Shown here: in pieces, positions 1 to 64,000 of the stretch
How the letters are laid out: each line of letters starts with the position of its first letter
Position numbering within the stretch: the stretch's first letter is position 1
Virus record (IMG/VR): IMGVR_UViG_3300028591_000117
Coordinates: 32,001 to 96,000 of that record
DNA: 64,000 nucleotides
Source of the DNA: a virus
Lineage: Duplodnaviria > Caudoviricetes
Direction: 5' to 3' (one strand)
Program-made: the position numbers and the translations under genes
The notes under the pieces: model-generated
Seen by the model: the letters and a program-made list of their open reading frames with translations, nothing else
What the model was told of the DNA's origin: nothing
Databases searched by the model: none

Positions 1-347
1 ACTCTTAGCTGAGCTAATAGCTTAGCACAGTTATCACAAGGAAATAAAGTTACATATACAGTTGAGTTTTTAAAATCTTTTACAGAACCTCCATAGTTAG
101 TTACAGCATTCATTTCAGCGTGACACATATAAGGATATTTTTGTTTAATATATGGTAGTGAAGTATCTCTACTCCAAGGTACCTTATTATCATCAAAATC
201 TCTAGGAGCTCCATTATAACCAATACTCATTATCTTATTATCTTCACTAACAAATACAGCTCCAACTTGAGTACTAGGGTCTTTACTTCTTAAAGCTGAT
301 ATTTGAGCTATATACATATAGTACTCATTCCAAGTTATTCTATCCAT
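1..347 (-). CDS. dCMP deaminase (3' end runs off the window)
   Basis: Not in the ORF track. Manual translation gives MDRITWNEYYMYIAQISALRSKDPSTQVGA...GYNG...CHAEMNA...TLFPCDNCAK, with the HAE and PCxxC zinc-deaminase motifs. Confidence 0.93.
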   Translation of the reverse strand, partial: MDRITWNEYYMYIAQISALRSKDPSTQVGAVFVSEDNKIMSIGYNGAPRDFDDNKVPWSRDTSLPYIKQKYPYMCHAEMNAVTNYGGSVKDFKNSTVYVTLFPCDNCAKLLAQLR

Positions 348-361
348 ACTTTACCTACTTT

Positions 362-817
362 CTACCAGTTTAAATGGTCTATTATCTCAGCAAATAATCT
401 TTGAATTCTTTTTCTTTCTTTAACCCACTTCTCTATTTCTTTTATATACTCATCATGTCTATCTTTATAATCATTTATATCTATAAAATCATCTTTTTTA
501 GGATAGTATACAGTTTCCATCCAATTAAGTATTTCATCTATAGCTTGTTGAACTGTCATTTCTTTATTCTCAAAAGTGATATTTTCAGCAGTAAAATCAA
601 CTATATTTACTCTATTAAACATTTCTAAATGAATATACATATAATCCATAAAGTCTTCAGACCAGTTCCAAGTAGCTCTTTCATCTATTCCATATTCTTC
701 TCTTTGTTTCTTCCATTCTTCGTATCTATTATCTTCAGTTTCACCTTCAACTTGCCAATTCATATAACAATCTTCAGGTTTTACTCCTAAATCTTCTAAA
801 GCTTTATATCTATTCAT
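362..817 (-). CDS. hypothetical protein
   Basis: ORF track 362..844. The AGAGGTG RBS favours the ATG at 817. Confidence 0.6.
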   Translation of the reverse strand: MNRYKALEDLGVKPEDCYMNWQVEGETEDNRYEEWKKQREEYGIDERATWNWSEDFMDYMYIHLEMFNRVNIVDFTAENITFENKEMTVQQAIDEILNWMETVYYPKKDDFIDINDYKDRHDEYIKEIEKWVKERKRIQRLFAEIIDHLNW

Positions 818-1394
818 TGTCAACACCTCTAGCCTTTTTATCATGATTATTATATTCTTTAATAGCTTTATCTACTAACTCTTCAGTTGCAATATCTTCT
901 CTTCCAAAGTTCTTTAATAACTTAATAACTCCTTCAGTAAATACTGGTTTTTTCATTCTGACTAAGTTTCCTATTAATATTCTAATAGTATCTAAACTAT
1001 CTCCATAGATAAGTTCTCTAGTAGAATAAACATTAGTTATAGCTTCTCTCTCACTCTTACATTTATTATATTTAGCTCTGTTATGAGCTGCTTTTTTATT
1101 TGACACAATAGTATGTTCATCTTGGTCACACTTAAAAACACGACAAATTTTAGGTTTTACTTCATATATTTTACAAATTCTCTTATCAAAGTCTCTAAAA
1201 GGACACATTAAGTTTACACTTTCTTTTCCTTTATAATTAAAGTAAACATCAGAATATGGTTGTATTTGTTTTTCTTTAACATAAGCTCTTATTAATTTTA
1301 CTTCATTATAAGTTAATGGTATAAGTTCTGTACAACATTGACCACATCCTGAACATTTTCCATTTATAGTAAAACTAACACAGTCTGATTTCAT
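810..1394 (-). CDS. YkgJ-family (CxxCxxCC) Fe-S/Zn cluster protein
   Basis: CSGCGQCC...CPF...CKIYEVKPKICRVF cysteine pattern. Confidence 0.85.
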   Translation of the reverse strand: MKSDCVSFTINGKCSGCGQCCTELIPLTYNEVKLIRAYVKEKQIQPYSDVYFNYKGKESVNLMCPFRDFDKRICKIYEVKPKICRVFKCDQDEHTIVSNKKAAHNRAKYNKCKSEREAITNVYSTRELIYGDSLDTIRILIGNLVRMKKPVFTEGVIKLLKNFGREDIATEELVDKAIKEYNNHDKKARGVDNE

Positions 1395-1933
1395 TATAAA
1401 TCTCCTCTAGAAATAGACCAAACTTCATTATTTTCAGATATTCCTACATTATAAACAACTGTAGCTCCAACAACTGTTCCACCTGCAAGTTCTACTAATT
1501 TTTTACAAGCATTATAAGTTCCACCAGTTGCGAATACATCATCAACAAACATAATTCTTTTTCCTTCATAATCAGATAATGGTAAATCTAAAGAAGTTGT
1601 AGAATACTCAGTATCATATTTTACTATAGAAGACACACAGTCAACAGGCAGTTTACCTGACTTTCTAACAGGTACTAATGAACAGTTCATTAATGTAGCT
1701 ACTCCCATACCCCAAAGAAATCCTCTAGCATCTGGACATATAATAGCATCAATATCTCCTACATCATTTTCAATATGATTTACCATTTTAGATAATATAT
1801 TCATACGATAATTAGTATTAATTAAACTTGGAGTTAAGTCTATAAATCTAACTCCTTTGCTTGGAAAATCTTCTGTTACTCTATATGATATTCCATAATT
1901 TGTATTATTTATTAATATTTTTTCCATACTCAA
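1394..1933 (-). CDS. apt: adenine phosphoribosyltransferase
   Basis: DFPSKGVRFIDLTP, DARGF, VRKSGKLP, YDTEYS and the PRPP-binding VDDVFATGGT motif. Confidence 0.92.
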   Translation of the reverse strand: MSMEKILINNTNYGISYRVTEDFPSKGVRFIDLTPSLINTNYRMNILSKMVNHIENDVGDIDAIICPDARGFLWGMGVATLMNCSLVPVRKSGKLPVDCVSSIVKYDTEYSTTSLDLPLSDYEGKRIMFVDDVFATGGTYNACKKLVELAGGTVVGATVVYNVGISENNEVWSISRGDL

Positions 1934-2445
1934 TCTCCTTCCACAGTTTCTAACTTATTTATCTTAGTTAAATATATCTGTATAGCATTGTTCTTGGCTT
2001 TTAGCTCAGTAGGTCCAACTCCAAAATTTTGAAAAACATCATCAATAAATAAACCAGCTACTATATTTACATTATCTTTTTGAACTATCTCTAAAGAAAC
2101 ATCATCTTTATTAATAACTCTGTATAATTGCATTAAATCTTTATTTTCTCTAATAACACTTGCAAAATTATCTTTTACTGGTAAGTATTTATTAGGAACA
2201 GGAAAGACAGTAATTATCAAGTTATTTTTATAAATAAAAATATTATTATCATATACTTTAACTCCAATATTTTTATGTTTCTTCTTTTTAACTTCTAAAT
2301 AATCTTTAAACTCTCCAGCAAAGTGTGTTGATGGATGACCATATCTTAAAGCTCTATTAAATAACTGATTTCTCTTTGATTTATAAGCAACATCTAGTCT
2401 CTCTTTGGCTCGAAATTTAGCATGTTGACTTACTCTAACAGCCAT
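1930..2445 (-). CDS. putative RNase-fold (SxHAxxR) protein with C-terminal dsRBD-like segment
   Basis: N-terminal VSQHAKFRAKERL...LIITVF; C-terminal GLFIDDVFQNFGVGPTELKAKNNA resembles dsRBD beta3-helix2. GGAGGAGG RBS precedes the ATG at 2445. Confidence 0.4.
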   Translation of the reverse strand: MAVRVSQHAKFRAKERLDVAYKSKRNQLFNRALRYGHPSTHFAGEFKDYLEVKKKKHKNIGVKVYDNNIFIYKNNLIITVFPVPNKYLPVKDNFASVIRENKDLMQLYRVINKDDVSLEIVQKDNVNIVAGLFIDDVFQNFGVGPTELKAKNNAIQIYLTKINKLETVEGD

Positions 2446-2494
2446 GTAAATATTCACCTCCTCCATATTAAATAATATGAAACAATGTTAATAC

Positions 2495-3007
2495 TTACTT
2501 ATTTACTTCTTTATAAATATCATTATTTTTATATCTCTCATCAATTTCATTTAAAACATCTATCATTTTTTCATTTTTAGTATGAGCTCGTTCTTCATCT
2601 ACTAAAAATGCATTTATCTGAGTTAGCTCATCATCAGTAGCTTCACATACAGACTTCTTAATCATCTTTATAGCATGACAAATTTCTTTTTTAGTGATTT
2701 GTCTATTCTCAATCATATCTAAAAGCCTATCTGTTTTAAACATATATTCTCTATTAATAGATGAAATACATTCATAAATCTTAACTATATTGCTCCTTAT
2801 AACATCATAGTCTTTTCTGTGACAATCTAAGAAATGCTCTACAGTTCCATAAGTTGTTATTATACCTTTATAGTCTTTATCCCAAACATCATTTATTTGT
2901 TCTATAACTGTTCCAGCTTTATCTTTGTACTCTCTATTCTTTAAATATAAATGTAATATAATAAATGGTGAAATAAAAAACCATATTGTAAAAAAATTAA
3001 ATTCCAT
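2495..3007 (-). CDS. hypothetical membrane-anchored protein
   Basis: Hydrophobic N-terminus FFTIWFFISPFIILHLYL. Confidence 0.6.
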   Translation of the reverse strand: MEFNFFTIWFFISPFIILHLYLKNREYKDKAGTVIEQINDVWDKDYKGIITTYGTVEHFLDCHRKDYDVIRSNIVKIYECISSINREYMFKTDRLLDMIENRQITKKEICHAIKMIKKSVCEATDDELTQINAFLVDEERAHTKNEKMIDVLNEIDERYKNNDIYKEVNK

Positions 3008-3014
3008 AATCTCC

Positions 3015-3245
3015 TCAAATCTTTCTTCTTAATGATATAAAGTTCTTATTTAAATTCTCTTTAGTTAACATTAATTCACTAATTAATTTATCTAAAGTCT
3101 CTGCAGATATTTCATAGTCTTCTTCTTTTGTTTTATTTAATAATGGCTTAATACCAAAATCAATAATTCCTAGTATATCTTCTGCATTTATTCTTATCTT
3201 ATCAATTATAGCTGCTAAATTATCATTTAATTCCATAATACCCAA
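3015..3245 (-). CDS. hypothetical protein
   Basis: ORF with RBS, downstream of an extended -10 promoter. Confidence 0.55.
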   Translation of the reverse strand: MGIMELNDNLAAIIDKIRINAEDILGIIDFGIKPLLNKTKEEDYEISAETLDKLISELMLTKENLNKNFISLRRKI

Positions 3246-3261
3246 CCTCCTTAGCTCTGAA

Positions 3262-3298
3262 TATTATATCATATATTTATATAATATTTATTGGTAAT
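3262..3298 (-). promoter_or_regulatory. sigma70/sigmaA-type promoter (TTACCA...TGATATAAT)
   Basis: Minus strand reads ttacca-ataaattatataaatata-tgatataat upstream of 3245. Confidence 0.5.
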
Positions 3299-3307
3299 TT
3301 TTGGTAA

Positions 3308-3751
3308 TTATTTATTTTTCATAGTTAAATATAAATCTACCTTAAACCTATCTTTAGAACTAACTATAGGAACTCCTTTATATGTAGGAAGTTCACGCTG
3401 ATGACCTGCAATTAAAAAATCTCTAGGTTCCATATATAATAATTTAGCTATATGCTCATCTTCAATAGAATATACAAAGTAAGCTTTTCCATAAACAAAA
3501 TCAAATATCTTATCTGATATTAAATCAACTCTGTATAAATTATCTCCTATAGGTACACCTATTGTTTTACCAGCTCTAATATTAGAAGCAAGATTAAATA
3601 TAAAATCTTTATATGCTAACATATTGTATTGTCTTAAACATCTTGCATACTTATTAAAAGTATTTTCATCTTCATAAGTAATTCTAACACTTTTGCTAGC
3701 ATCAAACTTAGAAATATTCATAACTCCATTTTTATCTTCTTGCTTACTCAT
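3308..3751 (-). CDS. hypothetical protein
   Basis: ORF track; coupled to neighbouring genes. Confidence 0.6.
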   Translation of the reverse strand: MSKQEDKNGVMNISKFDASKSVRITYEDENTFNKYARCLRQYNMLAYKDFIFNLASNIRAGKTIGVPIGDNLYRVDLISDKIFDFVYGKAYFVYSIEDEHIAKLLYMEPRDFLIAGHQRELPTYKGVPIVSSKDRFKVDLYLTMKNK

Positions 3752-4085
3752 ATTTCAATTTCTCCTCAAGTTCTCTAGGGTCTGTTAATATCTCATAAGT
3801 TACATCTTCAGTATTTAAATTAGTTTGTATATCTCCTAAAATAGTAAGTTGAAATTCTACAGCTATATTTTTAAGATACTCATGCCTTTCTTCATCACTA
3901 TCAAATCGACCTTTAAAATCATCATTAAAATAATACTTATAAATACAAGTTCCATTAACATCAGGATATTCTGCAATTAACATACCCCATCTAAGTCTAA
4001 TATATCCACAAAGTTCTCCATTAGAACGATAAACATCATACTGCTCAGGACAAGCATAACAAGTATTTAAAAAATAAAATTTCAT
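3744..4085 (-). CDS. conserved phage hypothetical protein
   Basis: CxACPEQYDV...GYIRLRWG motif, which I recognise from other large phages. Confidence 0.6.
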   Translation of the reverse strand: MKFYFLNTCYACPEQYDVYRSNGELCGYIRLRWGMLIAEYPDVNGTCIYKYYFNDDFKGRFDSDEERHEYLKNIAVEFQLTILGDIQTNLNTEDVTYEILTDPRELEEKLKYE

Positions 4086-4231
4086 AATTCACTCTCCTTC
4101 TTAAGCACAAATAATAATGCTTCCTTCATTCCTTCATATTTAACTCTCTTAATTGGACTTTGTTCTTTTTTAATAAGCTTTTCTAATAAATTAAGTTGAT
4201 ATAATATCTCAAGAAATAACTCATCTTTCAC
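4082..4231 (-). CDS. small hypothetical protein (49 aa, GTG start)
   Basis: Manual translation VKDELFLEILYQLNLLEKLIKK...KKESEL*. It fills the gap and overlaps both neighbours. Confidence 0.55.
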   Translation of the reverse strand: MKDELFLEILYQLNLLEKLIKKEQSPIKRVKYEGMKEALLFVLKKESEL

Positions 4232-4844
4232 TCATACCATCTTCAATTGACTCAAATACACTAAATCTTGGAAACATCTCTAAAATATCTTTAGTAGTTT
4301 TAGCTTCAGGTCTATATCTCATATAAGTTGCTATCGCATACATAAATGCGTCAGCTTCTCCATCAGTTATATTTAAAGTCTTCTTAGTTCTTGATTTAAT
4401 TACCTTAACACTATAACCAACACTCTCTAAATATTCTATAATTTTATTAACAACTTCTATTGTATCTTGCTTTGTATAACTCTTCTTATGATGAAATGAT
4501 TTTAGTTTCATTGGATGATAAGTCATTATTTGTTCATAGGAGCTCTCTTTTCCACATTCTAAATAAAAATATAGTCCTAAAGCATTAAGTTTCCCAGAAT
4601 TAATCCCAGATGCTATAGGAGCTTCTTGAGCAATATAAGTTCCTTTATCAAATAGAAAATACTGATATTTTCCTTTAAACTCTTCCCAAAGATTTGCTAT
4701 AGACCAGCTCATTAATACAAAATTATGATGATTGTCTGCTGATAAATCATCTAAATAGATAGTTTGTGTCTTAGTATCTATAACAGCTACTCCAAAATGA
4801 GAAAAAGATGGGTCTAATCCAATATAACAACTACCTTTTGTCAT
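4221..4844 (-). CDS. RuvC-like Holliday junction resolvase
   Basis: YIGLDPSFSHFGVAVID, QEAP and DGEADA acidic catalytic motifs. Confidence 0.8.
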   Translation of the reverse strand: MTKGSCYIGLDPSFSHFGVAVIDTKTQTIYLDDLSADNHHNFVLMSWSIANLWEEFKGKYQYFLFDKGTYIAQEAPIASGINSGKLNALGLYFYLECGKESSYEQIMTYHPMKLKSFHHKKSYTKQDTIEVVNKIIEYLESVGYSVKVIKSRTKKTLNITDGEADAFMYAIATYMRYRPEAKTTKDILEMFPRFSVFESIEDGMSER

Positions 4845-5322
4845 CTCTTAACCTCAGTGCAGCTGTGAATATAGAATTCAAACTGTCTAAATTTTCATGA
4901 GTATAATCATTATATGCAGACTCTAATAATATCATCATATCTTTATCAGTTAATTTATACCATTCTTTATCATCTAAATTATAATAGTAATTTAAAGTTA
5001 TATGTTTAGATGCTATTGGAATTATATTAATAGTATTTATTAATAAATCTTGTCTTGATTTTAAAGATATTCTCTTACTTCTAGATTTATTATAATTATC
5101 AATAAATTGTTTAATATACTGTATATATTCATCAATAACAGTAATCTCCTTGTCTTTCTCTACAACAAGTTCATCTTCTCGTTGCTTTATAGCTAAGTTT
5201 TTAATTATCTCCTCTTTCTTTGTTTTTCTAAACTTCTTTAGCAAATATCTATGTTTTTCAAAAAATAACTCTAAATGAACTATTATAAAAATTGTAAGCA
5301 TTAATATTTCTAATGTACTCAT
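4831..5322 (-). CDS. hypothetical membrane-anchored protein
   Basis: N-terminal hydrophobic helix. Confidence 0.55.
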   Translation of the reverse strand: MSTLEILMLTIFIIVHLELFFEKHRYLLKKFRKTKKEEIIKNLAIKQREDELVVEKDKEITVIDEYIQYIKQFIDNYNKSRSKRISLKSRQDLLINTINIIPIASKHITLNYYYNLDDKEWYKLTDKDMMILLESAYNDYTHENLDSLNSIFTAALRLRDDKR

Positions 5323-5343
5323 TCTAATTCCTCCTTATATTAC

Positions 5344-5378
5344 TATTATATGAAAAAAGAAGCTTTAAGCTTCTTTTT
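5344..5378 (-). terminator. intrinsic terminator fused to a TTCATATAATA promoter
   Basis: aaaaagaagctt/aagcttcttttt hairpin, followed on the minus strand by ttcatataata (5344-5354). Confidence 0.75.
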
Positions 5379-5384
5379 AAATAA

Positions 5385-6458
5385 TTACATCCAAGGATTT
5401 GTATTACTTCCTTGAGTAATATTATTATACTGTCCTCCAAATGTTGTTGAACTATTGCCATTATAAAATGGTTGTCCTGGAGGTATACTACCCATACCAT
5501 AAGGTTGTTGATAATTACCTTGAGTTATAGGAGTATTAAAAGTATAAGAACTTGGAGCGGCTCCTTGAGTTGGAGTATTTTGTTGGTTCTTATACTTAGA
5601 AGCATCATAAGCTGCATAAGCTGCTTGATATTCTTCTCTAGTAATAACACGTCCACAAGCTTTACAAATATTTTCAGGAGTTCCTACTTCTTTCCACAAA
5701 GCTTCAATTTCAGCTGCATTAGGAACTTGATTAATTAGACTATCTTGTCTAACTGTAAAATTGAAAGACTTATATGTAGGATTATCTACTGTTGCAAAGA
5801 TATCTCCTTGAGTTAATATTACTCCAGCTAGACCAGCTTGAGTTTGTAAATCTTGGAATTGCTTATAACCTAAAACTAAAGTTTTTAATTCAGCTTTTTG
5901 TCCAGGTATTAAAGCATTAGGATTTCCTTGAACTGTAGGATAAACTACTATAGGAATAACTACTCTTAGTTTTGGTTGTTCATGAGTTCCACAGCAAGGT
6001 TCTCCTGGAGTACCATAAACGTCTCTTAAACATACAAAGTTATGTCCTTTTTCTGCATCCCAATGAACATGAACTTGAGATGGACTAACATTAGGTAACA
6101 TGTGTATTCTAAATGTTTCACCTTTATCTCCAGTTAATCGTTCTAAAGGATTTCTTTCAAATAGAGGTTTGTTAATATCAAACTCTAAGTTTGCATAGTT
6201 AAACTGTGAAGCTTGTTGAGCTGCTTGGTTAGTATTAACCATAGCTGGTTGATTTTGGATTGGTTGTTGGTATTGAGGTTGTGATACTTGAGCTTCCATT
6301 TGAACTGGAGCTTGTACCATATTATTTACATTAAAACTTTGATTATTCATTGGTATTTGATTATTCATTTCACTTATATTTTCATTTACTTTATTTATAG
6401 GTTGTTGCATAATTGTACTTTGACTTTCTAAAGTCGCTAATTCTTCTTCTAAATTCAT
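5385..6458 (-). CDS. gp32-like single-stranded DNA-binding protein with Q/N-rich termini
   Basis: Core HVHW...FVCL...PCC...RVVIPIVVY resembles phage gp32-type SSB zinc ligands; lies next to RuvC. Confidence 0.6.
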   Translation of the reverse strand: MNLEEELATLESQSTIMQQPINKVNENISEMNNQIPMNNQSFNVNNMVQAPVQMEAQVSQPQYQQPIQNQPAMVNTNQAAQQASQFNYANLEFDINKPLFERNPLERLTGDKGETFRIHMLPNVSPSQVHVHWDAEKGHNFVCLRDVYGTPGEPCCGTHEQPKLRVVIPIVVYPTVQGNPNALIPGQKAELKTLVLGYKQFQDLQTQAGLAGVILTQGDIFATVDNPTYKSFNFTVRQDSLINQVPNAAEIEALWKEVGTPENICKACGRVITREEYQAAYAAYDASKYKNQQNTPTQGAAPSSYTFNTPITQGNYQQPYGMGSIPPGQPFYNGNSSTTFGGQYNNITQGSNTNPWM

Positions 6459-6519
6459 ATACTTTCCTCCTTAATTATTTTTTCAATACCTTCAATCAAC
6501 TAACATTCCTCCTATAATA

Positions 6520-7029
6520 TTATATGATTTCTTCTTTATTATCTTCTATATCTTTAATATATTCTTCATCAGTTAAATCTTCTTTTAAACCTGATTTAAT
6601 CTCTTTAGCTAATTTAGTTGCTTCTTCAATATTGTTATTAGATAAATCGTCTACAAACTTCTTAACTAATACTGCAAGTTCTTCATTAGCTATTAAAGAA
6701 TTATTATAAATATCTATTATTCCTTTATAGCAGTATCTTGGAACTTCATCAGTTCTTCTAGCTAGTAACTTTAAGAAATCAATTCCAAAAGTATTATATC
6801 CATTTAATAGTATTTGACCAAACTTAGTATACATAGGGTCATACGAAGCTTCTTTCTTCTCTGGAAACCTAGCATCAACAAGTTCAATTATATTTGACAT
6901 CTCTTCTGGAGTCTTATCATAATAAGCATCAATATCTTCTTCCTCATTCATTATAGCAAATAATAACTTAATTACTGAGTCTGTATTTCTTACTAAATTA
7001 TCTAATTGTTCTTCATGCATGTTATTCAC
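6520..7029 (-). CDS. hypothetical protein
   Basis: ORF track. Confidence 0.55.
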   Translation of the reverse strand: MNNMHEEQLDNLVRNTDSVIKLLFAIMNEEEDIDAYYDKTPEEMSNIIELVDARFPEKKEASYDPMYTKFGQILLNGYNTFGIDFLKLLARRTDEVPRYCYKGIIDIYNNSLIANEELAVLVKKFVDDLSNNNIEEATKLAKEIKSGLKEDLTDEEYIKDIEDNKEEII

Positions 7030-7306
7030 CTCCTAGCATTTTATTGTATTCTTCATTAGGAATGCATCCACGAACATCTTTAAATGATATAAAATAGTAC
7101 CCAGATAAATATTCTTCTTTAGCATATCTCTTTATAATTACTATATCTCCAACGCTAACATAGTTTAATGCTTCATCTGAAGCTGCTTCAACTTCACAAA
7201 ACATGTATGGACTATCTTGGTCATATCTAGTCATAACTCCATTAATAATCATGTCATCTTGTAACTCTGAAACTAAAATATTATCATTAAATAGTTTAAT
7301 ATTCAT
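7022..7306 (-). CDS. groES: GroES-like co-chaperonin
   Basis: 94 aa. IKLFNDNILV...GV...VSVGDIVIIKRYA...YFISFKDVRG matches the Cpn10 layout; a GroEL gene is nearby. Confidence 0.75.
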   Translation of the reverse strand: MNIKLFNDNILVSELQDDMIINGVMTRYDQDSPYMFCEVEAASDEALNYVSVGDIVIIKRYAKEEYLSGYYFISFKDVRGCIPNEEYNKMLGGE

Positions 7307-7322
7307 ATACTACCTCCTAGTT

Positions 7323-7355
7323 TATTATATGAAAAAAGAGGACTTATTTGTCCTC
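7323..7355 (-). terminator. terminator fused to a TTCATATAATA promoter
   Basis: gaggac-ttattt-gtcctc hairpin plus U-tract; motif at 7323-7333. Confidence 0.7.
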
Positions 7356-8030
7356 ATAAAAAACCTCTCGTGCAAGATTTATAGTTAATTTCTTTATTTC
7401 ACTCATATTTTTAAATTCTATATTAGTATTATCTTTTTTCTTAAATACTTTATCTTTCATCTCAGATATTTTATAACCTGCTATTATCCAATCAAGAACT
7501 TTAGATGTAGACAACTTTTTCTTTTCATTAAAAGCTCCTATATAATAGTATTCTTTAAAAGTTTGATGTTTTATAGACTCTAAAGTTAATTTTAATTCAA
7601 TTTGACTCTCAATAGACTCTTCATTACTCGCAATAATGTCAGATAATGTAGTATTTTTATCTCCATCTTGCTGAATAGTTCTATCTAATGAGTCACATAA
7701 TGGTTTCTTAACTATATCTCTTGATATACATCTCATAGACATATTAACTGATGCTCTAATTAAATTTGAGATATAGCTCATAGTAATATTCTCTATTTTA
7801 GAAGCTTTAATAAAATGTCTTTCTAAATTTGATAAACCATCATCTTTTGTTCTTAAATATAAACCTCTGTAAACATCTAAAACTATGTGTTCTCTATCAC
7901 AACCATATAACTTTAAAGTAGGATAAAGTCCATAAAACTTATTAACATAGAAATTAACTAACCTCACAACATCCCCCTGAATATCTTCGTACTTTCTTCC
8001 TGCTATCTCAGCAGTCTGCAATTCATCCAT
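7344..8030 (-). CDS. divergent RNA polymerase sigma-factor-like protein
   Basis: DSLDRTIQQDGDKNTTLSDII resembles sigma region 3.2; C-terminal GYKISEM is HTH-like. Has its own extended -10 promoter (TGTTATAAT near 8182-8190). Confidence 0.55.
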   Translation of the reverse strand: MDELQTAEIAGRKYEDIQGDVVRLVNFYVNKFYGLYPTLKLYGCDREHIVLDVYRGLYLRTKDDGLSNLERHFIKASKIENITMSYISNLIRASVNMSMRCISRDIVKKPLCDSLDRTIQQDGDKNTTLSDIIASNEESIESQIELKLTLESIKHQTFKEYYYIGAFNEKKKLSTSKVLDWIIAGYKISEMKDKVFKKKDNTNIEFKNMSEIKKLTINLAREVFYEDK

Positions 8031-8274
8031 AATAACTACTCCTTATATTTCAGTTTATTTATATTTTAGCTCCTGAATTCTAAAATATAATTGTTGTGTT
8101 ATACATTTAAACAAGCACAGATTTTTAATAACCTCCTTCCAACCTATGTCAACTGCAGCTTCGATTATCTGTATAAATCCATTATAACATGATTTTCTAA
8201 AAAATAGCTAATAAAAAACTCCAATTTACATTGGAATTTTTTACCAAAGATACATATTGACATATCTCAAATAT

Positions 8275-9714
8275 CTATCTTATATTCTCCACAATCATTT
8301 CTTCAGTAGTTATTATTTGAGCAACAAGTGTAAAGCTATTTACAATTACTTGTTCTATAACTTTAGTAGCATCAAATATCTTTAAATCATCTGCTAATTT
8401 ATACTCTCCATTATCTGATATAACTAACCCATCTAAGTCAGGATTAATCTTTTCTTCACCAGTTATATTATATATAATTGTTTTATAAACTGACTCCATA
8501 GAGTCTCTAATAAACTCAGGAACACTGTCATCAGATAATGCTAATCTTTGATAAGTTATACCAGCTCCTATAGATATACCAGACTCTATTGCATTTCCTA
8601 AGCTATTAACAGCATCTTCTATTCTTCTATAGTTCTCTTCCATCTCAGCATTATTAGTTCCACCAACACGAATAATACATGTTTTAGTAGGTAATGTAAT
8701 ACTAGCTAAATCAGTAAAATCTTTATTATTAATTATAACAGTATCATTACTAATAAGCATATAGTCTATTTTACCTACTTTAATTAGATTTAATGCTTTA
8801 GGTAATCTAACTTCAACTCCATCTATAAGAGTTGTATCTGTATAAGTAGCTAATTGGTTCATGGTAGTTCTTGTTTGAACTCCTAAACTTCCTAAACGAA
8901 TAGGTATAATATCAGCATAACCTTTAACTATTTGTAGTTGCAAATTCTGTAAAATATCCATAGATAATTCATTATAAAATAATATTGCTTTCCTCTTTAA
9001 TCTGATTATTTGCTCAACAATTGGTTGTATCATGTTCCATCTATCTAACTTATCATAAACAAGATATACATCTACATCATTAAACTCTTTAGGTCCATGT
9101 TGAAATGTATCTTCAGGAACTATAACTTCAGCTTTATCTAAAACTATACCATCTTTTTTATCTAATACTATATTAGGAATATCACTTCTAACTACACTCG
9201 GTCTAAGTCCTTCAGGTAAAAACCTATAAGCTTCAGAAATAATATTAGCATACTTAGGACTTCCTAAAGATACTTTAGCTATAGACTCATAGTCATCATC
9301 AGTTATAGTTCTAGACATAAATTGATGTAATGTATCTATATAACTATCTCTAGTATCTTCAATAATATTTCTTAACTTTACTTTAGTTATTTTAGTATCT
9401 TCTAAATACTTCTTAGCACTTTGAAGTAACTTATAAGTAAGTATTGTAGTTGATGTAGTTCCATCACCAGCTTTTCTATTAGTTTCAAATGCAGCTAACT
9501 TAACTGTTTCAAGCGCTTCTGCTTCTGCTGGGTCTAAACTAGTTAACTTAGATAAAATTGAGTAACCATCATTAAGAATATCATGAGCTCCTCTTTTATT
9601 AACTACAGCAGTATTAGTTCCACCAGGTCCTAATGTATGAGATACAGCTCTATATGCTAGTCTTGCAGCATCAACATAGGTTTCTAATGGATTTTTATCA
9701 CTTAATATTTGCAT
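8275..9714 (-). CDS. groEL: phage GroEL-like chaperonin
   Basis: TLGPGG, NDG, AGDGTTSTTIL, IRVGG...IEDAVNS and GAG motifs; lacks the GGM tail. Confidence 0.92.
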   Translation of the reverse strand: MQILSDKNPLETYVDAARLAYRAVSHTLGPGGTNTAVVNKRGAHDILNDGYSILSKLTSLDPAEAEALETVKLAAFETNRKAGDGTTSTTILTYKLLQSAKKYLEDTKITKVKLRNIIEDTRDSYIDTLHQFMSRTITDDDYESIAKVSLGSPKYANIISEAYRFLPEGLRPSVVRSDIPNIVLDKKDGIVLDKAEVIVPEDTFQHGPKEFNDVDVYLVYDKLDRWNMIQPIVEQIIRLKRKAILFYNELSMDILQNLQLQIVKGYADIIPIRLGSLGVQTRTTMNQLATYTDTTLIDGVEVRLPKALNLIKVGKIDYMLISNDTVIINNKDFTDLASITLPTKTCIIRVGGTNNAEMEENYRRIEDAVNSLGNAIESGISIGAGITYQRLALSDDSVPEFIRDSMESVYKTIIYNITGEEKINPDLDGLVISDNGEYKLADDLKIFDATKVIEQVIVNSFTLVAQIITTEEMIVENIR

Positions 9715-10115
9715 TAGTTCTCATCTCCATATTCAATAAATATTTGAGTTTTATTATAACTCTCACAATTTAAATTATGTTCTTTTATTTTATTAAGAAC
9801 TTGTTGTAATGTGTCTCCACCTTCAAGAAAAATATTATCATAAATTAACCAACAAGCTTTCTTAGTATTCATATCTTCAACAGAGTATGTTCTACCACCA
9901 AATGTAGTTGTGTTAAAACCACTATTAGATATAATAATAGAATAAATATCTCTATCATCTGAATAAGGTTCTCCAGCATTACTACAAGCTGGTCTATCAT
10001 TCCAATCATCACCCCATTGACCTTCAAATTTACTAGTAAAATATACTCTAAAGATATCATAGTCTTCTAAGTTATTTATATAGCATAATTTATAGTCTAA
10101 AAACTTTTCTAGCAT
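9714..10115 (-). CDS. conserved phage hypothetical protein
   Basis: QWGDDWND.P...NAGEPY motif. Confidence 0.6.
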   Translation of the reverse strand: MLEKFLDYKLCYINNLEDYDIFRVYFTSKFEGQWGDDWNDRPACSNAGEPYSDDRDIYSIIISNSGFNTTTFGGRTYSVEDMNTKKACWLIYDNIFLEGGDTLQQVLNKIKEHNLNCESYNKTQIFIEYGDEN

Positions 10116-10180
10116 AATTAATTCCTCCTTAATATATTATATGAAAATAAAAAGAGGCTTAAAACCTCAATAAGATGCGA

Positions 10181-10336
10181 TTATTTTTGTTTGTATGTTT
10201 TACAACTGGTATTTTTAAAAGGAAAAAATCTTAACGTACTATTTTTAGTTACAGTACATTTTACATTCTTTTTATCAAAATAAGTGCAGTTTACACAAGA
10301 TTTTTCTTTTTGTTTTTTCTTAAAAAGACTAAACAC
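10181..10336 (-). CDS. small Cys-rich protein (51 aa, GTG start)
   Basis: AAGGAGGTG RBS; manual translation MFSLFKKKQKEKSCVNCTYF...KC...SCKTYKQK*. Confidence 0.6.
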   Translation of the reverse strand: MFSLFKKKQKEKSCVNCTYFDKKNVKCTVTKNSTLRFFPFKNTSCKTYKQK

Positions 10337-10356
10337 AATCACACCTCCTTATATAA

Positions 10357-11031
10357 TTACTTCTTAGAAACAGTTATTTTAATATAGTCTGATACAGCTG
10401 TGATTTCAGAATAAGGTTTTAAAATATCTAAGTTATTATTCCAAAAATCTTTTTGTTCTTCTCTAAATTTCTTCAAATCAAATTTATTCTTCTCAGAAGG
10501 TTCTACATAAGTAGACTGTATTTTATTATAATTAAATGTTTTATCATTATTATCATAGTTAAATGCGGCTCTTTGTAAAGGTAATAAATCAGCTTTTATT
10601 TTTTCTTGTTCTTCTTGAGCTACTTTTATTTCGTCAGCTTTAGAGTTAATTTTATCTATAAGCTCTTTATTTTCAAGTTTAATTTTAGAAATAAGACTAT
10701 CTAATTCTTGATTTAAAAGACTCATCTCTCCATCAAGCTTACTTAGTTTATTTTGGTAAGCTTCATATTCTGCAAGTTTATTCATTGCTTTAGCTCTGTT
10801 AAGCTCTCTTTCATCATCTGTTGTCTTAACTTCTTTATCATCTGTTTTTTCTCCATCTGTTGTGCTATCATTAGCCAACACTTGTGTTTCTTCTTTAGCT
10901 TCTTCAATAGGAACCTCCTTAGTAATATTTACTTCAACATCAGCGTCAACAAATAAATTTCCTGACATTGTATTTCCATTATTTGAAGATGCATTTAATA
11001 ATTCATCTAAGTTCATTGTATTAAATTCCAT
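10357..11031 (-). CDS. hypothetical coiled-coil protein
   Basis: Acidic N-terminus and heptad-rich middle. Confidence 0.6.
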   Translation of the reverse strand: MEFNTMNLDELLNASSNNGNTMSGNLFVDADVEVNITKEVPIEEAKEETQVLANDSTTDGEKTDDKEVKTTDDERELNRAKAMNKLAEYEAYQNKLSKLDGEMSLLNQELDSLISKIKLENKELIDKINSKADEIKVAQEEQEKIKADLLPLQRAAFNYDNNDKTFNYNKIQSTYVEPSEKNKFDLKKFREEQKDFWNNNLDILKPYSEITAVSDYIKITVSKK

Positions 11032-11085
11032 AATCTTAATCTCCTTTATATTATAATTATATGAATAATTATGAAATTTTTAAAT

Positions 11086-11115
11086 AAAAGCTTAGAGATT
11101 TATCTCTAAGCTTTT
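11086..11115 (-). terminator. intrinsic terminator
   Basis: aaaagcttagaga-ttta-tctctaagctttt, a perfect 13-bp stem. Confidence 0.8.
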
Positions 11116-11401
11116 ATAGTTGTTTCCATTTAGAGTCAATAGTATCTAAAGAAGCATTTAAATCTTTAGCAAGTTTAGCAAAATCAGGAGCCATTTTTCT
11201 ATCTATGTATCTCATTCCCTCTTCATCATTAGTTAGAAAATTAGCATAATCTGCAAAATATTTAGCAACACTTCTACCCATGTCATAAGCTTCAGTATTT
11301 GTTTCACTATAGTATCCATCTTCCTCATCAAAACTAGGAGCACATGCATACTTTTCAGCTTCAGTTAGGTTTTCTTTAATACTTTCATACAACTTATTCA
11401 T
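11114..11401 (-). CDS. putative head internal protein with MNKLYESIKENLTE leader
   Basis: 14-aa leader identical to that of the adjacent gene. Confidence 0.5.
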   Translation of the reverse strand: MNKLYESIKENLTEAEKYACAPSFDEEDGYYSETNTEAYDMGRSVAKYFADYANFLTNDEEGMRYIDRKMAPDFAKLAKDLNASLDTIDSKWKQL

Positions 11402-11410
11402 AACTACCTT

Positions 11411-11719
11411 CTATTGAAATGTTTCCATATATTCATTATTTAAATCTTTAAGTTCTTTAGCTTTTTCAGCTAGTCTTCTAACATACTCTACATCTTTATC
11501 ACTAATTTGAAACTCTCTATAGTTTCTATCACTGTCTGCTAGTACTTCTTTAAGAAGAGCATAAGACTCATTATAATACCTTACTAATTCATCCAATATA
11601 TCTATAATATCAGTGTTAGATATAGAATTCCATGGTCCATGTTCTTCAACACCAGATATATAATAATATTGAGCTCCTTCAGTTAAATTTTCTTTTATAC
11701 TTTCATATAACTTATTCAT
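11411..11719 (-). CDS. putative head internal protein with MNKLYESIKENLTE leader
   Basis: Same leader; start at the second Met (11719). Confidence 0.5.
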   Translation of the reverse strand: MNKLYESIKENLTEGAQYYYISGVEEHGPWNSISNTDIIDILDELVRYYNESYALLKEVLADSDRNYREFQISDKDVEYVRRLAEKAKELKDLNNEYMETFQ

Positions 11720-14303
11720 TCTCATTTACCTCCTCAGTAGGTTCTTCTACTGGTTCATCTAATAATTCTTCTTCAGGTTCTAAAAGTTCTTCTTCATCAT
11801 TTAATTTATCTTTAATAGCTACATATCTAGCAGAACTACGACCTTGTGGGTCAACTAGTAATGTATAACTATCATCATCAGTATTTATAACTTCAACACA
11901 TTTAAACTCACCTGATTTAGAAGTATCATTATATTCTTTTAACCAATCATATTTTTCAGATTTCAAATGATTTGCAAAATCTTCAAATTCTTTACCACTT
12001 AGCTCTTTAGTTCCTACTATCTTATAATTAGATTTATTAACTGTAATTCCATTTTGTTCAGCTGCTCTCATAGCTTTTACACTTTGTGGTTTTCTATGAA
12101 ATATTGCAACATCAGAACCACTTTCTTGTAATTCGTCTTCAGGTTCAGTTCCATCAGTTACAATTGGTTCATCTAATAACTCATCTTCAGCTTCATTTAA
12201 TTTAGCAGACTCATTCATATCACTCAATTTAGATAATACGTATTTTAAGTCTTCTATCACATGGCTTCCTCTTATATAAGAACTATCACATCTATCATAA
12301 CATTCACTTAAATAATCTGCTAAGCTATCTATACCAGAGTCTTTAAGTTCTCTGATTGCTTGTGAATACAATGAACCAGGATTATTTTCAGGGTATTCTC
12401 TTGCTTCATCTAAAAGTCTTTCAATCAAATCTTTAAGTTCATCTATAGAATAAGACTCTTTAATTTCTTTCACTTTTAATTTTTTAGCATCTACTTTAGT
12501 TTTCTTAGCTTTAGGTAGAGCTTCAACTTCAGTAGTATCAGTTAATTCTTCTTCAGTTTTTCCAGTAGTATTATCTTGGTTAGGTTCTTTTTCTATTTTA
12601 AACTTCTTAGTTTCTTTATTTCTAGCATCATGCTGTTTAAGATGATTTTCTTGTCTTTCTTCATCTTTTTCAATAGCTCTACCATCAGCAAAGTTCATTC
12701 CACCATCTTCATAAGGTTCATTTACCATTGGAACAACTTCTTCTTTAAGTTTTCTTGAATTCATTATATCAAAGATAACTCCTTCAAAATGTTTTACTGG
12801 GTCTTTAGTTTTACCACAATATTCTTTAATAATCTGTGATTTACTATTACGAACTACGCATTCTTTAAGAGCTTTATCTCCATAAACTTCAAGCATAAAT
12901 ACATTCTTATACTCACCAATTGACTCATTTAATCTTGGTAATGTTAGTTCTAATATAGCACTTGAATAACTTTCATTAGTTTTCTTATGAGTACCTTTAC
13001 GAGTTAAGAAACTATTTATCTCACCCCAGTTATTAGTACCTAAAGCTTCAGTTAAGCTTTCGTCAAGGTCATTTAGTATATTAGCCATATCTATGGCTCT
13101 TACATCACCTGTGTCTGTATTATCTAACTCAGTAATATCTAAGATTTGATAATCAAATTCTGGATTTTGATAGATTTCTACATTTTGGTTTTGATTATAA
13201 CCATCAGCTTCTTCTAATTTAACATCTTTTAAAAGCTCATCGTCAGCATAAGCAGACCAATTACAATCTGTAGTATCTAGATTTTTAACAATATTATACC
13301 AAGCTTCTAGAGCTTTATTTACATTATTATTTTTACTTTTATTTAGATGACTCTTAGTAATTTCAGGAATATCTTCGTCGTCATCATAACCAATACTGTC
13401 AATAATACTCATAAGCTCATCAAAGTCAGCATTATATTTCTTAGCTAACTCTTTAATAGCTATTTCATGAGCTTCTTCTGCATATTCAAAATCATCTGAA
13501 GTAGCTTCTTCTATCTTTTCATCTTTTTTATCTGATTTATCACATTCTTCTACTTTAGAGTTATTTATTTCTTCTTCATTTTCTTCAGTAGGTTTTTCTA
13601 ATACCTCTTCATTAACTGCAGACTTATCTAAGTCTTCATCATCTTCTTCTGTATCTTCAGTTGGTTCATCAATTTCTTCAGTAGGTTCTACATTTTCAAT
13701 ATCTTCAGCTGGAACTTCTTCTACAGCTCCATCTAAAGGTAGTTCTTCAGTAGGCTCAGCTATATCCATCTCAGCAGGTAGTATATCTTGAGTATTATCT
13801 ACATTAACTGTAACACCATTTCCAGAAGTAATAGTATTTCCGTTATCTTCAACAGTAACTCCAGTTTCATCAGAAGTAATAGTTGTAGAACCAGTATCTA
13901 TCGTAACAGACTCATTATAGAAACTATCTGGACTATTATGAGTATTGACCCAATCAGTTAATGTTTCAGATACAAGCGTATAAAAATCATCTAAATCTAA
14001 ACCTTTAGTTTCTTCTACATAACCATTATATTTTATTGGTAGCACAACGTCTCTATTTAACTCAATTTCTCCATTTTTATCAGGTTCTCCACCATAAGCC
14101 GTAACATTAAATGTTACCCATCCATTAGTATTACCTGAAGTATCTTCTTTATAAGAAGCATCATTAAGGAAAAAGTCACTACCATCAAATATTTCTTCAG
14201 CAGCTCTTTCAACAGCTTGCTCTCTACTTTCAATATTGTAGATACTCTCATCATTAAGACTTTCAAATAAACTTCTTGTATTACTATTATTTAATAATCT
14301 CAT
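11712..14303 (-). CDS. large acidic multi-domain protein, putative protease-processed head polyprotein; C-terminal DUF6329-like domain
   Basis: Many hydrophobic-x-E-[SA] sites (LFES, YNES, IEEA, LEEA, LDES, LTEA, LNES, IKES, MNES, LNEA, LQES). Terminal domain FHRKP...ELS..EF..F...KCVEV...LLVDPQG...ARYV. Confidence 0.5.
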   Translation of the reverse strand: MRLLNNSNTRSLFESLNDESIYNIESREQAVERAAEEIFDGSDFFLNDASYKEDTSGNTNGWVTFNVTAYGGEPDKNGEIELNRDVVLPIKYNGYVEETKGLDLDDFYTLVSETLTDWVNTHNSPDSFYNESVTIDTGSTTITSDETGVTVEDNGNTITSGNGVTVNVDNTQDILPAEMDIAEPTEELPLDGAVEEVPAEDIENVEPTEEIDEPTEDTEEDDEDLDKSAVNEEVLEKPTEENEEEINNSKVEECDKSDKKDEKIEEATSDDFEYAEEAHEIAIKELAKKYNADFDELMSIIDSIGYDDDEDIPEITKSHLNKSKNNNVNKALEAWYNIVKNLDTTDCNWSAYADDELLKDVKLEEADGYNQNQNVEIYQNPEFDYQILDITELDNTDTGDVRAIDMANILNDLDESLTEALGTNNWGEINSFLTRKGTHKKTNESYSSAILELTLPRLNESIGEYKNVFMLEVYGDKALKECVVRNSKSQIIKEYCGKTKDPVKHFEGVIFDIMNSRKLKEEVVPMVNEPYEDGGMNFADGRAIEKDEERQENHLKQHDARNKETKKFKIEKEPNQDNTTGKTEEELTDTTEVEALPKAKKTKVDAKKLKVKEIKESYSIDELKDLIERLLDEAREYPENNPGSLYSQAIRELKDSGIDSLADYLSECYDRCDSSYIRGSHVIEDLKYVLSKLSDMNESAKLNEAEDELLDEPIVTDGTEPEDELQESGSDVAIFHRKPQSVKAMRAAEQNGITVNKSNYKIVGTKELSGKEFEDFANHLKSEKYDWLKEYNDTSKSGEFKCVEVINTDDDSYTLLVDPQGRSSARYVAIKDKLNDEEELLEPEEELLDEPVEEPTEEVNENE

Positions 14304-15589
14304 TATTCTTCCTCCTCTTCTTCATCTTCTGCAGGAATTTCTTCATCTGTAGGTTCTTCAAATTCTTCATCTGAGAACTCATCGTCTATAGGTTCTTCCA
14401 TAGGAACTTCTTCTGGAATTTCATCTTCTATTTCCTCTTCTTCATGTTCTTCTCTCTTATCTTCAGGAAGTTCATTCATTAAGAAATTCATAACACTTTC
14501 ATGTGAAGCTTCAATACCAGCATATTGTTCTTTATCTTCATCACTCATTTCAGGTGATAAATATACAACATTAACTTGATTTAAAAATTTATCAAAAGTA
14601 TCTGGAGCTTTAATCCATTTATATTCAAATGATTGTTCTCCATCTTCTTCAGCTTCATTTTCAATCTCTTCAGCTTTTTCATTTTGCTCAGAAGGTTCAG
14701 TCTCAGTATTTTCTGGTCTATTAGAAGTTAAGAACTCAATATCTGGACCATTTAAACGACCTATACAAACCATATTATCATTAATTAAAAATAATCTATA
14801 GTCTAAGTCAACTAATAAATCTCTTAGTTCATCATACTCAGGAACTGTAGCATAGAATGGTTGTTCAATGTCATCTTTAATTGTATCTTCTTCATCTTCT
14901 TGAGCTTCTTCTTGAACTTCATCATCTGACATTTCTTCATCTTCTGGAGCTTCAGTTGGTTCATCAATTGGAAGTTCATCAGTTGGTTCATCAATTGGAA
15001 GTTCATCAGTATTTACTTCAAATTCTTCATCTTCTGGAGCTTCAGTTAATATTTTACTATTACTAGAGCTTGTAGACTCAAGCATTCCTTCTAGTTCTTT
15101 TATTTCAGACTCAACAGCCTCGCGTTCATCTTCAGAAATAGCTTTATCAGATAAAGATTGTTTTAATTCACCAATTCTATCTTCTAATTCTTTCTTTTTA
15201 GCTGTATCTATATTTTTATTATCTCTTTCTATTTCTTCAACTGATGGATTTTCTATATTTACCTCTTCATTTACATCACTAGGTTCAGGTTTAACTACAT
15301 GTGGGTCTCGTAATTTTCCACCAGTATAATTAATCATAGCTTCTTCTACACCACAATCTGGACAAATATATGTTCTATTATCATATCTAGATAGTGCTGG
15401 ATAATCTGTATAAGTTCTTCCACATCTTGGACAAAACTTCTTAGTTACATTATCATAAGGAAAATCTTCGGTATCTTCCTCTTGAACAAATGCTCTATCT
15501 TCTCTAAGAACTTTAATTGAAGTACTTATACTATTTCTATTTAATCTTGAAACTTCATTAAAGATTAAATTAGTTAAATTTTTACTCAT
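14303..15589 (-). CDS. acidic putative head protein with Zn-ribbon
   Basis: RBS favours the MSKNL start at 15589. CPRCGRTY...PALSRYDN.TYICPDCG motif; D/E/P-rich repeats. Confidence 0.55.
   Translation of the reverse strand: MSKNLTNLIFNEVSRLNRNSISTSIKVLREDRAFVQEEDTEDFPYDNVTKKFCPRCGRTYTDYPALSRYDNRTYICPDCGVEEAMINYTGGKLRDPHVVKPEPSDVNEEVNIENPSVEEIERDNKNIDTAKKKELEDRIGELKQSLSDKAISEDEREAVESEIKELEGMLESTSSSNSKILTEAPEDEEFEVNTDELPIDEPTDELPIDEPTEAPEDEEMSDDEVQEEAQEDEEDTIKDDIEQPFYATVPEYDELRDLLVDLDYRLFLINDNMVCIGRLNGPDIEFLTSNRPENTETEPSEQNEKAEEIENEAEEDGEQSFEYKWIKAPDTFDKFLNQVNVVYLSPEMSDEDKEQYAGIEASHESVMNFLMNELPEDKREEHEEEEIEDEIPEEVPMEEPIDDEFSDEEFEEPTDEEIPAEDEEEEEE
14933..15047. repeat. intragenic direct repeats (27-nt tandem DELPIDEPT x2, flanked by TEAPEDEE x2)
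   Basis: ggttcatcaattggaagttcatcagt occurs twice in tandem; ttcttcatcttctggagcttcagtt at 14933 and 15023. Confidence 0.85.
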
Positions 15590-15599
15590 ATTTTCCTCC

Positions 15600-16025
15600 T
15601 TAAAAATCTTTATAGTAACTAAATGTTTTTTCATAATATCGAACTACTCTATCCATTTTACTTCTTTCGTCATTCATCATATCTTGAATTTGTTGAAGTA
15701 TAGATATAAAATAATCTAGTTGTCTATTTTGTTGAATTCCTAACTCAGTATTTCTATCTAACTGGTCTTTCAATAACTTAATCTTAAAAATAGTATTTTT
15801 AATATCAAGTATAAAATCAATAACTAAATCATTTCGCTCAATAACATCATGATAAACATTAGTCATAACTTTATTATCTTCTAACTCTACAACAGTTAGT
15901 ATTTTAACTTTATCTAAATTTAGATAATCTTCTTTTTTATTAGTAATTTCTTGAACCATACTTCTAATTTTAGATAAACTATCTTGAGGTTTATCCATAT
16001 ATTTATTTAAATCTTCCATATACAA
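15600..16025 (-). CDS. hypothetical coiled-coil protein
   Basis: ORF track. Confidence 0.55.
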   Translation of the reverse strand: MYMEDLNKYMDKPQDSLSKIRSMVQEITNKKEDYLNLDKVKILTVVELEDNKVMTNVYHDVIERNDLVIDFILDIKNTIFKIKLLKDQLDRNTELGIQQNRQLDYFISILQQIQDMMNDERSKMDRVVRYYEKTFSYYKDF

Positions 16026-16052
16026 TTCTCCTTATTATATACTATGAACTGA

Positions 16053-17330
16053 TTATTCTTCTTTTAGTTCATTGTCAGGATTAACTCCGCATCTCTCTAA
16101 AAAATCTTTCATTGCAGACTCTTCAGAGTCATGTTCAACTTCGTTATCAGACTCATTTTCAAAAACAAAATAACTTTCATTTTCTTTTATACAAGTTACA
16201 TTTCCTTGTTGCATAACTACTCTCTTATCTTCTTTTTCAGATTTCTTAGCAGACTCAGTCAAACTTTCATCTAAAACATTTGAAATAACTTGTATATTAT
16301 TATCTTTATCCTTATAAGCACAATAAATAAGCTCTCCACTATTAGATTTATAATTAGTTATATCTGTAAATTCTAAACCATCATTAAAACCACCACTAAT
16401 ATCTTCAGCAAAACCATTAAATGGTTCTTTAGCTTTAATTACTAATCCAAATGTTCCTTGTACACCATCACTAATATAACCTTTAGCATAACTTAAAGCT
16501 TCTTCTGCAGTTTTAGTAACTCCATAGTTTTCATCCATTATCTTATAAGGTATTCCAGAGTCTTGAAAATCAAAGAAATCTTCTTCATTAGCTTCAGGTC
16601 TAGTTTCATCTAAACAAATTCCAACTAAAAAATAATAAATATCTTTTAAATTATTAGTATCTACAGACTCATCTACAGAACCATATCTTCTTTCCATTCT
16701 TTCAGTAGCGTCAGCTTCTTCTTCAGCAGCAAAGTTAGTATCACCATCATCATACTCATAATCATCACTAAAATCTCTACTATCTAAACAATTATATGTA
16801 TTTCTAATAATTTTCTCAGCTTCATTAGCAGCTTCTAAATCATCATTATCCCAAATATCATAAAACATTCCAGTAAAGTATTCATTTATATCATCATTAG
16901 TAACATCTGAATATAACTCATCACCATATTTATCCATTAAGAACAATCTAAAATCTCTCTTAACTGTGTCTTCAAACTCTGGGTCATTTATATCAGTTAT
17001 TGACTCTTTAACTACTTTTCTAGAGTTTCTTCTATCTTTAGCAACTATCTTTCTTAGTAATCCAGCCTCAGTATGAAAATTAGAGTCAGTTAAATCTTTA
17101 AGTATTCTTCTTAACATACCTTTTCTTTTAATTTCAGGTCCATATTCTTGCCAAAACTCTTCTAACTTAGGTAATACCATAGCAACTCGTTCTTCTTGAG
17201 AAGCTTCATTCCACTTACTAGTATCAAAATCTAAGTTCATAATCATTTCAGCATATTTACAAGGGTTCCAAAAGTCTTCTTTTAGTAAATTATAAATATT
17301 CTTAGTATTACTATTTTCTATTAGTCTCAT
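16053..17330 (-). CDS. acidic multi-domain putative head polyprotein
   Basis: N-terminus MRLIENSNTKNIY is paralogous to MRLLNNSNTRSLF of 11712..14303. VKES, VDES and LDESLTES sites separate the domains. Confidence 0.5.
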   Translation of the reverse strand: MRLIENSNTKNIYNLLKEDFWNPCKYAEMIMNLDFDTSKWNEASQEERVAMVLPKLEEFWQEYGPEIKRKGMLRRILKDLTDSNFHTEAGLLRKIVAKDRRNSRKVVKESITDINDPEFEDTVKRDFRLFLMDKYGDELYSDVTNDDINEYFTGMFYDIWDNDDLEAANEAEKIIRNTYNCLDSRDFSDDYEYDDGDTNFAAEEEADATERMERRYGSVDESVDTNNLKDIYYFLVGICLDETRPEANEEDFFDFQDSGIPYKIMDENYGVTKTAEEALSYAKGYISDGVQGTFGLVIKAKEPFNGFAEDISGGFNDGLEFTDITNYKSNSGELIYCAYKDKDNNIQVISNVLDESLTESAKKSEKEDKRVVMQQGNVTCIKENESYFVFENESDNEVEHDSEESAMKDFLERCGVNPDNELKEE

Positions 17331-17343
17331 ACTATCCTCCTTT

Positions 17344-17604
17344 CTAAATTTTTCTAACTATTAATTTAATTAACGTTTTTTCTTGGCTTTCAACCTCAGT
17401 TAGGTCAAAGCTAGGGTCTATTACAAGATTAATTCCAACTGGAGCAGCAAATGATTTAGCTATTATAACTGACTTAACAGCTTGGTTTAATGAACCAGCT
17501 CCAAGACAGCTTAATTCTAATTCATCACAATTTTTAATATTAGTAAATATTGCTCCACCTAGCTTTTTTATATCTGTACTAGATTTTACTCTAAATGTTA
17601 TCAT
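17344..17604 (-). CDS. spoVS: stage V sporulation protein S homologue
   Basis: GAGSLNQAVKSVIIAKSFAAP.G..L...PSF...E.TLIKLIV matches SpoVS. AAAGGAGG RBS gives an 86-aa protein from 17604. Confidence 0.9.
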   Translation of the reverse strand: MITFRVKSSTDIKKLGGAIFTNIKNCDELELSCLGAGSLNQAVKSVIIAKSFAAPVGINLVIDPSFDLTEVESQEKTLIKLIVRKI

Positions 17605-17660
17605 AAATATTCCTCCTTTTTTAATGCTATCTATAATAAATAAATAAAAAGAAGACATTT

Positions 17661-18359
17661 TTAATGTCTTTTATTACTATCTTGTATATTTATTAAGATA
17701 TTTAATAAACGTAACTCAGGATTGTCTATATTAAACTCTAGAGCATTATCTATAGCTTCAAGAGTATTATCAAGCTTAACTCCTTTATACATCTCTAGTT
17801 TCTTCTTATAATTAAATGAATTACCTGTATAACTCTTAGACTTAGCTTTTAATAAAAATGTTAAAATACTAGACTCTAAAATATATGGTTTATTATTTTC
17901 TAAACATCTAAAATATGATTTTATAAACTCAAATTTAGATTTATTTAACTCATCTATCATTGTAAGAAAATTATTCTCGTCTTCAATCTTATTTATTTTC
18001 CATTTACCTGAAACCCACTTTATTTTTACCATCTCATCAAATTGGTCTTGAGGTATATTATCTATAATTTCCTCTAAATATTTAGGCATTGTAGCATTTC
18101 GCCACTTCTCAAATATTATATTTGCTATAACTCTTCTATCATCTAAGTTAATATCTGAATAAAAAGCTTTAACTATAAAATCAATGTTATTAGCTCTATA
18201 AATATTTATAAAAGTATCAGCTAAGTCATTACTTCCATAGTATATAGCTGGCTTTGTTGGTTTTTCTGGTATATTAGTTTCATTAATAAGTTGATATCTT
18301 GGAAACATAAATCTCAGCTTATTTACATTTCCAGCAGTTAATCTTTTATTTACAATCAT
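17661..18359 (-). CDS. hypothetical protein
   Basis: ORF track. Confidence 0.55.
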   Translation of the reverse strand: MIVNKRLTAGNVNKLRFMFPRYQLINETNIPEKPTKPAIYYGSNDLADTFINIYRANNIDFIVKAFYSDINLDDRRVIANIIFEKWRNATMPKYLEEIIDNIPQDQFDEMVKIKWVSGKWKINKIEDENNFLTMIDELNKSKFEFIKSYFRCLENNKPYILESSILTFLLKAKSKSYTGNSFNYKKKLEMYKGVKLDNTLEAIDNALEFNIDNPELRLLNILINIQDSNKRH

Positions 18360-18817
18360 AATTCACCTGAAAATAACTCAACATACTTATTCATGTTATA
18401 TTTATTTTTTAAATAGTATAACTCAGGACTATTAATTGCACAATACTTATCAAAGCTAATATTGCTATCATCTTCTTTCCATAGTTCTAAAGCTTCTTTA
18501 GCACATACTAACTTTGAACTAAACTTAGTAGAATATTTAATAATGTATTTAACTTTAGGTAATATATTTTCTAAATTTGCAGTATCTTCGGCTAATATTA
18601 CGATAGGAACGTCAGTATCTAGAAATGAAGTATCTGAAGAAAAAGAACAAACTTCAAATACATTTATAGTTTTTTTAAAGGGGGTTTCTTTTGATATATT
18701 TATATGAATTTCATTTCTATTATAATGGTCTCTTACTAACTTAGCAGCTTCTCCTAGTAAAAGAACAGGTGAAATAATACTTATATTTTTTAATTGATTG
18801 CCCAAATCATATAACAT
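18356..18817 (-). CDS. hypothetical protein (weak resemblance to a degenerate clamp-loader subunit)
   Basis: PVLLLG...PIVILA...ILPKVK. Start moved to 18817 after the promoter motif at 18841-18851 and a GGAGG RBS. Confidence 0.4.
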   Translation of the reverse strand: MLYDLGNQLKNISIISPVLLLGEAAKLVRDHYNRNEIHINISKETPFKKTINVFEVCSFSSDTSFLDTDVPIVILAEDTANLENILPKVKYIIKYSTKFSSKLVCAKEALELWKEDDSNISFDKYCAINSPELYYLKNKYNMNKYVELFSGEL

Positions 18818-18862
18818 AATATTAACCTCCGATACTATTATATTATATGAAAATAAAAGCAC

Positions 18863-19234
18863 TTATATAAAGTGCTCTGAAACATTTTTATGTTTATCTA
18901 CTAGTGTTAATAAGTTTTTAATATCTACGTTTAATGTTTCTAAGTTTCCTTCTCCATCATCTATAAAACTTTGAAATCCTTCAAGGTATCTTCCAACTAA
19001 AACCTCAAATACTCCTTCAGAAACATCTTCCATATCAGTAGGAGTATATGTAAAACCATAATTATCTAATAAATTAGATATTCGTTCTAAATCTCTTGAT
19101 AAATTATTTAATACAAATATTCTATCTTTATTATGTGTATCAAAATAATCTTTATATCTATTAACTAGTACTTGTAAAGCATCATCAATCTTTTCATAAA
19201 ATATTTTCATATTTTTAATTTCTTCAAAAATCAT
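18863..19234 (-). CDS. hypothetical protein
   Basis: ORF track. Confidence 0.55.
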   Translation of the reverse strand: MIFEEIKNMKIFYEKIDDALQVLVNRYKDYFDTHNKDRIFVLNNLSRDLERISNLLDNYGFTYTPTDMEDVSEGVFEVLVGRYLEGFQSFIDDGEGNLETLNVDIKNLLTLVDKHKNVSEHFI

Positions 19235-19635
19235 AACTCTATTCTCCTATCTATATAATGTCTTCTTATAAGTAATTTTCCACTACTACTTATATCTTGT
19301 TTATGTTTAGCTTCAAACTCATATAAAGCTTCGCGTATTGCTAACAATTGTTCTTTAGTTGGAGGCTTCTGTTGCCTATTAATTTCTAAAAGTATATTAT
19401 TAATATAGTTATATATTTCAAATTCTCTATCTTCTATTATATGAAGATATGGATGTGATGTATCTTTTACTAATAATGCACCATTTTCAATTGTTTTAGG
19501 TCCACCATCGGACTTTTTAATTATATGATGATAACTTAAATCATTTACAGTTCTAAAAGTATAACCCATAAAATCATAATGTTTTATTCGATAGATTTCA
19601 CGCATATCAGATATTATTTGACTCACGTTCATCAA
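19231..19635 (-). CDS. HNH endonuclease
   Basis: YHHIIKKSDGG..TIENGALL....H..LH. Confidence 0.8.
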   Translation of the reverse strand: MMNVSQIISDMREIYRIKHYDFMGYTFRTVNDLSYHHIIKKSDGGPKTIENGALLVKDTSHPYLHIIEDREFEIYNYINNILLEINRQQKPPTKEQLLAIREALYEFEAKHKQDISSSGKLLIRRHYIDRRIEL

Positions 19636-19694
19636 TCTCCTTTAAATTATCTACATAATTAATATATAAAAAGAACTCAATTTAGAGTTCTTTT

Positions 19695-20204
19695 CTATAA
19701 TTCATAAAGAATGACTTTTCCTTCAAAGATTGACTTTTTAACATCAATAATTCTTTGATTGGAACTTCCTCTAAATGGAAGAGTGATATCTCTTTTTTCT
19801 ATTTCAAATGAACCATCTACAAGAACATCTACAAAATATTGTAGAAACTCTAACCAGTCATCTTTTATATCTTCATAGGTATTTCCAGTATAAACCCAAA
19901 TCTTTATATAAGGATTAGCTTCTTTTATTAAAGAACATAAAGTCATAAGTTCTTCTTTATTTCTATCTAGTAGAGGTTCTCCACCTACAATTGAAAATCT
20001 TTTAATACCAGGCCTACAACAAGCAGCAACAATTCTATCTCTAAACTCAATAGTATATTGTTCTCCACCATCTAAGTCCCAAGCTTTTTGATTAAAACAT
20101 CCTTTACAATGTCTTAAACATCCTTGAGTATATAATGATACACCAACATCTGTACCATTAACTATCTCAAAGAAGTCTATTCCAGAGTATCTCATTATCT
20201 CCAC
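19695..20204 (-). CDS. nrdG: anaerobic ribonucleotide reductase activating enzyme
   Basis: GCLRHCKGCFN radical-SAM motif, GGEP, FRGSSNQR. Confidence 0.96.
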   Translation of the reverse strand: MEIMRYSGIDFFEIVNGTDVGVSLYTQGCLRHCKGCFNQKAWDLDGGEQYTIEFRDRIVAACCRPGIKRFSIVGGEPLLDRNKEELMTLCSLIKEANPYIKIWVYTGNTYEDIKDDWLEFLQYFVDVLVDGSFEIEKRDITLPFRGSSNQRIIDVKKSIFEGKVILYEL

Positions 20205-22438
20205 TCCTCTAAATTCTTGCTATGTTTATATCTATCTTCAACTTCTTTTTGTTTACCATAATTGAATGCAGATTTATAATCACCAGTTAAATAACCTGTT
20301 ACTCTTCTTAATTGTTGAATATTATGACTTCCACACATAGGACAGTGGTCATTAAACTCATCACAATAGCCACAGTCTAAACAAGTATCATTAGGAACAT
20401 TAATAGCAAAGTAAGGTATATCTTTATCCATAGCATAATTTACTATAGTCTCTAAAGCATCTAAGTTATTTTTAGCTCCACTATCAAGTTCAATATAAGT
20501 TATACATCCAGCATTTGAGTAATTTGTTAATTCTGCTTCAATGTCTATTTTATCAAATGGACTCATCTTTTCCCAAACAGGAACATGCATTGAGTTTGTA
20601 AAATAGTCTCTATCACTAACTTTTTCAATAACTCCATATTTTTCTTTAAACTTCTTCATTGCAGTATAACATAAATTTTCTGCTGGAGTATAATATACAC
20701 CAACATTTAAATGAAGTTTTTGTTTAAACTCAGCACATCTATCTTTAAATAATTGCTCAATTCTTTTAGCTAAACTCATTCCTTCAGAAGTAGTATGATT
20801 TTTACATATCAATATTTGTAAAGTTTCAGCTAAACCTAACTGACCTATTACTAAAGTTCCATGTTTCATAGCACTTTCAACAGTTTTACCATCATAACCT
20901 AACATTAAACCGTTTTCATACATAAATTTAGCTGACTCAGGATTTTGACTTATAATATGTTTATATCTTTCTAATAACATTTCCATTGCTTCATCTATTT
21001 TAGTATTTAATATTTCCATAAATGCACTTATCGGGTCTAAACAGTCATCATTAGTTTTTCCAAATCCAGCTGCAATTGCTTTTTCTTTAGCTTCCATAGC
21101 TAAAGTAGGTAAAATAATAGTTACAGGACAAATGTTTCCACGACCATCTTTTATCTGAGCATTAGTACCAGGTTCTGCATTTATATCTTTACCATTATAA
21201 GTTCTACAACCCATAGTAGCTACATAAGTTCTAGGGTCATTTCTATCATAACCTTCATTAACTGACCAATCTACATTAGCATAATTAGGATATAACCTCT
21301 TTGCAGTTGATTTTAAAGCTAATTTAAATAAATCATAATTAGGTTCTCCTGGTTTTCTGTTAACTCCTTTCATACATTGAAATATTCCACAAGGAAATAT
21401 AGGAGTTTTATGAACTTTTCCAACACCTTTAAGACTTCCTTCTAGTAAAGCTTTTATTACCATTCTACCTTCAGGTAAAGTACATGTTCCATAGTTAATA
21501 CTTGTAAATGGTAATTGATTACCACTTCTACTTTGTAATGTATTTAAATTATGATACATTCCTTCAACAGCTTGTTGTGTCTCTCTAGTAGTTAAATCTA
21601 AAGCATATTTATAAGCTTTTGCATAATATTTATATTCATCTGAGTCAATACTTAAATCTTCAGGATGTTCTATTTCAGCTAACTCATCATTATAAATATA
21701 TTTAAATCCATCTTTAAAATGTTTATAAAATGATTTTCTAACATAAGGAACCATAGTCCAATCTAAATGTGAAGCACTTACTCCACCAAATTGTTGTAAA
21801 CTTTGTAATTGAAATATTACAGCTACAAGCTGCATTGCTGTATTTATACTATTTGCAGGTCTTACATCTGCTTGTCTAGTATTAAAACCATTCTTTAATA
21901 AATCATCAAATGGTATTGTTAAACAGTTATGTTCTCCAACAGCATAACTATCTAAATCATGAATATATATTTCATTATTTAAATGATTATTCTTAGCCAT
22001 ATCAGATATTAAATAATCTAAAGCGTATTTCTTCATGATACTATTTCTAGCTTCACCCATTCTTCCACCAAATGAATGTTCATCAACATTAGCATTTTGG
22101 TTTTGAACGTTTGTAGCCATAACTTTTTCTTTAATTTCATTCATTAACTCAGAGTCTTTATCTCTAAGCATCTCTCTCTTATATCTATATCTAATATAAG
22201 CTCTTGCAACATCTTTTCTATTGCAAGCCATAAGTTTATCTTCAACAATATCTTGAATTTCTTCAACAGAGATATTATCTTCTAATCTTGAGATGTATGT
22301 AGCAATTTCCCAAGCTTTAGACTTAGCAAAATCACTTATCTCATTATCAACATCATTAAATGCAGACTGAACTGCATTTATAATTTTATTTTTATCGAAT
22401 GTCTCTTCTTTACCATTTCTTTTAATTACTTTTTCCAT
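20195..22438 (-). CDS. nrdD: anaerobic ribonucleoside-triphosphate reductase with ATP-cone
   Basis: VIKRNG ATP-cone, IYIHDLD, TMGCRT, YTPAENL and RRVTGYL glycyl-radical loop. Start MEKV at 22438. Confidence 0.97.
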   Translation of the reverse strand: MEKVIKRNGKEETFDKNKIINAVQSAFNDVDNEISDFAKSKAWEIATYISRLEDNISVEEIQDIVEDKLMACNRKDVARAYIRYRYKREMLRDKDSELMNEIKEKVMATNVQNQNANVDEHSFGGRMGEARNSIMKKYALDYLISDMAKNNHLNNEIYIHDLDSYAVGEHNCLTIPFDDLLKNGFNTRQADVRPANSINTAMQLVAVIFQLQSLQQFGGVSASHLDWTMVPYVRKSFYKHFKDGFKYIYNDELAEIEHPEDLSIDSDEYKYYAKAYKYALDLTTRETQQAVEGMYHNLNTLQSRSGNQLPFTSINYGTCTLPEGRMVIKALLEGSLKGVGKVHKTPIFPCGIFQCMKGVNRKPGEPNYDLFKLALKSTAKRLYPNYANVDWSVNEGYDRNDPRTYVATMGCRTYNGKDINAEPGTNAQIKDGRGNICPVTIILPTLAMEAKEKAIAAGFGKTNDDCLDPISAFMEILNTKIDEAMEMLLERYKHIISQNPESAKFMYENGLMLGYDGKTVESAMKHGTLVIGQLGLAETLQILICKNHTTSEGMSLAKRIEQLFKDRCAEFKQKLHLNVGVYYTPAENLCYTAMKKFKEKYGVIEKVSDRDYFTNSMHVPVWEKMSPFDKIDIEAELTNYSNAGCITYIELDSGAKNNLDALETIVNYAMDKDIPYFAINVPNDTCLDCGYCDEFNDHCPMCGSHNIQQLRRVTGYLTGDYKSAFNYGKQKEVEDRYKHSKNLEEWR

Positions 22439-22448
22439 ATATACTCTC

Positions 22449-23309
22449 CTATAATAATTTTTCATTTTCTATAGTTAAGACATTCACACGATGGGTTAAA
22501 GGTGTGCAAGTATCTATAAAAATCTTCTTACCATTCTCACTTTTAAGTATCGAATTGGTACCACTAATACTAATATTAAACTTCTCACGTATTCCATCTG
22601 TATGGTAGTGACCAACTATGATTGTTTTTTCTGTATTTTTAATTGGCTTACCATAAAAACTACCATCATCCCAAGTTAGATATTCCCAAGGACTCCAAAA
22701 TTCATAAGGACTATACTCAGGTTTATGCCAATCTTTACAAGTTCCATCAATAGATGCATGTGTAAATATATAGTTCTCAGTCTCATAAAAATAAGGTCTT
22801 TCTTCTAACCATTTAAGTAATTCAGGATAGTTTTTATTTATTTTCTCTCTAGCATATTCTTGAAATATACCAAAGACAATCTCAGTAGGTACTGAAAATG
22901 GGTCTTCGAGTATTGGTTCAACTCTATCACCATAAACTTGTGGAGCTTGTTCTTTAAAGTTAACTAAATAAGTTAAGAAAGTATCCCAACAAAGAGTATC
23001 TTCTAAAAAACTATCTAATGTTTTATTAAATCCATTATGAGCGAAATTAAAACTACAATCTTCTCCATTTAGAAAATCTTGTAGAAAACTCTCATGATTT
23101 CCTCTAATACAAATAGCTTTACCTTCATCAGATAACTTTTTAAGATATTTATAAACTTCTAAAGAATGTAAACCTCTATCAAAGTAATCTCCACAAACTA
23201 TTAATAATGAGTTATTATCATTTTCATTATAACCTGCTTTTTCTAAACTTTCTAAAAACTCTTCATAAAATCCATGTATATCAGATACACAGTATATATT
23301 TTTAATCAT
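22449..23309 (-). CDS. calcineurin-like metallophosphoesterase (Ser/Thr phosphatase family)
   Basis: SDIHG, GDYFDRG, RGNHE, THA, GHYH. Confidence 0.92.
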   Translation of the reverse strand: MIKNIYCVSDIHGFYEEFLESLEKAGYNENDNNSLLIVCGDYFDRGLHSLEVYKYLKKLSDEGKAICIRGNHESFLQDFLNGEDCSFNFAHNGFNKTLDSFLEDTLCWDTFLTYLVNFKEQAPQVYGDRVEPILEDPFSVPTEIVFGIFQEYAREKINKNYPELLKWLEERPYFYETENYIFTHASIDGTCKDWHKPEYSPYEFWSPWEYLTWDDGSFYGKPIKNTEKTIIVGHYHTDGIREKFNISISGTNSILKSENGKKIFIDTCTPLTHRVNVLTIENEKLL

Positions 23310-24628
23310 AGTACTAACCTTTCTAAAAAGTCTTTTCTAATAGTACATTGGTCTGCTGATTTATCAACTCTCCATTGTACTAATCTAGCATGAGCTAGTC
23401 TTAGGTTTTTATCAGACAAATCTTGGCCATCAACTGTTGCTACTTTAGCATATATGTCTGGTCTTAATTGAACTTCACCATTAAAATCTCTAACTGTTAT
23501 TGCTTCTCTAAGTTTATCTGGAAGTCCACCAACAGTACAAATATGATGTATCTTAGGCACTCCATATTCATCTAGAATAACATTATTATTCTCATCTAAT
23601 AAATATATTCCAAAGTTTAAAGAACCTACTAATCCTTCATTTCTTGTTCCTTTCTGTCCTTCATTAAAACCGATAACAAAACAATCAAAAGTATCTCCAT
23701 AGTTTTGTTCAAGAAGTGAACCTGTAACACTTCTTTTAATCTTAACCCATTCTCCAGCTCTTTTACCTTTAATATCATAAGTTGAGTCTAAATCTTTAAC
23801 TACTAAACCTTCACCACCAACTGAAACTATTTGATTATAAAAATCTCTAGTTGATAAACCATTACTATTAGCTACTAACTCAATATCTATCAAATCTTTA
23901 ATATTATTAAATGCTAATTGTAAATATTTTTTTCTCTCTCTTAAAGATAAACTTGTTAAATCTTTATTATCATACATTAAGATATCAAAGGCTATAAGCT
24001 TTATTGGATTAAGTTTTTGAAATTGTTTAGATAACTCATAATCAGCTGATAAAATAGCTGAGACCATATTTAACTGAGTGTCAGCTACAATTTCAGTTGA
24101 ATTATCTTTTATAATTTCTTTATTTTTTAAAACTAACTCACCATCAATAATGAAATTAGGAATATTTAATAGACTAAAAGTATTTATACTATCATATAAC
24201 TTCTGTCCATAATTTATAGGTAAAAAGTCATTTACTGATGTATTTCTTGAATAAGCATCTATACAATTATCTTCTCTAAACCAACAAAGTAATTGTCTAC
24301 TACCATCAATCTTTTCTTCAGCTAACCATTTATCTTGATTATTCCAAATTTCTTCTTGTTCTTCAGCAGACTTATTCTTAATCTGAAGAGCTAACATAGG
24401 TGAGTCAATTTTTAAAACCCACTCAAGTGACTTATGAAATAGTCCTTGTTCTTTATATTTTTCTATAAAATAAGACTGAAGTGCTTGAACATAGTCATCT
24501 TTACTATAGTCCAAATAATGCTCTCCAGTCTCTTTATTCACTCTATTACGTGTAGGAATAGGACTTAAACCGAGTAAATCACATTCTAATTTTAATTCAT
24601 TTAATTTTCTAGTACTTCCTTTAGCCAT
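23306..24628 (-). CDS. ATP-dependent DNA ligase
   Basis: EEKIDG (motif I), IIDGEL, AFDIL, EGLVVK, WVKIK, HAR...WRVDK. Confidence 0.93.
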   Translation of the reverse strand: MAKGSTRKLNELKLECDLLGLSPIPTRNRVNKETGEHYLDYSKDDYVQALQSYFIEKYKEQGLFHKSLEWVLKIDSPMLALQIKNKSAEEQEEIWNNQDKWLAEEKIDGSRQLLCWFREDNCIDAYSRNTSVNDFLPINYGQKLYDSINTFSLLNIPNFIIDGELVLKNKEIIKDNSTEIVADTQLNMVSAILSADYELSKQFQKLNPIKLIAFDILMYDNKDLTSLSLRERKKYLQLAFNNIKDLIDIELVANSNGLSTRDFYNQIVSVGGEGLVVKDLDSTYDIKGKRAGEWVKIKRSVTGSLLEQNYGDTFDCFVIGFNEGQKGTRNEGLVGSLNFGIYLLDENNNVILDEYGVPKIHHICTVGGLPDKLREAITVRDFNGEVQLRPDIYAKVATVDGQDLSDKNLRLAHARLVQWRVDKSADQCTIRKDFLERLVL

Positions 24629-24675
24629 ATAATATCACCTATTAATATTATATGAAAAAGTAATTATTTATTTTA

Positions 24676-25524
24676 TTATTGTTGGTCTACCCATAATACG
24701 TATAATGTTATATCTTCCTCAACAATGAAACTATTATCTATTATAGTTGTATTATCATCTTTAACTGTAGTTAATCCACCAAACTCTTTACCTTCAGGAC
24801 CTACAAAATTATCCTCTGGTAAAATATTGTTAATCATATTTTGATTTAAATCATAACTAGTTGTTCCTTCATCACAAGACTCAACTATTGAAGTTTCACC
24901 TTCATAAGTTCCACCATTTAAGTCAATAGTAACATTATAAACTGGTACTGGCTCTTCTTCAACTACCAATTTATCTAAATTATATTCTTTAATTAAATCT
25001 CCAACAGTAACTTTAATTCCTTGTGTATCTTTATCTGCTATACGAAGAACTATTAATCTATCTTCATCTAACTTAACAGGTCCTGAGACCCCATTAACTA
25101 CCTCAACATATATGTCATCTTCTGAATTAGTATCAACGTGTAGTACTAAATAATTTCCTGATTGCTCATCAACATTACCACTAAATCCTGTATAACCAGT
25201 AATATATTTTAATGTTCCTGTAATATCATCTCCACTAAGAGCTATATTAGTTTGTAAGTCAGAAGCAACTTTACCAAATAAATCAGTTTCATCACTAATA
25301 TCAAAATCAATAGATAAATCTTCTCCTGGTTCTTCACCTTCATTAACAACTTTTAATATAGTTTCATTAGTACTATCAAATGTAACTTTTACTTCTTCAT
25401 TTACTTCATCTAGTTGTTTTCTTAATGTTTCTGCTGGAAATTCAGCATTTACGTCTTGTCCTCTCTCTTTCATAACCTTTATAAAGTCCATGTTAGTAGA
25501 GATACCTGTTTGTAATTTCTTCAT
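24676..25524 (-). CDS. putative virion decoration protein (Ig-like domain plus Listeria-Bacteroides repeat-like domain)
   Basis: Beta-rich ITGTLKY..GYTGFSG...SGNYL domain; C-terminal YNVTIDLNGG...GKEFGG...DITLYVLW. Confidence 0.5.
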   Translation of the reverse strand: MKKLQTGISTNMDFIKVMKERGQDVNAEFPAETLRKQLDEVNEEVKVTFDSTNETILKVVNEGEEPGEDLSIDFDISDETDLFGKVASDLQTNIALSGDDITGTLKYITGYTGFSGNVDEQSGNYLVLHVDTNSEDDIYVEVVNGVSGPVKLDEDRLIVLRIADKDTQGIKVTVGDLIKEYNLDKLVVEEEPVPVYNVTIDLNGGTYEGETSIVESCDEGTTSYDLNQNMINNILPEDNFVGPEGKEFGGLTTVKDDNTTIIDNSFIVEEDITLYVLWVDQQ

Positions 25525-25538
25525 TTATATTCTCCTCC

Positions 25539-26768
25539 TTAATTTAAATATTCTTTTCTTACTAAAGCAACCCATCGACCTGTTGTCTCTGCTTCAAAAT
25601 AAGCATCTTTATCATACTTAGTAATAACTCTATCTAAGTATTCATCAACTATTCTTGTTCCTTCTTCATAAGAAACTTCAGCTAAAAAATAAACTCTTAC
25701 ATAATCATTATTATCTTCATCTTCTTCAAATTCTATACTACAGTAATCTTTTACTTCATCTTCTTCAATATAAAGTACTTTAGATGCTCCTTTAATCATA
25801 GCTTCTTCTAAGTCTTGGTCAAGATGAAGTGTTTTATATAATAAATCAATATTCATATTTTCTGTTAATTTATTTTTATTAACAGCTCTAATATTACCAT
25901 TTTCATTTATTAAAACATAATTTCCTCTAGTATAATAACCATTTTCATTTAACCTAAAACCTTTAAATCCATGATTTCTAGGAACATTGAACATTTCAGT
26001 AAAGTGTTTTTTAGGTTTACTTGGTTTTTGTAAACTTCCAACCTCTTGGTCTTTCTTTCCAGCTATATCTGAACATTGAGTACCTTCACAACCTTCATCT
26101 AAATCTTCATCATAATCTTCTTCATCATCAGAATAATTAACTTCAGCGTTACTAAATATACTAGATAACTCAGAAGCCATTGCAGAAATATTATCAAATG
26201 TTGACGCTAAATCTTCAATAGATGTTCCGATATCTGCATAAGAACCTCTTCGAGCATTCTTAATTTCATAAGCAACACGGTCAACATAGTCAAAGAAATC
26301 TGTAGTTAAATCTTCTACATCTTCACCCCAACCATCTTCAGAGTTACTACTCATAGTAATATCTTGCTCTTTTAATGCAGTCTTATCTCTAAAGTCCTCT
26401 ATTAGAAGTTTATCTCCTTTTCCTCTAGCTATTTGAGTATCACTTTCCATTATTTCTAAACCGTTTAAGTTTATTAGTGGTCTAAAATTATGAGCTTTAG
26501 TTTCAGAGACACACTCCTTCATTAAATTATTACACTCATTAAGATAACTTATATAATCTTTATGAGTATACTTAGACTCATTAATAGACTTAACATTATA
26601 TTTAGTATTTAATGTTAATAAAGCACTACCATAAGCACCTTTAGAAATTAAACTCTCTAATATCTCTCTATCATCTTCAGAAACTGGTTCATATTCAATA
26701 ACAGACTCATTAACTTTAACTTTATTACCATCAAGTTTGAAGTTCTTTATAGGCATTGTTATAAACAT
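25539..26768 (-). CDS. acidic multi-domain putative head polyprotein
   Basis: VNES, INES, LNEC, MKEC, IMES, LDEG and LTEN sites separate the segments. Confidence 0.45.
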   Translation of the reverse strand: MFITMPIKNFKLDGNKVKVNESVIEYEPVSEDDREILESLISKGAYGSALLTLNTKYNVKSINESKYTHKDYISYLNECNNLMKECVSETKAHNFRPLINLNGLEIMESDTQIARGKGDKLLIEDFRDKTALKEQDITMSSNSEDGWGEDVEDLTTDFFDYVDRVAYEIKNARRGSYADIGTSIEDLASTFDNISAMASELSSIFSNAEVNYSDDEEDYDEDLDEGCEGTQCSDIAGKKDQEVGSLQKPSKPKKHFTEMFNVPRNHGFKGFRLNENGYYTRGNYVLINENGNIRAVNKNKLTENMNIDLLYKTLHLDQDLEEAMIKGASKVLYIEEDEVKDYCSIEFEEDEDNNDYVRVYFLAEVSYEEGTRIVDEYLDRVITKYDKDAYFEAETTGRWVALVRKEYLN

Positions 26769-26771
26769 GTA

Positions 26772-26945
26772 CTATTCCTCCTTATCATTTTGAGCTTCTT
26801 GTATCTTTCTGACTAACTCTACTTTAAATTTGTTTGTCTCTAATGTATGACTACAATATGGACAAACAAGTTTATTGTTTATAATCTTTACTTTAGACAG
26901 TGGTATTTCTTCTAAACAATCTTTACAAATATATTTATTTTCCAT
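26772..26945 (-). CDS. small zinc-ribbon protein (57 aa)
   Basis: Manual translation MENKYICKDC...LVCPYCSH...KEE*. Confidence 0.7.
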   Translation of the reverse strand: MENKYICKDCLEEIPLSKVKIINNKLVCPYCSHTLETNKFKVELVRKIQEAQNDKEE

Positions 26946-27000
26946 ATCACTTAGTCTATGAAACTCAGCTCTAAAATAATATATAAAAGACGAACTAATA

Positions 27001-28526
27001 TTATTCGTCTATATTCCAATCATCAAATTTATTAAATACTCCTTGTAGCTCTTCTTCTGTAATTAACTTACCTTTAGTAAATGCCCAAAGTAAAGACCTT
27101 CTTAAAGTACTCATAAACTTCTGTTCATTATCATAAGTAGTATAAGGTAGTGTATTCATCTTACCAAATAAACTTTCAATAAGCTTCATATTCTTCTCCA
27201 TACATAATCTTTTATATGTATCTGTAGTTCCAAATGCTTCAATTATATCTATATATTGTTTACTAAATTCAGTATCTACACGAGTTATTCTACCAATTAT
27301 CTGCATTATCTTAGCTATATCATAAGGTAAATCATAAAAAATAATTGCATTAGCTTTTTGAAGATTTATACTCTCACCACCAGCTGAAGTTATAAGTAAA
27401 GGTTTATCTACTGCTATTATATCTTGAATTCTTTTTCTTTCAGACATTGATACTCCACCTTTAATTATTAATGTATTTGAAACTCCTAAATCTCTTTTAA
27501 AAGCTCTTATTAAATAATCTAGTCTCTCAAGAACTGATACATACTCACAATATATTATAGTTGGTTTATTCTCTCTGATATTTTGTAATAATACTTTTAA
27601 TAATAATTTTTCTTTATTTGAAATTTCTTCTCTATCTATTTCATCAGAAACATTATCTACAACAAATGTTATATCTCTTAGTCGAACTGACCAAAAATCT
27701 TTAGCTTTCTCAGACATTTTACCACCAGAAGCTTTTAGATAATTCTTAGTTTCAGTTTCATTAAGATGAGTTGTATGATAGTTAAACTCTAAATTATACT
27801 CTTTTTGTCTTACTATAATTACTTCATTTAAAATAGATTGTAATCTCTCTATATTTTTATATCCAACTATTTCTTCTATTGTTCTTTGAACTTTCTGTCT
27901 ATTTCTTGTAGTTTGCGTTATTCTTTTTCTATTAATAATTAAATAGTTATATTTAAAATTAGACCACGCTCCTAAAAGACTTGGATTTAATAATGTAATC
28001 ATCCAATACATTCCTTCTATATTATTTTTGCAACTAGTAGCTGTTAAAAAATATAATATACAAAATATCTTTCTTATTTGTATAAATTGTTTATACATAT
28101 TAGACTTAGGATTTTGTAGTCCATTATGACTTTCATCAACAATTCCTAAAAGTTTATGCGTTTTATACAACTCAGCTAAAGTTGGTATTGCTTTATCGAT
28201 GCATGTATTAGATATTAATAAAAATCTTCCATTAGGATTTTTAAATGATTTCTCAGTACTTATCATTGAATAGCTTACATGTAATTTTTCAGTTAACTCT
28301 TTTTCAAAAGACATTAAAGCTTTAGGTGGAGCTATAACTATAGTTATCAAATCTCTATTCTTTAACATGAGTTGAGTTGCTAAAGTAACTGCTGTATAAG
28401 TTTTACCTAAACCAGTTAAGTCTGGCCAGATATAACTGCATAAGGTCTTCTTATTGCAAAGTCTATCATTTCATTTTGTTCTTGTTTTAATGGAAACTCT
28501 TTTGATAGTGTATAATCTGGAACCAT
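27001..28526 (-). CDS. SF2/SNF2-type helicase, frame-interrupted in Walker A (36-aa ORF 28416..28526 plus downstream frame)
   Basis: A strong RBS precedes ATG 28526, giving MVPDY...VISGQT*. The next frame continues TGLGKT...IVDESH...LTAT...GGESINLQ...QIIGRITR. Confidence 0.85.
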
Positions 28527-28546
28527 TTAAGCACCACCTCCTTTAA

Positions 28547-28888
28547 TTAAAATTCTATATCTAATTCTTTTATTACATACTCTGTAATTCTATCTAAGTT
28601 TGGTTCTAATTGATACCAAATATCTATTTTAAATACTTCATCTTTATCTGGTCTATGATGTAAACTAGTCACTAAAACCTCATGTTCAGCTTTAGACCAG
28701 TAATAATACATTAGTATACTTTTAATTCCTTCTTTTAATTTTTCATAATTATCTATTTTATCACGTTTTATTCTTTTAAATAAATCATTTACAAACCACT
28801 CACCTAAAACATTAACTCTTTCTAGCTTATTACTATTGAAATCTTCTCTAAAAGCATACCATTCTAATTTTTTATTCTTTTTCTTCAT
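28547..28888 (-). CDS. conserved phage hypothetical protein
   Basis: YYYWSKAEHEV...KIDIWYQL..N motif. Confidence 0.6.
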   Translation of the reverse strand: MKKKNKKLEWYAFREDFNSNKLERVNVLGEWFVNDLFKRIKRDKIDNYEKLKEGIKSILMYYYWSKAEHEVLVTSLHHRPDKDEVFKIDIWYQLEPNLDRITEYVIKELDIEF

Positions 28889-29450
28889 AATTATCTTCTC
28901 TTTCTTCTATTAATCTATCTAATAAAGTACATGCTTGACTATACTCTCTCATATTAAAACCAGTATATGTATCACATTTAACTAAATAAGGAGTTAAATC
29001 TCTTTTAAAACCTACCATATCAGTGTCATCATCTAAAATAACCATAACAGTTTTATCAATATCATAGTTATTTTCAATCATCCAATTCTCTATCTGAACT
29101 CCTCTAGTTTTAAAATAATTCTTATTAGCTCCATCAATAACTTCTACTCTACTGTCTAAACCACTATTTCTAAGAGCTTTTTCAACATCTTTTAATTTAT
29201 GTCCTATAAGCCATGTAGATGTAATAACTATTTTTAAATTATACTCTAAACAAAGTTTATTTAACCACCTAACTGCAAATTCATTAGATACTCTTTTATC
29301 ATTAGGCCAACATAAATCGAAATAAAAACCATCTTTTTCTACCATTCTTCTACCATCAATTGGTTCTGAATATATCATGTGAGTATTTACAACACCATCA
29401 ATATCTAAAAATAATAATCTATCATAACTTAATCTTATACTAGTTACCAT
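28872..29450 (-). CDS. HAD-superfamily phosphatase (Swiss Army Knife RNA-repair type HAD domain)
   Basis: FLDIDGVVN, IVITSTW, VILDDD. Start MVTS at 29450. Confidence 0.8.
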   Translation of the reverse strand: MVTSIRLSYDRLLFLDIDGVVNTHMIYSEPIDGRRMVEKDGFYFDLCWPNDKRVSNEFAVRWLNKLCLEYNLKIVITSTWLIGHKLKDVEKALRNSGLDSRVEVIDGANKNYFKTRGVQIENWMIENNYDIDKTVMVILDDDTDMVGFKRDLTPYLVKCDTYTGFNMREYSQACTLLDRLIEEREDNYEEKE

Positions 29451-29465
29451 ACTCCACCTCAATAC

Positions 29466-29501
29466 TATTATATGAAAAAAGAGACTCAATTGAGTCTCTT
29501 T
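29466..29501 (-). terminator. terminator of the ncRNA island, fused to a TTCATATAATA promoter
   Basis: aaagagactc-aatt-gagtctcttt hairpin with a U6 tract on the minus strand; motif at 29466-29476. Confidence 0.8.
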
Positions 29502-30355
29502 AAATATATTAACTAGGTAGGAATTATTTATTTACCTACAAGTTTAAGACTTAGCTCTGTTTATTAGTTGTACTCTAATGAGGAAGGATTGATTACCTTC
29601 AAGACTGCTAGCTTTAGACAATGTAATACGGTCAAAATCTTTTTCTAAGATTTCGCGTTCCAATTTACACCTTCTGACACAGATTTGTACTGAGTGATTA
29701 ATTGCCAAACTATTATACACCTTTTTACAGGCTTCAACTGCATCTACTTAATGAAAGCTGTGTATATATGCCTCGAACACGTACATATATCACTATCATC
29801 TAGTCGCAACCATCATTCTAGACTGATTATATAAAATTTCGCTATATAAACTCGTTATTATCATAACTCTAAGTCCATTTCAGAACTGTCTATATACCAC
29901 TTACTCCAAGCAAGAGTATTCGTGCACTACATTTGTAGGAAAGTTGTCAAATCTTTCATTATTAAATATAACCATCTTATTAAACTACTATATTTATTAT
30001 TATCTGGCCAAGATAATAACATTTTATAATATAGATTGGATTGATTACCAATATATCAGTACTCAACTACCTATTTCCATTTAACACGGATTTTAGCAGA
30101 CAACATCTATCAAATTTATAGGAGCATATCTCTCCATCAACCGCGAACATTTCTCGTTCTCTCTACTGTTTAGTCGCAACACCACATGTAGACTAGAATG
30201 CATTCGATAGACTCAACTTACACTAACTAAGAATAACAACAAAACTCCCTCGGCTTTTGACCTGGCTACTTAGCTCATGACGAGTTTTTTAACTCGTGTT
30301 AGTTTCTACTCTTATAACGTCGAAATATTGTTTGAGTTACTAAGTTAATATATTT
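29502..30355 (-). ncRNA. large (~855 nt) highly structured non-coding RNA, ROOL/GOLLD-class candidate
   Basis: No ORF >=60 aa on either strand. Ends pair in a perfect 13-bp helix (30343-30355 with 29502-29514). More than a dozen hairpins whose G-U pairs fit the minus strand; duplicated loop motifs; lies next to a tRNA; followed directly by a terminator. Confidence 0.75.
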
Positions 30356-30365
30356 TCAAAGAACT
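30352..30365 (-). promoter_or_regulatory. rRNA-leader-type boxA antitermination element
   Basis: Minus strand AAGTTCTTTGAAAA, matching the Firmicutes rrn boxA GTTCTTTGAAAA, at the 5' end of the large RNA. Confidence 0.65.
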
Positions 30366-30394
30366 TAGTGTATTTAACACTACTCTAATTAATA

Positions 30395-30561
30395 GCTGAT
30401 AATATACTTAAGATTAAAAATAGTTATATTTGTCTATATCAAGGTACCGTCTTCGATATTCCACAGCAAACTACAGCAAATCTTCTTAATTTTGGTTTAC
30501 TGACTTCATTAAGTAGAGTAACTTAATTGAAAGTCACTCTTTTAACTAGTATACTATCAGC
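30395..30561 (-). ncRNA. 167-nt structured RNA or leader domain
   Basis: GCUGAUAGUAUACU (30548-30561) pairs with AGUAUAUUAUCAGC (30395-30408): 14 bp with one G-U. Internal UGACUU/AAGUCA plus AUUAAGU/ACUUAAU hairpin. Begins just after the promoter motif. Confidence 0.6.
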
Positions 30562-30567
30562 ATATTT

Positions 30568-30578
30568 TATTATATGAA
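30568..30578 (-). promoter_or_regulatory. TTCATATAATA phage promoter driving the ncRNA transcript
   Basis: Exact copy of the recurrent motif, with no RBS or ORF downstream. Confidence 0.65.
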
Positions 30579-30604
30579 GTTTTTTAAACTTCCTATAATT
30601 AAAG

Positions 30605-30681
30605 TGGTAGGCAGAGTAGGACTTGAACCCACGACCAAAGCTGTATAAGAACCTCACTCTAACCAACTGAGTTATCTGCCT
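30605..30681 (-). tRNA. tRNA-Ile, anticodon UAU
   Basis: AGGCAGA/TCTGCCT acceptor stem with ACCA end; ACTC/GAGT D-stem; anticodon loop CT-TAT-AC; GTGGG-TTCAAGT-CCTAC T-arm. Confidence 0.92.
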
Positions 30682-30776
30682 AAAACCGTTGTTTGTTATT
30701 TAGACAGGTCCTACAACGTGAGCTGACCTCAATTAAATTATACCATAAATAATTTAAAATGTTTATACTAAATTAT

Positions 30777-30895
30777 AAAATAATAAAACACTAGCGAGAT
30801 GTAGTTATTTAACTAGTGTTTTATTATTTTGAGAATTTCTCTACATAAGATTTTGAAACCTGTATATAAAACTAAGCACCAAATTTATATACAAA
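30777..30895 (-). ncRNA. candidate small hairpin RNA between tandem extended -10 promoters
   Basis: Perfect 18-bp stem 30777-30794/30813-30830, a second tgtatataaa/tttatataca stem, and ATTTATGGTATAATTTA on both sides. Confidence 0.4.
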
Positions 30896-30927
30896 TAAAT
30901 TATACCATAAATTAGTAAAAAATAAAA

Positions 30928-31647
30928 CTATTTTTCTGAAATAGTCTTATCTTCTTTCATAACAAGTTCTCTAATCTGTTCAAGTTTATCTTCAGGTAAC
31001 ATCATCATGCTATCTAATAGTTTTCTATATTCATTATTTAAACTACCAAACTGACTATTATTTTGAACAGTTCTCATTGAAACATCTAAAATGTTTGTAA
31101 TATCTTTATTTAAATTAGTTAATGTTGATGATAAAGTTTTTAAGTCCATGTCATATAAATTTGAAGGGTCAAATAATCTTTCTTGTACTTGATTTGTATA
31201 AGCAGTTAACATAGGTATTCTAGAAAGTTGCATTAAAGTCATTATAGCTGACATTTCTTTTAGACGACCTTCAGTATCAGACATAAATTTATCTACAAAT
31301 AAAGGTTTTTCACCTTTACCTGCAATATAATTAAATAGGTCTTGTATATCTTCAGGAGTAAGACCTAGTGTAAGTTCATTTCTTTTAACTAGTACTGCAT
31401 CAAGAGGTTTTTCTTCACAAATATTTTCAATATTTTCAGGAATAGTATTAAAATTAATTTCTTGCTCTAAACTATCTTCTAACGTTTTATTTTCTAAAAC
31501 TTTAGCCATAGGAGTATCTTCAAATTTAGTATCTGAAGGAAGTTTAACCCATTGAGCTTCTCCAGTTTCTTCATTACTAATTACTTCTGGATTTTCTTTA
31601 GTCTTAGTCAACATATTCTTTAAATCTTCATCTGTAATTTTCTCCAT
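30928..31647 (-). CDS. hypothetical protein
   Basis: ORF track, strong RBS. Confidence 0.6.
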   Translation of the reverse strand: MEKITDEDLKNMLTKTKENPEVISNEETGEAQWVKLPSDTKFEDTPMAKVLENKTLEDSLEQEINFNTIPENIENICEEKPLDAVLVKRNELTLGLTPEDIQDLFNYIAGKGEKPLFVDKFMSDTEGRLKEMSAIMTLMQLSRIPMLTAYTNQVQERLFDPSNLYDMDLKTLSSTLTNLNKDITNILDVSMRTVQNNSQFGSLNNEYRKLLDSMMMLPEDKLEQIRELVMKEDKTISEK

Positions 31648-31764
31648 AATATCTCCTCCTCATTAATAAATATATAATATAATGTAATATTTAACTAGAA
31701 ATAACTTAGAGACACTCTGGAATATCTTTTAATTATATTAATATAAATATATTAGAAACTAGTT

Positions 31765-31974
31765 TTATTTAAATCTGAATAAATCTGATATCTTTTTCTT
31801 TCTAACAGTAATTAAATTACTATTTGATTTATCTGATTGAATAAATTTAAATTTTCGTGTATCTAATAACATTCTCATATCATATTGACTAGCATAGTTA
31901 ATTTTACAATTAACAGGTCTTCCTTTAAATAAGTCTTCAATATGTGCTATGTGAACAAATACCTCTATATACAT
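31765..31974 (-). CDS. hypothetical protein
   Basis: ORF track, GGAGG RBS. Confidence 0.5.
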   Translation of the reverse strand: MYIEVFVHIAHIEDLFKGRPVNCKINYASQYDMRMLLDTRKFKFIQSDKSNSNLITVRKKKISDLFRFK

Positions 31975-31978
31975 AATA

Positions 31979-34690
31979 TTACCTCCATAAGTTTACATTA
32001 TTTTTCATCTGTCTATTTCTACCAATGGTATCATCCCAGCCAGAACCTTGAGGAGAATATAGATTTGCATTATCTTCATTCTCTTCAGTAAATAAATCAT
32101 CAAAATAGTTAGAATTATCTACTTCATCTGAACTAACTTCTTCTTTAGTCTCAGTAGTTTCTTTAACTTCATAGTCTTTTTCAGTAAGCTCATCTCCAGC
32201 AGGTCCTATAATATGAAGATAATTAGGATTTTTCATTAAGTTACCATTAATATCTTCTATATACTTCATTAAACCATGAATATCATTTTTAGCAGCTACA
32301 TCATCATTCATCTTTATATATCTTTTTCCTGTAAAATCTTTAGGAGCTTCGATATATGGTTTAGTATCATACTCAAATGCTACAGTCTGACCCCATCTAG
32401 TTCCAATATCTAGACCTACTTGCATAGGAAAATCCCAGTCTTCATACCAAAGTCTCATACAAGATAGAACCATAGGTACTATAGACTCAACGTGCTGCTT
32501 AGATATATTATAATTTATTTCATCATGAACTGTATTAAGAAATTTAATATAATTACGATTTTTATTTCTAGTTTCTGGATTGGAATAAAACTTATTATAA
32601 ATATTTAAAAAACTTATCTTAAGAATATCTGCACCAGTTCCTTGAATAACTGTATTTGTGCAACTTCTAATTCCAAAGTTATACATTCCTCTATCTTTAT
32701 GTGATAAATACCATCCAAGTCTTCTAGGTCTTCCAAACATAGTTTGAGTTACTCCAGTATCTATTGTTTTTTGTTCATTTTCATGAACCCAGTTAAATAA
32801 AACTGGAGCGCTAGCTTTATAGTCATGAACTAGTTGTTCAGCTTCTTCTAATGGTATTTCAAAGTCTATAGCAAAGTTTCTTGGAGTCATTCCATATAAA
32901 ATACCAAAATTACATCTTTTTGCTTTCTTTCTCTTACTCTTATCATAGTTCTCATCACCCCAAATTTTTCTAGCCATAACCTCATGTAAGTCTCCTCCAG
33001 TTTCAAATGTATGAGACCATAGAGGTTCTCTAGTTAATAAAGCAGGAACTCTTAATTCTTGAGCACTAAAATCACAAGATACCCAATATTTATCATCATC
33101 TGGAGTAAATCCAGAACGAATATTTAAATCTTGTTGAAATCCTTCAATCTTCATTTCATGTAATCCTGGTATATTCCAAATTGACTCTTTAAATACCCAC
33201 TTTAATATTCTAAAACATTTCTCATATCCTTCTTTAAAGTCATAGTCTATAGGAACTTCAGTTACATCTTTAGTAGTATTATTAAACATACATTCTTCTC
33301 TAGGATTATCTAATTTTCCTATAAATTGAGGATATAACTCAATTAATTTATCATATTCTACATAATAACAATTTCCAATTTTTGGTTTTGTTATATTTTG
33401 AATATTACTATCTGCAAAATATGAGTTCTTTTTATCTCCACCAGCAGCTAATCTACCTGAAGGAACTACCATAGTTTTATAACCAAATCTAAGTCTATTT
33501 CCATTAGGATTATCTTTACAAAACTTTACAAAATTATCAGCATAAGTTCCTTTTTGTTTTTGATAATTAGCCATTTTCATGAGACTTTCCATAAAAATTC
33601 TCTTACTATCTTTACTATCTAGATTAAGTCTCTCAATAGTATACTGCATACTACCTTTATCTGATTTTGCTTCTCCTCTTTTATTTAAAGCTGGAATTAA
33701 AGCTCCTGAGTCTGTTGGTTCATAAGTTACAATACCTAACCTTTTAAATGCTTCAGACTTTTGTTTAGGAGAACCTGCATTTATATATCCACCATTAATT
33801 TTATTTAAAGTTTCTTGAGTTTCATCAATTTTCTTTTGATATATCTTAGAATATTTTTTCATCATATTAATATCAACATTAACTAACTCATCTTCCATCA
33901 TCATTAATGGATATAAGAATTGAGTATCAAGCTCGGCTGAGTTTTTCATATTAGGATATTTAGATTTAGGATATCGAGTTCTTCTACCAGGTTCTTCATA
34001 GTAGTCCCAAAGAGCTTGAGCTAGTAGATAAGTTCCTAAAGCATCAGTAGCTGCATAAGTATAACATTCACTAGGTCTTAGTTGATAGAAGTTCTCAGCA
34101 TCTCCTAAAGTTTCTTTAAAACTAGCACCTCTCCAACCTAAATAGTATTCCTCAGAACCTTTTAAATTAGGATAAGGTACATTAGTATCAGAGTCAAAGA
34201 TAATAGCTTGAACATCTATCATCTTATCTATATATTTAGACATATCAAACTCAAAGACTCTTCTTCTATATCTCTCATCCATAGGAATATTATTTTCAAT
34301 AAATCCACATTTTTCTATTACTCTTACATCAAATCGTTGGTTAAAAGTAAAGATATATCTTACTTTTTCTAAAGCTCTATAAAACTTCCGTACTGCTTCT
34401 ATACCTAAACTATCATTATGTTCAACTCCATTTTCATCATAGTATGGAGCATGATTTACAGGAACATAAAAAGCATTTTTTCCGTCATAACAAAAAGAAT
34501 ATCCTACAATAAAACTTTTATCTAAGTTAAGTCCTGTAGTTTCAGTATCAAATGCAACAGCAGTTCCAAATAAACTTAGTACTTTATCTAACTGGTCTAG
34601 ACTTTTTATTAAATAAAAGTTATAGGCATAAGGATATAGATTACTTATAGGAGCTTCAGGTACCCACCTTTTATAGTCTCCTTTAGGCAT
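31979..34690 (-). CDS. polA: family A DNA polymerase with 3'-5' exonuclease
   Basis: FDTETTGL, FNQRFD and YAATDA (exonuclease); SGRL, DFSAQELRV (motif A), RKKAKRCNFGILYG (B), IQGTGADI, VHDEI (C). Confidence 0.95.
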   Translation of the reverse strand: MPKGDYKRWVPEAPISNLYPYAYNFYLIKSLDQLDKVLSLFGTAVAFDTETTGLNLDKSFIVGYSFCYDGKNAFYVPVNHAPYYDENGVEHNDSLGIEAVRKFYRALEKVRYIFTFNQRFDVRVIEKCGFIENNIPMDERYRRRVFEFDMSKYIDKMIDVQAIIFDSDTNVPYPNLKGSEEYYLGWRGASFKETLGDAENFYQLRPSECYTYAATDALGTYLLAQALWDYYEEPGRRTRYPKSKYPNMKNSAELDTQFLYPLMMMEDELVNVDINMMKKYSKIYQKKIDETQETLNKINGGYINAGSPKQKSEAFKRLGIVTYEPTDSGALIPALNKRGEAKSDKGSMQYTIERLNLDSKDSKRIFMESLMKMANYQKQKGTYADNFVKFCKDNPNGNRLRFGYKTMVVPSGRLAAGGDKKNSYFADSNIQNITKPKIGNCYYVEYDKLIELYPQFIGKLDNPREECMFNNTTKDVTEVPIDYDFKEGYEKCFRILKWVFKESIWNIPGLHEMKIEGFQQDLNIRSGFTPDDDKYWVSCDFSAQELRVPALLTREPLWSHTFETGGDLHEVMARKIWGDENYDKSKRKKAKRCNFGILYGMTPRNFAIDFEIPLEEAEQLVHDYKASAPVLFNWVHENEQKTIDTGVTQTMFGRPRRLGWYLSHKDRGMYNFGIRSCTNTVIQGTGADILKISFLNIYNKFYSNPETRNKNRNYIKFLNTVHDEINYNISKQHVESIVPMVLSCMRLWYEDWDFPMQVGLDIGTRWGQTVAFEYDTKPYIEAPKDFTGKRYIKMNDDVAAKNDIHGLMKYIEDINGNLMKNPNYLHIIGPAGDELTEKDYEVKETTETKEEVSSDEVDNSNYFDDLFTEENEDNANLYSPQGSGWDDTIGRNRQMKNNVNLWR

Positions 34691-35712
34691 TAATCATCAT
34701 CTCCAAGATTATTATATGAAGTATCTTCATCTTTAATAGCTGAGACTCCATAGTAAATACAAGTTTCTTGTTTTCTATCAGTACATTGAGTGACTAATTC
34801 ACTAATAGGTTCATTATAAATATAAATATTATAAAATTTTTCTTCTTCTAATAAGCTATAAGTATTAAACTCAGTTGGTTTAGTAGTTAGAGAACCAGTT
34901 AATAAATAAAAGTTAATTACAAAAAGTTTAAGATATTTATTATATTTAATTAATGTTTTATAACCAAGTAAACTAATTAGAGCTTGAAAATCAGCTGCTA
35001 ATTTATAGTGTCCAAAATACATCTCATACTTTCCTTCAGCTTTAGTTTCTATAATATCTAGATGAATAAGAGTATCTAAAAAGTCTTGCAAATATTCAAT
35101 ATTTTTTAAGAAATACTTAGTTATTTTAGAACAATCTCTATTATATATTTCTAGAAGCTCTTTACTTTCATTATAATATTCAGTATTATCTCTATTCATT
35201 TGAACAAAGACATCACTAAAATGATAAAAGTTAAGAAGTATCTTATATAATAGTTTGCTATCAAGAGTCTTATTTTGTACAAATTTATTATCTTTTACTA
35301 TAAAGAAACTTTCTAAAATATAAGAAAGAATTAACTTATTTAAATTTGTCATCTTATATTCTTTAGAATTAAAGTTTATTACTACATTTGTATCTATTTT
35401 ATTAAACTCTTTTATATCATCTGGTATATTTTCAGATATTTTCAAATTAAATGGTTTATTAAAATAATTTTCAATAAGATTTCTATCTTTATAAGCTTTA
35501 AAGTTTCCAATATAATCTACAAAAAGCCTCTTTCCAGAAATAATATTTCGTTCAGAACTAGAACAAGTTACTATATCAAAATGACTAGTCACTTTCAAAA
35601 TGTTGTCTTCATTTATATAATAAACAAAGTCATCTTCTTTAACATCTTCAATTGGTACCATTCCTCGACCAGTTAAAATACGAGTCGAGTTGCGATAAAA
35701 TAAATTTTCCAT
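34690..35712 (-). CDS. free-standing, catalytically degenerate intein (Hint + LAGLIDADG-like) protein
   Basis: Block A-like STRILTGRGMVPIEDVKEDDFVY; LILSYILES and LQDFLDTLIHLD in the LAGLIDADG positions; KLAADFQALISLLGY block H; KFYNIYI block F. No Cys1, TxxH or terminal His-Asn. Confidence 0.6.
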   Translation of the reverse strand: MENLFYRNSTRILTGRGMVPIEDVKEDDFVYYINEDNILKVTSHFDIVTCSSSERNIISGKRLFVDYIGNFKAYKDRNLIENYFNKPFNLKISENIPDDIKEFNKIDTNVVINFNSKEYKMTNLNKLILSYILESFFIVKDNKFVQNKTLDSKLLYKILLNFYHFSDVFVQMNRDNTEYYNESKELLEIYNRDCSKITKYFLKNIEYLQDFLDTLIHLDIIETKAEGKYEMYFGHYKLAADFQALISLLGYKTLIKYNKYLKLFVINFYLLTGSLTTKPTEFNTYSLLEEEKFYNIYIYNEPISELVTQCTDRKQETCIYYGVSAIKDEDTSYNNLGDDD

Positions 35713-35907
35713 AACTACACCTCTCTATTTTATATTATGAACACGACTCCGAATTTTTCCACAGAGCATTGTGAATAAAAAATAAAAAATTTTTTAGGTC
35801 CATCGCATCGAAGAGCTTGCTCTCGTGTGCGTTATTTATACTTTAGTATAAGAATTTCTTTTAGAAATTCTTTTCTTGGTTACTTCTTTCTTATTTCCTT
35901 TTCTTTG
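35713..35907. other. candidate replication origin
   Basis: Intergenic gap within the replication module. Inverted DnaA-box pair TTTTCCACA (35755-35763) / TGTGAATAA (35770-35778), A/T tracts, agaatttct/agaaattct inverted repeat and a pyrimidine tract. Confidence 0.4.
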
Positions 35908-36336
35908 TTAATTTGATATTTGACTACATAACTCACTCTTTAGTTGAGCATAAGTACTCTGTCCAATTCTAAACTTTCTATAAGTCTCAATATTTTCTAA
36001 TGGAGCATTATCGTCAAACTCTCCAAAAATGTCATACATTTGAGACTGCTCAGCTTTAGTAAGCTTAGACCATAAGTCATTAAATACATACTCCATATTT
36101 AAATTATAGACATGTTGGTAAACATCATAAGTTCCAAATTGTCTTTGCTCATTAAAGCAATAAAAATGCCATCCGGTCTGGTCTTTAAATAACTTTGCTG
36201 CTGGAGTATTATAGTTGTCATGCATTGGACACATCATTAATCCATTAGGTTGAACATTAATATCAATGTCTTTTAATATCTTAGGTAAATTTCCATAATA
36301 ATTTATTACAAATATCTTAAATAGCTTAGAATTCAT
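35908..36336 (-). CDS. stand-alone primase-type CHC2 zinc-finger protein
   Basis: CPMHD...PAAK......FYCF; no TOPRIM domain follows. Confidence 0.7.
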   Translation of the reverse strand: MNSKLFKIFVINYYGNLPKILKDIDINVQPNGLMMCPMHDNYNTPAAKLFKDQTGWHFYCFNEQRQFGTYDVYQHVYNLNMEYVFNDLWSKLTKAEQSQMYDIFGEFDDNAPLENIETYRKFRIGQSTYAQLKSELCSQISN

Positions 36337-36398
36337 TTTAGATACCTCCTTTAAACATTTTTATTTTCTAATATAAATTATTAACTTTTAATAAAAAG

Positions 36399-36431
36399 TG
36401 TCCCAGAATTAACTTGGTGAACTCTGGGACA
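36399..36431 (-). terminator. hairpin / terminator
   Basis: tgtcccaga...tctgggaca stem followed by a U-tract on the minus strand. Confidence 0.6.
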
Positions 36432-36437
36432 TATCTT

Positions 36438-37859
36438 TTACATTCCACTTAATAAACTATCTAAATTTATCTCATCTGAAGAGTTATTATTTTCAAATGG
36501 ATTAAATGGAGAGTCATTATTATCAAATACAGCACCAACTTGTTGAGCTTGAGTTTGATAACCATTTCCAACTAGATAGTACTCAGGTCTTACAGAGACA
36601 GCTTGAGGTTCTAGCATAACTTCACCATATCTATTTTTTAATATTTGAACTTGTAGCTGTCCTGAAGCTCTAAGTTCATCACTATTAAATACTGAAATTA
36701 CACAAGTAGCTCCTCTTTCTAGTTCATTACTTTCAGCAAGACCAGTTAATAGATATTGTCCTCCATGTTTATAAGCATACTCATATCCTTGTCTTGAAGT
36801 TTGTGATACCATAGTTACAGCATAATTTTGTCTTGCTGCTAACTGTCTAAAATAAGAAGCATAAGTATTTATAACTTGATATGGGTCTTTATTTGCAGAC
36901 TTCTCATCATATTTTAGTAGTTGAGCATGGTCTAAATAAATAGCAAATAAACCATTTTTAGTTTCTTCTATAAATCTTTTTTCAGTATTTCTTATTACCT
37001 CATTAAACTTTTCTACACCATAAGTACCAAGCATAGACTCGTCATAAATCATTATTTTACCAGGTAAACTCATAACTTCATTATAGATTTTACTAAACTT
37101 TTCTTTATCTTTATAAATAAGTTTATTCATATCTTCTCTTTTAATAGGTTCATTAGTACAAGAAATTGTATATAAAGACATTAAACTAATAATAGCTTCT
37201 TCAGCACTTACTTCTAATGAAAAATATAAGCAATTATAACCCATCTGCATAGCAATAAAGCATTGGTTTAGAGCTAGTGTAGTTTTTAATGAACCAGTAT
37301 ATCCAGCAATAATATTAAATGATTTATGTGTTAGTCCTGGATAAACTTCATCAATAAAATCAATTCCAAATGGAACTCCTCTTTCAGGTTCTTCTTTATT
37401 AATAATCTCTTTTAACTTTTCTTCTGAGAATGTAGATAATACTTTATCTTTATCAGTATCTATATAACTATTATTAATTAATTCTAGTAACTTCTCTTTA
37501 GAACTTTCTAAAGTATCTCCAGGTTTAGTTACATCCATTAATATATTAGTTACATCAGAAGAAAATTTCATTTTTCTTTTATTTTGAATAAATATTTTAG
37601 TTAAATCTTCTAAAGAGTTTTCACTAATAGTATTTGCATTAGTAAATGTAATATCTCTACTTACTAAAGTTCCTGAGTCAGGAATACCTCCAACATCATT
37701 ACATAAGTTATTAAATGTATCAAGGACTTTCTTTTCATCAGTATCTAGTCCATCAAATAGATTTAATTGGTCTATAACATACTGAATTTTCTCTTTATCA
37801 GATGCTTTAGTGACAGAATATAATAAATCGTATATTGTTGCATAAGTTCCATCTACCAT
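36438..37859 (-). CDS. DnaB-like replicative helicase
   Basis: AGYTGSLKTT, FSLEV, YLDHAQLL, VSQTSR, LAESNELER, LKNRYG. Confidence 0.9.
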   Translation of the reverse strand: MVDGTYATIYDLLYSVTKASDKEKIQYVIDQLNLFDGLDTDEKKVLDTFNNLCNDVGGIPDSGTLVSRDITFTNANTISENSLEDLTKIFIQNKRKMKFSSDVTNILMDVTKPGDTLESSKEKLLELINNSYIDTDKDKVLSTFSEEKLKEIINKEEPERGVPFGIDFIDEVYPGLTHKSFNIIAGYTGSLKTTLALNQCFIAMQMGYNCLYFSLEVSAEEAIISLMSLYTISCTNEPIKREDMNKLIYKDKEKFSKIYNEVMSLPGKIMIYDESMLGTYGVEKFNEVIRNTEKRFIEETKNGLFAIYLDHAQLLKYDEKSANKDPYQVINTYASYFRQLAARQNYAVTMVSQTSRQGYEYAYKHGGQYLLTGLAESNELERGATCVISVFNSDELRASGQLQVQILKNRYGEVMLEPQAVSVRPEYYLVGNGYQTQAQQVGAVFDNNDSPFNPFENNNSSDEINLDSLLSGM

Positions 37860-38567
37860 CTAAAACACCTCCTCATCATTAATTTCTTTACTCATTTTAC
37901 TATATGTTTTTTGTTGGTTGTTTTTGATTATAGTATCACTATTAAAATTCTCTTTCTTATATTGAATTCCAAAGAGTTTTTCTTCAATAGGACTAAACTC
38001 TTTCTCAGTTCCTAAAAATAAAATAATTGTTATTAAACCAGAAACTCCACGATAATCAACTAAATTTTTAAATAATTCATAATAATATTTTTCACTATAA
38101 CCGTCTTTACCTTTATATACATATTTATTAGCCATAACAAAGAGAATATCTGTTTTGTGTATCTTATTAATTTCTTCATAATTATTCGTAATATTTAAAC
38201 TATAATACTTATCAACTGAAACAGTGTCATAAGTAAGACAGTCATTACCACCTTTAATTATTTTAGAAATCATATCACTATATTCTCGCCAGTTAGCTAA
38301 AAAGTTAAGATATAAATGAAACTTTAATGAGTTTACTATTCTATAATCAGTTTGTTTAAAAAATATAACTAAAGTTTTATCTCTACAAACATTTAAATCT
38401 TTTTTAGAAACAAACTTAATTATATCTTCTGTTGTTTGAGCTGGTATAAAATCATTTATTATTGGTTTAAATACTTTTTCTACATGTTCTTTAGGAGGAC
38501 TAAAATAACCTTTATAGACGTTTTCTTTAGTGTCTAGTTTACTTTGTAAAAAGTTTCTTCTGTCCAT
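37860..38567 (-). CDS. degenerate DnaC/IstB-like helicase-loader protein
   Basis: KTDILFV...S...ELFKNLVDYR...LITII matches the DnaC C-terminal half; no Walker A; directly upstream of dnaB. Confidence 0.45.
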   Translation of the reverse strand: MDRRNFLQSKLDTKENVYKGYFSPPKEHVEKVFKPIINDFIPAQTTEDIIKFVSKKDLNVCRDKTLVIFFKQTDYRIVNSLKFHLYLNFLANWREYSDMISKIIKGGNDCLTYDTVSVDKYYSLNITNNYEEINKIHKTDILFVMANKYVYKGKDGYSEKYYYELFKNLVDYRGVSGLITIILFLGTEKEFSPIEEKLFGIQYKKENFNSDTIIKNNQQKTYSKMSKEINDEEVF

Positions 38568-38568
38568 C

Positions 38569-38736
38569 TTACTCCTCCTTTTCTAAAAATAACTTAACAT
38601 CACCATTAATTATCTTTACAAGAGAAATCATTTTTTGCTTCTCATATAAAGTATATAAATCTTCTAGTGTTAGAGTTCTTACTTCTTTTTCTTTATTTTC
38701 AACTTTTATAAAGTCATCTAACTTAAACTCTTGCAT
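38569..38736 (-). CDS. small hypothetical protein (55 aa)
   Basis: AGGAGGTG RBS; manual translation MQEFKLDDFIK...FLEKEE*. Confidence 0.6.
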   Translation of the reverse strand: MQEFKLDDFIKVENKEKEVRTLTLEDLYTLYEKQKMISLVKIINGDVKLFLEKEE

Positions 38737-38764
38737 AAGACACCTCCTACTTTAATTATTATGA

Positions 38765-39130
38765 TTAACTAAAATTTCTAGTTAGCCAGAAGTAGCCAAA
38801 TAAAAGCATTGTATATCCATGGTCTTTAAATTGATTATTTATTGACAAAATAAATTGAGAATATCTATTAATACTATTGTTTACATCTTTTATAGTATCG
38901 TATTTAAATGGTACGTCTTGAATTTCAGAATAAATAATATTAAATCCATTAACTAACTTTTCTGCTGTAATACTAGGAAAAGTCTCGTTTAAAAGACTAA
39001 TTATTTTATTTTTATTTTTAATTAACTGCTTTTTATTTTTTAACTTCATTCCTATAATATCTAATATTTCTTCAAAGTGATTGTTTACTAAACTTTCACC
39101 AAATGTAAACTGTAAAGTATTATTATCCAT
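38765..39130 (-). CDS. hypothetical protein
   Basis: Start MDNN after GGAGG and the promoter motif at 39150-39160. Confidence 0.55.
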   Translation of the reverse strand: MDNNTLQFTFGESLVNNHFEEILDIIGMKLKNKKQLIKNKNKIISLLNETFPSITAEKLVNGFNIIYSEIQDVPFKYDTIKDVNNSINRYSQFILSINNQFKDHGYTMLLFGYFWLTRNFS

Positions 39131-39181
39131 ATTAGCTACCTCCATAGTATATTATATGAATTGATAGTATAATAAAAGCAA

Positions 39182-39826
39182 CTACTTAGGTTGCTTTTTA
39201 TCTACAAAGAAGTTACTTGGAAGCTCTTTAAAATCTCTTAGTTCTTTAACATTAGGAAGTTTTCCTATCTCAAGAATTTTATTTAACTTATTAGAAACAA
39301 GACAAGTTGTTTCGAAGTTTCTATCTTTAAGTCTCTTAGAGCATTTACTTATAAGTCTAAACTCTTGAATTCCTTCAGGTATTTTAGTTATTGCATCGTC
39401 ATCTTTATATCTATTTATTAAATATCCATAACAAAGAATATACCATCTTCCAAACTTCGAGTTATTAAAACATCTTTCATTTATTTCTGAAATTTTTCTA
39501 AAAACTCTTTCATTAATAATAAATAACTCTTTATCTTCTAAAGGTCTTACATAGTCATAGCTAGGAATTAACTTATTAGTTCTTATTATTTCTAAAGGTA
39601 TTGTAGCTTTAAGTACTGAGATATTTGATATCTTAGGAGGACCTAGATATACAGTATACTCATTAGTCTTTTTATTATATTTTCCTATATAAAGTATTTT
39701 AAATAAATAAGGTTTAGTAGCAAACTTCTTATTATCATATTGTTGTATTATATTTTCCATAGGAATATTTAATGTTTTTTCATTTATTTTATATTGTATA
39801 TAACTTAATTTATTTATATTTTCCAT
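39182..39826 (-). CDS. hypothetical basic protein
   Basis: ORF track; promoter motif at 39842-39852. Confidence 0.55.
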   Translation of the reverse strand: MENINKLSYIQYKINEKTLNIPMENIIQQYDNKKFATKPYLFKILYIGKYNKKTNEYTVYLGPPKISNISVLKATIPLEIIRTNKLIPSYDYVRPLEDKELFIINERVFRKISEINERCFNNSKFGRWYILCYGYLINRYKDDDAITKIPEGIQEFRLISKCSKRLKDRNFETTCLVSNKLNKILEIGKLPNVKELRDFKELPSNFFVDKKQPK

Positions 39827-39912
39827 AAACTACACCTAGTAAATTATATGAAAATAAAAAGTTCTATCTAATAATAGAACTTTAAAAATATGGAGTGAAT
39901 AGAACCTTCAAA

Positions 39913-40179
39913 TTAACCTTCAATATTAGTAGGAGTTGAAGGTTCTGTAGGTTCAGTTTCACTAGGTTCTGATAAATTATCTTGGTTTTCAGGATTAATA
40001 TTTACTAATTCTATTGCAAGACCATTAATCTCTCCATTTATATCTAAAAGTTTAGTATATACAAACTTAAAGTTTTCTGTATTATTTGCTTTCTTAATAA
40101 ACTTCTTTAAAACTAGTTGTTCATTAGCATCTGCAGTATTTAATACTAACTTTTTATTTTCTTTAAATATAGCTTTCAT
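39913..40179 (-). CDS. hypothetical protein, paralogous to the N-terminus of 50692..51303
   Basis: MKAIFKENKKLV...LLDINGEINGLAIEL vs MRALLKSSKKIV...LFDIDNELDGISLEL. Confidence 0.6.
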   Translation of the reverse strand: MKAIFKENKKLVLNTADANEQLVLKKFIKKANNTENFKFVYTKLLDINGEINGLAIELVNINPENQDNLSEPSETEPTEPSTPTNIEG

Positions 40180-40271
40180 TTGTTTAATTTCCTCCTCTTA
40201 AATAATTTATATTAGTTAAATTAAAATGACATCCAGAAGTACTCCAGAGTATCTCTGGATGTCTATTCTAA

Positions 40272-41255
40272 TTAAAGTTTCTTTAATGAACTAGCTTGAT
40301 AAAATCCTGTAGTTCCTTTTTCATTACCAACTTGATAAGGATAAGGACGACCTTTATAAACTCTTAGAATTTTACGAGTCCATCCAATACCACCAGCAGT
40401 TGGATTATCTCCATAAGAAGAAGCTTTACCATAACCAGTAATTTTTACTTTATCTCCAGCTTTTAGTTCAGTTGGAACTGGTTTTGGTGGTTCAGGTTTT
40501 GGTTCTGGAGTATATTTTGTTAATGAACTCTCATCACACCAACCTAAGTCACCAGTTGTGTTATAAGGATGAGCTGCTCCTTTAACTTTTCGAGTAACTT
40601 TAGTTCTTTTATTTCTAATAGTATTAGCAGCTTTTGAAGCATTAGAACTTACATATATAGGTCCATTTAATACTACTTCATCTCCAATATTAAATTTATC
40701 TGCTGGAGTAGGTTCAGGTCTTGGTTCTTCATCTATAATTTTCTGAACATCATCAGGTAAATAGATAAATCCTCTAAATTTATAAGCACTACCTGAGCCC
40801 CAACGACCATTACTATTATAACGATGAGCATTCCAGAAATAATTTGAGTTATATCCAGACTCAGATGTATATACATGATTATTATCATATACTTGTTCTA
40901 CAATACAAACATGTCCTGCTCCATCACTACCAGAAAGAGTAGAACCTTTTTGCCAGCACATAATAGCTCCTCTTTTTGGAGTATTACCTACTTTTAAGCC
41001 CGCTGATTTAGCTCTTTCAATCCAGTTTTCAGCATTACAGTTTAAAGTATTAAACTTATTTCCTGTAATACCTAAAGCTATTGCAATAATTTCATTAAAT
41101 CTACCATTAGCATAACCAACACAGTTAGCTAGAACATTACAGTATTGATGAGTTGGTTTACCTTGAATACAAGAGTTCCAACCACCATTAGTTTGTCTTA
41201 TGTAATGTTTATTTCCTTGTCCAGGACAACTAGTCCTTATTGAAAACTTCGACAT
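40272..41255 (-). CDS. endolysin: CHAP domain plus two SH3-like cell-wall-binding domains
   Basis: NCVGYA...NAENW...GHVCIVE...SES CHAP motifs; Pro-rich linkers. RBS favours MSKF at 41255. Confidence 0.9.
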   Translation of the reverse strand: MSKFSIRTSCPGQGNKHYIRQTNGGWNSCIQGKPTHQYCNVLANCVGYANGRFNEIIAIALGITGNKFNTLNCNAENWIERAKSAGLKVGNTPKRGAIMCWQKGSTLSGSDGAGHVCIVEQVYDNNHVYTSESGYNSNYFWNAHRYNSNGRWGSGSAYKFRGFIYLPDDVQKIIDEEPRPEPTPADKFNIGDEVVLNGPIYVSSNASKAANTIRNKRTKVTRKVKGAAHPYNTTGDLGWCDESSLTKYTPEPKPEPPKPVPTELKAGDKVKITGYGKASSYGDNPTAGGIGWTRKILRVYKGRPYPYQVGNEKGTTGFYQASSLKKL

Positions 41256-41439
41256 TCTCAACAACTCCTTCCTCAACAAGTTCATCTAAGCTGTCTTCAT
41301 TAAACGTTGTTTGAACTTCTTCGATATTTTGAGTTTCTTCTAACTTTAATTCATGTCCTTCTTGTAGAGGCATTGGTTCAGCTTCTCCAATTCCTTTATT
41401 TCCTCTAAAGAAGTTTTTAATTCTACTAAATAATCCCAT
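41230..41439 (-). CDS. small lysis-cassette protein
   Basis: Amphipathic MGLFSRIKNFF N-terminus and acidic body; lies between holin and endolysin. Confidence 0.55.
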   Translation of the reverse strand: MGLFSRIKNFFRGNKGIGEAEPMPLQEGHELKLEETQNIEEVQTTFNEDSLDELVEEGVVENVEVFNKD

Positions 41440-41442
41440 AAA

Positions 41443-41736
41443 CTATTCCTCCTTACTAAGATTTCTTAGATTTTTAACTGTTTCAAATCCTCCAGTTGAA
41501 GCCCATCCTAAAGCTAAACCACAAATAGCACAGCTTAGAATATCTTTTCCTGGAAAAATGTCAGGTATAAAAATACCTAAAAGAATACCAATAATACCTC
41601 CAATTAATGGAATTAAGTCATTATTGATAAATTTGATAGATTGTTTTATAATCATTCCAGTTACAAATGTTGCGACTGCAATAATCAATCCATCAGATAC
41701 AAATAAATTAGTTATAAAATCAAATACACCTTCCAT
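41443..41736 (-). CDS. holin
   Basis: 97 aa, three hydrophobic segments, IKQS...N.LIPLI...GWASTGGFE; upstream of the endolysin. Confidence 0.85.
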   Translation of the reverse strand: MEGVFDFITNLFVSDGLIIAVATFVTGMIIKQSIKFINNDLIPLIGGIIGILLGIFIPDIFPGKDILSCAICGLALGWASTGGFETVKNLRNLSKEE

Positions 41737-41787
41737 TTAATTCACTCCTTTCTAAAATAATATATAAAAAAAGAGCTTATATAGCTC

Positions 41788-42174
41788 TTAGTTTATTTCT
41801 AATATTTTATTTATTAAACTAGCTAAAGACTCAGTAGTATCAGCATAAACTCCTTTTACTCGTAAGTTATCAACTAGTTGAGACTTACAAGATTGAATTT
41901 CTGTTATATATGGAAGAGTATCAACATATTTTAAGTTATCTTTTTCAGATATAGCTTCTAGGTCTCCACCATAAGTTATAAATTCTAATAATCTTACTAC
42001 ATTTTTAATATCAGAAAATGTCATATTTAAAGCTCTTGGAAAAGAAGCAAATGGACTTTCATCAGTTATATAATCTCCTCCACCAATATCTTTAATAATA
42101 GTTCTTAATCTATTTTTAATTATATTTATTTCAGTTAATTTTTCTAATAACGTATTACTTTCAATATTAGCCAT
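41788..42174 (-). CDS. tail-fibre adaptor-like protein (two copies of a shared attachment module)
   Basis: Both halves resemble the N-termini of 42192..43721 and 43721..45925. Confidence 0.45.
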   Translation of the reverse strand: MANIESNTLLEKLTEINIIKNRLRTIIKDIGGGDYITDESPFASFPRALNMTFSDIKNVVRLLEFITYGGDLEAISEKDNLKYVDTLPYITEIQSCKSQLVDNLRVKGVYADTTESLASLINKILEIN

Positions 42175-42191
42175 AAATATTATTCTCCTTT

Positions 42192-43721
42192 TTAACTATT
42201 TAAACTAGCTTCATATTCTTCTACTGTTTTAACATTTGTAAGACGTGAAAACTTTGTATTAACCCAAGATTTTTGTGTAGTGTCTTTTACGATAATTAAG
42301 CAGTTGTTTGGAACACCGTATGAAGCTGAGCCGCCAAATAAGTTTTGATAATTTGTAACTGCTGTAAAGTCTAAATTTCTTATATCAATATATTCAAGTG
42401 CTTTACAGTTATAAAATAGATTACGTAAATTTACATTACTAGTTGAGTCTTTATTAAAAGCTAAATTTGATAAATCAACTCTTTTTAGTGAAGAACAACC
42501 ACTAAACATAACACTATAGTCTGCTGATTTATAAGATGAAAGATTTATAGTTCCTAGTCCTGATAAATTTAATTCTATTAATTTACTACAGCTACCAAAC
42601 ATAGCTGATGTAGAATAAAGTGTATTTGTTGTAAAATTGCCTAAGTTTAAACTTTCTAAATTACTACATGTTTCAAACATATTTATAGTACTTTTTAAAT
42701 TACTTACATCAAAATTACTAATATCTAAGCTAATTAAACTACTACAACTTCTAAACATGCCACTCATATCAGTTACATTACTAGTATTAAAATTACTTAA
42801 ATCAAGTTCTTTTAAGTTAGTACAACCATAAAACATTGAAGTCATATCAGTTACATTGCTAGTATTTAATGTAAAACCAAGTTCTTTTAAGTTTGTATTA
42901 TTCTGAAATAAACAGTAACCAGTATCTATTGTAAAACTACCAACTCTATTATTAACTAGAAAGTTTAAATCTCTTTTTGTACCTTGTGGAAATGAACCTT
43001 GAGTAATACCTGAATTAGTATAACCTTTAGAACTTGTTAAATAGTTACTTCCATTTTCATTAAGACCAATATCTGTATAACTCCAAGAACTGTTTTTATA
43101 AGAGAATAATCCACCAAAAGTTGTAATACTAACTTGCATAAATTTGCTAATGTTAGTGCTAAAGCTACTACCAAAGTTTATACTGCTAGGTAGCGTTACT
43201 GTATTACCATCAACAAGAGAAGTGCCTGTAGCCTCGTCTGTAGCTTCAAGACTTTCTCTAGTAAACGTAGCTCCATCATCATAACTAGTATAATTAACAC
43301 TTAAATGAAATGTGTCACTATAAGCATTTAAATAGAAAGAGTCAAAAGTTAAATCATAACTACCTATATAATTATTATTTGAGTCATATACTGTGCCACT
43401 TGCTTGTAAACCATCTGGAGATACAGTTTCAGGAAAAGTTATAACTGAAGCTTCAGTGCCACTTTGCCAATCTCCTATAGAAGATGTATATACTACACAC
43501 ATATCGTCTTCATTAATATTTGTTAAAGCATCTCTTTCAGCAATAGAAGCTACTCTATAAATATTTGTAGCTCCACTACTTATATTTAAAACCTCAGGAA
43601 CTAACTCAGTAAATGTTTCATTACCAGTTAGTCCTGTTATTCCTTTAGTTTCTAGATTATCAACAAAGTCTTCTCTATCTTGTTGTAATTGTTCAAGATA
43701 TTCATTAGTCGTATGGTTCAT
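42192..43721 (-). CDS. tail-associated protein with BspA/DUF285-type leucine-rich repeats
   Basis: LDLSNFNTSNVTDMSGMF..C 26-residue repeats. Confidence 0.8.
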   Translation of the reverse strand: MNHTTNEYLEQLQQDREDFVDNLETKGITGLTGNETFTELVPEVLNISSGATNIYRVASIAERDALTNINEDDMCVVYTSSIGDWQSGTEASVITFPETVSPDGLQASGTVYDSNNNYIGSYDLTFDSFYLNAYSDTFHLSVNYTSYDDGATFTRESLEATDEATGTSLVDGNTVTLPSSINFGSSFSTNISKFMQVSITTFGGLFSYKNSSWSYTDIGLNENGSNYLTSSKGYTNSGITQGSFPQGTKRDLNFLVNNRVGSFTIDTGYCLFQNNTNLKELGFTLNTSNVTDMTSMFYGCTNLKELDLSNFNTSNVTDMSGMFRSCSSLISLDISNFDVSNLKSTINMFETCSNLESLNLGNFTTNTLYSTSAMFGSCSKLIELNLSGLGTINLSSYKSADYSVMFSGCSSLKRVDLSNLAFNKDSTSNVNLRNLFYNCKALEYIDIRNLDFTAVTNYQNLFGGSASYGVPNNCLIIVKDTTQKSWVNTKFSRLTNVKTVEEYEASLNS

Positions 43722-45925
43722 TATTCACCACCTCCATTATTACTGCTCGGCGTTGCTAATGTTGAAAAAATATCTGAAATATTTTCAATATAGGTTATAT
43801 TTATGTCCATATCATCATAAGCTATTATGTTATTAGTTCCTTTAAATAAGTCTGCATCAACATTATATTCTAGGTCGATTAAATCGCTTTCTTCTAAAGG
43901 ATAAATCACATCTGGAGTATTTTCTTCAGCCCATTGTTTCCATTCTGCTAATGTTGTTATTGATGACATACCAAATGAAATCCACTTAAAAGTATTTAAT
44001 GTAGTTATTCTACCGTTTGCATTTACAGATGAGTCACCCCAATAATATTTTTTAAAATGTGTGCTCATTATTCCAGTAGACATTTTCCATACTGTATTCG
44101 TAGCAACTTCCATATCTGATAGACTAAGTCTTACATTCCATCTTTCATTTGCATAATAAGCATAATTTTCAGTACCATTTAATGTTATTCTTTTCAATTT
44201 TTTATTCAGCCAGCAATGTCCATTCTTATCAATTATGTATTTATCTTTATAATCATCTATTCCAATTATTTCATTATCTCTTAGTGGTAATGTAATTATA
44301 TTTTCTTTGTAAGCTTCGTATGATGTTGCTTGAGAACCAATTTCTAATTGGTCCTGTCCTTTACTAGATGACCAATAAGAATTGCTTATTTGAAATCCAA
44401 TATATCCATCTTGCTCAATTGTAAATGAGCTATCAAAACCTGTTACTCCACTTCCACGTGTTATTAAATTTTTATTTATATCATATACATACATTCTTTG
44501 CCAAGCACCTTTACGATAATATACTGTATTTGCTTTAACAGGAATTAAGTATTTAGAATAAGTAGAAGTATTATCAGATATTTCAACACCATTATCATTA
44601 AGTATTTTCCCTGTAACTAATTTAGACTCAAATTCATTTACATCAAACATATTTTTACCAACAATTTTCTTATATATCCAATTAGTTCCGTAAGGTACAT
44701 AAGGAAGAATATTATCTCCTTCTGTAAATAAAATATCATAATATTGTGTTTTTTCACCTAATTGTACTGGGTTTGAAGCATCATTATAAATTAAAAATCT
44801 ATAATACTTATAACCTGATACAGTCCAATTTAAACTATATTCTTGATTAACTATTGGCGTATTTTCACTAATTGTTTTTATTGTTGTAAAATCTGTTCCA
44901 TCATTTGAACCATATATTGTTATCTGTATTCTTGCATAACTACCTTCTCCAGCTACTAACTTTTTAGCTTTAAATGATAATGTATAATTTTTAGTATCAT
45001 CAAAACCATCAAATACGTATGTTGCACTTTGAGCACCTGTTGTTCCTATTGCTTCTAAGGTTATTGAATTATTTTCTATTTCATATTTTAAATGATTTTG
45101 AGGATAATAACCCGTAGGAGTATTTATATCAAATAAATTTCTATAACCTGTCACAGTCTTAATCTCTTGTGGGTATGATGGGTTAGGTGAAGGACCATTA
45201 GTATATGACTCATAATCTGTAGATGTTTCTCCTTCTTCTAATTGCCAATATAAATTAAAGTTTTGATTTGTCAAATTAGGATTTATATAAAGATAAGCAT
45301 AAGTATAAGTAGTATCAGAGCTCAATGTAGCAGTAATAGTAGTTATTTTAGTAGTACCTATAGCTTTCCAAGTATTTCCAAAGCTATTACTATCACTAGC
45401 ATAATTTGTAGTTAATAGTCTAATTGCAACATTTGCATTACTTATTACAGAGTCATTATCAGCTCTTACTGAAAGAGTATAGGTCTTATTAGTAGTAAGA
45501 GTAATATTATTTAGTAAAGGAATATAGTAATTTATAGACGTACTTGCACTATCACCTTCAAAATGTATAATACCATTTTTTATAACAATATTTTTATCTT
45601 GACTAGTATATGTTCCATCTTGTAAGCTCAGTTTATTTTTTCCATTAGTTATTGCTTGTGTACTTTCTTTACTTAATTTTATTTCATGAGCTGGTACATC
45701 TATAGCATTTTCTATAGTTATATTTTTACCAGAGGCTTCTTTTTTAGGAGAAGCCTCTTCTAAAGTTTCATATTTACTTTTTAATTTATTTATTCTTGTA
45801 TTTAAAATTGTAGGATATTCTCTAAATGAGTTATTAGTTATATTAGCTCCAGTATTATTAATTGAAGTCTTTAATAACTCTTTAGTTTCATTTAAGTAAG
45901 TTAATTTTTCACTTATTGTTCCCAT
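43721..45925 (-). CDS. tail fibre / receptor-binding protein with three carbohydrate-binding-like modules
   Basis: GKNKL, YRNLF and GKNMF module starts, each ending in QLE.G...T.YE.Y-like motifs; PSPNPSYPQEI. Confidence 0.65.
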   Translation of the reverse strand: MGTISEKLTYLNETKELLKTSINNTGANITNNSFREYPTILNTRINKLKSKYETLEEASPKKEASGKNITIENAIDVPAHEIKLSKESTQAITNGKNKLSLQDGTYTSQDKNIVIKNGIIHFEGDSASTSINYYIPLLNNITLTTNKTYTLSVRADNDSVISNANVAIRLLTTNYASDSNSFGNTWKAIGTTKITTITATLSSDTTYTYAYLYINPNLTNQNFNLYWQLEEGETSTDYESYTNGPSPNPSYPQEIKTVTGYRNLFDINTPTGYYPQNHLKYEIENNSITLEAIGTTGAQSATYVFDGFDDTKNYTLSFKAKKLVAGEGSYARIQITIYGSNDGTDFTTIKTISENTPIVNQEYSLNWTVSGYKYYRFLIYNDASNPVQLGEKTQYYDILFTEGDNILPYVPYGTNWIYKKIVGKNMFDVNEFESKLVTGKILNDNGVEISDNTSTYSKYLIPVKANTVYYRKGAWQRMYVYDINKNLITRGSGVTGFDSSFTIEQDGYIGFQISNSYWSSSKGQDQLEIGSQATSYEAYKENIITLPLRDNEIIGIDDYKDKYIIDKNGHCWLNKKLKRITLNGTENYAYYANERWNVRLSLSDMEVATNTVWKMSTGIMSTHFKKYYWGDSSVNANGRITTLNTFKWISFGMSSITTLAEWKQWAEENTPDVIYPLEESDLIDLEYNVDADLFKGTNNIIAYDDMDINITYIENISDIFSTLATPSSNNGGGE

Positions 45926-45936
45926 AATTTACCTCC

Positions 45937-48900
45937 TTAAATACTTTCACCATTTATAGCATCAAGAACTGTTCCTATATCTCCAATAGCAGCACTTATA
46001 CTGTCATCAACATATTTTTTAGCCGTTAGTTGAGTATTGTTTGTTGGAGCTGTATATGAACTTACTTTAGGTATGTCTACAAATATTTTTTCACCTCTAA
46101 AAGTTTGAGAATAAACAGTCAACATACTAGCTGCGTAATAGTTATCATAGTAATTCATTACATATTTAGTTCCATTATAGGTTACTACAAATTGTTTTAA
46201 TGAACCAGCACCATCTAAGAAAGTTCCAACAGCGTATACTTTAGATGTATCTGGATTTTCTGCAGTTACTTTATTATTTATTATAAATGAAACAACAGTT
46301 CCATTACTACCACCACCAGTATCATCAGATAAGAATTTATACATAAAGTTTATTCTATTAGTATTTGTTGGATAGTAAACACCAACATCTTTACCTTCAA
46401 ACAAGAATTCTTGTCTTGCATCAAAGTAATTAACACTAGCGCCACTAGGAATAGCTGATATACTATCATCAACATATTTTTTAGCAGCTAACTGAGTATC
46501 TTGTGTTGGAGCTGTATATGAGCTTAGTTTTGGTATTGAATAAAATGTTTTTACACCAAGATATTCTTGGTTTCCATTAGATATAGCTGTAAATAGTGTA
46601 GTTTCTCTTGGTTGTATATTTACTGTACTTGATGTTTTTACACAAGCTCCTCTGTATATTACACCAGTTGAAGACTGAATAGAGAAAGTATAACCAAGAA
46701 CTTCATTTTCATTAATATTTTCAAAATCATCTTTTAATATTATATAAAACATGTAAGCTGTTTCAAATTCAATGTTTTTAACAGTTTCAGCTTCATAACC
46801 TTTAAAATAAAAGCTAGTTACATTATTGTAAATTATATGATAAATTCCTTTTTTCTTTCCTTCAAAGACAAATGGTTCACTCTGTGATACAACACAAGTT
46901 TCTGTTGCACAATCACCACTCATACTTGCAACTAAGTCATCAACATATTTCTTTGCTGTTAATTGTGTATCTTGTGTTGGAGCGGTATATGAACTAACTT
47001 GTGGGATTGAACTAAATGTTTTAACACCAGTAATTTCTTGATTATTATATGTTATTAATCCACCTTGTAATCCAGCAGGAGCACCTATTGTTAATACTGT
47101 AGATGTTGATTTTCTTACATCAATATATGTTATTCCACCATTACTATTATTAATTGCATATCCTTTTCCAAATACTTCATTTACTTCTGCATCATCAAAA
47201 TTTTTATATATAACAAGAAATAATATATGTAATCCTAAATTTCGAGGATTGGTTAGAGACTCTTTATTATCATAATAATAGAAATAATTTATATTATAAT
47301 ACTCATATTTAGGAATATAAATTCCTGGTTCTTTAGTAAAAGCATTAAATGGACTTGTACTAGAATACTCAGTAAGTTCATAACCTATAGAAAAATTATT
47401 TTGATTTACTAAATCCCATACAGCCTTTGCACTAGCATACTGTGTATCTGTACTCGTACTATCTATTGTTGTTACTTTATTAGCAACATCTTCTTTTAAA
47501 GTATCTCGGTCATCAACATATTTTTTAGCAGTTAACTGCATATTATTAGTTGGAGCTGTGTATGAACTAACTTGTGGGATTGAACTAAATGTTTTAACAC
47601 CAGTAAAATTTTGTCTATCTCTTGTTACAAATGATATACCAATACTTTGGTATCTACCATAATTATCAAGTTTAATAAAGCCATCGCTATCTTTCAATAT
47701 TAAACGATAGTCTATACCACCAAAGGCTGTTGCACCAGGGTCATATCCAAGTACAGCATATACTACCCCAATAGTATCTCCAACTTGTGCATCATTAATA
47801 TCTTTTTCTATAATAATAAATAAGCAGTCAAGTCCCCATAAAGATTGAACAGAAGAAGACTCACTTTTTTTATAATAAAAATCACCAGTTCTACTACTAT
47901 AAGAATTTTCAAAAGACAAATTTACATAAATACCAGGTAATTTTCCATCAAAAATAAACGGATTTTTATTATCATTTGTAAATGTTTGAATATTTTTTCC
48001 TTTTGTTTTTATTAAATCGAAAACAGCTTTAGCACTTGGATATTGGTCATCTGTACTCTGGTCATCTAAACTAGTTACTTTATTAGCTATATCTTCTTTT
48101 AATGCATCTTGGTCATCAACGTATTTCTTTGGAGTTAATTGAACATCTTGTGTTGGAGCTGCATAAGTATGTAGCTCAGGAATAACTCCAAATAATTTTT
48201 TTCCTCCAATATATTGTTGTACTGATGTAAGATATCTAAAATCAGCATGTTCAGCAACACCAACTATAAGCTCATCTACATCAGGTTTTTTAGAAATTCT
48301 TGTAAATAAAAATCTATCTCCTGTATCAACACTTCCTGAAGTTGCTTGTATTCTATAACCAAGTCCCCAACCCATAGTACCTGAGCCTTCAGCAATAATT
48401 TCATCATAAGTTTTAGTAATAGCTAAATAAAGAATATACTCTGAAGTTGTGCTCGTAGCTCCAGTTGATTTTTTTGAGATATATTTAAATGTTCTATTTT
48501 TTCCATTTGGTATATATACTCCTCTAGGAGCTGTAAATAAATTTATAACTGTATTGTTATCGAACATATAAACATTATCATAAGGTAAATCAAATACTGC
48601 TTTAGCACTAGGATATTCATCATCTGTTGATAAAGCTGATAAACTAGTTACTTTATTAGCTATATCTTCTTTTAAAGCGTCTTTGTCGTCAACATATTTC
48701 TTATTAGTAAATTCAGCATCATTTGTAGGAGCTGTTGTATCTGACTGTTTTGGTATTGAATTGAATGTTTTAACTCCTCTAATATTTTGAGATTGAGAGT
48801 TAAGAGCTATCTCATCATAAGTTTTAGAATATGTTATAGATAGGCTTTGATTTTCATAAGATATTCCTATAATTTTTCTATAATACTGAGCGTTACCACT

Positions 48901-50673
48901 AGTTCTGTCAACACCTATAAAGTAACAAAATATTCCATTACTAGAACTATCTGTCCACTCTGAAGCTTCTTTTACTATTAGTATTATATGTGGGGTAAAC
49001 TGTGTTTGAAGTCTTTCTATTCTACCTGATGGAAGTTTAAAATAAATATATTGAGTACCTATATTAGGACTATTATTAAAATAAATACCCTTTTTTAAGT
49101 TAACAAGGTCTAGTGCATTTTGAGACTCGACAGCGTCAGCAGAGTCTAGTGGACTTGGTACTGTAAAGACAGTTTGATTTTCTAGCTCTTTACCTTTAAT
49201 AACATTTTCAAGTGTTCCTTTAGAAATAAACTTATTAGTATTTGAAGCAACATAATTTTCATAACTTAGTTCTTTACAAAATAATTGTCCATTAGCATTA
49301 ACTTGCGTTCCATAAGAGTCTGCTGATTTTATTACACCACCAGTATTAGTTGAAGCATAATCAGTTGACTGTATAGCACTATCAGCTAAATCTAAACTAT
49401 CTTGTACATTTTGTTCTAAATCAGTTTTAGGTATTCCTGTACTTGGTTTATCATATTTTGCATTCCAATTTGTTTTATCAGTACTACTTACAAATTTGTT
49501 TGTGTTATTAGTATCATCAACTAAATCACTACTTAACTTATGTGAACTATCTATTTTAGTTTGATATCCACTTAAATCAACTGTTCCAGCTAAAACATCC
49601 CAGTCTTCTCCACTCCAAGCAACATTATCTCCTGCTTTTATATTATGAGTGTCATCAGCTGTTTCTATATTATAAACATCACCTACAGTTAATTCACTTC
49701 TAGGTAAATCATTATAAGAATGAACAGTTCCTTTATATTTATAAACTGAAAATATTTTACTATCTACTGTAGATTTATCATAGTAATTTACTAAATCATC
49801 TACAGTATTATCAATATAGTTCATATCATTATCAAGTTCACTAACTACAGTTGGAATTTCAGTTTTATCTGCTTTAGTATTACTTAAATTTGTTATACTA
49901 CTTTCTAGCTCAGAGTCTTTAGTTTTTAAATTAGATATATCACCTTCAAGTTTAGTATCTTCATCTTGTAGGTCACTAATATTTTCATCTAATTCTTGCT
50001 TAGTACTATTTATTTTAGTATCTAAAGTCGTAGCTGTAGTATCTATCTTATTATTTAATCTAGTGGCTTCAGTATCAACTTTTGTATCTAAAGTTTCTAT
50101 TTCTCCATCTAGTTCTTGCTTAGTACTATCTATTTTAGTATCTAAAGTTGTAGAAACATTATCTATATTACTATTTAATTCATCTTTAGTTGTATCTATC
50201 TTAGTATCTAAAGTCGTAGCTGTAGTATCAACTTTTGTATCTAGTGTAGTAATTTTATTATCTAAAGTTTCTAATTCTCCGTCAATTTCACTTTTACTAT
50301 TATCTATTTTAGTATCTAGTCTAGTAACTTCAGTATCAACTTTAGTATTTAAAGTACTTATATCTTCATCAGTTTCACTTTTATTTGCATCTATTTTAGT
50401 ATTTAATGTAGTAACTTCATTATCAACTTTTGTATTTAATGTAGTAACTTCAGTGTCTATCTTTGTATCTAAAGTCGTAGCTGTATTATCTATTTTAGTA
50501 TCTAATCTAGTAACTTCAGTATCAACCTTAGTATCTAAAATATCTATAGTATTATTTAATTCATCTTTAGTATTATTAATTTTAGTATCTAGAGTTTCTG
50601 CAGCATTATTAACAGTTTCTTTAACTTTTTCTGTATAATGCGTTAATCCTCTAATATCTAAATATTTTTTCAT
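45937..50673 (-). CDS. long modular tail fibre (1578 aa)
   Basis: N-terminal TLDTKID coiled-coil repeats and VYKYKGTV module, then six variable domains each followed by G.KTF..IP...APT...QLT.KKYVDD. Confidence 0.8.
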   Translation of the reverse strand: MKKYLDIRGLTHYTEKVKETVNNAAETLDTKINNTKDELNNTIDILDTKVDTEVTRLDTKIDNTATTLDTKIDTEVTTLNTKVDNEVTTLNTKIDANKSETDEDISTLNTKVDTEVTRLDTKIDNSKSEIDGELETLDNKITTLDTKVDTTATTLDTKIDTTKDELNSNIDNVSTTLDTKIDSTKQELDGEIETLDTKVDTEATRLNNKIDTTATTLDTKINSTKQELDENISDLQDEDTKLEGDISNLKTKDSELESSITNLSNTKADKTEIPTVVSELDNDMNYIDNTVDDLVNYYDKSTVDSKIFSVYKYKGTVHSYNDLPRSELTVGDVYNIETADDTHNIKAGDNVAWSGEDWDVLAGTVDLSGYQTKIDSSHKLSSDLVDDTNNTNKFVSSTDKTNWNAKYDKPSTGIPKTDLEQNVQDSLDLADSAIQSTDYASTNTGGVIKSADSYGTQVNANGQLFCKELSYENYVASNTNKFISKGTLENVIKGKELENQTVFTVPSPLDSADAVESQNALDLVNLKKGIYFNNSPNIGTQYIYFKLPSGRIERLQTQFTPHIILIVKEASEWTDSSSNGIFCYFIGVDRTSGNAQYYRKIIGISYENQSLSITYSKTYDEIALNSQSQNIRGVKTFNSIPKQSDTTAPTNDAEFTNKKYVDDKDALKEDIANKVTSLSALSTDDEYPSAKAVFDLPYDNVYMFDNNTVINLFTAPRGVYIPNGKNRTFKYISKKSTGATSTTSEYILYLAITKTYDEIIAEGSGTMGWGLGYRIQATSGSVDTGDRFLFTRISKKPDVDELIVGVAEHADFRYLTSVQQYIGGKKLFGVIPELHTYAAPTQDVQLTPKKYVDDQDALKEDIANKVTSLDDQSTDDQYPSAKAVFDLIKTKGKNIQTFTNDNKNPFIFDGKLPGIYVNLSFENSYSSRTGDFYYKKSESSSVQSLWGLDCLFIIIEKDINDAQVGDTIGVVYAVLGYDPGATAFGGIDYRLILKDSDGFIKLDNYGRYQSIGISFVTRDRQNFTGVKTFSSIPQVSSYTAPTNNMQLTAKKYVDDRDTLKEDVANKVTTIDSTSTDTQYASAKAVWDLVNQNNFSIGYELTEYSSTSPFNAFTKEPGIYIPKYEYYNINYFYYYDNKESLTNPRNLGLHILFLVIYKNFDDAEVNEVFGKGYAINNSNGGITYIDVRKSTSTVLTIGAPAGLQGGLITYNNQEITGVKTFSSIPQVSSYTAPTQDTQLTAKKYVDDLVASMSGDCATETCVVSQSEPFVFEGKKKGIYHIIYNNVTSFYFKGYEAETVKNIEFETAYMFYIILKDDFENINENEVLGYTFSIQSSTGVIYRGACVKTSSTVNIQPRETTLFTAISNGNQEYLGVKTFYSIPKLSSYTAPTQDTQLAAKKYVDDSISAIPSGASVNYFDARQEFLFEGKDVGVYYPTNTNRINFMYKFLSDDTGGGSNGTVVSFIINNKVTAENPDTSKVYAVGTFLDGAGSLKQFVVTYNGTKYVMNYYDNYYAASMLTVYSQTFRGEKIFVDIPKVSSYTAPTNNTQLTAKKYVDDSISAAIGDIGTVLDAINGESI
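46003..48780. repeat. six dispersed ~95-nt direct repeats within the tail fibre gene
   Basis: Copies near 46003, 46465, 46937, 47509, 48112 and 48685. Exact identities of 46 nt (46988-47033 / 47561-47606) and 36 nt (48067-48102 / 48640-48675). Confidence 0.85.
49990..50600. repeat. 11-residue-type coiled-coil repeats (T-L-D/N-T-K-I/V-D)
   Basis: Repeated tttagtatctaaag / gtatcaac units. Confidence 0.85.
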
Positions 50674-50691
50674 TATTTTCCTCCTTTCACA

Positions 50692-51303
50692 CTACTCAAA
50701 TAAGTCATCGATATCCCAATCACTTATTCTATCCATTTGCTCTTGTATTCCAAGTTCATCTAAATATTTACTTCCAATTAAAGTAACATCATTTATTTTA
50801 GGTAACTCAGTAAGATTTTCATAGCTCATTGTACCAGTACCGTCTAGGTATAAAACTGTTACATTTATTGGTACAATTGTTGTATCATAATCTTGTTTAT
50901 TAAGTATAACATTAATAACATATTGCTGAGTAGTACTTTTAAGCTCTTCAATATTTAAAGCTTTAATTGAAATAATCTTATCTTCTATAGATACATCTAG
51001 ATAATTTAATACATCATCAGAAACAATATCTATAGAAGTATATTGGTCTACTTTTAAATCAACTTTAGTAGTTCCACCAGCAGTTACAACTTGAATACAA
51101 GGAGTTTCATATTTAATAAGTCTTGTCTTCTTTTTTGTAAGCTCTAAACTAATTCCATCAAGCTCATTATCTATATCAAATAAACTTTTTAGAGTAGTTG
51201 ATAAATCTTTAGACCTATTTACAAAGTCATTTATTAATGCTCTCTCACTTTGGTCTACATGAGTAATAACTATTTTTTTACTACTTTTAAGTAATGCTCT
51301 CAT
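50692..51303 (-). CDS. tail-associated protein
   Basis: C-terminal YENL..LPKINDVTLIG.K...ELGIQ motif common in tail-fibre gene clusters. Confidence 0.55.
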   Translation of the reverse strand: MRALLKSSKKIVITHVDQSERALINDFVNRSKDLSTTLKSLFDIDNELDGISLELTKKKTRLIKYETPCIQVVTAGGTTKVDLKVDQYTSIDIVSDDVLNYLDVSIEDKIISIKALNIEELKSTTQQYVINVILNKQDYDTTIVPINVTVLYLDGTGTMSYENLTELPKINDVTLIGSKYLDELGIQEQMDRISDWDIDDLFE

Positions 51304-51320
51304 TTAATTACCTCCTTATA

Positions 51321-51947
51321 TTATTTTTTGTCCATATTTAATATGTTCTCTTCAATAAATGCAGCGAGTCTTAAAAGTTCATGGTCATTTTTAATAAATT
51401 TAGTTTTATCTAGCCATTGAACTTCAATAAAACCTACAGGCTCTTTTAAACTATTCATTATAACAACATTTGTATAAGCTTTAATACCTTGAGATATCTT
51501 CATATTATAAGTTGCAGGCATTACCTCTTTAATAGCTGTAATATCTCTAACATCAACAATAGAATTATCTAATATACTAGCAATATATCTAGGCATTATT
51601 GAGATAGGTACTGACATACTTTCTCTTTGAATTGAATTTATACCAATTCTACATATCTCATAAGTACAAGAAACTTTAAGAGCTGAACGACCATTAGCAT
51701 AGTGTTCACCATTATGGAATTCATATACATGAACTCTATCTGCATTCATTATTTCTTTAACTTCTTCCATTCTGTTTAGTATCTTAATATCTAGTTGTGA
51801 TTGTTTTGGAACTTTATTACTTACAGAACCTTGCCAATTTTTTAAAAATCGGTCAATGTGTTGTTTACAAACTTTATAACAAATATAAGCACCTGCGAGA
51901 AATGTTCCGACGGCGGTAGCAATTGCTTCAATGTTTATTCCATTCAT
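51321..51947 (-). CDS. T4-T-like holin (single TM plus GAF-like domain)
   Basis: N-terminal TM helix followed by ADRVHVYEFHNG...SCTYE...PVGFI. Confidence 0.55.
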   Translation of the reverse strand: MNGINIEAIATAVGTFLAGAYICYKVCKQHIDRFLKNWQGSVSNKVPKQSQLDIKILNRMEEVKEIMNADRVHVYEFHNGEHYANGRSALKVSCTYEICRIGINSIQRESMSVPISIMPRYIASILDNSIVDVRDITAIKEVMPATYNMKISQGIKAYTNVVIMNSLKEPVGFIEVQWLDKTKFIKNDHELLRLAAFIEENILNMDKK

Positions 51948-52015
51948 TTTATTGCTCCTTCCTTCATTTATCTCTCATAATAATATATAAATAAAAAGCA
52001 GATAAATTATCTGCT

Positions 52016-53812
52016 TTATATTATCTCTATTCCATTAAATTTCATACCAATAACTTCTTTTCCATTTAATCTGGCTGAGTCTGACATTTTACCATTAAAT
52101 TTAAAACCACCTTTTGTTTTAAATGTTAATGTATATTCACTAGATGTTCTTGACCAGTTATCAGTTACAGTTATTTTAGCTGTATAATTTTTTCCTGGCT
52201 TTAATATATCTCCTGTTGCTTTTGAGTTAGTAGTACTAGTTAATGTATTTGTTAATGTATTATTTAAATATAGTTTAATAGTCATACTAGAAATACGTGC
52301 ATTAGTATCAAAGCTACTAGTTATAGATATTGTAGCTGACTTTGACTTTATATTAGTAACAGTTCCAGATGAAATTGTTGGATTATTTCCTGTAGTAGTA
52401 TCATTACCAGTATACCAACTTGATGTTCTACTTTGATTATCTGTTACCTTAACTCTAAAATAGTAGTTTGTATTAGGAGATAAGTTTGAAATAGTATTTC
52501 CTGTAGTTGAACTTCCATAACTTGTACTTGTACCATATTCAATTGTTTGAGAACTAAAACTTGCATTAGTATCATAAGAAACACTAGGACTTACAGTAAT
52601 AGATGTTCTTGACTTACTAACAGAAACACTATTTATTGTTGGAGCATTACCTGAAGTTTTAAAACTTCCAGTACTCCAACTTGATGTTCTACTAAAGTTA
52701 TCAGTAACTCTAACTCTATAATAATATGTTGTATTAGGAGTTAAATTTGATATACTAGTTCCTGTAGTTGAACTTCCATAGTTTGTACTTGTACCATACT
52801 GAATTTCTCTAGAGCTAAAACTTGCATTAGTATCATAAGAAGCTGAAATACTAAAAGTACAACCAGTTCTAGTTTGAGTTGTTGACTTAGCAGTGATACT
52901 AGGAGCATTACCTGTAGTTCTAAAACTATTTGTATAAGTTGAAGTTCTTCCTTGAGTACTTGTAGCAGTAATCTTATAGTAATAAACTGTATTTGCAGAT
53001 AAACCTGAAATTGAATTACTTGTAGTTGAACTTCCATAACTTGTAGTTGTACCATAATCTATCTTTTCACTTGATTTACTATCATTAGTATCATAAGTAA
53101 CTATATATGAAAAAGTACATTCTGTTCTAGTTTGACTATGCACTACTCCAGTAATACTAGGAGCATTACCTAAAGTTTTAAAACTTCCAGTAGCTGATGC
53201 AGAATATCCAGCAGTATTTTGAACTGTATACTTATAATAATATGTTGTATTAGGAGTAAGTCCTGATAACTCATTTCCACCTTGTCCATAACTTGTTGAA
53301 GTACCCCAGTCCCAGGCATAACCAGCATATTCAGCATAATCTCCTATAGAGCTATAACCTCCAGACAATAAAGCTGATGTTCTAGTTACATTTGAATGAC
53401 TAGCCCAAACTCCAGAAGGAGCTGTTGGTACAGGTAAATCAGTTACAGTTAATTTTACAGAACCTGCTTGACTACTAGGATTATAATAATTCTGGTTAAC
53501 TCCAATAGTTATTTGAAATGAAGTATCATTATTTCCAATAGTAAATGATTGTGTTTCTTCACCACCATAATATTTAGTACCTTTAGTAGTATGTGTTCCA
53601 GAAGAACCTTGGAATGCTGTATGTTTCTTTCCATTATACCATAAACAAATACTATTTTCAGAATAATAACCAGAAGTTGGATTATAACCATATATATTAT
53701 AAGTTAATGTTATAGTATTTCCTGAACGTGTACAAGATGATATTGTTCCTCCAACATAAAGTGTGACATTTGAATAGGAGCTCGCATTGGCTTCTCCTGT
53801 AAAACTTGCCAT
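52016..53812 (-). CDS. fibronectin type III repeat virion protein
   Basis: About five repeats of YGT.T.YG...ISNL.PNT.YY.RV..TD...TGSFKT. Confidence 0.85.
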   Translation of the reverse strand: MASFTGEANASSYSNVTLYVGGTISSCTRSGNTITLTYNIYGYNPTSGYYSENSICLWYNGKKHTAFQGSSGTHTTKGTKYYGGEETQSFTIGNNDTSFQITIGVNQNYYNPSSQAGSVKLTVTDLPVPTAPSGVWASHSNVTRTSALLSGGYSSIGDYAEYAGYAWDWGTSTSYGQGGNELSGLTPNTTYYYKYTVQNTAGYSASATGSFKTLGNAPSITGVVHSQTRTECTFSYIVTYDTNDSKSSEKIDYGTTTSYGSSTTSNSISGLSANTVYYYKITATSTQGRTSTYTNSFRTTGNAPSITAKSTTQTRTGCTFSISASYDTNASFSSREIQYGTSTNYGSSTTGTSISNLTPNTTYYYRVRVTDNFSRTSSWSTGSFKTSGNAPTINSVSVSKSRTSITVSPSVSYDTNASFSSQTIEYGTSTSYGSSTTGNTISNLSPNTNYYFRVKVTDNQSRTSSWYTGNDTTTGNNPTISSGTVTNIKSKSATISITSSFDTNARISSMTIKLYLNNTLTNTLTSTTNSKATGDILKPGKNYTAKITVTDNWSRTSSEYTLTFKTKGGFKFNGKMSDSARLNGKEVIGMKFNGIEII

Positions 53813-53827
53813 CTATACCACCTCCTA

Positions 53828-54034
53828 TTAACTTTCTAATTTTATATATAATACTCCATTTTCTTCTGTAGTTGGATAATCATTTACTATTCTTATCTCT
53901 TTAACAGTTGATGAAGATACTTTAGTATTATTTAAATTAGATATATCAGACGTATTTTGATTAGTATCAGATATTGCTTGTTCTACCTCATCAATATCTA
54001 ATATAGTTTTTCCATTAAATTCTATTTTATTCAT
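53828..54034 (-). CDS. small tail-associated protein
   Basis: C-terminal V..YP...ENGVLYI motif. Confidence 0.55.
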   Translation of the reverse strand: MNKIEFNGKTILDIDEVEQAISDTNQNTSDISNLNNTKVSSSTVKEIRIVNDYPTTEENGVLYIKLES

Positions 54035-54044
54035 ATCTTACCTC

Positions 54045-54719
54045 CTACATTAATTTATTCCATGTTGGACTAGATGAAGTACCATTTGTTGTTTTATAAA
54101 TATTACATTTATTCCAATGAGCTCCATAATCTGTAGTTTTATATACAAATTGATTTTGAGACCAGTTTGAACCTGAGTTTACTGTTCTACGACCTTTACT
54201 ATATCTTTCAATTCTATCTGGAGTAACTGTTATAGCTCCAGAACCATCTCTAATATATATTCTTTTATCAGAACCTGTTCCATAAAGACACTGGAAAACT
54301 CCATAAACAGTAAACGAAGTATAACCTTCATCATTATAATATATTGTTTTACTTCCTTTAGCTAAAATACCATATTTTTTAACATAACCATCAAATGTAT
54401 ATGATGGTCTAGATACATAGTGAGTTGTCTGTTTATCTTGGTCTTCTCTAGTATACATTGGATATGGTTTACTTTTTGTTCCATCTCCTGTACTAGTAAC
54501 ATTCCAGATTTTATCACCATCTAATTGAAAATAGTTTCTATCTGTTCCATATATTCTGTATTTTGTAGTAGCTGATGAATTATAACCATATAATTTATAG
54601 TTAAGAGTTGCTGTTCCTGCAATAGGGTCAGGATTTTTAACTTCCCAGTCAAAATATATCCATAAACCAGTAGTACCAGGAAAAGCAGAATTTGTTTTAA
54701 GAGTTCCTTTATTGGCCAT
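54045..54719 (-). CDS. tail-associated beta-rich protein
   Basis: Tail-module context and composition. Confidence 0.5.
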   Translation of the reverse strand: MANKGTLKTNSAFPGTTGLWIYFDWEVKNPDPIAGTATLNYKLYGYNSSATTKYRIYGTDRNYFQLDGDKIWNVTSTGDGTKSKPYPMYTREDQDKQTTHYVSRPSYTFDGYVKKYGILAKGSKTIYYNDEGYTSFTVYGVFQCLYGTGSDKRIYIRDGSGAITVTPDRIERYSKGRRTVNSGSNWSQNQFVYKTTDYGAHWNKCNIYKTTNGTSSSPTWNKLM

Positions 54720-54729
54720 AAATTACCTC

Positions 54730-56568
54730 CTACCAAATACCATATCCAGTTTGTGTTGGAATACTACCTTCTCCACCAAGTCTTAAACTATAACCACCTA
54801 CTACAATATAACCATTATCTACATTAATTCTTTTACTAGAACCCATAGTTAAATTACCATTTAATGTTGAAGCTCCACCAACAGTTAATGCACCAGAAAT
54901 ACTAGAATTTCCTGTTGTATATGTATTTCCAGAAGCATCAATATCTTTAACATATAAGTTATTAAATCTCTTATTAGATAAACCTAAGTTATAAGAAGTT
55001 GTTGACTCAGGAATTATACTTCTACTTGTAAGCTCTCCTGAAATTGAACTAGCTCCAGAAGCATTTAATGCAGTTACATATATTGTTCCAAATCTTGATG
55101 AACTAGTACCTATATTATGAGTACTGTTTGTTGTAATAGCCCCTTTAACTGAAAGTGTACTTCCTAAAGATACAGCTCCATTTAATGTAGATGTTCCATA
55201 AACAGTTAAGTTTTTAACTGAACTTGAAGTACCTATAGCAACATTACCACTAATAGTTCCACCAGTCTTTAAATAATATAAACCAGAAGCAGCTGAAGCA
55301 GCACTTGATAATATAGATGAAACAGTATAATTTGTATAGCTATCATCTAATGTAACTGGTTGACCTTGAGAGTTATATAGTTGATTTAATTTAACTCTAT
55401 GTGGATTTGTTCTATCTCCAACATGGTCATTTAATACTGAGTTAGCATTATCTGCTATAGTCAAAGCTTGTCTTGCTTTTGTTATAGCTTCTTGAGCTTG
55501 TTGTCTTGTAAATGTATCACTATCTAATACTTCTTTTTCATTATAATCAAGATTAATTATTCTCCATGTATCTTCAGATATTGCACTAGTAGTATTTTTA
55601 GTAATTATAGCCGCAACTGGAATTAAATACTCAATACCATCTGGTATTTTATAACTCATAACTGAGTCTATAGCATATACAGCTTCTTCCATAGTATTAT
55701 AAGCTGCATTACCATACATAGCTATAATTGTCTTTGTATAAATATCATAATATAGTTTTTGTATTGAAAACTTATTAGTATTTACTGAAGATATAGCTCC
55801 AGTATTATAATTCATTAATCTATTCAATGTCAATGCTTCTAGTGGTTCAGAGTCCCAATCAACTCTAGGAACTTTGTCAGTACTATCCCAAATACTTGCA
55901 TACCTTATAGGAACTGCATTACCTTCAAATTTAACTTCTAAACAATCTGGTGATGATTTATTATCGAAGTTAATTCCACTAAATCTAATTTTAGCATCAG
56001 TTAATGTAAGCTGTTTAGTATTTTTATTTACAACTTCAACTCTTAAACCATCAGTAACTTGATAGAACTGGTTTCCTTTAATATAATCAGCAGAACCTGC
56101 AAATGGAAGCATTACATAGAATTGCTTAGTATTACCTTGATTATCTAAAATAAATCTAGCAAATACTATCTTTGTATCATCAGATTGGAACATATCATCA
56201 TATACTTCATAAGTTCCTCTATGTGATAATACAATATATAGATAATGTGGTTTATTATCTCTATAATTCTTTAAATTACAATTAATATTTATACTTAATA
56301 ATTCATTAGATGCTCTAGTAAATACTTTAAAGTCTCTTATTACAAAGTCATCTATATAATCTTTAGTTATTACTAAGTTTGTTCCTCTGAAAGCTGGTTG
56401 ATTGTTAACAAATCCATACATTTCATTAGCTTCAAAAAACACTTGACCATTTGTTAACATAGACTTATATAAAAAGTCAGTATCATTTAAGTTTTCTACA
56501 GTAACTCGATAACTATCATAGTACTCTCTATACTCAGCATCTTCATCTACTTGTCTATAAACTTTCAT
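54730..56568 (-). CDS. tail fibre / baseplate-anchored fibre protein
   Basis: HVGDRTNPHRV motif, GGTISG, and YNLG.S..RF..IY beta-helix repeats. Confidence 0.7.
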   Translation of the reverse strand: MKVYRQVDEDAEYREYYDSYRVTVENLNDTDFLYKSMLTNGQVFFEANEMYGFVNNQPAFRGTNLVITKDYIDDFVIRDFKVFTRASNELLSININCNLKNYRDNKPHYLYIVLSHRGTYEVYDDMFQSDDTKIVFARFILDNQGNTKQFYVMLPFAGSADYIKGNQFYQVTDGLRVEVVNKNTKQLTLTDAKIRFSGINFDNKSSPDCLEVKFEGNAVPIRYASIWDSTDKVPRVDWDSEPLEALTLNRLMNYNTGAISSVNTNKFSIQKLYYDIYTKTIIAMYGNAAYNTMEEAVYAIDSVMSYKIPDGIEYLIPVAAIITKNTTSAISEDTWRIINLDYNEKEVLDSDTFTRQQAQEAITKARQALTIADNANSVLNDHVGDRTNPHRVKLNQLYNSQGQPVTLDDSYTNYTVSSILSSAASAASGLYYLKTGGTISGNVAIGTSSSVKNLTVYGTSTLNGAVSLGSTLSVKGAITTNSTHNIGTSSSRFGTIYVTALNASGASSISGELTSRSIIPESTTSYNLGLSNKRFNNLYVKDIDASGNTYTTGNSSISGALTVGGASTLNGNLTMGSSKRINVDNGYIVVGGYSLRLGGEGSIPTQTGYGIW

Positions 56569-56655
56569 ATATTTTCCTCCTTTATTTTAAATAAGCTCCC
56601 AGATTAATTCTGGATTATCTAGGAGCTTTGAAATTATCTTTTTAATATATTTATA

Positions 56656-57231
56656 TTAGAATTCTAAAAGCACAACTACGTCTTCAGCTTGGTCTGCAGA
56701 CCTAGTAATAATACCTCTAGTTGAAATTAACTCTAAAGTACCTTTATCTGTAACTCTAGTATTCCAATCAGATGGACTTATAAAATAAATATCAGATAAA
56801 GTTCCAGGATTTACATTTATGTACATACCTAAAACATTATACATAGCTGCACCTTCATCAACTACTACTGGAAAGTACTCATCTTTATCAAGAACATATC
56901 TCATCATTATTCTTGTATATCCTTCATCTAAAGCTTGTTGATAATCTGAAATAGTTTCATAATAAACTTCTTTATAGTATACACAAGTATCTCTCTGTTC
57001 TTCAGTAGGATTTGTTATTGGTTTAGCAAATAGAATTTCTTTATAAGTTTGATATCCTAGAATTGAAGTATTATAAGTACTTAAGTCATCAGTCTCTATA
57101 GGAGTTATTGGATTATTTATCCATTGGTCTGAATAACCAACAGCTAAATAAACCATACTATGTTGACTAATACTATTGTAAAATTCCATCATTCTTCTTT
57201 GTTTTGATTTTCTTGTTAATACTGTAGGCAT
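56656..57231 (-). CDS. baseplate wedge subunit
   Basis: YLAVG....W...P.P...R.ITRS.DQ.E.V..LLEF; baseplate context. Confidence 0.6.
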   Translation of the reverse strand: MPTVLTRKSKQRRMMEFYNSISQHSMVYLAVGYSDQWINNPITPIETDDLSTYNTSILGYQTYKEILFAKPITNPTEEQRDTCVYYKEVYYETISDYQQALDEGYTRIMMRYVLDKDEYFPVVVDEGAAMYNVLGMYINVNPGTLSDIYFISPSDWNTRVTDKGTLELISTRGIITRSADQAEDVVVLLEF

Positions 57232-58598
57232 TAGTTATTACCTCCTTCTACTAAACTATCTATATCTACATCTGTATCTGCAGAGTAATTCATAGTAACA
57301 TTATAACTTTGAACTGTTCCATTAACTGTAACTTTAACTACATAGTCTGAGTTATCTTTAGGAATATTATTGTACATCTTAATATTAGCTGTAGTAGATG
57401 TAGGAGTCATCTCAGTTCCATTCTTATATAAACCAAACTCTGAATATAATGTAGAACTTAAAATACAGTTTGTTACTATATTATCAGCGTCAAGTACAAA
57501 TGCTAGAACTCCGATTTTACTATCTAACTCAGAATAATCAGCTAAATCACCTACAAATATTGTATTTATATTTCCTGAGTTTTGTACTAAACCACTTTTA
57601 TCAGTTATTTCTTGTTGAACTCTAGCAATTTCAGTATCTACATAATTCTTTTGAGCTGTAGATAAAGGTTTATCTAAGTCTGATGTATTATCTACATTTC
57701 CAAGCATTACTGTAGTTTTAGTAACATGATGTGGATTACTATAATCTACTAAATGAGCTTCTAGCTCATCTGAAGCTGCATCAGCACTTGATTTAGCTTC
57801 AGTCGCTTTATCTTCTATTAAACTCATACTATCTGAAACAGTAACCTTATAAGCTCTAAATTCATCTAAATGACTATTTAAAGCATTACTAACTCCAGAA
57901 ATACTATTTTGTAATGATACAATATCATTTTGAATAGCTGTTATTGTTCCATCTAAATTAGTAAACTGTGTTTGAATTTCAGTAAATTTAGCCATTAAAT
58001 CTTCTTGAGTTGTAATATCTCCAATTAAATGACCCCAAGGAATATTAGTTATAGTTGGTTGTTCATACCAAGTTCTTCCATCAGGAGACCATTGAAATAC
58101 TGCATTATTTAATCTAATAGCTTTTATATTAGTTGAATTTACTTTTTCAGTTAATGCTTCTAATATATCTGAAATATCATTTGTATTTGTTCTTATATTA
58201 GTTACGTTATTTTCAACTTGGTTTCTAACTGTTTCAAAGTTAGTATTTAATGTTGATAATAAGTTACTTAACGTGTCTACAGTTTCAACTGCAGCTTTAC
58301 TTTCTAGAATATTCCATAAGTCTGTCTGGTCTTCTATATTTCCACTAATATTACCCCATTTTGTAATATCTACTGGAGTCCATTCTCTAGTATCTTCACC
58401 TTCAGTAGGAGCTTCTTCTAAAGTATAACTAACAACATTATCAATAACTCTAAATTCTTTAATATCAGTTGATTTTATTTTATATATCATTGTTGCAAGA
58501 ATATCTACTAAGCATTCATCTGCTATAGTAAAATTATCATTAAAGGCTTTTATAAAATCTCTACCAACCATACCATGATATATCTGTGTAAAGTTCAT
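57231..58598 (-). CDS. tail fibre-like coiled-coil protein
   Basis: WG.I.G.I..Q.DL repeats; H...SNPHHVTK...LGNVDNTSDLDKPLSTAQ. Confidence 0.7.
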   Translation of the reverse strand: MNFTQIYHGMVGRDFIKAFNDNFTIADECLVDILATMIYKIKSTDIKEFRVIDNVVSYTLEEAPTEGEDTREWTPVDITKWGNISGNIEDQTDLWNILESKAAVETVDTLSNLLSTLNTNFETVRNQVENNVTNIRTNTNDISDILEALTEKVNSTNIKAIRLNNAVFQWSPDGRTWYEQPTITNIPWGHLIGDITTQEDLMAKFTEIQTQFTNLDGTITAIQNDIVSLQNSISGVSNALNSHLDEFRAYKVTVSDSMSLIEDKATEAKSSADAASDELEAHLVDYSNPHHVTKTTVMLGNVDNTSDLDKPLSTAQKNYVDTEIARVQQEITDKSGLVQNSGNINTIFVGDLADYSELDSKIGVLAFVLDADNIVTNCILSSTLYSEFGLYKNGTEMTPTSTTANIKMYNNIPKDNSDYVVKVTVNGTVQSYNVTMNYSADTDVDIDSLVEGGNN

Positions 58599-58609
58599 TC
58601 TATACCTCC

Positions 58610-59677
58610 TTACTTATATAAATACAAACTTTCATCTATTATTCCATCATCTAGTAATAAACCACGAATATTTTGTAGTCCATATTCTTGAAACATCCAT
58701 AAGTCTGTAAATGGTCGAGAATAATATTTTCTAATTTGTGTACTAGGATGAAAATTAAATGTATCTACGTATTTATATATAACTTTCGAACTCTTGTCTT
58801 TATCTGTTTCTATATCAAGTTCTTTATCCCAACCTTTAAAACCAGGTTGTAACCACATTCTAATTTTTCCAACAACTGCTGGAGCAGGATAATATCCAAG
58901 ACGATGTCCAAATTGGTCTTCATTTGTAGTTCCTATATCTATTCTATAAGCAAATCTTAATCTTGTACCCATTAGTTTAATATCTTCAGCAGCGTCTCTT
59001 AGAATTCTACTCATTTCAGGAATTTCTATTCTTATATCTCCTGGAAATAATCCATATTTATTTCCATTAGTATATTCCATAATTCTAACTCCTGAGTTAT
59101 CTGAAGTTTGATATAAAGATTTAGTTGTTTGACCGAAAATTCTAATTAAATTTTTAAGACCAAATGAAGTACCTCTCATTCGTCTTAAATACATATAAAA
59201 TTTAATACTTTCTCTTTGTTCTTCAGCTGTAAGAGCTTCAACCCACTCATATCCTATTAATTTGCAAAGATGTCTTAAATGTTCTTCATCAACATAATCT
59301 ATATTTATAGCATCATCTACATTTTTAGAAATTGTATATAAATCTCCATAAATAACTCCAATTAGTTTTAAAAATACATCAATATCTTTAGTAATTAAAC
59401 TCTCAGTAATAGCGTTATGAGCTAATTGATAAATATATTTACGATAAGCTCTTGTATAATAAATATCTATTACATTTCTATTTTCATTAGATGTTAGAGT
59501 TATTGGTAAATTATCTTTAGCTCTAAAGTAAAAGTCTGTTTGTACATCACTTACATTTTCAATAATATCTCCAATATTACCTCTATAAGTTTCAGTTGTA
59601 AGAAGCTCAAATGAGTATGGATTATCTGAGCTTCTGTCATCATACCATCGATTTACTATATATTTAGTTTCTTCCAT
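58610..59677 (-). CDS. baseplate wedge protein (P2 gpI-like)
   Basis: IDYV.E..L.HL..LIGY.W......QR......Y..RGT..GL. Confidence 0.7.
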   Translation of the reverse strand: MEETKYIVNRWYDDRSSDNPYSFELLTTETYRGNIGDIIENVSDVQTDFYFRAKDNLPITLTSNENRNVIDIYYTRAYRKYIYQLAHNAITESLITKDIDVFLKLIGVIYGDLYTISKNVDDAINIDYVDEEHLRHLCKLIGYEWVEALTAEEQRESIKFYMYLRRMRGTSFGLKNLIRIFGQTTKSLYQTSDNSGVRIMEYTNGNKYGLFPGDIRIEIPEMSRILRDAAEDIKLMGTRLRFAYRIDIGTTNEDQFGHRLGYYPAPAVVGKIRMWLQPGFKGWDKELDIETDKDKSSKVIYKYVDTFNFHPSTQIRKYYSRPFTDLWMFQEYGLQNIRGLLLDDGIIDESLYLYK

Positions 59678-59685
59678 AATATCAC

Positions 59686-61566
59686 CTAGCTTTCATAAGG
59701 AACTACTTTAACTGTTATATTTTCAGCTAGTAATTCAACATATTGAGTCATATTAGGTTTTATAGCTCCATCAACTGCTCCTTCTAAACTTAATATCTCT
59801 AAATAATTAATATAATCAAACTTAGATAAAATATCTTTAGAAATATGAGATTGATATATAGGTTCTCCAATTTTATGATTTTCTCTAGAGTATAAACTTT
59901 CTAGATATGTAGCAATTGTTGTACTCGTACTTGTATATCTTAAGTCATCTTCATTCATATAAACTTTAATTGTTAACTGAGGCTTTATATAGTTAACATC
60001 CATATAATTAACTTTAATTCCTGCAGGTTTTTTCTTTTTAACATCAGATACATATAACTTAATTTCATCTAAAAGTTCTGTAGTATACACAGGTTCTTCT
60101 GGAATTTCATTAGTAGCATATATAGATACTTTTACTAAGTCATTTCCAAAATATGAAGTTCCATCCTTTGTATAAAATAGATTTAATGTATCATTAACTT
60201 TAACTTCATCTAATGAGAATTGACCTGAAGTTTCACCTGAAGTTCTAACTCTAGCATCATTATTATAATCAATGTATAAATAGTCATAATGCTCTTCAGT
60301 TTCAGTTTCATATTTTACAACAACTTTCTTCCAGTTATTTCTAAACTTTAGAACTGAGTTACATGAAGAACTAGCAATTTTAGCATTAGTATTATAAAAG
60401 TATTTATTTTGAGAATTATATGCAAATTGATATTCAGTTCCTGAGTCCTCTATAATAAAATCAGAGTTAGTTAATAAAGTCATTTGAGAAGTATCATCTT
60501 CCTCATCTTCTTTATATATACTATCTGATGCTTCAGGTAATATATAAAGATTAACTTTATAAGCATCATTAACTGTATCATCTGTTGGTTGAATTAGTCC
60601 ACTTTCAGGATAGTTATAGTCAAGAGCTACTACATCTGAAATTCCATTAAAGTCTTTAGCTAGAATTCTAAAATCTTTAAGAGTAACTAATGTATTCATA
60701 GTACTAGCATACGCTGGAGCTTCTTGTCTAATTTCTTCTACAGTTTCAGGATTATAACCACCTTCAGAAGCACTTAAGTTATTATAAGAAATATTTATAC
60801 CATTACTTAAAGTTATAGTTCCAGTAATAACTCCTGAACCAACTCGACCATTAATTCCATCACTTATTAAATAAACAACATCAATTGGAGTTGTATTACT
60901 CATTATTGTTGCATAGTAAGTTGGTAGTTGGATATATAATTTATTATCTAAGTTTATATGTACTGAGAAACAAGCTTCTCCTTCACCATATAAAGCATTA
61001 TCAACTCTTTTAAATCTTAAACCAGCTTGGCTTAAAACTAGTGTATTTGTTCCTATTTCATAATCATCAAGAAGAATTCTACCATTTTCATCTATATTAG
61101 TATAATCATAAGTTTTACTAACAATATTACCTTGATAAACTTTTATTGAGTTTATTCCAGTATATATTGGAGTATCTTCTAATGTATAAAAACGTACATT
61201 TCCAGTACTATCTGAAAAACTTGAGTATGCTGGAATTCTTAAATCTTCTGTAGCAACATCATTATATTCTGCAGTTAATTCTACTTCAGCACTTTGATAA
61301 TGTCTTGGTTCATATCCAATTAACTTACAAAGAGCTATTGCATTAACTCTTTCAATTGCTGTGTCTAAATATAACTCACTTATACCTTTTTCTATTTGAT
61401 AGTTTGTAGTATCTGCATTCATAGCCATGAGTTTTAATAGCACAGTTCCTATATCAGCATCTGAAAAGTCAGTCCACTCACCATTAGAAAAATACTCAGC
61501 TTGCTTTTTTAAGTATTCTAATATAGAATAGTAGTCCATTCTGTCATACGAAAAGTTAGTATTCAT
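59686..61566 (-). CDS. baseplate J / T4 gp6-like wedge protein
   Basis: WTDFSD.DIG..LL, Y..S.G..G.V, GGYNPETVEEIR..AP, LVTL.DF. Confidence 0.88.
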   Translation of the reverse strand: MNTNFSYDRMDYYSILEYLKKQAEYFSNGEWTDFSDADIGTVLLKLMAMNADTTNYQIEKGISELYLDTAIERVNAIALCKLIGYEPRHYQSAEVELTAEYNDVATEDLRIPAYSSFSDSTGNVRFYTLEDTPIYTGINSIKVYQGNIVSKTYDYTNIDENGRILLDDYEIGTNTLVLSQAGLRFKRVDNALYGEGEACFSVHINLDNKLYIQLPTYYATIMSNTTPIDVVYLISDGINGRVGSGVITGTITLSNGINISYNNLSASEGGYNPETVEEIRQEAPAYASTMNTLVTLKDFRILAKDFNGISDVVALDYNYPESGLIQPTDDTVNDAYKVNLYILPEASDSIYKEDEEDDTSQMTLLTNSDFIIEDSGTEYQFAYNSQNKYFYNTNAKIASSSCNSVLKFRNNWKKVVVKYETETEEHYDYLYIDYNNDARVRTSGETSGQFSLDEVKVNDTLNLFYTKDGTSYFGNDLVKVSIYATNEIPEEPVYTTELLDEIKLYVSDVKKKKPAGIKVNYMDVNYIKPQLTIKVYMNEDDLRYTSTSTTIATYLESLYSRENHKIGEPIYQSHISKDILSKFDYINYLEILSLEGAVDGAIKPNMTQYVELLAENITVKVVPYES

Positions 61567-61594
61567 CTTTATTCCTCCTTATATTTATTTATAA

Positions 61595-61990
61595 TTATTT
61601 GTCTACTTTATTAAATAAAGTAAGATTAATTGAAGATATATTTTGAGATGCATCTGAATATAGATATCTTATATCTACATATATAATGTGACTTTCAGGT
61701 TCCATATTAACATCAACTCCAACTAAAGTTATTTGAGGATAATACTTTTCCATTAAAGTATATATCTCAGTTTGAATTTGTTTACCTAAAGTAGGAGTCA
61801 TTGGTTCAAATAGATATTTCTGAAGCTCACTACCAAACTCAGGGTCAGGATAGAACTTACCTTTTTCTTGAGTTAATAGAAACTTTATATCTTCTTGAAG
61901 TTTTAACTCACCACTTTGTTCATCAGTTCCTCCTTGAAGATTAAATGTTCCATTTTCATAAGCCATACCATTAAGTAAATTAACATTCAT
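61595..61990 (-). CDS. gp25-like baseplate wedge protein
   Basis: LLTQEKG....PEFGSEL..YLFEP. Start MNVN at 61990. Confidence 0.85.
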   Translation of the reverse strand: MNVNLLNGMAYENGTFNLQGGTDEQSGELKLQEDIKFLLTQEKGKFYPDPEFGSELQKYLFEPMTPTLGKQIQTEIYTLMEKYYPQITLVGVDVNMEPESHIIYVDIRYLYSDASQNISSINLTLFNKVDK

Positions 61991-62000
61991 TTTATACCTC

Positions 62001-62375
62001 CTATCTAACAATTAGACCATTAGCTCCATATAATGAGTTCATCGCAGGTATTCTAATTAGTTGACCTTTCTTTAATTGTGATTTTTCTCTAAAACCATTA
62101 GCTCCAAGAATTACCCAATATAATCTAGCATCTCCATAGAAAGCTAGAGCAATTAAATCTGGTCTCTGGTCTTCATCTAAAGTAACTGTATGCACAATAT
62201 CTCTATCTGACTCTTCAGCTTTTAAGTCAGGTTTCTTTAAATTTCTAATAACTAGTTTATCGTTTTTAAGTCTGAGTCTTACTTTAGAGTCATATCTAGT
62301 TTTAAACTCTCTTTTAGTAGACTCAATAACATCTCTAACTTCATCTGAAAAGTATTCTTTTTTATAAATTTGCAT
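62001..62375 (-). CDS. gp53/LysM-like baseplate wedge protein
   Basis: RPDLIA..FYGD.RLYWVIL.AN.......G..IRIP. Confidence 0.85.
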   Translation of the reverse strand: MQIYKKEYFSDEVRDVIESTKREFKTRYDSKVRLRLKNDKLVIRNLKKPDLKAEESDRDIVHTVTLDEDQRPDLIALAFYGDARLYWVILGANGFREKSQLKKGQLIRIPAMNSLYGANGLIVR

Positions 62376-62391
62376 ATTATCACCTCACTAT

Positions 62392-62709
62392 CTAAATTAT
62401 CTCTGTTCTAGACATATCTAACATTTCAGAAGATATATAAATATCTTCATAATATACTTCTTTTAATTTATTACCATTATCATCTTTACTAAAAGCTCTT
62501 AAATAATAAACTCCTTGAGATAAGAAGTATTCATAAGTTCCATCTCTATTATCTTTCTTAGGTTTAACTACTTGTTGATTTTCATTAGTTATTTCAATAA
62601 TATAATCTCCAGAACTTGATATTACTGTAAATCTAAAGTTTTCATCATAATATCTTATTTTCTCTATTCCTAAAATTGTATTTGCCATATTGTGTAATTT
62701 ATCTATCAT
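62392..62709 (-). CDS. hypothetical protein
   Basis: ORF track. Confidence 0.5.
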   Translation of the reverse strand: MIDKLHNMANTILGIEKIRYYDENFRFTVISSSGDYIIEITNENQQVVKPKKDNRDGTYEYFLSQGVYYLRAFSKDDNGNKLKEVYYEDIYISSEMLDMSRTEII

Positions 62710-62711
62710 AA

Positions 62712-63533
62712 CTAATCACCACTTTCACCTAAAATCATATCAGCTAAATTAATTTCATCAGTTAAATCATTAGAGTTTATTTGTTTAAAATTATCTGTTT
62801 CAAATATTATATTTTTACTTTTTAAATGTATTTTTCCATCAGATACTGTAATACTATCTCCAGCAGAGTTAGTAATTACAATTTGACTTCTTTGATTTTT
62901 TCCTACATTATTACCTCTTCTTTTTAATGTTTCTAATGATAAGTTTTCCATTATGATACTTTGACCAGATTGGTCTGTAATATTTATACATTCATGTCCA
63001 TCTCTATCATCTATATAAATAACAGCTCCTTTAAGTGATTTATATAGAATTCTTTCAGTACCATTAACAACTTCTAAAGGTAAATCATCAGTTACTACAG
63101 GAGCTATTCTATTACCATAGACTTTAGCTGAAGCGACTCCTTTTTGTACACCATCTTCATCATCTTTTCTAGATGTCCAAATTCCTCCAAAATAAATTGG
63201 AGATGTTGGTATTCCTGACTCAAATGTCACAAAGACTGTATCTCCAATATTAGGAGGTAAAAATGTTCCACTATCATTTCCAGCTGGAGATATAGCGCAA
63301 TTAGCCCAAGGAATAGAACTAGTTGGAATAAATGTTTCATTATCACCATCACTAGTTCCATATATTTGAGGAATTCTTACTTTAACTCTTCCTTTAATTT
63401 CTGGGTCTAAGTTATCTACAACTATTCCTCTATAAAATTGAGTATAATCAACTTTTAAACTATTTAAAAAATCATTTAACTCTTCATCAACTATTATGTC
63501 ATTATTATTTGTATTTAAATTAACTCCAAACAT
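62712..63533 (-). CDS. baseplate spike, gp5/Vgr OB-fold protein
   Basis: YRGIVVDN.DP...GRVKVRIP...PWA...P.IGD.VFV.FE.G....PIY.G. Confidence 0.9.
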   Translation of the reverse strand: MFGVNLNTNNNDIIVDEELNDFLNSLKVDYTQFYRGIVVDNLDPEIKGRVKVRIPQIYGTSDGDNETFIPTSSIPWANCAISPAGNDSGTFLPPNIGDTVFVTFESGIPTSPIYFGGIWTSRKDDEDGVQKGVASAKVYGNRIAPVVTDDLPLEVVNGTERILYKSLKGAVIYIDDRDGHECINITDQSGQSIIMENLSLETLKRRGNNVGKNQRSQIVITNSAGDSITVSDGKIHLKSKNIIFETDNFKQINSNDLTDEINLADMILGESGD

Positions 63534-63545
63534 TTCTATACCTCC

Positions 63546-64000
63546 TTAAAAAACAATATTTCTACTTGTCGAAGCTTTTACATTATTTACTAATAAGCCA
63601 TCTTTAGGATTTATATAAGTATATTCTTTTTTAATAGTATATTTTAAATCTGCAACAGCTTTATTTTCTGTATCTTCAACATAAGCTGTATTACCCATAT
63701 TACCGATATTCTTAATCATATTTAAATCAGAAGTAAATACTCCATCTGAAATAGTATCTTTAATTGATAGTATAAAATAAGTTCCTGACATGTGATGATG
63801 TGTTGGTATTCCAGTATTATTTTTAGGTAATAATACAATTTCAATATAACTTTGAGGAGTTAACTTATTAAAACCTGAAATTGTTGCACTTGCTCTATAA
63901 GCTAATTCAGATGCATCTTCAAATGTTTTAATTATCTTAGACTCAGCTATACTTTTATTTGAAGAAACTTTTGATGCTGGAGATATACTAACTACACCCC
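63546..64000 (-). CDS. baseplate hub / gp27-like protein, C-terminal part (gene starts beyond the window)
   Basis: The frame stays open to the window edge: ...AYRASATISG...HHHMSGTYFILSIKDTISDGVFTSDL. Confidence 0.6.
   Translation of the reverse strand, partial: GVVSISPASKVSSNKSIAESKIIKTFEDASELAYRASATISGFNKLTPQSYIEIVLLPKNNTGIPTHHHMSGTYFILSIKDTISDGVFTSDLNMIKNIGNMGNTAYVEDTENKAVADLKYTIKKEYTYINPKDGLLVNNVKASTSRNIVF

Follow-up and report, generated by a model that had tools for sequence, protein, structure and literature searches.

Organization of the helicase locus

The window analysed here is a 64,000-nt stretch of a 123.5-kb IMG/VR gut phage contig with a GC content of 28%. On its minus strand, in a replication module together with genes for PolA, an ATP-dependent ligase, NrdD/NrdG and a HAD_SAK_2 protein, lies a helicase gene whose listed open reading frame (27001-28368, −) encodes 455 aa and lacks a P-loop. 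Pfam searches matched the helicase to Helicase_C (1.7e-14), ResIII (1.8e-8) and SNF2-rel_dom (1.3e-7), and its PHROG match was PHROG 62, DNA helicase.

Upstream of the listed frame, a Shine-Dalgarno sequence, AAAGGAGGTG (28535-28544, −), was read directly, and AAAGGAGGTGGT is invariant in relatives (alignment A1). It precedes an ATG at 28526-28524 (−) that opens ORF1 (28419-28526, −), the first 36 helicase codons, running M...AVISGQT and contributing the N-terminal part, about half, of the Walker A motif. The last of these codons, ACT for Thr36 (28419-28421, −), is the candidate take-off codon and is followed directly by a TAA stop (28416-28418, −), which would stand in the A site at take-off. 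This stop begins five extra bases, TAACT (28414-28418, −), that are missing from intact alleles (alignments A1 and A3), the window being exactly 5 nt longer here than its intact relatives. The last three of the five bases form a second ACT (28414-28416, −), the candidate landing codon, so that the layout is that of a stop-hop, ACT-TA-ACT, with the stop overlapping the landing codon and a hop of 5 nt. Decoding would resume at GGT (28411-28413, −), the codon for the first Gly of GLGKT, with which ORF2 begins (27001-28413, −; 470 codons and a stop, covering GLGKT, a DESH motif and Helicase_C).

The original prediction had described a strong ribosome-binding site and an ATG at 28526 opening a frame that ends SGQT-stop, and two matched ACT codons 5 nt apart, the second in the frame of the 455-aa ORF; reading of the minus strand reproduced this layout, and the coordinates were borne out. 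When the frames are joined after the first ACT, 36 + 470 codons give the 506-aa protein that had been proposed, with an exact SGQT-GLGKT Walker A motif. ORF1 is 100% identical to residues 1-36 of P0001, an intact homologue of 507 aa, and the ORF2 part is 90% identical to its residues 36-506. ORF2 forms one continuous match to its end, in agreement with the earlier view that the rest of the gene is intact. By these matches, the protein is identified as a SNF2/ResIII/Helicase_C DNA helicase whose Walker A motif would be whole only after a hop.

The ORF2 frame is open upstream to 28470, with no ATG, GTG or TTG before 28368. The ATG at 28368 has no Shine-Dalgarno motif upstream, as had been noted for it, and a start there would miss the P-loop. 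Because the ORF2 frame holds no start codon upstream of Walker A, any internally started product would lack the P-loop. A helicase made in two pieces by an internal start or by termination-reinitiation was rejected, since the window has no in-frame start upstream of GLGKT; a TTG overlapping the stop was found in the relatives L020/L082 only.

Genomic context of the helicase gene

When the 123.5-kb record was scanned for ORFs preceded by long start-less leaders, no further split-gene candidate came up. An alternative genetic code was rejected, since large genes are intact under table 11; ORFs of the record end in TAA (58), TAG (30) or TGA (8). The sole tRNA of the record is a tRNA-Ile(UAU) (30605-30681, −), for which reason a phage-encoded tRNA driving the hop was also rejected, and an Rfam search of 26500-31500 matched this tRNA alone. 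Beside it, just upstream of the helicase operon, lies an ORF-free stretch of ~860 nt (29502-30365, −).

Two genes upstream of the helicase is the gene for the protein with a HAD_SAK_2 ('Swiss Army Knife RNA repair') domain (28872-29489, −), which is kept at this place in close relatives with upstream genes called. Downstream of the helicase lie the ATP-dependent ligase, which has a weaker RNA-ligase match (23306-24628, −), and a metallophosphatase. These three proteins may act together in the repair of RNA or DNA.

Pfam searches found no endonuclease within ~7 kb downstream or ~8 kb upstream of the helicase. The only HNH match in the whole record is a free-standing ORF of 134 aa just downstream of nrdG/nrdD (19231-19635, −), with no HNH_3 and no GIY-YIG match. 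An HNH gene lies 2.5 kb upstream of the intact helicase in G002, and none was found in G001, in which the helicase is interrupted. A mobile cassette of the gene 39/mobA/gene 60 type is not supported, as no homing endonuclease adjoins the helicase.

Short inserts recur at the same site in relatives

A megablast search of INPHARED and a first protein scan of IMG/VR found no close relative, and relatives were drawn from a protein index, assemblies and JGI contigs. The protein index yielded 139 homologues, and the N-termini of the closest 70 form three classes. Intact proteins of ~500-508 aa, such as P0001, read ...AVISGQTGLGKT...; a second class of ~478-488 aa has a false N-terminus that is an out-of-frame reading of the same codons; and the third, of ~442-459 aa, starts downstream of Walker A. 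When 65 close homologue clusters (at least 440 aa) were typed, 38 were intact and 21 carried a 10-nt insert, the remainder being other interrupted forms. DNA was fetched for representatives of the insert types, and every DNA-resolved interruption in the close family falls in the 27 nt coding GQ[T/A]G[L/I]GKTY. Roughly half of the close relatives are interrupted within this same 27-nt Walker A stretch. A query with the 41-aa N-terminal ORF retrieved six small ORFs, all ending in GQT or GQTGL, from the protein index, in which small ORFs are poorly represented.

The family includes the phage contigs L075 and L076 (116-125 kb), which come from GTDB metagenome-assembled genomes labelled 'Bacilli bacterium' and 'Erysipelotrichaceae' from yak/rumen samples; this binning gives a weak hint of the host group. 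In L027 and L063 (~32% identical), an in-frame insertion of 72 codons (1341-1558) follows soon after the Walker A helix.

Comparison of orthologues revealed what a hop had led us to expect, namely inserts of variable length with matched codons. A private mutation, which had been raised as an alternative, is contradicted by L074, which is ~70% identical in protein and carries the same 5 nt as the window (ACT, TAACT, then GGT). A second 5-nt form, in which ACT is followed by TGACA, occurs in lineages of ~41% and ~59% identity (L020/L061 and L082), and a 7-nt insert, TAGTACA after ACT, in L034. The 10-nt inserts (L001-4, L005-6, L007 and L083) start with TAG, TAA or TGA, end in GCT or ACA and follow ACT, or ACC in L083. 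All of these inserts stand after the Thr codon. Others stand after different residues of the motif: L008/9 have an in-frame insert of 6 nt after Leu (CTT-TAA-CTC), and L010-15 have 11 nt after Ile, where ATT is followed by CGG... and the insert ends in ATA. The two longest types, both in frame, follow Ala. In L079, 27 nt after GCT begin with a TAG that opens a 5-bp GAAA-tetraloop hairpin, and the last triplet is GTT; in L080/81, 30 nt after GCC hold a 4-bp GAAA-tetraloop hairpin and two TAA, followed by GCA. The 11-, 27- and 30-nt types are GC-rich inserts in an AT-rich genome.

Weaker cases are a 1-nt insert in L040, which creates ACT-CGG, and, in L043 and L062, a TA expansion of 2 nt that follows GKT closely. 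The L040 helicase (~40% identical) also contains an intein right after its DEAH motif (...DEAH|C ... VHN|C..., within 420-1500); a DUF559 (Vsr-like) endonuclease domain lies inside the intein, which is itself frame-shifted near 1390-1411, so that an intein and the 1-nt Walker A junction occur in one gene. Among close kin, no intein and no fused long form of the helicase was found.

The inserts share a design of take-off, A-site and landing codons

In the window, take-off and landing use identical codons (ACT...ACT), and in relatives the pairs are ACT...ACA or GCT, ACC...ACA, CTT...CTC, ATT...ATA and GCC...GCA. The triplet immediately 5' of the resume codon specifies the same amino acid as the take-off codon (Thr, Leu, Ile or Ala) or is G.U-compatible with the same tRNA, the exception being L079, in which GUU against GCU is only near-cognate. 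In the short inserts, the landing triplet is the first cognate triplet downstream of take-off; the earlier cognate triplets of the 27- and 30-nt inserts sit within the hairpin stem.

A stop directly follows the take-off codon in all main types except those of 11 nt (CGG) and 30 nt (CAG). In relatives with 5-, 6-, 7-, 10- and 27-nt inserts it may be TAA, TAG or TGA, always remaining a stop, and in L008 the matched codons flank it as CTT-TAA-CTC, giving a 6-nt in-frame hop. The CGG of the 11-nt type is the rarest codon of the phage, at 1 in 32,818 codons, and the CAG of the 30-nt type (L080) is an ordinary codon. Within the 10-nt class, each of the three stops (TAA/TAG/TGA) is paired with both kinds of landing triplet (GCN/ACN), six pairings in all, and a sense codon never occurs at the stop position. 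Where take-off follows Thr, the codon is ACT in 9 of 10 distinct interrupted alleles and ACC in the other, and intact alleles mostly have ACA. By rough estimates from base composition, a phased synonymous triplet at four independent junctions would arise by chance with a probability of ~1e-5, and a stop directly after take-off at three junctions with one of ~3e-4.

These features suggest that a single re-pairing rule explains the seven main insert lengths; the 1-nt (L040) and 2-nt (L043/L062) cases obey it less well.

RNA structure and nascent chain at the gap

The original prediction had placed the site in an imperfect hairpin with arms CAGTTA/TAACTG, and this hairpin does exist in the window (28413-28438, −; arms at 28433-28438 and 28413-28418). 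It is not conserved: it is absent from L074, even though that allele has the same 5 nt, and from L008 and L034. For the window, RNAfold favours a related fold in which ACU-UAA forms a hexaloop (-13.6 kcal/mol, z = -2.0); 6 of 200 shuffled sequences folded at least as stably. Over 13 junctions no common fold was found (z from -2.3 to +1.9), and the short insert types share no RNA structure or Shine-Dalgarno-like element. Pairing of ACU with the following GGU was discarded as a signal, being inherent to Thr-Gly codons.

Among the other types, L079 and L080 have a GAAA-tetraloop hairpin at take-off, and L020 has a 7-bp hairpin. A search for the 17-nt hairpin motif of L079/L080 as a mobile cassette gave 19 IMG/VR matches, about the number that chance predicts, all in unrelated contexts. 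Both 5-nt inserts, those of the window and of L020, complete local inverted repeats. Thus, the hairpin is probably not a required signal, and may instead record how the insert arose, by template switching. The nascent chain of 36 aa, in which a signal priming take-off might lie, is conserved, yet the same residues make up the enzyme's conserved N-terminus, and the two constraints are inseparable.

Both halves of the interrupted gene appear to be under purifying selection

By the Nei-Gojobori method on ~465 ORF2 codons, dN/dS was 0.06-0.10 among interrupted alleles and 0.05-0.08 among intact ones. Five distinct alleles with the 11-nt insert, from a clade whose sampled members all carry it, differ with dN = 0 and dS of up to 0.17. 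For L005 (10 nt) and L008 (6 nt), which belong to a well-supported clade of 16 sequences without an intact member, dN/dS was 0.026. In ORF1, the window and L001 differ by 15 synonymous and 1 nonsynonymous changes. Conservation also places the frame change at ACT/GGT, frame A being kept through Thr36 and frame B from Gly37 on. Taken together, the substitution patterns indicate purifying selection on both gene halves (dN/dS 0.03-0.10), of a strength as in intact alleles.

None of the interrupted alleles of the close family has a second lesion, ORF2 being a single uninterrupted match to its end, and a pseudogene is not supported, as neither relaxed selection nor extra lesions were found in them. 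On the 127-kb contig L052, two more frameshifts disrupt the last third of the helicase (2440-2740), without a stop or matched codons; in contrast to the Walker A inserts, this copy is probably an assembly error or in decay.

Intact and interrupted alleles are interspersed in phylogeny

On a quick IQ-TREE phylogeny of 79 core sequences, intact and interrupted states are interspersed, so that no fewer than 17 changes of state are needed, and some identical protein cores come in both states. Between L007 and its intact twin L072 there are 84 substitutions in 3.9 kb (2%) and just one indel, the 10-nt insert itself, around which the substitutions are slightly denser. Most simply, alleles are exchanged or regenerated fast, by recombination between co-infecting phages.

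Such fast switching weakens the argument from selection without removing it, since the clades in which all members are interrupted are still strongly constrained. Likewise, the identical cores found in both states mean that part of the measured selection may date from intact ancestors.

Translational bypass as the probable route to the full-length helicase

Based on these comparisons, we consider it probable that the helicase is made by translational bypass through re-pairing of the peptidyl-tRNA. A ribosome would translate ORF1 as far as Thr36 (ACU), where the UAA in the A site would be decoded slowly. The peptidyl-tRNA-Thr would then release ACU, the mRNA would slip by 5 nt, and the same tRNA-Thr would re-pair with the second ACU. 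Decoding would restart at GGU, yielding the P-loop GQTGLGKT within one protein of 506 aa. The hop may be programmed, in the sense of efficient or regulatory, or may do no more than correct an insert that the phage tolerates. The 5 nt would be one allele in a polymorphic set of Walker A mini-inserts of a phage helicase family, whose intact and interrupted alleles are swapped quickly between lineages, probably by recombination. The comparative data fit the translational hop of the original prediction in the recurrence of the inserts, their matched flanks and the apparent selection on both halves; the hop itself, its efficiency and the cause of the inserts' persistence are what we infer. Stop-hop efficiency in E. 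coli is low, and a replication helicase might need more product than such an efficiency gives, which is a point against bypass.

The main competing explanation, which we regard as unlikely, is that the interrupted alleles are nulls: the helicase would be dispensable in some hosts or its loss favoured, for instance in escaping a host defence that senses it, and the Walker A codons would be a mutational or recombinational hot spot, with the stop and the repeated codon as by-products of processes such as quasi-palindrome template switching. The very fast switching of state, even on identical cores, would suit nulls, as would the single indel between L007 and L072 at only 2% divergence, the inverted repeats completed by the inserts of the window and L020, and the putative nature of the full-length product. 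However, null mutations should scatter over a 1.5-kb gene, whereas the DNA-resolved interruptions of the close family all fall in one 27-nt stretch; they should also be accompanied by second lesions or a relaxed dN/dS, and neither is seen, all-interrupted clades included. Nor would mutation alone be expected to produce codon-phased synonymous flanks at four junctions, or a stop that changes its identity yet remains a stop, and no second Helicase_C gene occurs in the 123.5-kb record, in which no other SF2 helicase gene was found. Sequencing or assembly error is barely credible. The record is a metagenome assembly, and nothing further points to error; against it stand the same 5 nt in an independent assembly of the divergent L074, the recurrence of other insert types across many samples and assemblers, and a site that is not a homopolymer. 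Both alternatives attached to the original prediction, an assembly error and a pseudogenising private insertion, are thus contradicted by L074, by the recurrence and by the signs of selection.

Two other explanations would, like bypass, deliver a full-length protein. Ordinary frameshifting, +1 for the 7- and 10-nt inserts and +2 or -1 for those of 5 and 11 nt, would leave 1-3 extra residues before GLGKT. A stop that follows the shift site is well known to stimulate +1 shifting, as in prfB, motif I of SNF2 proteins tolerates residues other than Gly upstream of GxGKT, and the +1 frame is indeed open through the insert in L001, L005 and L007, where it would read [R/K/E]-L-[A/T] before GLGKT. But L083 has a +1-frame stop within its insert, so that only a 10-nt hop yields the full product, and the in-frame inserts of 6, 27 and 30 nt, which contain stops, are beyond rescue by a frameshift. 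In addition, the first 'inserted' residue would vary among R, K and E, following only the identity of the stop, and in the window there is no slippery site and a -1 product would swap conserved ORF1 residues for unconserved ones; we therefore judge frameshifting to be quite improbable. Removal of the extra bases before translation, by a micro-intron-like cutting and rejoining of RNA or by polymerase slippage, perhaps with the help of the nearby RNA-repair-type enzymes, seems very improbable. The HAD_SAK_2 'RNA repair' gene, conserved two genes upstream in the close relatives examined there, the ligase and metallophosphatase of the same module and the stable GNRA hairpin of the 27- and 30-nt inserts would be in its favour. 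Excision from RNA or DNA, however, needs neither a stop after the upstream codon nor a phased synonymous codon, both being specific to tRNA re-pairing, and the insert ends have no common sequence. We know of no such splicing in bacteria or phages.

Returning to bypass, a more far-reaching version of it is possible, and we advance it only tentatively. Phages of gut and rumen Bacilli-type hosts may keep a balanced polymorphism of P-loop bypass mini-elements, which host ribosomes would cross with an efficiency sufficient for the phage to depend on them, and which would be selected for a purpose. The elements might then form a graded series, from stop-hops of 5-6 nt to gaps of 27-30 nt with a gene-60-like hairpin, and conceivable purposes would be dosing of the helicase, evasion of a defence or nuclease of the host directed at the conserved DNA or at the protein, or drive. 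On this reading, phages would use short translational bypass regularly, as an evolvable means of gene expression, and it would not be an oddity peculiar to T4.

Implications for recoding and annotation

If the bypass is real, the alleles of this helicase family form a natural series within a single protein context, with inserts of 5, 6, 7, 10, 11, 27 and 30 nt and intact controls diverged by 2%. Such a series could be used to test what a hop requires, relating the distance, the stop or hungry codon in the A site and the pairing at landing to efficiency, and it may show how long bypass cassettes evolve from short ones. For annotation, gene callers split or truncate genes of this kind; the ORF that they gave here, of 455 aa, has no P-loop, and the one that they gave in relatives, of 480 aa, has a false N-terminus.

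Comparison with known recoding systems

Programmed bypassing long rested on T4 gene 60 with its homologues and on one yeast mitochondrion. According to the review by Atkins et al. (2016, PMC5009743), shorter counterparts have been 'long presumed', the only known stop-hops are those of synthetic constructs, and no natural in-frame stop-hop is known. In the literature searched, including that review, we found no natural case of such a short bypass described, and none in a helicase.

Features reported for homologues of gene 60 are an A-site codon that is either a stop or hungry, codons matched by wobble, and an absence of premature landing triplets (bioRxiv 10.1101/2022.08.31.505936). Like T4 gene 60 and its myovirus topoisomerase homologues, the helicase sites combine a stop or a very rare, hungry A-site codon with a gap whose scanned part is free of premature landing triplets, and L079 and L080 further resemble gene 60 in a tetraloop hairpin from the take-off codon and an AU-rich 3' part of the gap. 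Different from gene 60, the sites lie in the P-loop of a SNF2-like helicase and are not homologous in sequence to the cassette of gene 60, their gaps measure 5-30 nt instead of 50 nt, and the short forms have no common structure. There is also no split gene and no MobA-type homing endonuclease adjoining the helicase, and intact alleles are found side by side with interrupted ones, both being frequent.

Synthetic stop-hops of the 1980s in E. coli, as outlined in PMC5009743 (its ref. 54), have the same order of codon, stop and matched codon. The CTT-TAA-CTC of L008 would be a textbook stop-hop, with 9 nt for one residue, and the 5-nt hop of the window its out-of-frame form. Whereas the synthetic sites were engineered, those of the helicase are natural, recurrent and apparently under selection.

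In mitochondria of Magnusiomyces capitatus, 'byp' inserts measure 27-55 nt (cited in bioRxiv 10.1101/2022.08.31.505936 and PMC5009743). They are numerous, short, located in essential genes and corrected at translation, as the helicase inserts would be. In both cases an unused or slow A-site codon follows take-off, some landing codons match at only two positions out of three, and some inserts, here those of 11, 27 and 30 nt, have a high GC content within an AT-rich genome. Byp elements occur in many genes of one organelle genome and rely on a special ribosome. The helicase inserts, by contrast, are confined to one motif of one gene, as judged from the scan of the record, and occur in phages of Bacilli-type hosts.

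With prfB +1 frameshifting, the helicase sites share a slow stop in the A site that would trigger re-pairing of the P-site tRNA. They differ in that re-pairing would be to a non-overlapping codon 5-30 nt away, in that the +1 frame is closed in L083, and in that the in-frame insert types lie beyond frameshift rescue. Our analysis suggests that the site is most likely a rare natural short version of the T4 gene 60 bypass.

Follow-up and report, generated by a model that had tools for sequence, protein, structure and literature searches.

Probable minus-strand gene for a large structured RNA of an uncatalogued family in phages of rumen and gut Bacilli

The stretch from 29502 to 30365 of the window, by which we mean the whole 64,000 nucleotides of phage DNA analysed here, is probably a genuine minus-strand gene for a large structured noncoding RNA of ~850 nt that belongs to an uncatalogued family. 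The gene spans ~30364 to 29502, and the structured body itself (29502–30355, ~854 nt) has a consensus of ~43 helices across 30 homologues. Several properties that an initial annotation had read from the letters are borne out. No ORF of at least 60 aa is present under code 11, code 4, or a code with TAG read as Q, and the stretch is richer in G+C than its flanks (0.29–0.36 versus 0.22–0.28). The two ends of the minus strand pair perfectly over 13 bp (30355–30343 with 29514–29502) in a terminal helix that closes the RNA body. Directly behind this helix lies an intrinsic terminator on the same strand, with a 10-bp stem followed by a U run, which reaches 29478 (29501–29478).

Our case for structure rests on covariation and not on folding energy, since the latter is unremarkable: the single-sequence fold reaches z ~ −1.9 against shuffles on either strand, so that it is marginally better than shuffled sequence and does not discriminate between the strands. 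With the most conserved block (29738–29712) as search pattern, we recovered 30 distinct full-length homologues of ~830–900 nt, with identity down to 46%, as well as partial and more divergent ones, from phage contigs of rumen, ruminant gut, and human gut. Covariation among homologues, the check that the initial annotation had proposed, yielded a 236-pair consensus in which 168 pairs show compensatory changes. In the 30 homologues the 236 consensus pairs are formed in 91.8% of cases, versus 40–47% with partners slid. The 168 pairs changed on both sides compare with 117 in shuffles (none of 500 reaches 168) and 67–90 with partners slid, all counted on the same alignment from which the consensus was derived. 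When two clades were folded independently, 157 of 239 pairs agreed within one column. Both halves of the RNA are conserved and are interlocked by long-range helices. Because of register shifts, the consensus fits the window's own clade poorly in several helices. The family alignment also fixes the minus strand as the RNA strand, since it holds 852 G-U cells versus 100 A-C cells, in keeping with the earlier reading of mismatches as G-U pairs on that strand.

The gene lies in the replication gene block and adjoins the polymerase and helicases, a location that would suit an element acting at the level of DNA, such as a replication origin or a packaging site. We regard such an element, or a recoded protein gene, as improbable in the extreme. 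The wobble asymmetry is strand-specific, the covariation spans long-range helices, and RNA libraries contain the stretch in excess. Moreover, it offers no reading frame in three genetic codes, and no tandem or iteron-like repeats were found in it.

Relatives retain five of the helices first proposed and show compensatory changes in them: the terminal helix, ACGAGUU/AACUCGU, UUAUUAUCU/AGAUAAUAA, GUCUAUCGAAU/AUUUGAUAGAU, and GUACUGA/UCAGUAC. The second forms a local hairpin with an AAAA loop (30280–30297, consensus helix 6). GUCUAUCGAAU (30212–30202) and AUUUGAUAGAU (30115–30105) form helix 12, which closes a domain from 30105 to 30212; all 11 of its pairs are present in each of the five clade-A sequences, and L090 carries compensatory changes. 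Helix 20 joins GUACUGA (30062–30056) to UCAGUAC (29693–29687) and thereby encloses the central domains (29687–30062), with 7 of 7 pairs and compensatory changes in L087 and L090. Other proposals did not survive the comparison. Relatives keep only 3 and 5 of the 9 pairs of the long-range UAAUGAAAG/CUUUCAUUA helix, which is thereby broken, whereas a local GAAAG/CUUUC hairpin covaries. The two hairpins of the form AGUC-15 nt-GACU retain only 2–3 of their 4 pairs: the first copy sits within a conserved element closed by CUAC/GUAG, and the second belongs to a covarying long-range helix, 29812–29802 with 29711–29699 (helices 35, 36, 40, and 41; 10 of 10 pairs in the window). This helix encloses the most conserved block of the family, GUUGAAGCC-GUAAAAA-GGUGUAUAA. 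A search with the AGUC...GACU pattern returned one match, inside a coding region, which we take as chance.

The claim that one loop occurs on two different stems stands in part. The string GGUAAUCAAUCC is indeed present twice exactly (30049–30038 and 29597–29586), but the two copies are identical only in the window's clade and in L103. Both host hairpins are well supported: AUUGG-UAAUCAAU-CCAAU (30035–30052, helix 21) is 100% paired with covariation at 5 of 5 pairs, and GAAGG-UAAUCAAU-CCUUC (29583–29600, helix 42), which carries the second copy of the motif, covaries at 6 of 6. In the first of them, the loop motif GUAAnCAnnC is universal across the family. An internal domain duplication, as had been suggested from these repeats, is not upheld, the recurring motifs being only 10–17 nt long. 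That the two UAAUCAAU-type loops pair with each other, or with the invariant GUUGA elements, would be compatible with the data. A candidate pseudoknot, not nested in the consensus, joins UGCAG (29742–29738) to CUGUG (29682–29678) through five consecutive pairs, three of which show at least three pair types. Finally, the 3′ hairpin GUAGG-UAAAUAAAUAAUU-CCUAC (29517–29539, helix 43) is 100% paired and abuts the 3′ strand of the terminal helix.

The large RNA is far more abundant than the neighbouring phage genes in RNA libraries. Sheep metatranscriptome contigs identical to the window cover 29554–30657 at depth 16.8 and 29623–30586 at depth 96.8; the flanking genes have depths of 0–3 in RNA libraries, and a DNA run is flat at ~13–20. 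A second RNA study holds fragments only within 29582–30348. The 30- to 50-fold excess over the flanks argues against DNA carry-over in the RNA libraries. With regard to the RNA-seq check suggested at the outset, these assembled contigs speak to abundance (17–97× versus 0–3× for the flanks) and carry information on neither the strand, the ends, nor the processing sites of the RNA.

The contigs also bear on the extent of the transcription unit, as they start inside the tRNA gene, cover the spacer that follows it, and continue into the large RNA. This gene, for tRNA-Ile(UAU) (30605–30681), lies directly upstream on the same strand and is preceded by a promoter-like site, TAAACA-17-TATAAT with TG (30765–30737, minus strand). 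Placement beside a tRNA holds well beyond the window, a tRNA being directly upstream in nearly all loci. The spacer between tRNA and RNA (30366–30604, ~240 nt, minus strand) is conserved, with 82–90% identity in L003 and L085, and ends in a small hairpin (30382–30366); it has no Rfam match, 6S included. It probably belongs to the primary transcript.

Alternatively, the stretch might be a long cis-acting leader or an antisense regulator of its neighbours, namely the helicase gene or the HAD_SAK_2 phosphatase gene downstream (28872–29450, minus strand; Pfam PF18143, E 3.8e-19), rather than a free-standing RNA. Within the window's clade, loci mostly have either both the RNA and the HAD gene or neither, as if the two were gained or lost together. 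However, a strong terminator separates the two, L087 carries the RNA without the HAD_SAK_2 gene, and in clade B the downstream gene is unrelated. The RNA is also 30–50 times more abundant than either neighbour, and the GGCC loop described below is kept, or swapped for other palindromes, across phages whose neighbouring genes differ. We therefore give a cis-acting or antisense role very little credence.

Very large structured RNAs of bacteria and phages that have no known function are rare, the examples being OLE, GOLLD, ROOL, HEARO, and raiA. All of them have become targets of structural biology, and for three, assemblies made of RNA alone have recently been demonstrated. The initial annotation had left open whether the present RNA was a divergent ROOL or GOLLD or a new class; the evidence favors the latter. 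Rfam scans of 29300–30650 at E up to 10 returned only tRNA and chance-level matches, and neither these scans nor one of the whole window at the gathering threshold matched a model for OLE, HEARO, raiA, RNase P, tmRNA, 6S, or group I or II introns. None of 13 candidates scored in the complete 123.5-kb phage matched GOLLD (RF02032, gathering threshold 150 bits) at E up to 10, and ROOL (RF03087, 99.1 bits) gave no match in full Rfam scans at gathering or at E up to 10. A separate whole-phage search for ROOL also returned no match, although the controls of that search gave no signal either. Neither model appeared in permissive scans of the RNA from two clades, nor at gathering level in seven loci. 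The lack of a ROOL or GOLLD match thus places the class outside Rfam 15. In the literature we found no description of the family; a 2023 catalogue of 10,006 viral structured-RNA candidates stood outside this comparison.

It is useful to contrast the RNA with these two classes. Like GOLLD, it is phage-encoded, ornate, rich in helices, and adjacent to tRNA genes, and with 830–900 nt in 30 members it falls into the size class of GOLLD (~800 nt). Like ROOL, it is phage-encoded near tRNAs, is associated with rumen and Bacillota, and has intertwined 5′ and 3′ regions. GOLLD has pseudoknots, and its own self-complementary kissing loops join the subunits into an RNA-only cage, a 14-mer; the counterpart here is a palindromic loop. 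ROOL, at ~580 nt, is considerably shorter, can reach rRNA-like abundance, and forms a homo-oligomeric cage. These likenesses, together with the high abundance and the first discovery of ROOL in rumen samples, are what one would expect of a very divergent GOLLD or ROOL for which the Rfam models are too narrow. Yet even scans at E up to 10 matched neither model, and the universally conserved 3′ domain that defines GOLLD is absent from the present RNA, being exactly the part that fails to match. We therefore consider a divergent GOLLD or ROOL very unlikely.

A more serious contender is manA, whose RNA is reported to build RNA-only decamers and 60-mer cages via kissing loops (2026 preprint, 10.64898/2026.07.01.735769). 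Like the present RNA, manA is phage-associated, and it has the same 3′-terminal hairpin module, in which a hairpin with a GGUA...AnUCC loop abuts the closing helix. In our alignment, the corresponding 3′ hairpin, with its GGUA..A.UAAUCC loop, stands directly before the 3′ strand of the closing helix (columns 995–1030). The shared order at the 3′ end comprises a U, a stem strand G.nGG, the loop UA..A.UAAU, a stem strand CCn.C, and then the closing strand. One could accordingly view the RNA as a hugely enlarged manA relative, in which ~700 nt of extra domains have been inserted into a manA frame made up of the terminal helix, the 5′ module just inside it, and the 3′ hairpin. In three phages of the family, the manA model (RF01745, gathering threshold 55.2 bits) matches nothing but the 3′ end of the RNA; in L104 the match covers the whole model with the 3′-terminal 164 nt (E 0.0016). 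In addition, the clade-B string GUGACUGAAUA is identical to the manA consensus stretch GUGaCUGAAUA. Nevertheless, every score is far below threshold, with 8.2 bits in the window (29517–29574), 11.8 in L101, and 17.5 in L104, and the Rfam scans at E up to 10 are silent. manA has a compact core of <200 nt, in which three internal hairpins separate the 5′ module from the 3′ hairpins, and no such core is found here; manA as a whole is <200 nt, and ~700 nt of the present RNA are without a counterpart in it. Conversely, when a model was built from the 3′ domain of the family, its one match in L093 was the hairpin (18.8 bits), and the manA-like L092 gave none. Finally, GUGACUGAAUA pairs with a distant 5′ region (helices 8–11) instead of being placed behind the closing helix. 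On balance, an enlarged manA relative seems unlikely to us.

A candidate for self-kissing is the loop of the hairpin UUAUUAUCU-UGGCC-AGAUAAUAA (29997–30019), which presents the palindrome UGGCCA at 30010–30005. Throughout the family this loop is always palindromic, with GGCC, GUAC, CUAG, or GAUC at its core. GGCC is the core in 28 of the 30 sequences of the alignment and, among the added partial relatives, in each of the four that include the loop. The other three palindromes each come from a single lineage: L090 has GUAC, L112 has GAUC, and L103, a contig also listed as L122, has CUAG, which there overlaps what may be the base of a stem. The loop tetranucleotide is unique within the molecule in 20 of the 30 RNAs (19 with GGCC, plus L103 with CUAG), and a second copy of the palindrome within the RNA is not conserved. 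A loop that is always a palindrome suggests self-association, as in the cages of GOLLD, ROOL, and manA. The RNA may thus pair with its own copies via this loop and so build an RNA-only oligomer of the GOLLD/ROOL/manA kind, a prospect that we place slightly short of even. To the phage, such an oligomer would be of use in taking over tRNA and translation functions.

At the other end of the argument stands the 5′ edge of the RNA, which carries a boxA-type motif, GUUCUUUGAAAA (30353–30364, minus strand), conserved in both main clades. The earlier assignment to an rRNA-type boxA holds as a sequence match: GTTCTTTGAAAAC occurs in the 16S leader and the 16S–23S spacer within the putative host order, that is, the bacterial order of MAG G001, which carries a sister phage. 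Six of the 10 loci around exact GTTCTTTGAAAAC matches in that order are rrn operons, with one match in a 16S leader and five in 16S–23S spacers. In MAG G001 itself the boxA pattern has two matches, neither of them near an rRNA gene, which is chance level. In published papers, the exact string occurs only as a mycoplasma rRNA-spacer PCR primer. Helix 1 speaks for the motif, as its 5′ strand stays UUCUUUG and its 3′ partner drifts from A to G through wobble. Among clade-B members, one strand of the enclosing helix is formed by the boxA. Against the motif, L097 and L115 have a changed boxA with compensating changes in the 3′ partner, so that its conservation is in part mere helix conservation. 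The 5′ arm of the terminator, AAAGAG, can also pair alternatively with UUCUUU of the boxA.

The resemblance to an rrn leader or spacer extends beyond the identical boxA, which here too stands at the 5′ border of a long structured RNA that is not translated. Both have a small hairpin just upstream, a tRNA in the same unit, and a long enclosing helix formed by the flanks. The product of an rrn operon is rRNA, however, which the present RNA is not, and Nus binding and RNase III cleavage are here inferred. We see about an even chance that the boxA recruits the host NusB/S10 antitermination complex. With this complex, RNA polymerase would be able to traverse 850 untranslated bases dense in hairpins and would halt only on reaching the strong terminator, and the terminal helix would play the part of an rRNA stalk for processing or protection.

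The family may be relevant in several respects. First, it adds an ~850-nt class whose members are diverse enough for covariation-based modelling and whose very high expression is evidenced directly in ruminant gut samples. Second, it yields two testable predictions, namely, Nus-dependent, rRNA-like synthesis and self-pairing through the palindromic loop. Third, phage tRNA arrays are thought to counter host defences that target tRNAs; the location of the RNA inside such arrays suggests that its function may bear on the takeover of translation by large phages. More broadly, and quite tentatively, the RNA could be an independent self-assembling giant class after GOLLD, ROOL, and OLE, made in gut Bacilli under phage infection by rRNA-style Nus-dependent synthesis; its manA-like 3′ module would then join the small manA RNAs and the giant phage RNAs into one modular superfamily of RNA-only compartments that act on host tRNA and the translation machinery.

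The carriers of the family are 110- to 130-kb phages of rumen and gut Bacilli, and the family is present in human-gut as well as rumen assemblies. Small-genome Bacilli from the order of MAG RGIG9670 are candidate hosts. These phages lie far from cultivated ones: blastn with the region as query gave zero matches among 50,697 records of isolated phages, and the phage polymerase is <26% identical to that of any isolated phage. Single-protein look-ups in IMG/VR with the HAD protein and with the polymerase found nothing, and a polymerase profile search returned a single relative (44% identity), whose phage is without the RNA. As for the genes next door, the HAD_SAK_2 family was defined in RNA-repair proteins. 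The unrelated downstream gene of clade B encodes a conserved protein of 370–410 aa that falls into no Pfam or PHROG family and for which the Atlas gave no lead. Its AlphaFold model is poor (mean pLDDT 55), and a fold search brought up no more than a middling HIRAN-like match over residues 1–115 (Z 5.9–7.4).

The large RNA on the minus strand of the window (about 30364-29502) is real, large, conserved, abundant and uncatalogued, and it represents a new family whose 5′ signal is of the rRNA type. Its sequences also make it likely that the family carries a self-pairing loop. Much of what the initial annotation read from the locus itself holds: there is no ORF of at least 60 aa under table 11, table 4 or TAG=Q, the two ends form a perfect 13-bp helix, and directly behind it lies an intrinsic terminator (29501-29478). 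The stretch is indeed richer in G/C than its flanks, but only slightly. Folding energy relative to shuffled sequence was unimpressive (z about −1.9, both strands alike), so the question of structure was settled by comparison with relatives.

Among isolated phages, nothing similar was found. Relatives of its polymerase are numerous in metagenomes (82–40% identity, on contigs of about 120 kb), and most of their loci have a large gene-free gap at the same position. DNA identity to the window over the whole stretch is 82% for the related loci L085 and L003, and reaches 71% for L087 and 66% for L090; in L004, L086 and one further contig the gap is short, and both the large RNA and the adjoining HAD gene are missing. 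Two conserved blocks used as exact search patterns reached distant members in IMG/VR, in a yak-omasum "Bacilli bacterium" MAG and in metagenome assemblies that include human-gut ones, and profile searches bore out their full-length homology. With identical copies removed, 30 distinct full-length sequences of 830–900 nt fall into two main clades, A (that of the window) and B, plus an intermediate. Identity between the clades is 46–55%, and members beyond the 30 are partial or more divergent.

Compensatory changes were already visible in the first pairwise alignment. RNAalifold on 14 sequences gave 78 pairs, 54 of them with double changes, and when clades A and B were folded separately, 68 pairs were identical and 157 of 239 agreed within one column. 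The alignment of all 30 sequences yielded a consensus of 236 pairs in 43 helices. Changes on both sides were seen in 168 pairs, compared with 117 ± 5 in shuffles (0 of 500 reached this value) and 67–90 when partners were slid; the covariation score was 0.49, against 0.20 in shuffles and about 0.1 in slid controls. Cells were paired in 91.8% of cases, against 75.5% in column shuffles and 40–47% with partners slid, a percentage that is inflated because the 236-pair structure was derived from the alignment on which it was counted; the double-change counts and the between-clade agreement are independent of that inflation. G-U and U-G cells outnumber A-C and C-A cells by 852 to 100; thus, the RNA is the minus strand of the window, as its G-U pairs had first indicated. 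The architecture is a single long terminal helix around nested long-range helices and many hairpins, with at least one candidate pseudoknot (29742-29738 with 29682-29678). Because clade B weighs most heavily in the consensus, which for several helices is out of register with the window's clade, window coordinates were taken from the clade-A alignment.

This comparison revises the finer detail of the original reading. Covariation upholds five of the six named helices, but the long-range UAAUGAAAG/CUUUCAUUA pairing fails; in its place a local GAAAG/CUUUC hairpin covaries (GAGGG/CUCUC in L085). Both of the proposed twin GG-UAAUCAAU-CC hairpins hold up. The first loop occurs throughout the family, but the same loop recurs at the second site only in the window's clade and L103, the second hairpin having different loops elsewhere. 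Neither copy of the supposed AGUC-15 nt-GACU hairpin is conserved: the first falls within an element closed by CUAC/GUAG, and the second is part of a long-range helix with strong covariation. Nor is there support for a duplicated internal domain, because only motifs of 10–17 nt recur.

The novelty of the RNA withstood Rfam 15, which at the gathering level returned only tRNAs in the window and seven related loci. Permissive Rfam scans of the large RNA from both clades gave chance-level matches only, and neither the GOLLD nor the ROOL model matched anywhere in the whole phage at E up to 10, the controls of the ROOL run giving no signal. The 3′-hairpin pattern also matched an unrelated IMG/VR phage contig, L092, at the end of a manA-like RNA (L092:7589-7780); this RNA scores 38 bits, under the threshold, and lies within a gene-free gap of 450 nt. 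The manA consensus terminates as the large RNA does, with a hairpin that has a GGUA...AnUCC loop and abuts the closing helix. In three family phages the manA model scored 8.2, 11.8 and 17.5 bits, far below threshold, always at the 3′ end of the large RNA and nowhere else; the 17.5-bit match is to the full-length model and takes in the last 164 nt of the L104 RNA. This shared location cannot be chance. Given the sub-threshold scores, and since a reciprocal model of the family's 3′ domain picks up only the hairpin, manA is the closest catalogued relative of one module, not of the family. GOLLD and ROOL, cages joined by self-complementary kissing loops, have the same kind of lifestyle as the large RNA, whereas manA has one module in common with it; manA RNAs are reported to form RNA-only decamers and 60-mer cages via kissing loops (2026 preprint, 10.64898/2026.07.01.735769).

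Of the 17 consensus hairpin loops, one (UGGCCA, window 30010-30005) contains a palindromic tetranucleotide in every sequence. A four-base palindrome is unable to pair inside its own loop. Of the 30 aligned sequences, 28 have GGCC here, as do all four of the added partial relatives that span the loop; the other palindromes are GUAC (L090), CUAG (L103, the same contig as L122) and GAUC (L112). Three independent replacements would all be palindromic by chance about 2 times in 10,000. In 20 of the 30 sequences the tetranucleotide (GGCC, or CUAG in L103) is unique within the RNA. The simplest reading of this pattern, though not proof, is that the loop would pair two copies of the large RNA; the intermolecular loops of ROOL and GOLLD were flagged by the same palindrome logic.

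The 5′ edge carries GUUCUUUGAAAA in both main clades, a motif initially taken for an rrn-type boxA. A sister phage contig is binned in the "Bacilli bacterium" MAG, and across 31 genomes of the order to which that MAG belongs, the 13-mer GTTCTTTGAAAAC was counted 13 times, compared with 6 for a reversed control. Six of ten fetched loci lie in rrn operons (five in the 16S-23S spacer, one upstream of 16S), which confirms the boxA as sequence in the order of the likely host lineage. The same string has been published as a universal mycoplasma rRNA-spacer primer, which fits this reading. We infer that Nus factors bind the motif. In clade B, boxA forms the 5′ strand of an extended terminal helix, and wobble changes are seen in its 3′ partner, UUUUCARRGAAC, against an unchanged 5′ strand. 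Such a pattern suggests that more than pairing constrains the motif, although both strands changed together in two members. The window's 3′ partner shares sequence with the 5′ arm of the terminator, which makes the two pairings mutually exclusive.

The stretch is also present in sheep-gut metatranscriptome assemblies. Over 10 kb of the window, two RNA runs from one sample gave window-identical contigs at 29554-30657 (depth 16.8) and 29623-30586 (depth 96.8), with flanking genes at depth 0–3, whereas a DNA run, probably of the source sample, had flat coverage of about 13–20. The stretch is thus 30–50 times over-represented in the RNA libraries, the depths being those of assembled contigs, which show neither strand nor ends of the RNA. 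In a separate bovine metatranscriptome, fragments of relatives are confined to 29582-30348. Because the sheep-gut contigs extend into tRNA-Ile, the primary transcript may begin at a promoter-like site (30765-30737) upstream of the tRNA, and may include the conserved 240-nt spacer. In clade B, the alignment reveals a consensus promoter of its own, TTGAAA-17-TATAAT, between the upstream tRNA and the large RNA. The window's spacer (30366-30604, tRNA-Ile to large RNA) is 82–90% conserved in L003 and L085, has a strong hairpin (about 30540-30515) and lies under the same abundant contigs. It had no 6S or other Rfam match and could represent a processed leader or a small RNA in its own right.

The phage record (123.5 kb, 86% complete, G+C about 26–30%) has virtually all of its genes on the minus strand, and the large RNA sits within the replication block. 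Along that strand, a family-A DNA polymerase (34690-31979) is followed by two small ORFs, tRNA-Ile(UAU) (30681-30605), the ORF-free stretch of about 1.1 kb, a HAD_SAK_2 phosphatase gene (29450-28872), a 113-aa ORF and an SNF2-type helicase. The helicase frame seems split: the 5′ extent of its 455-aa ORF stops at 28368, and a 180-nt gap (28368-28547) precedes the 113-aa ORF. Five loci of the window's clade combine the large RNA with the HAD_SAK_2 gene, three lack both, and the RNA stands alone in one lineage; L087-L089 have it without HAD. Comparison of window 28872-30365 with L004:6859-7390 and L086:9583-10282 shows the pair as a cassette of about 1.5 kb that is present in some close relatives (polymerase identity 63–78%) and absent from others. 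In most clade-B phages a conserved protein of 370–410 aa directly follows the large RNA in place of HAD_SAK_2. This protein (L099:4925-6073 and 14 homologues, alignment A6) has no family in Pfam, PHROG or Atlas; structure prediction is confident for its N-terminal 115 residues, which weakly resemble HIRAN domains (Z 5.9–7.4), and poor for the rest.

Nearly all loci have a tRNA gene immediately upstream of the large RNA and in the same orientation. Most clade-B loci have tRNA-Cys at this position, the L091 group has tRNA-Phe, the window tRNA-Ile and L087 tRNA-Asp. In several clade-B phages the large RNA lies inside an array of 10–23 tRNAs accompanied by a tmRNA. Many phages of this clade have their own tmRNA gene within a few kilobases of it, beside tRNA-Met (L091:268-691, L098:12702-13102, L100:10688-11105, L101:8237-8634, L118:4991-5390 and L133:1073-1493). 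Within two such arrays, stretches of 280–300 nt (L091:4004-4282 and L094:7913-8216) match positions 282-595 of the 616-position OLE model, its 3′ half, at 107–108 bits against a 50-bit threshold, and partly overlap a tRNA-Asn call. A partial OLE-like RNA carried by a phage would be unusual. Two clade-B phages also have a CUA-anticodon tRNA, called tRNA-Pyl by ARAGORN (L118:11437-11513 and L136:9696-9783), which may be an amber suppressor and hints that these phages recode TAG. The L136 copy abuts the large RNA directly at its 5′ end.
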